Source: Acinetobacter wanghuae
GTDB lineage: Bacteria > Pseudomonadota > Gammaproteobacteria > Pseudomonadales > Moraxellaceae
DNA length: 32,000 nt
Direction of reading: 5' to 3'
NCBI RefSeq assembly: GCF_009557235.1
Contig: NZ_CP045650.1
Location: 1,020,001 to 1,052,000 of the forward strand
Shown here: positions 1 to 32,000 of the stretch, piece after piece
Numbering within the stretch: the stretch's first letter is position 1
Layout of the letters: every line of letters begins with the position of its first letter
Position numbers and translations under genes: made by a program
Notes under the pieces: model-generated
Databases searched by the model: none
The model's input: the letters and a program-made list of their open reading frames with translations, nothing else
What the model was told of the DNA's origin: nothing

Positions 1-1
1 A

Positions 2-115
2 GCCGTATTTGTGTTAATTGTAGAAGGAATCTTACATTTACGTCAGCAACAGAAAAACAAGCGTGATTTACTAAAAAATGTGGATCAGTTTGAGCAACGT
101 AAGACACCGCAATAA
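2..115 (+). CDS. 3' end of an unidentified CDS (last 37 codons)
   Basis: The frame is open from the window edge: AVFVLIVEGILHLRQQQKNKRDLLKNVDQFEQRKTPQ, with stop TAA at 113..115. The fragment is too short to assign a family. Confidence 0.3.
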   Translation, partial: AVFVLIVEGILHLRQQQKNKRDLLKNVDQFEQRKTPQ

Positions 116-435
116 ATGAGTCTTAGCATCTACATCGATTAAATTAAGTGATCTGTAGATTCGTTAGGAAAACCTCACAAGCTTTGAACATGAAACGTTG
201 TTTGAATAAACAACATTTAACAAAATTTTGAAATTTGCGTGTGAAAAGTGATTTTTATTATTTTTAAATGCAAAATCATTTAGCTAATTGCAACTATTTC
301 TCAAATTTATACTGAATATACGGCAAAAAGCCGCCGTCTAAGTCAGCTTTTGATTCAAACTTGCAGCCAATTCCATTACAATTATGGGGTTTTGAAATTT
401 ATGCCTAGATTTACAACTAATTAGAGGACGTATCT

Positions 436-1893
436 GTGAGCAAAGACACTATCGTTGCCCTACATGCAGAGCACCAAGGTCGCTGGAAAAACCGCGAAGA
501 ATTAGCGGAACGTATGATTGCCCTTGTGGGTCAGTTATATCGCGAAAAAAACATCGTAGCAACAGTATACGGTCGTTCTTTAATCAACCGCTCTGTGATT
601 CAAATTCTGAAAGCACACCGTCGCGCACGCGTATTGGATGTTGAACTTTCAGTCGTGAACACTTTCCCAATTCTTGAAGCATTGGCTAAAGTTGAGAACA
701 TCGGTACAGCTGAAATTGATCTAGGCAAACTTGCTGAAGACTTTAAAGCAAAAGGCGGCGATATTGATGCATTCGTTGCGGATGCGGTTCAATCACTACA
801 AGGCAATGCAGCAACTGTAGAACATAAAGACGTTGTGCTTTATGGTTTCGGTCGTATCGGTCGTATCCTTGCGCGCTTAATGATCAGCCAATCAGGTCTA
901 GGTCGTGGTCTAAACCTTAAAGCGATTGTTGTTCGTAAATCATCTGATGGTGATTTAGAGAAACGTGCGTCTTTGTTACGTCGTGACTCTATTCACGGTC
1001 CATTTGCAGGTACGATTTCTGTAGATGAAGAAAATGAAGCAATCATCGCAAATGGTAACTTCATTAAAGTGATTTATGCATCTAATCCTTCTGAAGTAGA
1101 TTACACAGCATATGGCATTAACAACGCGCTTGTGATCGACAACACTGGTAAATGGCGTGATTCAGAAGGTCTTGCTCAACACCTTCAATGCCCAGGCGCT
1201 GCACGTGTGATTCTAACTGCACCTGGTAAAGGTGATATGAAGAACGTTGTATTTGGTGTGAACCAAGCGGACATCCTTGATGAAGACAAAATCATCTCTG
1301 CTGCAAGCTGCACAACAAACGCAATCACACCGACACTTAAAGTGTTAAACGACAAATATACTGTGATTAATGGTCACGTTGAAACTGTTCACTCGTTCAC
1401 AAACGACCAGAACTTAATCGACAACTACCATAAAGCGGATCGTCGTGGTCGTGCTGCAACATTGAACATGGTCATTACTGAAACTGGTGCTGCGAAAGCA
1501 GTTGCGAAAGCACTTCCTGCACTTCAAGGTAAATTGACAGGTAATTCTGTACGTGTACCAACACCAAACGTATCGCTTGCTATTCTAAACTTAACGTTAG
1601 ATAAAGAAGTTGATCGTGAAGAAGTGAACGAATACATTCGTCAAATTTCAATCAGCTCGAACCTTCAAGGTCAAATTGGTTATACCAACTCGACTGAAGT
1701 TGTATCATCTGACTTTATCGGTTCACGCACTGCTGGTGTATTTGATGCGCAAGCAACAATCACTTCAGGCAACCGTTTAACAGCTTATGTTTGGTACGAT
1801 AACGAAGTGGGTTATAGCTGCCAAGTATTACGTATTGCTGAACAAATGGGCGGCGTAAGCTATCCAAAAGTTCCTGCTGAAACAAATGCATAA
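436..1893 (+). CDS. gap: Glyceraldehyde-3-phosphate dehydrogenase, long form with a ~130-aa N-terminal extension (Gap-2-like)
   Basis: Rossmann motif VVLYGFGRIGR, catalytic SCTTN motif and C-terminal WYDNEVGYS motif. GTG start preceded by AGAGGA. Terminator immediately downstream. Confidence 0.9.
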   Translation: MSKDTIVALHAEHQGRWKNREELAERMIALVGQLYREKNIVATVYGRSLINRSVIQILKAHRRARVLDVELSVVNTFPILEALAKVENIGTAEIDLGKLAEDFKAKGGDIDAFVADAVQSLQGNAATVEHKDVVLYGFGRIGRILARLMISQSGLGRGLNLKAIVVRKSSDGDLEKRASLLRRDSIHGPFAGTISVDEENEAIIANGNFIKVIYASNPSEVDYTAYGINNALVIDNTGKWRDSEGLAQHLQCPGAARVILTAPGKGDMKNVVFGVNQADILDEDKIISAASCTTNAITPTLKVLNDKYTVINGHVETVHSFTNDQNLIDNYHKADRRGRAATLNMVITETGAAKAVAKALPALQGKLTGNSVRVPTPNVSLAILNLTLDKEVDREEVNEYIRQISISSNLQGQIGYTNSTEVVSSDFIGSRTAGVFDAQATITSGNRLTAYVWYDNEVGYSCQVLRIAEQMGGVSYPKVPAETNA

Positions 1894-1910
1894 TTTGTTT
1901 TAAGTAATAA

Positions 1911-1938
1911 AAAGAGCCTCATTTGAGGCTCTTTTTTT
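1911..1938 (+). terminator. Rho-independent terminator after gap
   Basis: aaagagcctc-attt-gaggctcttt followed by a T run. Confidence 0.8.
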
Positions 1939-2178
1939 ATGCAAATCTACTCTAAAATGATTGCTCAAGATTCAGATGAAAAGCATCGTTGATACGCCAA
2001 GATCAGTGGATAAGCGCAGGTTCATACGATAAAATTTGTAGTCAGTTATAAAATATGACGTAAAGATGAACAATAAAATAAGCTTGAATTAATGGGATCA
2101 AATACCTCATACAAAAAATTGCAAACTAGATCACATTTATATTGATAATAAAAGAAAGAAGAGGACAAGGATTGCCTT

Positions 2179-2892
2179 TTGAGAATTAAATACGTTGTAA
2201 GTGGTGTGCTCATCATGATTGCTGCCGCAGTCTGTGGGCTAATGATTGCGATCTGGATTTTTCAGCATTTTAAAATTCATATCCCACTGGAAAATCAAAA
2301 AGTTAAAATTGATTTGCTTGAACCGCTACAAGCACAAGTACAAATTCATGATGCCTTAGATGTAGATGTTTCTGGGCGGGTGAATACTGAAATTCCCATT
2401 AAGGAAAATCTGAATATTCCTTTAACTCAAACGTTAAATCCACGTGTCTATTTTGATAATCAAGTACCGATTAAAACTAGCATTCCCGTTCGTGAACGCT
2501 TGGTTGTGCAACAGTTCATGCCCATTGATACCAAGGTTAAGGTCAAAATTTTAGGTAAAGATGTCACGCTGCCTTTACGTGGCAATATCCCAATTAATTT
2601 AAATATTCCCCTGAATTTAGATGTGCCGCTTGAACAAAAGGTTCATTTGAAGTTTGACGCTCCCGTGAAAGCCGTCCTCAAAGAAAATCTGCATATTCCA
2701 CTCGATACCACCATCAAAACCAATATTCCCATTCAGGGTCATTTGAACGTTCCTATTAAAACAGCACTTAAAGCCACTGTGGATGTACAAAACACTTTGC
2801 CGATTAACATTAAACAGGGTCAATTGGTCATTCCGTTAAACACATTACAGCTAAAGAAAAGACAACAATCACTTGATGCTGAAGGGCAGTAG
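2179..2892 (+). CDS. Hypothetical single-pass membrane protein with periodic hydrophobic-Pro-(I/L/V) repeats
   Basis: 237-aa ORF with a TTG start 8 nt after AAGG. N-terminal TM helix (VVSGVLIMIAAAVCGLMIAIWIF). About 17 xIPL/xIPI/xVPI motifs, roughly one every 11 residues. Paralogous to the next ORF. Confidence 0.6.
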   Translation: MRIKYVVSGVLIMIAAAVCGLMIAIWIFQHFKIHIPLENQKVKIDLLEPLQAQVQIHDALDVDVSGRVNTEIPIKENLNIPLTQTLNPRVYFDNQVPIKTSIPVRERLVVQQFMPIDTKVKVKILGKDVTLPLRGNIPINLNIPLNLDVPLEQKVHLKFDAPVKAVLKENLHIPLDTTIKTNIPIQGHLNVPIKTALKATVDVQNTLPINIKQGQLVIPLNTLQLKKRQQSLDAEGQ

Positions 2893-2895
2893 CAG

Positions 2896-3576
2896 ATGCC
2901 GATGTCAAAGATGCTGTGTTATAGCTTGATCAGTTTTATGATGTTGACGGTATTGATTGCTGCATTATTTTGGCTTTATCTCAACATTCAAGCATCGATG
3001 TATGTCAGTGCACAAAATGCCTCAGTGCGCTTGTCTGATCAACTACCGACTAAGATTGCAGTTGGAAACTACTTACAAACACATGCTAAGGGTCAGCTCG
3101 ATACCATTATTGATATTGATCGTCAGATTGAACTTCCGCTGCAAGGGAAATACTTAGCCAATCTGCAATTTGTCGTTGAAGTTCCTGTTAATGTCGAGGT
3201 GGATTATCAAACCCATATTGAAGTCGATCAAGTCATGCCTTTGGAGGCGGATACCAGTTTGATTTATAAAACGAAATTTTTACCCAAGTTTCCACTCAAA
3301 CTCGATATTCCGATCAAACTGTCTGTGCCATTTCACTTAAAACGAAACTATCAAATTCCGATTCAAATTCGTTTTAATGGCCCTGTGTATATGCAATTTA
3401 ATGAGAAATTACAGCTTGATGTGAAGCATCAATTTAAACCAACCATTGAGCTAAACGATGCCATGACCATGCGTAAAATTGCAGATTTTAATGCCACACT
3501 CAAAAATATTGAACGCGATACAGAAGCCAATTTAGATATGAAGATGGACTTAGGCTTAAACCAAATCCATCCATAA
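2896..3576 (+). CDS. Hypothetical single-pass membrane protein, paralogue of 2179..2892
   Basis: 226-aa ORF starting 4 nt after the previous stop. N-terminal TM helix (LISFMMLTVLIAALFWLYL). Same ELPL/EVPV/DIPI/QIPI motif style as its neighbour. Confidence 0.65.
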   Translation: MPMSKMLCYSLISFMMLTVLIAALFWLYLNIQASMYVSAQNASVRLSDQLPTKIAVGNYLQTHAKGQLDTIIDIDRQIELPLQGKYLANLQFVVEVPVNVEVDYQTHIEVDQVMPLEADTSLIYKTKFLPKFPLKLDIPIKLSVPFHLKRNYQIPIQIRFNGPVYMQFNEKLQLDVKHQFKPTIELNDAMTMRKIADFNATLKNIERDTEANLDMKMDLGLNQIHP

Positions 3577-3598
3577 ATTTAAAATGCTTTAAATGTTG

Positions 3599-4453
3599 CT
3601 ACACCAACAATGATTGAATCGCATGACTTAAAGATGTCGTTGGACGACCCAACAATTGCTCTAAATCTCGACTTTCACTGAACATAGCACCATCGGCAGT
3701 TTTTAGGTCAACTTCCGTTAAGAAGCTTGCTAAGCCTTCGGGTAGTCCTGCTTGGATCAAAGCTGCTTGATAAGCATTGGCGCTTAAATTTTCATAACGT
3801 ACGGGTTGATTGGCAACTTGAGCGATTACCGCTGCTAACTCTGCTTTCGTAAAACTCTGTGATGCTGCAAGTTCATAGGTTTGATTTGATAGGACAGGAC
3901 TAAGTAATACCCGTACTGTGGCTTCAGCATAGTCTGAGCGTGTAGCAGCACTGATTAAACCTTCGCCTGATGCGCCATAAATAACACCCGACGCAATATC
4001 GTGTTGAAGCGAACCCAAATAATTTTCCATATACCAATTATTACGAAGGAAGGTATAACTTAAACCGCTCTCTCGAATCAGTTGCTCCGTTTCACGATGC
4101 TCCTGCGCTAAACCTAGAACTGAGTGCTCTGCATTTAGTAAGCTGGTATAAGCAATATAAGGAACGCCTGCCGCTTTTGCAGCATCAATCACGGCTTTAT
4201 GTTGTGGTGTACGACGACCAATTTCGTTTCCAGAAATAAGCAGTAATTTATCAATACCTTCGAGAGCTGGCTCAAGTGTCTCGATGTGATCATAATCGAA
4301 ATGGCGAACTTCAATGCCTTGAGCTTTAAATGATGCTGCTTTTTCAGGATGACGAACTAAAGCCACAATATCGTGTTCATTAGACAATGAGACTAAGTGT
4401 TGAATCACGCGTTGACCGAGTTGTCCAGTCGCGCCTGTAATTGCAATTTTCAT
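3599..4453 (-). CDS. qorB: NmrA/SDR-family NAD(P)H:quinone oxidoreductase (QorB/YtfG-like)
   Basis: N-terminal MKIAITGATGQLG Rossmann motif and full-length resemblance to E. coli QorB as I remember it. Divergent from an HxlR-type regulator, as ytfG-ytfH are in E. coli. Confidence 0.85.
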   Translation of the reverse strand: MKIAITGATGQLGQRVIQHLVSLSNEHDIVALVRHPEKAASFKAQGIEVRHFDYDHIETLEPALEGIDKLLLISGNEIGRRTPQHKAVIDAAKAAGVPYIAYTSLLNAEHSVLGLAQEHRETEQLIRESGLSYTFLRNNWYMENYLGSLQHDIASGVIYGASGEGLISAATRSDYAEATVRVLLSPVLSNQTYELAASQSFTKAELAAVIAQVANQPVRYENLSANAYQAALIQAGLPEGLASFLTEVDLKTADGAMFSESRDLEQLLGRPTTSLSHAIQSLLV

Positions 4454-4511
4454 CGTTGAACCCTCTCTTTTTAGATTAAAAAATAGACTTGATGAATAAA
4501 TCTTAATCTGA

Positions 4512-4548
4512 TAACTTACTAAATGTAAGTACGTACCAAAAAGTAAGC
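4512..4548. promoter_or_regulatory. Candidate operator in the qorB/HxlR divergent promoter region
   Basis: Inverted repeat ACTTAC-5nt-GTAAGT (4514..4530) overlaps the palindrome GTACGTAC (4529..4536). A third GTAAG lies at 4543..4547. Confidence 0.3.
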
Positions 4549-4572
4549 TTATTACCCAAAGGAAAGATTTTT

Positions 4573-4944
4573 ATGTCTGCTTATGAAAACAGTAAATTAT
4601 TAGGGCAAGTTTTATCGGCGAATTGTCCGTCGCGGGAAATTTTGGAACATCTGACGAATAAATGGTCGGTGTTAGTATTACGCTGCTTGAATGAAGGTGT
4701 GCATCGTTTTAGTGAACTCAAAAAACGCATTGAAGGTATCAGTGAAAAAATGCTCGCGCAAACTTTAAAAATGCTAGAGCAGGACGGTTTTATTTTAAGA
4801 ACGGTGTATCCCGTTGTGCCGCCCAAAGTTGAGTATCAATTGACGCTGACAGGTTCACAAGCGGCGGATAAAGTGATTCAAATGGTCAATTGGATTGAGC
4901 GTGGTTTGCCTGAGATTTTGGAAGCGAAGTCGACCATCGCTTAA
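4573..4944 (+). CDS. ytfH: HxlR-family winged-helix transcriptional regulator (YtfH-like)
   Basis: 123 aa containing the typical HxlR core (CPSREILEHLTNKWSVLVLRCL...RFSELKKRIEGISEKMLAQTLKMLEQDGFILRTVYPVVPPKVEYQLT). Divergent from qorB. Confidence 0.85.
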   Translation: MSAYENSKLLGQVLSANCPSREILEHLTNKWSVLVLRCLNEGVHRFSELKKRIEGISEKMLAQTLKMLEQDGFILRTVYPVVPPKVEYQLTLTGSQAADKVIQMVNWIERGLPEILEAKSTIA

Positions 4945-4978
4945 TTTGTTTCTAAATTGCTTTTGGGGAAGCAATGTG

Positions 4979-5569
4979 ATGAAAAAATCTGAAAATTTGG
5001 TTGCTACATTGTTAGTCATCTACGGGATTTTATGTGCGATTAGTATCGCACTCTATGCACTGATTCAGTTATTTGTCGATGATAAGCCTACTGCAACAAA
5101 TCTTTTACTTTGGTCAGCAACCATATTTGCGCCAATAGCTGTACTCATGACGTATACAAGTTGGAAGGAACAAAAAAGAGAAGAAGAAGTAGCCAACTTA
5201 GCACGTAAACTTCATATTGATCTAACTAAAATAAGTTCTTTTGTAGTAGACATAGCTCAATCGCAAAATCCTAAATCCCGAACTACACTCATCCAAAAGG
5301 ATGGAGCAAAGTATTTGCTTAAAAACTTTTCCTCTATAATTTCAATACATATGGGTGATTTAGGAAGAGTAAAAGAATATTGTAATGATGAATATTCTAA
5401 GGTCATCGACACTTTCTTATTAGAAACAGAGAAGGTGCATCAATATATTGTCTACAGTGCTTGGGAGTTGAGAAAAGTAGATTATCAAGGTGTAGATCTA
5501 TCTGATTATCACAATAATTTTAGAAGAATGTGTGATTGTCTATTTGAGATATCGAATTACAGAAATTAA
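4979..5569 (+). CDS. Hypothetical 2-TM protein, AT-rich orphan
   Basis: ATG at 4979 lies 9 nt after GGGGA. The longer ORF-track start at 4895 would overlap the HxlR gene. Two N-terminal hydrophobic helices are followed by a ~130-aa helical soluble part. I recognise no family. Confidence 0.55.
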   Translation: MKKSENLVATLLVIYGILCAISIALYALIQLFVDDKPTATNLLLWSATIFAPIAVLMTYTSWKEQKREEEVANLARKLHIDLTKISSFVVDIAQSQNPKSRTTLIQKDGAKYLLKNFSSIISIHMGDLGRVKEYCNDEYSKVIDTFLLETEKVHQYIVYSAWELRKVDYQGVDLSDYHNNFRRMCDCLFEISNYRN

Positions 5570-5746
5570 TGTCTTTAATTTACTCATTTGTATCATTCAA
5601 ACAGAATAATGCGAAGAATTTTATCTAAGTGAACCAAATTCTTGTAAAGATGAGCCATCTTCATGGAATAGTCCATAAATATAGTCGAGAAATTTAGTAA
5701 AATGTGGCAGAATATGCGGTTTTAAAGTTTTTAGAGGATTGGCATT

Positions 5747-6961
5747 ATGCGCTTTGTTGATGAAGCAGTCATTACCGTAGAGGCTGGCGACGGTGGCAAT
5801 GGCGTAGCCAGTTTTCGCCGTGAAAAATTCGTACCATTTGGTGGTCCAGATGGTGGTGATGGTGGCCGTGGCGGTAGCATTTATGTTGAAGCAAACGACG
5901 ACACCAGTACGCTAGTTGATTATCGTTTTACACGTCGTTATCGTGCAGAACGAGCAAAAAATGGCCGTGGCGCGAACTGCGCAGGTCGTGGCGGTGAAGA
6001 CACTATTTTACTCGTTCCAGTGGGAACGACGATTGTTGACGTTGAATCAGGCGATATTATCGGTGATTTAGTCGAAGACGGCCAACGTGTGCTTGTGGCA
6101 AAAGGCGGTGATGGTGGTTTGGGTAATACTCATTTCAAATCATCGACCAACCGTTCACCACGTAAATGTACACACGGTCAAAAAGGTGAATTCCGCGAAG
6201 TACGTTTAGAACTTAAAGTACTTGCAGATGTCGGTTTGTTGGGTATGCCAAATGCGGGTAAATCTACCTTCATTCGTGCCGTTTCAGCAGCGAAACCAAA
6301 AGTGGCAGATTATCCATTTACGACCATGGTACCTAACCTTGGTGTTGTCGATGCCGATCGTTATCGTTCATTCGTTATGGCCGATATTCCGGGTCTGATC
6401 GAAGGTGCGTCGGAAGGTGCAGGCTTAGGTATTCGCTTCTTAAAACATTTGGCACGTACACGTATTTTATTGCATATCGTTGACGTTCAACCGATTGATG
6501 GTTCAGATCCTGTTTACAACGCAAAAGCAATCTTGAAAGAGTTAGAAAAATTCTCCCCAACACTTTCAAAATTACAAGTTGTCCTCGTGCTGAACAAAGT
6601 CGATCAATTGGCAGAAGAAACACGCGAAGAATGGTGTAACCATATTATTGAAGAATTACAGTGGGAAGGTCCCGTCTTCAAAACTTCAGGCTTAACGGCT
6701 GAAGGCACAAAAGACGTGGTTTACTACTTGATGGATCAAATTGATGAGCAGCGCGAGCGCGAAACAGAAGATCCAGAATATGCTGCAGAAATGAAAGCAT
6801 TCCGTGATCAGCTTGAAGCTGAAACACGTGAACAAACCATCGCTGCAAAAGAAGCGTATCGTGAGATGCGTCGTCAACAACGTCTTGCCGGTATTTTGGG
6901 CGACGACGAAGATGATGAAGATGGCGATGACGGTGATGTGGAAGTGTACTACGTACGCTAA
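5747..6961 (+). CDS. obg: GTPase Obg/CgtA
   Basis: [19 protein letters not shown] Obg fold, G1 motif [10 protein letters not shown]3 motif [10 protein letters not shown]4 motif NKVD and an acidic C-terminal tail. Confidence 0.95.
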
Positions 6962-6987
6962 TCTCTGAATAAGAGTCTGAGGACAAA

Positions 6988-8121
6988 ATGGTAGAAGTGG
7001 TGGATGAGCTACGTCAGCTCAAGGGTTTTAAACGAATTGTCGTTAAAATCGGATCTTCTTTACTCACAGCAAACGGGCAAGGTTTAGATATTGCAGCAAT
7101 CACGCATTGGGCGGGACAAATTGCAGATCTACACAATGCCGGACACGAAATTATTTTGGTGTCATCGGGTGCTGTCGCAGAAGGAATGGTTCGCATGAAG
7201 CTACAAGAACGACCCACCGATCTACCCAGTCTTCAAGCCTGTGCTGCCATTGGTCAAATGGGTTTAATTCAAACGTGGTCGAGTGTATTGGAAAATCAAT
7301 CCATTCAAACTGCGCAAGTCTTACTGACCCATGACGACTTGGCGGATCGTCGTCGTTATCTCAACTCATGTGATGCTTTACAGCATTTGATTGAGTGGCG
7401 TGTGATTCCTGTTATCAATGAAAATGACACAGTATCCACCGACGAAATTCGCTTCGGTGATAATGATACGTTGGCTGCAATGGTGGCAGGTCAGGTACAC
7501 GCAGATCTCTTGATTATCCTTACCGATCAAGAAGGTATGTTTGACTCTGACCCACGTTCAAACCCTAATGCCAAACTGTTCCATACCGTACGTGCCATGG
7601 ATGAAAGTCTATTTGATATGGCAGGCGGTGGTGGCAAGTTTGGTCGTGGCGGTATGCTGACCAAAGTACGTGCTGCACGTTTAGCTGCGAAATCGGGTTG
7701 TCCGACCTTAATTGCCAGCGGTGATAGTGATAATGTGTTATCACGCCTCATGTCAGGCGAGTTATTGGGCACAATGTTTGTGACCGATAAAGACCGTATG
7801 ACTGCACATCAACAATGGCTTGCTGCGCACTTGCAAACTGCAGGACGTTTAGTGATTGATGATGGTGCGGTGAAGGCAATTAAAGAAAACCATCGTAGCT
7901 TATTGCCTGTAGGGGTTAAAGCAGTCGAAGGTCACTTTGAGCGTGGTGATGTGGTTGAATGTGTCGATACCCAAGGTCATCGTATTGCGGTCGGTCGTGT
8001 CAACTTTAGTTCACGTTCTGCGGATATTGTTCGCGGTTTGGCGTCAGACAAAGTTCATCAGGTTTTAGGTGAAGCACGTTCACTTGAGATGATCCATCGA
8101 AATCATATGGCAATTTATTGA
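6988..8121 (+). CDS. proB: Glutamate 5-kinase
   Basis: [12 protein letters not shown] amino-acid kinase N-terminus, FGDNDTLAA motif and a C-terminal PUA domain (377 aa). Confidence 0.95.
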
Positions 8122-8135
8122 TTTTGCCTCTGCAT

Positions 8136-8167
8136 AAAAAATCCCGCTTTCGAGCGGGATTTTTTTA
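8136..8167. terminator. Bidirectional rho-independent terminator between convergent proB and the PAP2 gene
   Basis: Stem atcccgct-ttcg-agcgggat flanked by an A5 run and a T7 run. Confidence 0.8.
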
Positions 8168-8180
8168 TTCTAGTTTATAT

Positions 8181-8777
8181 TTACCGAATCCATTCTTTAC
8201 GAATAAAAATGCCAAAGATTTTCTGATGAATCCATAAAATCCCATCCATCAATTTATCTGAATATTTCCACCACAAAGGTAAGCCTGTCAAATTGATTAT
8301 CAAGGCAATGAAAAATGCCCCAAGCATATCAATCGGGAAGTGCACACCGACATAAACCCGAGACCATGCCACCAGCCAGGCGACACACAGTAAAATTCGC
8401 CCTAAATCACGTTTAACTGAGAAGTAATACGCGAATGCAATACCACTAAAAATACTCATATGATTGCTTGGGAAAGATCCCGTTGCATCATGCTCAATGA
8501 GCGTCTGACCAACGTGCATCACGAAAGGACGCGGTGTATGTAAAACAGCAGATAAAACTTCACTGATTAAAAGTGTGATTGCCGTAAAAATAAAAGCTTT
8601 AACAATGCCTGTTTTTGTTTCTCGATTGCCCATAAACCATGCGATTGCAAACACAATCAGCATCACGTAAACCAGATCATGCGCAATAAACATCGCATAG
8701 TGCATCATCATTGAAGAAGCGTGTTCAGGGACATTCAGTGTTTGAAATAAGTCTAAGTTAAGTTGTTGGATTGACAT
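8181..8777 (-). CDS. ybjG: PAP2-family undecaprenyl-diphosphate phosphatase (YbjG-like)
   Basis: PAP2 motifs PSNH and SRVYVGVHFPIDM in a multi-TM protein. The start MSIQQLNLDLF aligns with the YbjG N-terminus as I remember it. The ORF-track start at 8795 is 6 codons upstream. Confidence 0.8.
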   Translation of the reverse strand: MSIQQLNLDLFQTLNVPEHASSMMMHYAMFIAHDLVYVMLIVFAIAWFMGNRETKTGIVKAFIFTAITLLISEVLSAVLHTPRPFVMHVGQTLIEHDATGSFPSNHMSIFSGIAFAYYFSVKRDLGRILLCVAWLVAWSRVYVGVHFPIDMLGAFFIALIINLTGLPLWWKYSDKLMDGILWIHQKIFGIFIRKEWIR

Positions 8778-8890
8778 GGAAGACTGGCATTGCACAAAAG
8801 ACGGCTTACTTTAATCAGATGCAGACTGAATTTATACACTCCATTGCACGAATTTGTAGCAATGATGTTTGAATTGAAATGTCACTTGAT

Positions 8891-8918
8891 AAAAAACCAC
8901 CATCAAGGTGGTTTTTTA
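8891..8918. terminator. Rho-independent terminator downstream of the SIMPL gene
   Basis: Stem accacc-atcaa-ggtggt flanked by A6 and T5 runs. It works on the minus strand for 8937..9641. Confidence 0.75.
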
Positions 8919-8936
8919 TTCAATTATTCAACTGTT

Positions 8937-9641
8937 TTATTTCAATTGAATTGAGCCGTTTGCACTAATCGTCATTTGTGATTCGCCCGCAGCCACATTT
9001 TGCTCAGTGACTGCCATATCATTTGATGCTGCTTTCATCATACTCATACGGGGTACAGGCTGATGGCTATAGCTGTTGGTATTCATATTTAAGCTGACCA
9101 ACTGATAACCTGATTTATGCCATGCTTGTGCCAAGCTTTGAGCACGTTGTTGGAAATTTTTAGAGGCTTCAATCATCAATTCATTTTCGACTTTTTTACG
9201 CTGTTCATCTGAAACAGTGAAGTTAATTGACTCAGTTTGGAAGTTTTGTTGCAGCTCAGCAATCAGTTGAGACGTGGCTTTAAAATCTTTTGATTCAATA
9301 CGAACCTGTGCACGACCACGCCATTCTTTGAGTTTTCGGTTGTCATTGTCATAAATTGGATAAGTACTTTGTGAACCCGTTTCAATTTTGACAGATGGAT
9401 ATTTTTTAGCAGCAGCCACGGCCGAATTCATTAATTGATTTATGTCAGTCGCAAGTTGTGCAGGTTGTTTATTCGATTTTTCAATATACAAAGTCGCATG
9501 CATTTCATCATTGGAAATTTCACGATTTGCTTCAGCCGTTAAGTTAATAATATTGTAATTCAGCGGTTCAGTGGGTGCGGCAAAACTGAGTGTAGAAAGT
9601 GCAGCAGCAATGAGCGCTGTCGAAATTGGCAAAAGACGCAT
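8937..9641 (-). CDS. SIMPL-domain (DUF541, YggE-like) periplasmic protein
   Basis: Signal peptide MRLLPISTALIAAALSTLSFA. The 234-aa length and architecture resemble YggE/SIMPL proteins. Confidence 0.75.
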   Translation of the reverse strand: MRLLPISTALIAAALSTLSFAAPTEPLNYNIINLTAEANREISNDEMHATLYIEKSNKQPAQLATDINQLMNSAVAAAKKYPSVKIETGSQSTYPIYDNDNRKLKEWRGRAQVRIESKDFKATSQLIAELQQNFQTESINFTVSDEQRKKVENELMIEASKNFQQRAQSLAQAWHKSGYQLVSLNMNTNSYSHQPVPRMSMMKAASNDMAVTEQNVAAGESQMTISANGSIQLK

Positions 9642-10126
9642 ATTTTTTATCCTATTTTTTAAAAAATGTAACGATATTTCTGTATTTAAGCATATTAAAT
9701 CTTAATCGTGATGAATATACGAAGATCGTGTCTAATCATTGTTAATCACTAGGATTTATTTTCTTTATTATTTTAATTTATATTTAATATAATCAATAAC
9801 TTGATTGATTTTTTATGCGCTGTTTTGTCATCGAATTTGATGCTTTTTAAGCAAGTAAAACTCGGGTTAAATACGCAATAAAATTAGAATTTTGCTTGGA
9901 ATTCATACATATTCTTTGTTTAGTAAAACTTTTCGTAAGAATCTTATAGATTTTAGTAGCAAAAACTCTATATTTTTTTTAAAAAAACTGTATCATCCGC
10001 CATCTAGTTAGCCATTCCTTATAAAGAGCTCTCTAAACTAACTAGAAAACCATAAAGCACCGAGTCAAAAGACCGAAAGTCCCCCGACTTATTTCTATTA
10101 ACCCATATCAGAGATGGTAATTCGAT

Positions 10127-11500
10127 ATGAGCGTTTCTTCAGTAAATTCTGCCACTAAGTCTACTAACGAATACTATTTGACTCGCCAAAGTCAGATGGA
10201 ATCCAATGTTCGTAGCTATCCACGTAAACTTCCACTTGCGATAGCAAAAGCCTTAGGGTGCTGGGTTACCGATGTTGAAGGTACGACGTACCTCGATTGT
10301 TTAGCTGGGGCAGGGACATTGGCATTAGGCCATAATCACCCTGCGGTCATTCAAAGTATCCAAGATACCCTTGCAAGCGGTTTACCGTTGCATACTTTGG
10401 ATTTAACAACACCTTTAAAAGATGCTTTCACTGAAGCTTTACTTGAACAATTACCGGGTGGTAAGGAAGAGTATTGTCTACAGTTCTGTGGTCCGTCTGG
10501 TGCAGATGGTACAGAAGCAGCGATTAAATTAGCCAAAACCTATACAGGTCGTAGTTCTGTGATTAGCTTCTCTGGTGGCTATCATGGGATGACGCATGGC
10601 GCTTTAGCCATGACAGGTAACTTGTCTGCGAAAAATTCGGTGAATGGCTTAATGCCAGGCGTACAATTTATGCCATATCCACACGAATACCGCTGCCCAT
10701 TGGGTATTGGCGGTGAAGCAGGTGTAGATGCTTTAACTTATTATTTCGAAAACTTTATCGAAGATGTCGAGAGCGGTGTAACTAAACCTGCGGCTGTCAT
10801 TCTTGAAGCGATTCAAGGTGAAGGCGGTGTGGTGACAGCACCAGTGAAATGGCTGAAAAAAATTCGTGAAGTGACTGAAAAACATAACATCGTTTTAATT
10901 CTTGACGAAGTTCAAGCAGGCTTTGCACGTTCAGGTAAGATGTTTGCGTTTGAACATGCGGGTATTGAACCTGATGTTGTGGTGATGTCAAAAGCCGTCG
11001 GTGGTAGCTTGCCACTTGCTGTACTCGGTATTAAACGTAAGTTTGATGCTTGGCAGCCAGCGGGTCACACGGGTACTTTCCGTGGTAACCAATTGGCGAT
11101 GGGTACGGGTCTTGCAACAATTAAAACCATCAAAGAGCAAAACTTGGCGCAAAACGCGCAAGAGCGTGGTGATTTCTTACAAGCTGAAATTAAAAAATTG
11201 GCAGCAGAATTCCCATGTATCGGTAACGTGCGTGGTCGTGGTTTGATGATTGGTGTTGAAATTGTAGATGAGCGTCAAAAAGCCGATCACATGGGTTCAT
11301 TGCCAGGTGATGGTCAATTGGCTGCTGCCATTCAAGCCGCATGCTTCGATAACAAACTATTGTTAGAAAAAGGCGGTCGTAACGGTACAGTGATTCGTTT
11401 ACTTTGCCCATTGATCATCAATCATGACGAATGTGTAGAAGTGATTGCTCGCTTCAAGAAAGCTCTTGCTGAAGCATTAGTTGCAACTCGAGGCGCGTAA
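10127..11500 (+). CDS. dat: Diaminobutyrate--2-oxoglutarate aminotransferase
   Basis: Class-III aminotransferase with the PLP-lysine region ([10 protein letters not shown]). It lies 3 nt upstream of the DABA decarboxylase gene, the classic Acinetobacter dat-ddc arrangement. Confidence 0.9.
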
Positions 11501-11503
11501 GAC

Positions 11504-13036
11504 ATGGTAGATTTTGCAGAACATCGTAAAGCCTTATTCTGCAATGATGCAGAGTCTATTGCTGACTATCAGTCAGCAATGGATTCAGCGGTTAAAGCTG
11601 TATCTGCATGGTTGCAAAATGACAAAATGTACACGGGCGGTAGCATCAAAGAGCTGCGCTCTGCTATTGCATTCAATCCTTCTAAAGAAGGTTTAGGTGT
11701 ACAAAAATCACTTGATCGTATGGTTGAGCTTTTCCTCAATAAAAGCTTAAAAGTACATCATCCGCATTCTTTAGCGCATTTGCACTGCCCAACCATGGTG
11801 ACCAGCCAAATCGCGGAAGTGTTGATTAACGCAACCAACCAATCCATGGACTCATGGGATCAAAGCCCTGCAGGTTCATTGATGGAAGTGCAACTCATCG
11901 ACTGGCTTCGCCAAAAAGTCGGCTATGGTGCAGGTCAAGCAGGTGTATTCACCTCTGGCGGTACGCAGTCGAACTTAATGGGTGTGTTGCTTGCGCGTGA
12001 TGCGTGCATCGCGAAAAACTGGAAAGACGAAAACGGTCATCCGTGGTCTGTTCAGCGTGATGGAGTGCCGAGCGACGCTATGCGTAATGTCAAAGTCATT
12101 TGTTCTGAAAATGCACATTTCTCTGTGCAAAAGAACATGGCGATGATGGGCATGGGCTTCCAATCTGTGGTCACTGTTCCTGTGAACGACAACGCACAGA
12201 TGGATGTAGACGCACTTGAAAAAACCATGGCGCACCTTCAGGCAGAAGGTAAGATTGTGGCTTGTGTGGTGGCAACTGCGGGTACAACAGATGCAGGTGC
12301 GATTGATCCATTGAAAGAAATTCGTGAAATCACCAACACATATGGCGCGTGGATGCATATCGACGCAGCATGGGGCGGTGCACTGATTCTTTCGAATGAC
12401 TATCGTTCTATGCTAGACGGGATCGAGCTTTCTGACTCAGTGACGCTTGATTTCCATAAGCATTATTTCCAAACGATTTCGTGTGGCGCGTTCTTGCTCA
12501 AAGACGAAGCGAACTATCGCTTTATGCATTATGAAGCAGAGTATTTAAACTCAGCTTATGATGAAGAGCATGGCGTACCGAACCTTGTTTCGAAGTCATT
12601 ACAAACGACGCGTCGTTTCGATGCTCTCAAATTGTGGATGACGGTTGAAGCACTCGGTGAAGAGCTTTACGGTTCAATGATCGATCACGGTGTAGGTCTT
12701 ACTCGTGATGTTGCAGCGTATATCGATGCAACTGATGGTCTAGAAATGTTGGTAGATCCACAATTTGCTTCAGTTTTATTCCGTGTTATTCCTGAAGGTT
12801 ACCCAACAGAATTACTCGATACACTGAATCAAAACGTGGCAGATGAACTCTTTGCCCGTGGTGAAGCGAATATTGGTGTAACGAAAGTGGGTCAGGTTCA
12901 ATCTTTGAAAATGACGACTTTAAGCCCTGTTGCAACTTTAGATAACGTGAAGAACTTGTTGGCACTTGTATTAAACGAGGCTGATCGTATCAAAGGTTCA
13001 ATCGCGGATGGTACATATACACCGCCAATTGATTAA
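11504..13036 (+). CDS. ddc: L-2,4-diaminobutyrate decarboxylase
   Basis: Group II PLP decarboxylase with the SGGTQSNL motif and the lysine site in LDFHKHYFQ. Paired with dat. Confidence 0.9.
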
Positions 13037-13050
13037 TCGATTGCTTATGT

Positions 13051-13081
13051 AAAAAAGGCGCTCAATCGAGCGCCTTTTTTT
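13051..13081 (+). terminator. Rho-independent terminator after ddc
   Basis: ggcgctc-aatc-gagcgcc followed by T7. Confidence 0.85.
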
Positions 13082-13233
13082 AATCAAAAGTATGTCATTT
13101 CATCTAATTTTATTTTTAAAATACAAATTTCCTTACATCCGCTATGTGTCAATTGGTACGGATATTTGTAATTCTGGTATTTTTAAACAACTGATAAATA
13201 TAAATAATATTTAAAAAAAGTTTCTATTTTGAG

Positions 13234-13273
13234 AAATCATAAAACTGTCATAAACCCGTAACTTGCTTGTCAT
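13234..13273 (+). promoter_or_regulatory. Two tandem Pho boxes (PhoB binding sites) upstream of pstS
   Basis: Four 7-mers phased at 11 bp: AAATCAT-aaaa-CTGTCAT-aaac-CCGTAAC-ttgc-TTGTCAT. The first pair nearly matches the E. coli pstS Pho box CTGTCATAAAACTGTCAT. A TAAAAT -10-like hexamer lies at 13278..13283. Confidence 0.6.
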
Positions 13274-13359
13274 ATTCTAAAATCAAAATGCTGGTATCGA
13301 AACAAGTACATAACGATATAAAAGTTGCGTACTCACATTGCTAAAAAGAGAGATACACA

Positions 13360-14382
13360 ATGCAATTTACAAAAATAGCACTTGCCATTGCAGTTATCGG
13401 GGCAACAGCAACCACAGCCAATGCAGCACGCGATACGATTCAAATTGCAGGCTCTTCAACAGTTCTGCCTTATGCGAGTATTGTGGCTGAAGAATTTGGA
13501 CAAAACTTTCCGCAGTTTAAAACACCTGTTGTGGGATCAGGAGGGACATCTGGTGGACTTAAGCAGTTCTGTGCTGGCGTTGGGGACAACAGCATTGATA
13601 TTGCCAATGCATCACGAAAAATTAAAAGTACTGAACTTGATGCATGTAAAAAAGCAGGTGTGAATCAGGTTTTAGAAATTAAGATTGGTTATGACGGTAT
13701 TGTATTTGCATCCAATGCGAAAAAAGCAGCTTATAAATTACGTCCACAACATGTTTATGCGGCCCTTGCTGCCGAGCTTCCGTCGAATGGCAAAATGGTG
13801 CCAAATCCTTATACACGTTGGAATCAAATCGATAAAAACTTACCGAATGAAGCAATCACTTTAATTATTCCAGCATCGAATCATGGTACGCGTGAAGTCT
13901 TCCAGGAGAAAATGGTGGACGATGGTTGTGAAACGTATGCTGCTATTAAAAATTTAAATAAAGATGCACAAAAGAAAGCATGTTCAAGTTTCCGTAAAGA
14001 CGGCAAAGTCATTGAGATTTCAGGTGATTACACCGAAACATTGGCACGTTTAAAAACTTCTCCACATGCGGTAGGTGTGTTTGGTTTAGGCTTCTATGAT
14101 CAAAACCGTGACAAGTTACGTGTTGCAACAGTGAATAATGTCATTCCTTCAGAACAAACCATTTTAAATGGGTCTTATCCTGTATCTCGCCCATTGTATG
14201 TATATGTGAAAGGTGAACATTTAAAATCAATTAAAGGCTTAAAAGAATTCACCGAGTATTTCATCAGTAAAAAAGTGTCAGGAAAAGGTTCAAAACTGGA
14301 TAAAGCCGGTCTGATTTCGCTATCTGATAAAGACCGTGCCAGTATTCTTGCTAACTTTAAAGCAGGCAAAAGCGTTAAATAA
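13360..14382 (+). CDS. pstS: Phosphate ABC transporter substrate-binding protein
   Basis: Signal peptide followed by the IAGSSTV and GTSGG motifs of PstS-family binding proteins. First gene of a pstSCAB cluster. Confidence 0.9.
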   Translation: MQFTKIALAIAVIGATATTANAARDTIQIAGSSTVLPYASIVAEEFGQNFPQFKTPVVGSGGTSGGLKQFCAGVGDNSIDIANASRKIKSTELDACKKAGVNQVLEIKIGYDGIVFASNAKKAAYKLRPQHVYAALAAELPSNGKMVPNPYTRWNQIDKNLPNEAITLIIPASNHGTREVFQEKMVDDGCETYAAIKNLNKDAQKKACSSFRKDGKVIEISGDYTETLARLKTSPHAVGVFGLGFYDQNRDKLRVATVNNVIPSEQTILNGSYPVSRPLYVYVKGEHLKSIKGLKEFTEYFISKKVSGKGSKLDKAGLISLSDKDRASILANFKAGKSVK

Positions 14383-14392
14383 TCACAATGAA

Positions 14393-14426
14393 AAATCCAT
14401 GATGAACTGGGCTTTATCATGGATTT
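14393..14426 (+). promoter_or_regulatory. Intercistronic stem-loop between pstS and pstC
   Basis: Perfect 11-bp stem aaatccatgat / atcatggattt with a 12-nt loop and no clear U run. Confidence 0.55.
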
Positions 14427-14487
14427 AACTTTAGGTTAAAGCGGTGATTTAAAGCCATTTAACCCATAAAAATGGATTGGAGAGTAC

Positions 14488-15867
14488 ATGAATTTACTCC
14501 TCATCGGTGTGTTGTTGGCACTGATTGCAATTGCTTATCAAATCGGACTTGCGAAGAGTAAAAAGTTAGCGGGTGTGGGTCAAAACTCATCTGCATTACA
14601 TTCACGTCCGAAATATTATGCTGCTTTGGTTGCGCTCTGGTGCGGGTTGCCTGCATTTCTCATTTTGTTGGTTTGGAATATTGTCGAACCGCTGCTTTTA
14701 AAGCACATTATTTTAGATCATGTGCCCGCACAGGTACTCGCAAGTTTAGATCCTGCAAGTTTGAGCGTATTGATGGATCGTGTGCAAGCCATTGCTTCAG
14801 GCTTTGGGGTGAATGATCAAGCTCAACCTTATGAGTTACAAGCCGCAGCACAATTAGCACAAATGCTGAGCATTGCACAATATGCCAAATTGGTGGTGGT
14901 GTTAACGGTTGCGATTGTTGGAATCATGTGGGCGAAGAAAAAAATTACGGCCCAGTATCGCGCGCGAAATCATGTCGAAAAAGTGATGAACTTTGGTTTG
15001 GCACTGTGTTCAGGTGTTGCCATTCTCACCACGATTGGCATTGTCATGTCGATGTTCAGCGAAGCAATGCGATTCTTTAGTTTCGTCAATCCACTTAGTT
15101 TCTTCTTTGGTACGGTTTGGGATCCGGGATTCAGCACGACAGGAAATGCTGAAGGCAGTTATGGCTTATTGCCCTTATTATGGGGAACGCTCATGGTCAG
15201 CGGCATTGCATTGCTTGTCGCTATTCCAGTGGGTTTGATGATTGCCATTTATTTAGCAGAATATGCTTCACCGAAATTCAGAACATGGGCGAAACCGGCA
15301 ATTGAAATATTAGCGGGTATACCAACCATTGTTTATGGTGTGTTTGCACTTATGATTATTGGTCCTTTTGCCAAATCTTTAGGCGCGAGTGTCGGATTAG
15401 ATATTAATGCGACCAGTGCACTGACAGCTGGTTTTGTCATGGGCATTATGATCATTCCTTTTGTGTCGTCACTTTCAGATGACATCATTACTCAAGTGCC
15501 ACGTGCGATGCGAGATGGCTCATTGGGGCTTGGTGCAACTAAATCAGAAACCATTCGTCAAGTGGTCATTCCGGCAGCATTACCCGGCATTATTGGTGCA
15601 TTTTTATTGGCAGCTTCTCGTGCAATTGGGGAAACCATGATTGTGGTGCTAGCCGCAGGTAATAGTCCATTGCTGCATATTAATCCACTTGAAGCCGTAT
15701 CAACGGTCACTATCACCATTGTGAATCAACTGACAGGTGATACCGATTTTGCTAGTCCACAGGCCCTCGTTGCCTTTGCGTTAGGATTGACTCTTTTTGT
15801 GATTACATTAGGCCTTAACATTGTTGCACTGATGATTGTGCGTAAATATCGCGAGCAATACGACTAA
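14488..15867 (+). CDS. pstC: Phosphate ABC transporter permease PstC (long form)
   Basis: Multi-TM permease with an EAA-type loop (SRAIGETMIVVLAAGN). Its stop overlaps the pstA start (TAATG). Confidence 0.9.
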   Translation: MNLLLIGVLLALIAIAYQIGLAKSKKLAGVGQNSSALHSRPKYYAALVALWCGLPAFLILLVWNIVEPLLLKHIILDHVPAQVLASLDPASLSVLMDRVQAIASGFGVNDQAQPYELQAAAQLAQMLSIAQYAKLVVVLTVAIVGIMWAKKKITAQYRARNHVEKVMNFGLALCSGVAILTTIGIVMSMFSEAMRFFSFVNPLSFFFGTVWDPGFSTTGNAEGSYGLLPLLWGTLMVSGIALLVAIPVGLMIAIYLAEYASPKFRTWAKPAIEILAGIPTIVYGVFALMIIGPFAKSLGASVGLDINATSALTAGFVMGIMIIPFVSSLSDDIITQVPRAMRDGSLGLGATKSETIRQVVIPAALPGIIGAFLLAASRAIGETMIVVLAAGNSPLLHINPLEAVSTVTITIVNQLTGDTDFASPQALVAFALGLTLFVITLGLNIVALMIVRKYREQYD

Positions 15868-17261
15868 TGACAACATCTCAAACAACGACACCCATCGATG
15901 AAGCAATTGAGTCAACATTGGCTCAAGAGCGCCGTGAAAAGCGTAAGCGCTTAATTGAAAGTTCTTTGTCGAAAAGACATCGCAAAGAAAAAACATTTAA
16001 GTTTTTAGGTTTTAGTGCCGTCATTTCTGGACTTTTTTTTGTTGTCCTATTATTTGGCAGTATTTTGGCAAAGGGTATTCCTGCGTTTTGGCAAAGTAGT
16101 ATGAGTTTGCCAATTTACTTTGATGCGAAGGTGATTGATATTGCTGCTAAGCCTATTCAAAAAGAGGCAGAGACACCTGCGCAGTTTGAACAGCGTTATA
16201 TCGCATGGCAAACGCAAGTCGGTATGGTGGATTGGGATCAATTGATTATCAATGCCATGATTGCACAGTCTCCAAAACTAGAAAGTCAGCGAGATGAACT
16301 GTCATCTATTTATGCCAGTTCAGAAGCCTATCGTCTTCGAGATATGGTGCTAGAAAATCCAACCTTGATTGGTCAAACACAATCAGTCAAAGTGTTGGCG
16401 GATGCTAATGTGGATGTATGGCTCAAAGGCAATATTAATCGTGATTTAGCGGATGAGCAGCAACAACTTAGCCCTGAAGTTCGTACCATTGCAGATGAAC
16501 TGAAAGCATCAAATGTGATTGAAAATACCTTCAATACCAATATTTTCTCTAGTCCAGATTCAAGAAGCTCGCCAGCAACCTCTGGTTTAGCGGGCGCATT
16601 CATGGGCTCAGTATTTATGATGTTGATCGTGATCTTTATTTCGATTCCCATTGGCGTGGCATCAGCGATTTATCTTGAAGAATTCGCACCTAAGAATTGG
16701 GTTACGGACATCGTCGAAGTCAATATTAATAACCTTGCAGCAGTCCCATCGATTGTATTTGGTTTACTCGGCGCTGCCATCTTCATTGGTTGGATGCATT
16801 TACCACTTTCAGCACCATTGGTCGGTGGTTTGGTTTTGAGTTTAATGACATTGCCAACCGTGATTATTACTACGCGTGCATCTTTAAAAGCTGTGCCACC
16901 TTCAATACGTCAAGCGGCATTGGGCTTAGGTGCATCTCGGTTGCAGACGGTATTTCACCATGTGTTACCACTTGCGATTCCCGGTATTTTAACAGGCGCG
17001 ATTATTGGGGTAGCACAAGCTTTAGGTGAAACCGCACCTTTGCTTCTCATTGGTATGAGTGCATTTGTGGCAAGTGTGCCTGCAACGCCGTTTGATCAAT
17101 CATCAGCACTTCCAGTGCAAATCTTTTTATGGCAAGGCAATGAATTACGTAACTTTTTTGAAGGACGTACCGCAGCAGCCATTATTGTATTACTGGCATT
17201 GATGATTGGACTCAATGGTTTAGCGATTTGGTTACGTAAGAAATTTGAAGTTCGTTGGTAG
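15867..17261 (+). CDS. pstA: Phosphate ABC transporter permease PstA (long form)
   Basis: Permease with the [16 protein letters not shown] and [14 protein letters not shown] motifs. Start overlaps the pstC stop by 1 nt. Confidence 0.9.
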
Positions 17262-17271
17262 GGGAGACACA

Positions 17272-18189
17272 ATGATGAAAACGACAGATATATTAAATGC
17301 CTTAGAAAAGGATCGCGCTACAATGCCTCAATCAACGCAGGATCTTCATACTCAAGCTATTGAGCAGTCTTCGACGTCATTTATTTCGCAATTTGATGTG
17401 CAAACAGAACAACAACCGAGCGAAAAAAAACGTGACGTTAAAATGAGTACTTCAAATGTGCATGTCTATTATGGTGAAGCGGAGGCGATTAAAGGCATTG
17501 ATCTGAATATTTATGAAAATGAAGTCATTGCATTTATTGGGCCATCAGGCTGCGGTAAATCGACCTTTTTACGCACATTAAACCGTATGAATGACACGAT
17601 TGATGGTTGCCGTGTGACAGGTCAAGTAATGCTAGATCATCAAGATATTTACGATCCCAACCTAGATGTGGTGTTATTGCGAGCGCAAGTGGGTATGGTG
17701 TTCCAAAAGCCAAATCCGTTTCCAAAATCAATTTTTGATAATGTGGCCTATGGTCCGAAATTACATGGATTGGCACGGGATAAGTATGATCTTGAAGAAA
17801 TTGTAGAAAATAGCCTAAGAAAAGCAGGACTGTGGGATGAAGTCAAAGATCGTTTGAATCAACCTGGAACAGGGCTTTCAGGGGGGCAACAGCAGCGTTT
17901 ATGTATCGCACGTACTATTGCTGTATCGCCTGAAGTGATTTTAATGGATGAGCCGTGTTCGGCACTTGACCCGATTGCTACAGCGAAGATTGAAGAACTG
18001 ATCACAGAGTTATCACAGCAATACACCATTGCGATTGTGACGCATTCTATGCAGCAAGCAGCGCGTGTTTCTCATCGCACAGCTTACTTCCATTTAGGTG
18101 ATTTGATTGAGGTTAATGCGACGGAAAAAGTATTTACACAGCCGGATCATCAGTTGACCGAAGCCTATATTACTGGTCGATTTGGCTAA
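17272..18189 (+). CDS. pstB: Phosphate import ATP-binding protein PstB
   Basis: Walker [10 protein letters not shown], signature LSGGQQQRL and Walker B ILMDEP. ATG at 17272 follows GGGGAGA. An internal ATG at 17443 would give a conventional ~248-aa PstB but has no RBS. Confidence 0.9.
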
Positions 18190-18210
18190 AAGTATTTAAT
18201 TTAAACTTTT

Positions 18211-18242
18211 AAAAAACAGAGCCTTATGGTTCTGTTTTTTTT
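18211..18242 (+). terminator. Rho-independent terminator after pstB
   Basis: cagagcc-ttat-ggttctg (one G-U pair) followed by T8. Confidence 0.8.
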
Positions 18243-18282
18243 GTTATGATATTGATTGTTTTGTAGGCAGTGAGAATAAAAA

Positions 18283-18924
18283 ATGCAGTTTCCTTCACAA
18301 GAACAACAACAGGCAAAACCTGCACATCAAGCCACGAAAAAAATGATCGATGCCTTGTTTGGATTTCGGCATAGTGCAGAGGTGATAGCAGTACTTTTAG
18401 TTTTGATGAGCATTTTATTGGCGACACTTTTTACGCATGATGGACTTTTTCCAACCTCACAAAGCCTCAAGATGAGTAATTATCATCGTTGGTTGTATGA
18501 TCAATTTGTACTTTTGTCGGGTGTCATACCGCTGATTGTTTATTTTAGAGTGCGACAGCAAGAAGTTGATCCGTATTTTCGACGGGCTTGGAGAGACTAT
18601 ATTGATGCCAATGCTAAATTCAAGTTATATCGTTACTTAAAAGCACAGGAAAAAGATAAGTTGCCGCTCTTGCACAGCGCATTCGGTGAATATATTTGTG
18701 TACTGTGTTTTTGCCTAGGTTTTGTATGTTTCTATTCGATGCTAACGCCTACGGATCAGGCACGTAAAGGGAATTTCCTGCTGCTTGGTTGGTGGCCAAT
18801 TAACGCACTCATTATTGGTATTTGCTATTATGGACAAATTTGGTTTGCTGTGCGTTTAATGGCTGTTCGGCAGATATCTAAGCGATATTTAGGGTTCATT
18901 CAAAAAGAACACTCTTTAAGATAG
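18283..18924 (+). CDS. Hypothetical multi-TM membrane protein (paralogue 1)
   Basis: 213-aa ORF with about four hydrophobic helices. Shares the blocks ALFG, SILxATxFxH(D/E)GxFPTSQS, NYHRWLYD and WWPINALIIG with the next ORF. Confidence 0.65.
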   Translation: MQFPSQEQQQAKPAHQATKKMIDALFGFRHSAEVIAVLLVLMSILLATLFTHDGLFPTSQSLKMSNYHRWLYDQFVLLSGVIPLIVYFRVRQQEVDPYFRRAWRDYIDANAKFKLYRYLKAQEKDKLPLLHSAFGEYICVLCFCLGFVCFYSMLTPTDQARKGNFLLLGWWPINALIIGICYYGQIWFAVRLMAVRQISKRYLGFIQKEHSLR

Positions 18925-19005
18925 AAAAAGTATTCAAATAAGTCGCTAGTGACCTATTTTTTGTTATTCTCTAAGCGCTTTTTAAAAATTATAAATCAAA
19001 TCATT

Positions 19006-19725
19006 ATGCGCAATTATCATTTGACCAAGAAAGAGGGAGTGCTTGTTCAGCAAGCAAAGCAAGAGCTATACAGGGCATTATTTGGTTCGGCGAATTTTCC
19101 GAGAAACTTGAGTATTTTCTTAGTCTGCTTCAGTATTTTAATGGCGACATTTTTTGTACATGAGGGTTGGTTTCCTACCTCGCAAAGTCGTGGTATGACC
19201 AATTACCACCGATGGTTGTATGATGTCTATGTGGTGATATCACTTTTCATCGTGCCTGTTATCTATTTGCGGTTTAAACAACAAATAACAAATATTACGT
19301 TTCGACAAAAATGGAATGCCTATATTCGAGCTTATGCACAGCATCAATTTAAACTCAAAGAAGTCGTGGAAAGTGCAGGGAATGAAAGCTCTGCTCAGCA
19401 AAAACTGAATGATTCAGTGACGAAGTGTCTTTTGAAGCATCAATGGTTTCAATACATATTGATTGGTACATTTATGTATGGCTGTATTGCCATGTATATT
19501 TGGGTAACACCATTTTTCAGCACGAGAGGGTCTAGTTTTTGGATACTCACGTGGTGGCCAATCAATGCGTTGATTATTGGTGTACTTTATTCTATGCAGT
19601 TTCCACTTTTTCTACGTTTGGTATCTATTAAAGCAGTAAATCAGCAATATGTTATTTTGCATCAAAGCGCATCTCGAGATAACGCGACAAAGACGGTTGA
19701 AAAAAATAAGTTTGACCTAATCTAA
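19006..19725 (+). CDS. Hypothetical multi-TM membrane protein (paralogue 2)
   Basis: Starting at ATG 19006 puts the shared ALFG block 25 residues from the start, exactly as in paralogue 1. The ORF-track start at 18949 is GTG with no RBS. Confidence 0.6.
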   Translation: MRNYHLTKKEGVLVQQAKQELYRALFGSANFPRNLSIFLVCFSILMATFFVHEGWFPTSQSRGMTNYHRWLYDVYVVISLFIVPVIYLRFKQQITNITFRQKWNAYIRAYAQHQFKLKEVVESAGNESSAQQKLNDSVTKCLLKHQWFQYILIGTFMYGCIAMYIWVTPFFSTRGSSFWILTWWPINALIIGVLYSMQFPLFLRLVSIKAVNQQYVILHQSASRDNATKTVEKNKFDLI

Positions 19726-19762
19726 AAGATATAAACCTAATTAAATTGAGAATCGATTTTTT

Positions 19763-20725
19763 ATGTTATTCCATAATTCAAAATTACCCGCTGAAATCCG
19801 CATTGCACATCTCAATGCCCGCATTAATGAACAACGTAAAAAAATCGCACAAACGACGGCTTCAAAGTTTGAACTGTTACAGTTATCACAACAAATTTCT
19901 AAAGAAGCGCGTGTACGCAAAAAGAATAATCAAAAAATTTATGTACTCGACTTTAAAGGCGATACAGCAGCTTCCGCAGTTGAAAGTCTGCGTGAAGAAA
20001 TTACCTTAATTTTAGCCACAGCAAAATCAGGTCGCGACCGTGTGGTGGTACGCCTTGAAAGTCCGGGTGGGATGGTACATGGCTATGGTTTAGCCGCAGC
20101 ACAATTGGTACGTTTACGCGATGCAGGTTTTAACTTAACGATTTGTGTCGATAAAGTCGCGGCAAGTGGCGGTTATATGATGGCGTGTATTGCCAATGAA
20201 ATCGTATCTGCGCCTTTTGCAGTGGTGGGTTCAATTGGTGTGGTTGCGCAAGTACCGAACTTTAATCGTTTATTGAAAGACAATAAAATTGATTTTGAAC
20301 TGTATACCGCAGGGCAATATAAACGTACCGTGACCATGTTTGGTGAAAATACCGAAGAGGGTAAGGCAAAGTTTGAAGAAGAGTTGCAACAAACCCATGC
20401 CTTGTTTAAGCACTTTGTTGAAAAATACCGTCCACAACTCAATGTTGAAAAAGTAGCTACAGGTGAGCATTGGTATGGTCGAGACGCGCTTGATTTAAAC
20501 TTAGTCGATAGCCTGAAAACATCGGATGAATACTTACTGTCGTTGTTACCACAGCATGATGTCTACGTGATTGAAACACGTAAAAAACCAACATTGGGTG
20601 AAAAGCTTGGATTACAAGCCGCGCAAATTGCAGATTCATTGGTTCCATCCGTGATGAATAAGGTCATGGAAACTTTAACTAAAGCCAATGCAAACTTAGT
20701 GCAAATGCGTGATCCGAAACTTTAA
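19763..20725 (+). CDS. sohB: S49-family peptidase SohB
   Basis: LESPGGMVHGYGLAA and DKVAASGGYMMAC (catalytic Ser region), then VGSIGVVAQVPNFN and GQYKRT. Confidence 0.85.
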   Translation: MLFHNSKLPAEIRIAHLNARINEQRKKIAQTTASKFELLQLSQQISKEARVRKKNNQKIYVLDFKGDTAASAVESLREEITLILATAKSGRDRVVVRLESPGGMVHGYGLAAAQLVRLRDAGFNLTICVDKVAASGGYMMACIANEIVSAPFAVVGSIGVVAQVPNFNRLLKDNKIDFELYTAGQYKRTVTMFGENTEEGKAKFEEELQQTHALFKHFVEKYRPQLNVEKVATGEHWYGRDALDLNLVDSLKTSDEYLLSLLPQHDVYVIETRKKPTLGEKLGLQAAQIADSLVPSVMNKVMETLTKANANLVQMRDPKL

Positions 20726-20741
20726 TCGTTAACCACAAGTT

Positions 20742-20768
20742 AAAAGCCAGCTGAATGCTGGCTTTTTT
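20742..20768 (+). terminator. Rho-independent terminator after sohB
   Basis: gccagc-tgaat-gctggc followed by T6. Confidence 0.8.
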
Positions 20769-20860
20769 ACGTATAAGCAACGCAGTATGAATTGTTCATC
20801 GAGTTTAGATTTGTTAATTTGAACGCATTAAATGCATATATATTTTATTTTGGGGACATC

Positions 20861-22924
20861 ATGACGAAGATCGTCGTTTATAGTAAAGATCATCTAATAC
20901 CATTACAAAATACAGAGAATAATCAGATCCTTTTAAATCAAAATACTGTCGTTCTGATGCATTTTCCTAAAGAAAATATTGCGTCGATTGAACGCTCAGG
21001 CACAACCGCAATTGTCCATCTCAAAAATGGTGAAACAGTTGTATTAGAAAACTTTTTCAATCTTGATGGCACGCCTGCGAACGTTATTGTTCTAACCAAT
21101 CCGCAGGGTTATTACGACGTTATGCTTCTAGATGAGCAAGGACAGCTCATTCAATATAATCCGATCAATAATATTCATCAGTTATCGGGAACTCCAAATT
21201 GGATCAGTGCGACACAAGTCAATGCGATACAGGAGAGTGCTGAAAGTACAGCACCGTGGTATGCCTCAAAACTTGTTAAAACGGGATTGGCGATTCTTGG
21301 AGCTGAAGCTATTTACTTAGCGGCTTTCAAGAAAGATGACGATCACGAAAATAAAGCCACGGATACGATGCCACCTGCAACACCTAAAGGCACTTTAGAT
21401 GCAGCGGGAAAAGTAATCACTGGGCAGGCTGAAGCCAATGTAAAAATTTTTGTGGTAGATGCAAATAATAAAGTGCTCGCGGAAACCAAAGCTGATGCTT
21501 CAGGTAACTATACCTTGAGCTTAAGCCGTGACGTGGTTAATAATGAAAAAGTGTATGTTTATGCACAAGATGCAGCTGGAAATTCATCATCCTTCCTGAC
21601 ATTAACAGGTACGAAAGATACCTTGGCACCGGAATTAGAATGGGCACAATTTTCTACAGATGGTGCATTTGTGACTGGAAAAACGGAAGCGAAAGCCAAA
21701 GTTTATGTGTATGCAGAAGATGGGGTAACCGTACTTGCAGGTCCAATCTCGGCTGCAAATGATGGAACATTTACCCTTAACTTAACGCCCGTATTAGCCG
21801 AAAACAGTAAAGCCAAAGTCGTGGCTGTGGATGAAGCAGGCAATAAATCACCGGCTTATGAGGTGATTGTTGGGCATGATACCATTCCACCTGCTCAACC
21901 TGCTTTAGAAGTGAAAAGCGATGGAACTTCAATTAAAGGTACGGGTGAAGTTGGAACCACTGTTCAAATTTTAAATGCGAGCAAGGATGTCATCGCTGAG
22001 AAAGTCATTGGTCCGGATGGAACCTTTACGATTTCATTCAGCCCAGCAATCACAGATGCAGCAAAATATACATTAAGTTTAAAAGATGATGCAGGAAATG
22101 AATCCAAACCTATTGATCTGAAAGTGGGATTAGATACCTTAGCCCCTGACAAAGTGCAAGCAACGCTAAATATCGATGGTAATAAACTGACAGGGACTGC
22201 CGAAGCCAATAGTTCAATTGAAGTTCGCAGTGGAAACACTGTCATTGGAACTGGCAAAGCAGATGCAATAGGTCATTTTGAAATCACACTAACGACAGCG
22301 TTGTTGAATAATAACAAAGCAACAGTCATTGCTTATGATGCTGCAAAAAATGCCTCGCCGTCTTTAGATATTATTGGAACAAAAGATACGATTGCACCCA
22401 ATAAAGTCGTCCTTAAAACAGTGACTGATGATGTAGGTACAAGTAAAGGCACCATTGCTGCCAATTCGAACACGGATGATACACAGCCTAAGTTTGAAGG
22501 CACAGGTGAAGCCGGTGCCACGGTGACGATTTATAATCATGGTATTCCGATTGGAACGACCGTTGTTTTGGCAAATTTAACGTGGTCATTTACTCCTGAC
22601 AAAGCCCTGAGTTTGGGTGAGCAAAGTATCAGTTTTACGCAGGTGGATGCGGCTAAAAATACCAGTGATATGAGTGATAGTTTTAAATTTACTGTTGTCA
22701 CTCAGGTAAATGCATCTGCAAGCGAAGAGAATATAGATGTAGAAAGTCTGTTGTCTGAAGATAATGGCAATACTGAAATTGATGATCTGCTGATCCAATT
22801 TGATACAAATTCAGCAACTACAAATTCGAATAGTGCTGCACCATCCATGTTGGCTGCAAACTTTGCTTCTATCAATCCGCAAGTAGAAGATCACTTGCAT
22901 AATGATGTTTGGACTATAGGTTAA
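20861..22924 (+). CDS. Compact Bap-like surface protein: BapA-prefix-like N-terminus, hydrophobic segment and five Ig-like repeats
   Basis: ATG at 20861 follows GGGGAC. The N-terminus (KIVVYSKD...VVLMHFPKENIASIERSGTTAIVHLKNGETVVLENFF) matches the BapA prefix-like pattern. A hydrophobic stretch LVKTGLAILGAEAIYLAAF follows, then DTxAP-delimited ~85-aa repeats. Confidence 0.8.
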   Translation: MTKIVVYSKDHLIPLQNTENNQILLNQNTVVLMHFPKENIASIERSGTTAIVHLKNGETVVLENFFNLDGTPANVIVLTNPQGYYDVMLLDEQGQLIQYNPINNIHQLSGTPNWISATQVNAIQESAESTAPWYASKLVKTGLAILGAEAIYLAAFKKDDDHENKATDTMPPATPKGTLDAAGKVITGQAEANVKIFVVDANNKVLAETKADASGNYTLSLSRDVVNNEKVYVYAQDAAGNSSSFLTLTGTKDTLAPELEWAQFSTDGAFVTGKTEAKAKVYVYAEDGVTVLAGPISAANDGTFTLNLTPVLAENSKAKVVAVDEAGNKSPAYEVIVGHDTIPPAQPALEVKSDGTSIKGTGEVGTTVQILNASKDVIAEKVIGPDGTFTISFSPAITDAAKYTLSLKDDAGNESKPIDLKVGLDTLAPDKVQATLNIDGNKLTGTAEANSSIEVRSGNTVIGTGKADAIGHFEITLTTALLNNNKATVIAYDAAKNASPSLDIIGTKDTIAPNKVVLKTVTDDVGTSKGTIAANSNTDDTQPKFEGTGEAGATVTIYNHGIPIGTTVVLANLTWSFTPDKALSLGEQSISFTQVDAAKNTSDMSDSFKFTVVTQVNASASEENIDVESLLSEDNGNTEIDDLLIQFDTNSATTNSNSAAPSMLAANFASINPQVEDHLHNDVWTIG
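21362..22699 (+). repeat. Five tandem Ig-like domain repeats inside the Bap-like gene (protein-level periodicity of 84-87 aa)
   Basis: Repeat units begin at DTMPP (21362), DTLAP (21617), DTIPP (21878), DTLAP (22133) and DTIAP (22385). Shared G(T/K)xExxxxVxV...DxxGN core. The fifth unit is a divergent type (VTDDVG...). Confidence 0.7.
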
Positions 22925-23229
22925 ATATTCAATATTTAACTTTGTTCATAAATTGAATTTTTTATATTTACTATTTTATTAGGTTGGAATAAGGGCCATT
23001 GCTAAAGCATTTTAGCAATCCCAAATAGTTATTTTAAATATGATTTTGAAGGATTTGAGTGGGATGAATTATGTATATTTTAGTAATGTAGTAACGGGTA
23101 CATAATTAGAAAAATGATAAAATTATAAAAACGCGATTGATATTTCATAATGTTATTTAGATCTCTTTCATAAATCAAAAAACGATCTATCTTTTGCTGA
23201 TTATCTGTACCGAAGAATTTTAAATATTC

Positions 23230-23640
23230 ATGCATAATTTGCGGATGAAATACATCGATTTGAAGAAGCTTTCTGAAACACAGTTTAAGCGATATACAGG
23301 CATCAGTTTTTCAACCTTTGATTTAATGGTTGAACAACTGAAAATACATGTCCCGACTAAAGGTAGACCACCTAAGTTAAGTGTAGAAGATCAGGTTTTA
23401 CTCTGTCTGAGCTATTGGCGTGAATACCGAACTTTATTCCATGTCGCAACAAGTTATGGCGTGTCAGAGCCTACTGCTTCAAGAATCGTCCGCCATGTAG
23501 AGGATTGCCTAATCAAATCCAATCTGTTTAATTTACCGAAGAATTTGCCTGAAGGCGAAGGTATTGACTGGAATGTGGTGATCGTAGATGCCACAGAAAT
23601 TCCAATACAAAGACCTAAAAAAACAGAAGAAAAGCTATAG
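23230..23640 (+). CDS. IS transposase, N-terminal part (HTH region plus first catalytic Asp)
   Basis: The block GRPPKLSVEDQVLLCLSYWREYRTLFHVATSYGVSEPTASRIV is typical of IS5/Harbinger-like transposase HTH regions. VVIVDATEIPIQRP carries the first D. The frame ends just after an A7 run. Confidence 0.8.
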   Translation: MHNLRMKYIDLKKLSETQFKRYTGISFSTFDLMVEQLKIHVPTKGRPPKLSVEDQVLLCLSYWREYRTLFHVATSYGVSEPTASRIVRHVEDCLIKSNLFNLPKNLPEGEGIDWNVVIVDATEIPIQRPKKTEEKL

Positions 23641-24058
23641 TGGCAAGAAGAAGGCACATACTTTTAAAGTTCAAGCCATTATCCATTATAGAACTCGGCA
23701 AGTTCTGAGTTTATGCACGAGTCATGGTGCTGTACATGATTTCGAGCTATTCAAACGCAATTTAAATCAGGTTCCTAAAGGGTCTTTTATCCTTGCAGAT
23801 AAAGGCTATCAAGGGATTTACGCAGTGTATCCAAATAGTCTCTTGCCATTAAAAGCAAAAAAGCGCTGCAAACTAGATCTCGAGCTAAAAGTTTACAATC
23901 AAGAAATCAATAAAAGAAGAATTGGGATTGAGCATGTATTTGGCAGTTTGAAGACCTTCAAAATACTTGCCGAGCGATATCGTAATCGAGGCAAAAGACT
24001 AGGCTTAAGATTCAATTTAATTGCTGGAGTCTATAACATGGAACTGAGTAAAAAATGA
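23588..24058 (+). CDS. IS transposase, C-terminal DDE part in the +1 frame relative to 23230..23640
   Basis: YSGKKKAHTFK, ILADKGYQG (second D) and RIGIEHVFGSLKTFKIL (E) blocks. The frame joins the upstream ORF at A7 (23617..23623). Confidence 0.8.
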   Translation: MPQKFQYKDLKKQKKSYSGKKKAHTFKVQAIIHYRTRQVLSLCTSHGAVHDFELFKRNLNQVPKGSFILADKGYQGIYAVYPNSLLPLKAKKRCKLDLELKVYNQEINKRRIGIEHVFGSLKTFKILAERYRNRGKRLGLRFNLIAGVYNMELSKK

Positions 24059-24140
24059 CTTATGAAAGAACTCTTTTATATGTTTAGTTGTAATAGGCTT
24101 TGTCTTTTTAGTTCTTGGTCCAATAGTTATACCAAGAATT

Positions 24141-24524
24141 ATGAGTTTGAACGGACGTGACATTCAAGATGAGGCATTTATTTGGTACAGTTTTGGACCT
24201 GGACTAATCATAATGATTGTGGCTTTTTATATACAATCACAACAGACAGTTAAAGTTTCATATGGCTGTGGTATTGTTCAGAACTACAAGTTAAATATAA
24301 ATTCTAAAAACAAATTTGAAAGGGTTATCATTAAATTTGAAGATTCTTCTTATTATCGACACTTAAGGTTTGAAGACCATCTGTTACGTGAAGAATCAGG
24401 CGATTATGTTTGTTTCGAATTTTACGATAAGTTTAAAAATTCCTCTTTGAAAGAATCCGTCGTTTTAAAATGGATTGAGCCTACTGAAATGCAAAATATT
24501 AAGCGCATTAATCAGATAAAATAA
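24141..24524 (+). CDS. Hypothetical membrane protein with its 5' end separated by the IS (residual ORF; reconstructed start at 23150)
   Basis: The frame is open from 24066 and encodes a hydrophobic helix (FICLVVIGFVFLVLGPIVIP) with no start codon. ATG-TTA-TTT at 23150..23158 on the other side of the IS joins in frame. Confidence 0.6.
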   Translation: MSLNGRDIQDEAFIWYSFGPGLIIMIVAFYIQSQQTVKVSYGCGIVQNYKLNINSKNKFERVIIKFEDSSYYRHLRFEDHLLREESGDYVCFEFYDKFKNSSLKESVVLKWIEPTEMQNIKRINQIK

Positions 24525-24551
24525 AGCATATTTCATTGTAAGAGCAGAAAC

Positions 24552-24791
24552 ATGGCTATCGCTGAAGCATTTATTGCAAAACAAAATATTTATTTTGATT
24601 ATGATTTTGAAGAACTGAATTTAGCGGATGATTTTCCTGAGGAACTCTTGGTTTCACTGCGTGGCATGATGTTCCGCCATGAAGTGAAATATCCTGAAGC
24701 GACTTATTTTGTATATTTCAGTAATATTTTGACAGGTGATGAACTGGAAAAAATGAAAGCGGATTTTGCGGAATATTGTCCTGCGGAATAA
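24552..24791 (+). CDS. Hypothetical small acidic protein (79 aa)
   Basis: ORF 28 nt downstream of the previous gene on the same strand, followed by palindromic units and a terminator. I recognise no family. Confidence 0.5.
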   Translation: MAIAEAFIAKQNIYFDYDFEELNLADDFPEELLVSLRGMMFRHEVKYPEATYFVYFSNILTGDELEKMKADFAEYCPAE

Positions 24792-24805
24792 TCCTGCTGG
24801 AGTTT

Positions 24806-24876
24806 CCCTCTCCTTATAGGAGAGGGTTAGGGAGAGGTAAATACCTTCATCCCAACCTTCTCCCAAAGGGAGAAGG
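24806..24876. repeat. REP-like compound palindromic element
   Basis: Hairpin 1 is ccctctcct-tat-aggagaggg (24806..24826). Hairpin 2 is ccttctccc-aaa-gggagaagg (24856..24876). A related gggagagg copy lies between them. Confidence 0.55.
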
Positions 24877-24889
24877 AGTAATAATTGAT

Positions 24890-24919
24890 AAAAAAGCGAA
24901 GCCTGAGCTTCGCTTTTTT
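24890..24919. terminator. Bidirectional rho-independent terminator between the small ORFs (+) and purB (-)
   Basis: gcgaagc-ctga-gcttcgc flanked by A6 and T6 runs. Confidence 0.8.
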
Positions 24920-24944
24920 CATGCTCTAATATTAGATTTTAGAC

Positions 24945-26342
<1,398 letters not shown>

Positions 26343-26389
26343 TTAAATTTTGGAATTAAACGAAAAACGAAATGCGAGTTCAGCATCGG

Positions 26390-27121
26390 TTAAATCACCT
26401 GAAACTGTAAACGCGCGAGGTTTTGAATATCTTGAAGTAACTTTCGTTTACCAAACACCATGCCCCAAGAGCTCCCACCGAGCTGACGCCAAAGGTGTGC
26501 CATCTGCAACCCTGTAAATAGAGAAGCACGTATACGATTGGTATGTCCGGCATCTTTAAAGGCTTGTGCATTGCCACGTACCATAATCCGCGGATTAATC
26601 GAACCCGCAGTGTCGACATAGGTTTGGGCAAGGTTGGCAATAATGCTTGGATGAAGGTAGTTGTTATCGAAAAATGACAGTTGTCTTAAAATCTTTTGCT
26701 GAGATTGTTCAATAATTTCGACAAACTTCGGGTTGCTATAGACCTTCTTTTCTAATTGAAGAAGTGCCATGGCATAAGTCATAGGAAGTTTGGTCGATGA
26801 TAATTTTGGCAAGCGAGATTTTGGAGAAGGATCAAAAGGTTGGGTGATACTACTTTCTAAGGTTTTTAAACCCAGTGAAACATCCGAGAGTTGATGAAAG
26901 AAATCGAGCGTCTGAACATTTAAATTGTCCTTTGGACGAATGTTCAGACTGGCTTTAATCAACTGCTCGAAATAGAAGTTACCACTTTCGCCAATGCTTT
27001 GCTGACCTGTGAGCGCGGTCATATGGGTCAGTTGTGTTGCTTGAAAAACACCTGCTAACGCCAAAGCGCGGTTTTGACGAGTATTCAACGCTGTAGACTG
27101 TTGAAACGGTAACTCCGTCAT
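26390..27121 (-). CDS. hflD: High-frequency-of-lysogenization protein HflD homologue
   Basis: Position between purB and mnmA as in E. coli. [10 protein letters not shown] and AHLWRQLGG blocks. A start at 27121 avoids the 58-nt overlap with mnmA that the longer ORF implies. Confidence 0.85.
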
Positions 27122-27135
27122 GCCGAAATCATCCT

Positions 27136-28281
27136 TTAATAAAATCTGGAATAGGCGCATTGGTATGATGAAATCACACCACCCCCTAAACAATATTCAC
27201 CTGAATAGAACACCACACTTTGACCTGGAGTCACTGCGCGCTGTGGTTCATCGAACTCTACGCGTACACCGTTTGGTGCTTCAGGATCTTTAAAAATCGT
27301 ACATGCTTGATCGGTTTGACGGTAGCGTGTTTTAGCGGTGCAACGGAAACCAGCTTCAGGAATCTCTTGTTCACCTGCAACCCAATCAATCGCTTCACTC
27401 CACAACGTGGTACTTTGCATGAGTGGATGTTCATGACCTTGACCGACCACTAAACGATTACCTTCGATGTCTTTATGTAGGACAAACCATGCACCTTCAG
27501 CGACGCCTTTCATGCCGCCAATGCCAATGCCGCCACGTTGACCGAGCGTATAGTACATTAAGCCGTGATGATCACCAACCTCTTTACCTGTATCGAGTAC
27601 GATTTTTCCGGGTTGCGCTGGAAGATATTGTTTTAAAAAGTCATTAAAGCGACGTTCACCAATAAAACAGATACCTGTTGAGTCTTTTTTCTTGGCAGTC
27701 GCAAGACCCAATTCTTCAGCAATTTTACGCACTTCTGGCTTTTCAATTTCACCGACAGGGAACAATGTTTTGTTAATTTCACGACCATGCACGGCATGTA
27801 AGAAATAAGTTTGATCTTTATTTTGATCGACACCACGTAGTAGTGGTGCATATTCTTCACCACGCGAATTGGTTGCAGTTTCACCGCGACGGCAATAATG
27901 ACCTGTCGCAATAAAGTCTGCGCCTAAATTAATCGCGTGATCTAAGAAGGCACGGAATTTGATTTCTTTATTACATAAAATATCAGGGTTTGGGGTACGA
28001 CCTGCAGCATATTCTGCTAAGAAATGCTCGAATACACGATCCCAATATTCCATCGCGAAGTTGGCAGTATGGAGTTTAATCCCGATTTTGTCGCAAACGG
28101 CTTGTGCATCGGCAAGGTCATCCATTGCCGTACAGTATTCTGTGCCGTCATCTTCTTCCCAGTTTTTCATGAAAAGACCTTCAACTTGGTAACCTTGTTG
28201 AAGTAAAAGTGCAGCAGATACAGATGAATCTACACCACCAGACATACCGACGATGACACGTTGTTGCATAGGATTAGGCAT
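27136..28281 (-). CDS. mnmA: tRNA 2-thiouridine(34) synthase MnmA
   Basis: PP-loop [13 protein letters not shown], the CNKEIKF motif and catalytic Cys regions. An alternative ATG at 28269 lies 4 codons downstream. Confidence 0.95.
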
Positions 28282-28759
28282 CCAAATTTGAAATTAAGGG
28301 AGAATTTTGGTGCTCGTAAATGAGCGATAAAGGATATTTTTGACCTGAAAGCGCATCTTGCACCGCTTTAATCACCAATGGGCTACGTGCACGTGCAGAT
28401 TCAATCAGTTCATCTAACGTCATCCATACTGCACCGACAATGCCTGTATCAAGCTCGGCATGTGGATCATGTGCAATGGATGTTGCTAAAAAGCAGAAAC
28501 GGTAATAAGTACGGTCGGGGAACATGGGTGGGGTATACGTATACATCCCCAATAAGTTCGTCACTTCAACCGTATGACCTGTTTCTTCCATGGTTTCGCG
28601 AATGGCTGCTTCAATGATGGTTTCACCTGCCTCAACATGACCTGCTGGTTGATTAAACACAGTATGGGTCACACCTTCTGTATGTTCTTCGACAAACAGG
28701 AATTTTCCATCTTTTTCAACGACGGTTGCGACAGTGACGTGAGCAGTCCAAGCGGTCAT
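28274..28759 (-). CDS. nudJ: NUDIX hydrolase NudJ-like
   Basis: Nudix box [22 protein letters not shown]. The N-terminus [14 protein letters not shown] aligns with NudJ as I remember it. The purB-hflD-mnmA-nudJ order is conserved. The stop overlaps the long mnmA start (ATGCCTAA). Confidence 0.85.
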
Positions 28760-29041
28760 AGAACAGCACCAAGGATAAGGATGCACTATTGTATAAAATT
28801 TTGGGGTGTGTGGCTATGATGGGAGGGGATTTCTTTGGAGAAGATGATTTTTGAACTTGGGGGACTAAATTTTGTGAGACAATGGATGAATAGTCATCGT
28901 GAAATAGGACGAATTATTTAAAAAAGGCTCAATTGATAAGTCTGGGCGTTCCATACTGACATAATATGATGATAGATATTCTACGCTAACTATTTATAAT
29001 CAATAATATTTTATAATATATTTATTACATAGAGACTGAAA

Positions 29042-30514
29042 ATGCAGCAAATTAATGTACCTAAAATATTTATTTCATATAGTTGGTCAAGCCCTGAACA
29101 TGAAGAGTGGGTATTGGAATTAGCTGAAAATTTAATAAAAGATGGTATTGATATCGCACTAGATAAATGGGAATTAAGAGAAGGGGATGACCCGATAATT
29201 TTCATGGAAAGTATGGTGAACGATCCCACTATAACTAAGATCATAATGATTATTGACAGAAAATATACGGATCGTGCGAATCAACGCCATGGTGGTGTCG
29301 GAACAGAATCTACAATTTTATCGCAAGAGCTTTATAGTAAAAGAGATAAGAACAAGATTGTTGCTGTTATAGCTGAACCTAATGCTCCAAAACCTACATT
29401 TTATGCAGGTAGATTGCATGTTGATTTATCAAATACCGAACGATATGCAGAGGAATATGAGAAGTTAGTTCGTTGGGCTTATGATAAGTATAAATATGAG
29501 AAACCAAAGCTTCTTGGTAGTGCTCCGAGTTTTATTGTTGCTGAAGAAGAACAAATTGCACTATTCACAAACACTCAATATCGAATGGCAATAGATGCTT
29601 TAGAAAAGGGTAAAAGCAATGCTAGCAGTTTAGTGAAACAATATTTGGATAAGCTTCTTTTAGAGCTGCCAAAATTTTCTATATTAGAAAAAGATAATGA
29701 TCTTAATGAATTATTTAAGCAAAAACTTGAACATTTTCAGCCTCACTTGTATGAGTTTCAAAAGGTTGTTGATGCTGTTTGTACTCACTCAAATGATCCT
29801 AAGATTTTCAAACATTTCCGTAGCTTTTTAGAAAGACTTTTAAGCTTATTATGTACAGTTCCAAATGAAAAAGGGCGCTTAACAATAGATTTAGAATTAT
29901 TCAGTTTTTTTAACTATGAATTTTTTCTTTCGTTAGTGACTATTTTAATTAAAAATGAAGAATTTAATGAACTTAAAGAGATTCTGGATGAACTCTATAT
30001 GTTGCCTGAAAATTTCTATCAGCGGCATTTATTAGAAAAAAAATATATGACCTTTACTGTGTTTCTCCCAAGAGAATATGGTTTTATCGAAAATATTCTA
30101 AAACCAAAATACTATTCACCATTAGGTGACCTAATAAAAGATTATTCTGATGATCAAGTTATTACTTTTGAAGAAATTTGTGAAGCAGATGCGTTCTTGT
30201 TTATAAAATCTTTAACATATGCCTTGCAAATTGATGACTATTATAGAAAAAGATGGTGGCCTCATGTGTCTTTTTATATCGTAAGAGACCGTTACCATGC
30301 TTTAAAAGTTTTTGTTAAGTCAGAAAGGCCCACTTATTTTGATGAAATAAAGAAAGTATTAAATGTTAAAGATTTACAGTTCATTATAGATATACTAAAT
30401 ATAAATCGAGAGAATCCATATAATCAAAACTTATACCTCCCTAAATGGCCAGAAGCTTTTGCCACATTTGATTTAAAGACTCTATGTAATTTAGATAAAT
30501 TGCATAATTCATAG
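29042..30514 (+). CDS. SEFIR/TIR-like domain protein with an uncharacterised ~330-aa C-terminal region (candidate single-gene defence protein)
   Basis: The N-terminus KIFISYSWSSPEHEEWVLELAENLIKDGIDIALDKWELREGDDPIIFMES...GGVGTES matches the bacterial SEFIR/TIR_2 pattern. The gene is strongly AT-rich and sits alone between core genes. Confidence 0.75.
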   Translation: MQQINVPKIFISYSWSSPEHEEWVLELAENLIKDGIDIALDKWELREGDDPIIFMESMVNDPTITKIIMIIDRKYTDRANQRHGGVGTESTILSQELYSKRDKNKIVAVIAEPNAPKPTFYAGRLHVDLSNTERYAEEYEKLVRWAYDKYKYEKPKLLGSAPSFIVAEEEQIALFTNTQYRMAIDALEKGKSNASSLVKQYLDKLLLELPKFSILEKDNDLNELFKQKLEHFQPHLYEFQKVVDAVCTHSNDPKIFKHFRSFLERLLSLLCTVPNEKGRLTIDLELFSFFNYEFFLSLVTILIKNEEFNELKEILDELYMLPENFYQRHLLEKKYMTFTVFLPREYGFIENILKPKYYSPLGDLIKDYSDDQVITFEEICEADAFLFIKSLTYALQIDDYYRKRWWPHVSFYIVRDRYHALKVFVKSERPTYFDEIKKVLNVKDLQFIIDILNINRENPYNQNLYLPKWPEAFATFDLKTLCNLDKLHNS

Positions 30515-30525
30515 ACAATATTAAA

Positions 30526-30550
30526 GAATCCTCACTAGGAGTGGGGATTC
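30526..30550. terminator. Hairpin between the convergent SEFIR-like gene and yrdA
   Basis: gaatcctcac-tagga-gtggggattc gives a 10-bp stem with one wobble. The U runs are weak on both strands. Confidence 0.4.
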
Positions 30551-30595
30551 AAATTATATTTATTTAGCATAAAATCTCTGAGATTAAGAAGTTTT

Positions 30596-31126
30596 TTATT
30601 TATAATTCCCCGACACCTTCACATAATTCTGTGCCGAATACGGTAAAAACGCCTTTTCTTTCTCAGTAATAGGGCGTACTTTTTTAACAGGGCTGCCCAT
30701 ATATAAATAACCACTTTCCAAAACTTTGTTTGGCGGAACAAGCGAACCTGCGCCAATCATCACATCATCTTCAACAATCACATCATCCAAAATAATCGTG
30801 CCAATACCGACCAAAACCCGATTACCAATGGTACAACCATGTAATTTAACATGATGACCAATCGTGACATCTTCACCAATAATTAAAGGCGAACCTTCAG
30901 GTTTATCGGCTTTTTTATGACTCACATGCAACATCGAGTGGTCTTGCACATTCGAGTTTTTACCAATGTGGATATGATTGACATCACCACGAATCACGGC
31001 AAACGGCCAAACCGAGACATTTTCGCCTAAGACAACATCACCAATGACGACTGACATTGGGTCAACATAACAAGAATCATCAATAGTTGGTGCAGTGTCT
31101 AAATAAGGACGAATGTTTTGGCTCAT
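30596..31126 (-). CDS. yrdA: Gamma-class carbonic anhydrase-like hexapeptide-repeat protein (YrdA-like)
   Basis: Left-handed beta-helix repeats. The blocks IRGDVNHIHIGKNSNVQDHSMLHV and GHHVKLHGCTIGNRVLVG closely resemble E. coli YrdA as I remember it. Confidence 0.9.
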   Translation of the reverse strand: MSQNIRPYLDTAPTIDDSCYVDPMSVVIGDVVLGENVSVWPFAVIRGDVNHIHIGKNSNVQDHSMLHVSHKKADKPEGSPLIIGEDVTIGHHVKLHGCTIGNRVLVGIGTIILDDVIVEDDVMIGAGSLVPPNKVLESGYLYMGSPVKKVRPITEKEKAFLPYSAQNYVKVSGNYK

Positions 31127-31172
31127 AGTAAAGTCATCTGAGTGAATGATCGGTTTTAAAGCAGTATAAAAT

Positions 31173-31204
31173 AAAAAAGCACCTAGACCGAAATCTAGAT
31201 GCTT
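31173..31204 (-). terminator. Rho-independent terminator after dacC (minus strand)
   Basis: Minus strand reads gcatctaga-tttcgg-tctaggtgc (one mismatch) followed by T6. Confidence 0.7.
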
Positions 31205-31241
31205 AAACTTAAGTCTAAAACGATTTTAAAAAACGTTTTAA

Positions 31242-32000
31242 TTAAAATAAGTTAGAGAAGAATTGTTTTACATGGTCAATCATACGTGCGAAGAAATTCG
31301 CTTCTTCAACTGCTTTTAAAGCTACAAGTGGTTTTTCAGCAATGACTTTACCATCTAAAGTTGCAACGTATTTACCAACGACTTGACCGGCTTTTAAAGG
31401 TGCAGTCAATTTCGGTTGAACGACCAATTGCGTTTTAATGGCATTGGCTTGACCTTTTGGCATGGTCACATTGAAGTTTTCTGCTAAACCAATTTGAACG
31501 TCAGCATCTTTACCAAACCAAACTTTTGCTTTCGCTAAGACTTGTTTGCCCGGTTGAACACTTTTAGTTTCAAAGTTTGCATAACCCCAAGCCAACAAAT
31601 CACGTGTTTGTGATGCACGTTCGTTCATGCTTGGTGCACCAAAAATCACGGAAATTAAACGCGTCGGACCACGTTTTGCAGAAGTTGTTAAGCAATAACC
31701 AGCTTCATCGGTATGACCTGTTTTTAAACCATCCACGCTTGGGTCTGTATAAAGCAGGGCATTACGGTTGCCTTGTTTAATGCCGTTAAATGCAAATTCT
31801 TTTTCAGAATAAATTGGGTAGTATTTTGAACTATCATGAATAATATGTTGTGCAAGCACTGCCATATCTTTTGCAGTTGAATAATGACCTTCAGCAGGCA
31901 TACCAGTTGAATTGATGAAATGAGTATTCACCATGCCGATACGTTTTGCTTCTTGGTTCATCATATGCGCGAATGTACCTTCGTTACCCGCAATATGTTC
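31242..32000 (-). CDS. dacC: D-alanyl-D-alanine carboxypeptidase (PBP5/6 class), 5'-partial and continuing beyond the window
   Basis: KTGHT motif (LKTGHTDEAGYCL) and a C-terminal beta-sandwich plus amphipathic tail. The frame stays open upstream of the listed Met to position 32000. Confidence 0.9.
   Translation of the reverse strand, partial: EHIAGNEGTFAHMMNQEAKRIGMVNTHFINSTGMPAEGHYSTAKDMAVLAQHIIHDSSKYYPIYSEKEFAFNGIKQGNRNALLYTDPSVDGLKTGHTDEAGYCLTTSAKRGPTRLISVIFGAPSMNERASQTRDLLAWGYANFETKSVQPGKQVLAKAKVWFGKDADVQIGLAENFNVTMPKGQANAIKTQLVVQPKLTAPLKAGQVVGKYVATLDGKVIAEKPLVALKAVEEANFFARMIDHVKQFFSNLF

Follow-up and report, generated by a model that had tools for sequence, protein, structure and literature searches.

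A bSEFIR-type gene carried alone on an AT-rich islet of the Acinetobacter wanghuae chromosome

The gene, its islet and the chromosomal junction

The window analyzed here is a stretch of 32,000 nucleotides of Acinetobacter wanghuae (contig NZ_CP045650.1, positions 1,020,001 to 1,052,000). An open reading frame on its plus strand, positions 29042 to 30514, starts with ATG and encodes a protein of 490 aa followed by a stop codon. The protein is 100% identical to the UniRef entry for A. wanghuae GFH30_04800, a 'SEFIR domain-containing protein'. Annotators have labeled the protein 'hypothetical' in A. wanghuae, whereas other Acinetobacter genomes use 'TIR domain-containing'. The features of the locus are listed below.

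28951..30595, no strand: AT-rich insertion (islet), about 1.65 kb long, with bSEFIR as its only gene; boundaries approximate, set against empty A. lwoffii junctions
28973..29000, plus strand: weak promoter-like site, TAGATA-16 nt-TATAAT, 10/12 consensus positions
29042..30514, plus strand: bSEFIR coding sequence (open reading frame; PADLOC PDLC03957 match; 100% identity to GFH30_04800)
29042..29491, plus strand: N-terminal SEFIR (TIR-fold) effector domain, aa 1-150 (Pfam, PDB 5y8e, Foldseek, AlphaFold)
29162..29164, plus strand: Asp41 codon (LDKW), invariant in 58 homologs
29306..29308, plus strand: Glu89 codon (GGVGTES), candidate catalytic glutamate, invariant in 58/58 homologs
29498..29551, plus strand: flexible inter-domain linker, aa 153-170 (pLDDT < 50 at residues 153-170)
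29564..30511, plus strand: all-helical C-terminal domain, aa 175-490 (pLDDT mostly > 90)
30526..30550, plus strand: terminator-like hairpin in the gap where the bSEFIR and hexapeptide genes converge (11-bp stem, 3-nt loop)

Both flanking genes lie on the minus strand, and the bSEFIR gene, the sole gene of the islet, has no co-oriented partner, in agreement with the first-pass annotation, which had described a stand-alone gene. The left neighbor encodes a NUDIX hydrolase of generic type, the right neighbor a hexapeptide protein of the gamma-carbonic-anhydrase family. Beyond them lie mnmA, hflD and purB on the NUDIX side and a D-Ala-D-Ala carboxypeptidase gene on the other side. The first-pass annotation had called the two neighbors nudJ and yrdA; the NUDIX and gamma-carbonic-anhydrase-like families were correct, but the gene names stay unconfirmed, since neither neighbor reached the NCBIfam equivalog cut-off.

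The TAGATA-16 nt-TATAAT site was regarded as a candidate promoter only, since the number of promoter-like sites in the region was not above chance (14, compared with 11.1 +/- 3.3 expected from shuffles). The hairpin at 30526-30550, which had been claimed as the gene's own, was borne out by its folding energy of -15.7 kcal/mol (z = -5.3; 0/200 shuffles folded as well), and the U-tract after it was weak.

The G+C content of the gene was 0.310 (0.349 in the N-terminal domain and 0.288 in the C-terminal domain) with a GC3 of 0.228, compared to 0.39-0.45 and 0.27-0.38, respectively, in the neighbor genes (mnmA, G+C 0.44). The compositional contrast proposed earlier was thus real (31% versus 40-45% in the neighbors), but the '20-30%' G+C given for the gene was slightly too low. 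For positions 28951-30595 as a whole, the G+C was 0.302 versus 0.399 for the window. Similarity to 'empty' A. lwoffii junctions ran from the NUDIX start to approximately 28950 and resumed at 30596, where the hexapeptide gene stops. In the islet flanks, no convincing direct or inverted repeats or target-site duplications were found, and neither was a tRNA, an integrase or an ncRNA.

When the NUDIX/hexapeptide junction was compared across Acinetobacter, the bSEFIR gene was found in 0/80 other loci. The junction carried differing accessory cargo across the genus, which makes it a very variable hotspot. Its designation as a dedicated defense island was rejected, since the cargo was mostly not related to defense and only a few of its 82 clusters matched defense models. 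A functional tie between the NUDIX hydrolase and the NADase, with ADPR hydrolysis as one option, was likewise rejected, since the NUDIX gene belongs to the core genome and was found in each of the 80 species lacking the SEFIR gene. In another species, Hachiman was found at the same junction.

The A. oleivorans and A. baumannii orthologs resided in unrelated neighborhoods, and the DNA that they shared was confined to the gene. A copy with 82% identity was carried by a conjugative plasmid, and homologs were also present in prophages. Truncated Acinetobacter copies were encountered as well: P0028 has 352 aa, P0029 has 342 aa, and an A. pittii plasmid bears a 47% fragment. Judged by its low G+C content and its absence from the other 80 loci, the gene is a horizontally acquired one, inserted at a variable chromosomal spot, in line with the AT-rich islet described in the first-pass annotation.

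The SEFIR domain and membership of the bSEFIR family

In the hmmscan search against Pfam, the protein passed the cut-offs of both TIR_2 (E = 3.4e-14; 53.8 bits, cut-off 28) and SEFIR (E = 3.7e-14; 53.7 bits, cut-off 23), the two being level. The motifs quoted for a SEFIR/TIR-like N-terminal domain in the first-pass annotation were present. The crystal structure of the Bacillus cereus SEFIR domain, PDB 5y8e, matched aa 7-148 with 37% identity by sequence (E = 2.5e-24), and a profile search of PDB gave 9.6e-49 for 5y8e and approximately 1e-3 for the best TIR. The N-terminal domain in the AlphaFold model is an alpha/beta fold, for which Foldseek ranked 5y8e first with a target-normalized TM of 0.78-0.83, followed by TIR NADases (SPARTA, SARM1, AbTir) and then by the SEFIR domains of IL-17RB and Act1. 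Millman et al. called a protein SEFIR when its N-terminal SEFIR match exceeded its TIR match in HHsearch against PDB and Pfam. With tools other than HHsearch, the match found here was N-terminal, SEFIR came first in the PDB and Foldseek searches, and Pfam gave a tie.

The FISYSW, LD+W and GGVGTE motifs are shared with the B. cereus SEFIR structures 5y8e/5y8f (Yang et al. 2018); in contrast to the full-length protein, the solved construct is an isolated N-terminal domain and is silent on the C-terminal domain and on activation. The domain likewise shares its alpha/beta fold with the TIR NADase defense proteins (SPARTA TIR-APAZ, AbTir, TIR-STING, SARM1) at a Foldseek probability of 1.0, and the literature attributes to both groups the conversion of NAD+ into ADPR and nicotinamide as well as an oligomerization-dependent activation. 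The differences are that SEFIR is treated as a TIR outgroup within the STIR clan, that the sequence similarity is marginal (E ~1e-3, profile) and that the TIR NADases have other sensor domains.

Across 58 homologs, which showed 29-83% identity, Asp41 (in LDKW) and Glu89 were invariant. Both were also found in the B. cereus SEFIR, Glu89 in the 5y8e alignment, and the A. wanghuae protein retained all 20 residues that were invariant across the 58 homologs. Glu89 is located approximately 17 residues beyond strand beta-C. The catalytic glutamate of TIR NADases sits at roughly that distance past the same strand. We infer that Glu89 is a candidate catalytic glutamate; Glu56, likewise invariant in the 58 homologs, is an alternative candidate. 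The GGVGTES loop (residues 83-91) had a pLDDT below 50 in the model.

The PADLOC bSEFIR profile PDLC03957 matched the protein with an E value of 9.1e-95 (316.9 bits); the alignment pairs aa 3-472 with positions 37-369 of the 412-position profile and thus covers both domains, the C-terminal region included. No NCBIfam model matched the protein. Orthologs of 490 aa aligned end to end with 72-91% identity, and Bacillus cereus-group (plasmid) proteins aligned over aa 6-464, the identity to the Firmicute branch being only about 27-30%. Both domains were present in 229 of the 271 relatives collected (median length 481 aa), and the architecture was seen in hundreds of proteins of 470-500 aa. An undescribed architecture, which the first-pass annotation had suggested from a seemingly unrecognizable C-terminal region, is contradicted by these matches.

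bSEFIR is a single-gene anti-phage system validated in Bacillus (Millman et al. 2022), and the SEFIR homolog list in Table S6 of that study already contains Acinetobacter genomes. The protein of Bacillus sp. NIO-1130 protects against phi29, its D40A mutation abolishes defense, and in a heterologous host the Bacillus gene alone suffices (Millman et al. 2022). The A. wanghuae protein resembles this system in its N-terminal SEFIR domain and helical C-terminal domain of about 300 aa, in its length of about 480-490 aa encoded by a single gene, and in the lack of an obligatory partner, the gene and its orthologs standing alone in unrelated contexts. The aspartate at the D40A position is also conserved, the equivalence being by motif position; Asp41 is probably the counterpart of the Bacillus Asp40, as placed by that motif. 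Unlike the Bacillus system, the gene is found in a gammaproteobacterium and lies at a chromosomal housekeeping junction, not in a defense island. The assignment is based on the PADLOC profile and the B. cereus-group homologs. By its sequence, the gene is an intact and correctly recognized copy of bSEFIR, an already described system and not a new kind.

The helical C-terminal domain and its alternative heads

The C-terminal domain was matched by 445 cluster representatives at E <= 1e-3, and its conserved residues include D383, W405, P407 and F424. A Foldseek search of this domain against PDB returned helical-repeat noise only (E > 0.1), the BFVD fold search gave TIR or deoxyribosyltransferase matches on the N-terminal domain and none for the C-terminal domain, and the sequence-profile search against PDB yielded nothing other than SEFIR and TIR.

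Rare relatives carried the same C-terminal domain behind other heads. These were P0145, with a CAP12/Pycsar-type TIR head, and P0198, with a DUF4062 NADase head, whose C-terminal domain was homologous to that of bSEFIR (hhalign E = 8.9e-31). A ribbon-helix-helix head (P0263) may be a further partner of the domain. Since it is common to several NADase heads, a pattern expected of swappable effectors, the C-terminal domain is presumed to serve the bSEFIR family as its sensor or regulatory module. A bolder version, in which it would be a free-standing, exchangeable phage-sensor module driving at least three TIR-superfamily NADase heads (SEFIR, CAP12/Pycsar-type TIR and DUF4062/NIR), is offered tentatively. 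In the papers searched, head swapping of the bSEFIR C-terminal domain was not found described.

About 40 proteins of about 300-350 aa consisted of the C-terminal domain only. Their use as evidence for a stand-alone sensor was rejected; P0135 begins at LxRWxYDKP and P0128 near the linker. Since at least one of them (P0135) has its start within the last part of the SEFIR domain, these proteins may be fragments.

Swarozyc (DUF4062/NIR), which causes abortive infection through NAD+ depletion (2026 preprints), is similarly a single protein, in which a TIR-like NADase head is followed by a C-terminal auxiliary sensor. Its head, however, comes from another family. The auxiliary domain of KpSwz is described as an HTH/winged-helix fold that binds the phage portal (2026 preprints); the bSEFIR C-terminal domain is all-helical. 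Pfam gave no DUF4062 match in the A. wanghuae protein, which is therefore not a Swarozyc member; among the relatives only the distant P0198 has such a match, and its bSEFIR-type C-terminal domain does not imply orthology to Swarozyc. DSR1 and DSR2 are likewise single proteins, with an N-terminal NADase that becomes active once the C-terminal region recognizes a phage protein, and they are countered by NARP1, but their SIR2 effector fold and sensor domains are unrelated and the proteins are much larger.

Proposed mechanism, alternative readings and significance

[quoted passage not shown] The products of NAD+ cleavage by SEFIR are given in the literature as ADPR and nicotinamide. In the literature searched, no paper was found that names the SEFIR trigger or a catalytic mutant. 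By analogy with the Bacillus homolog, anti-phage activity, NAD+ depletion and NARP1 sensitivity may be expected of the A. wanghuae protein as well. We propose that the helical C-terminal domain would keep the protein inactive until a cue of phage infection is detected; the N-terminal SEFIR (TIR-fold) domains would then associate, and the loss of NAD+ would starve the infected cell and abort phage replication. Horizontal transfer would have brought the gene into the A. wanghuae chromosome with no more than its promoter and terminator, at a junction that holds different accessory cargo in other species. Taken together, bSEFIR membership, the NAD+-depleting mechanism and horizontal arrival are considered likely. 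The single-gene NAD+-depleting defense put forward in the first-pass annotation is accordingly kept as a candidate, which homology and the literature on the Bacillus homolog support.

The gene might instead be a silent or decaying hitchhiker, or serve a non-defense role such as plasmid or islet addiction, and give no phage protection. Its housekeeping-gene surroundings in place of a defense island, the mostly defense-unrelated cargo of the hotspot, the promoter signal not above chance and the truncated copies (P0028, P0029 and the A. pittii plasmid fragment) would fit such a state. Nevertheless, the open reading frame is of full length with every invariant residue kept, it aligns end to end with the 490-aa orthologs, the strong terminator hairpin is retained, and another species harbors Hachiman at this junction. 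Solo islets, moreover, are common for defense genes. We consider a silent gene or a role outside defense unlikely.

Even less probable is that the SEFIR domain acts as a non-enzymatic protein-protein adaptor that recruits or scaffolds host factors. The eukaryotic SEFIR domains of IL-17R and Act1, which appear among the fold matches, are adaptors, and an adaptor role was also what was first suggested for the bacterial domains; a general interaction role was proposed by Yang et al. 2018, as cited in Millman et al. 2022. The D40A null mutation was read as breaking SEFIR-SEFIR contacts (Millman et al. 2022), but this result fits an enzyme too, since TIR NADases also require self-association. The reported NAD+ depletion via the N-terminal domain and the abolition of defense by an NAD+-rebuilding phage pathway argue against a pure adaptor, as do the islet without a partner gene and the NADase-type nature of the alternative heads.

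The SEFIR fold is TIR-like, and the head could in principle make a nucleotide second messenger, as the ThsB TIR of Thoeris does, and activate an effector encoded elsewhere. ADPR-derived signals are indeed made by TIR-fold domains in Thoeris and in plants. However, the gene moves alone into unrelated contexts in various species and on a plasmid, the Bacillus homolog is active on its own in a heterologous host, and SEFIR is neutralized by NARP1, with its need for bulk ADPR and nicotinamide. Thoeris couples its TIR gene to an effector gene, of the SIR2/SLOG or another type, whereas the bSEFIR gene is unpaired; no effector gene adjoined it, and PADLOC gave no Thoeris match. A messenger-making head is thus given hardly any weight, and direct NAD+ depletion is the preferred reading.

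The bSEFIR-type annotation is useful but routine; standard tools (PADLOC, DefenseFinder) would call it. Of wider interest are two side results, the C-terminal domain common to other NADase heads and the very variable NUDIX/hexapeptide junction. Acinetobacter is a target of phage therapy, and a record of the strains and conjugative plasmids in which NAD+-depleting defenses are present would help to predict the host range of phages, and the same knowledge would help to predict the value of phages with NARP-type counter-defenses. If the C-terminal domain directly binds a conserved phage structural protein, in the way that the Swarozyc auxiliary domain binds the portal, the Acinetobacter clade would offer a Gram-negative model for finding the SEFIR trigger.

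Composition and neighbourhood of the bSEFIR gene

The bSEFIR protein contains, in translation, the motifs quoted in the first-pass annotation. Since both flanking genes are on the minus strand, the bSEFIR gene has no co-oriented partner, as had been claimed. The local features are as follows.

28274-28759, minus strand: NUDIX gene, overlapping mnmA by 8 nt
29042-30514, plus strand: bSEFIR open reading frame, ATG start, 490 codons
30526-30550, 3' of the bSEFIR stop codon: terminator-like hairpin with an 11-bp stem
30596-31126, minus strand: gamma-carbonic-anhydrase-like hexapeptide-repeat gene

The early description of a lone, AT-rich gene with its own hairpin was borne out. The hairpin folded at -15.7 kcal/mol (z = -5.3), and 0 of 200 shuffles folded as well. 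In 300-nt windows, G+C was 0.26-0.37 across the gene, compared to 0.40-0.48 in the flanks. Overall, the gene had a G+C of 0.310 and a GC3 of 0.228, and the five genes around it had values of 0.39-0.45 and 0.27-0.38, respectively. The contrast with the neighbours is real, but the initial spot estimate of 20-30% was too low for a gene of about 31% G+C. The NCBIfam equivalog cut-offs were passed by purB, hflD, and mnmA, but by neither the NUDIX protein nor the gamma-carbonic-anhydrase-like hexapeptide protein; nudJ and yrdA are thus provisional labels.

Assignment to the bSEFIR family

The predicted SEFIR/TIR domain was recovered by Pfam TIR_2 (E = 3.4e-14, aa 9-143, full profile) and SEFIR (E = 3.7e-14, aa 7-100), both well over the gathering scores and tied with each other. 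Among solved structures, the N-terminal SEFIR domain outscored TIR, and the B. cereus SEFIR crystal structure 5y8e matched aa 7-148 in sequence at E = 2.5e-24 with 37% identity. The decisive match was that of the PADLOC bSEFIR model PDLC03957 to a single stretch, aa 3-472 (E = 9.1e-95, 317 bits), which takes in the SEFIR head as well as most of the C-terminal region. At 100% identity, the protein corresponds to A. wanghuae GFH30_04800, labelled "hypothetical protein" by NCBI and "SEFIR domain-containing protein" by UniRef. Full-length orthologs with 72-91% identity were found in A. kookii, A. oleivorans, A. nosocomialis, A. baumannii, A. pittii, and A. soli, and same-length homologs with 30-35% identity in Aliamphritea, Stenotrophomonas, Janthinobacterium, Gilliamella, and Tissierellales.

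The protein shares with the bSEFIR system of Millman et al. (2022) the architecture of a SEFIR head and a C-domain, the conserved Asp, and the single-gene organisation; together with the profile match, these features make it a bSEFIR member. Two other systems were ruled out: Thoeris, since the gene has no partner gene, and Swarozyc, since the protein has no DUF4062 domain. In Table S6 of Millman et al., Bacillus sp. NIO-1130 is marked "Verified" and Acinetobacter genomes are already present; the word "Acinetobacter" occurs 69 times at about three per row, which gives roughly 23 genomes, including A. tjernbergiae. The gene is an already known system. The first-pass annotation had read the domain and the likely function rightly from the sequence alone; the novelty it claimed for a potentially undescribed architecture with an "unrecognisable" C-terminal region is absent, since the PADLOC profile aligns through most of that region and the C-domain is family-wide, reaching Firmicutes.

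Mobility and the NUDIX/hexapeptide junction

In A. oleivorans and A. baumannii, too, the ortholog stands alone and is AT-rich, but the neighbourhoods are unrelated, and DNA similarity to the window ends within about 10-50 nt of the coding sequence. An 82%-identical full-length bSEFIR is carried at 19506-20978 of the A. nosocomialis plasmid p6411-66.409kb, which is conjugative (MOBP/MPF_T); this copy adjoins a small recombinase-family gene and a Sel1-repeat gene. Homologs were also found in Clostridium and Klebsiella prophages. The conjugative plasmid and the prophages are likely vehicles for the bSEFIR gene. An RND efflux operon is also present on the plasmid.

When 80 loci of other Acinetobacter species were retrieved via the NUDIX gene, a SEFIR homolog was found at the junction in 0 of 80. 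The NUDIX-hexapeptide gap ranged from 207-280 bp at four "empty" sites (L081, L077, L032, and L041) to more than 4.8 kb. Alignment with empty A. lwoffii sites bounded the insert at roughly 28951-30595. Neither a tRNA nor an integrase was found for the insert, and no terminal repeats were convincing. The junction cargo comprised 82 distinct protein clusters across the 80 species. A few were defence-related (a Hachiman pair, a type II C5-methylase, mad2/mad3-like proteins, and AriA-like ATPases), and most were miscellaneous (AT3-SGNH acyltransferases, regulators, GNATs, hydrolases, transporters, and IS transposases). The Hachiman system, at 2771-5886 of the Acinetobacter sp. SFB locus (L037), was complete (HamA, E = 3e-133; HamB, E = 1e-222), in an insert of 27% G+C. 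Across Acinetobacter, the junction (28760-30600 in the window) is a very variable, general accessory-gene hotspot, not a defence island. Many A. lwoffii assemblies break off no more than a few hundred bp from the NUDIX start, suggesting that repeats or IS elements lie there.

Elsewhere in the window, an IS element was found as two overlapping ORFs (HTH_Tnp_4, 23230-23640; DDE_Tnp_1/DDE_Tnp_4, 23588-24058), and the transposase is probably frameshifted or split. A BapA-like Ig-repeat ORF (20792-22924, 710 aa) has the IS directly downstream and may have been truncated by it. Between the IS and purB there is a second AT-rich stretch (24000-24900, G+C 0.29-0.33), possibly a further small insert of foreign origin; its 127-aa ORF (24141-24524) had no Pfam/NCBIfam match. 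The mechanical hflD ORF (26390-27193) has a TTG start and a 58-nt overlap with mnmA. The public-record hflD is shorter (243 aa), and therefore the true start is probably downstream of the TTG.

Fold, candidate catalytic residues, and the C-domain

The AlphaFold2 model, built on a 58-sequence alignment (mean pLDDT 83.6), had an alpha/beta domain over aa 1-150 and an all-helical one over about aa 175-490 (pLDDT mostly >90), joined by a disordered linker (aa 153-170). In a Foldseek search against the PDB, the B. cereus SEFIR domain came first (target-normalised TM 0.78-0.83). TIR domains came next, among them the SPARTA, TIR-STING, SARM1, and AbTir NADases, and after these the IL-17RB and Act1 SEFIR domains of eukaryotes. 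The C-domain had no significant match in the PDB by fold or sequence profile, nor in the viral structure library.

Asp41 (LDKW) and Glu89 (GGVGTES) were invariant in the 58 homologs and also present in the B. cereus SEFIR. E89 lies about 17 residues past strand beta-C, and TIR NADases carry the catalytic Glu at roughly that distance. By this positional analogy, E89 may be the catalytic Glu; the invariant E56 is an alternative candidate. According to Millman et al., B. subtilis is protected from phi29 by the SEFIR protein of Bacillus sp. NIO-1130, and D40A abolishes the defence; by motif position, Asp41 is apparently the equivalent of D40. Later literature on the Bacillus homolog showed that NARP1 cancels SEFIR defence, and later papers count SEFIR among the domains cleaving NAD+ to ADPR and nicotinamide. 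In the proposed mechanism, the C-domain would sense a phage cue and the SEFIR domains would self-associate; by analogy with the Bacillus homolog, NAD+ would then be hydrolysed and the infection would abort.

With residues 170-490 alone as query, a word-indexed search returned SEFIR-headed proteins only. HMMER, run exhaustively over 1.84 billion cluster representatives, gave 445 C-domain matches at E <= 1e-3; among the matches listed, most full-length proteins were 470-500 aa, with the C-domain starting near residue 170-185. When separate local HMMs for the SEFIR and C-domain halves were applied to 271 collected proteins, both halves were found in 229 (median length 481 aa), and a SEFIR head without the C-domain in none. 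The conserved C-domain residues include D383, W405, P407, and F424. By tblastn against plasmids, Bacillus cereus-group proteins aligned over aa 6-464 with 27-30% identity; therefore, the C-domain is also present in Firmicutes, the phylum to which the experimentally validated SEFIR protein belongs.

Moreover, two full-length relatives carried the C-domain behind other heads, namely a CAP12/Pycsar-effector TIR head (PF10137) in P0145 and a DUF4062 head (PF13271) in P0198. In hhalign with the family profile, only the C-domains aligned (E = 8.5e-51 and 8.9e-31, respectively). A third relative, P0263 (351 aa), possibly has the C-domain behind a ribbon-helix-helix domain; in none of the three does the head align with SEFIR, and the C-domain alignments have E = 1e-30 to 1e-50. 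Two 2026 preprints show that DUF4062 is a TIR-like NADase which, in the single-protein Swarozyc system, is activated by the binding of the auxiliary C-terminal domain to the phage portal. That auxiliary domain is described as HTH/winged-helix; the bSEFIR C-domain is all-helical in the model. A C-module that stays constant while the NADase heads are exchanged is the pattern expected of a sensor/regulatory domain coupled to an effector. What remains of interest is the trigger and fold of the C-domain, together with its association with other NADase heads.
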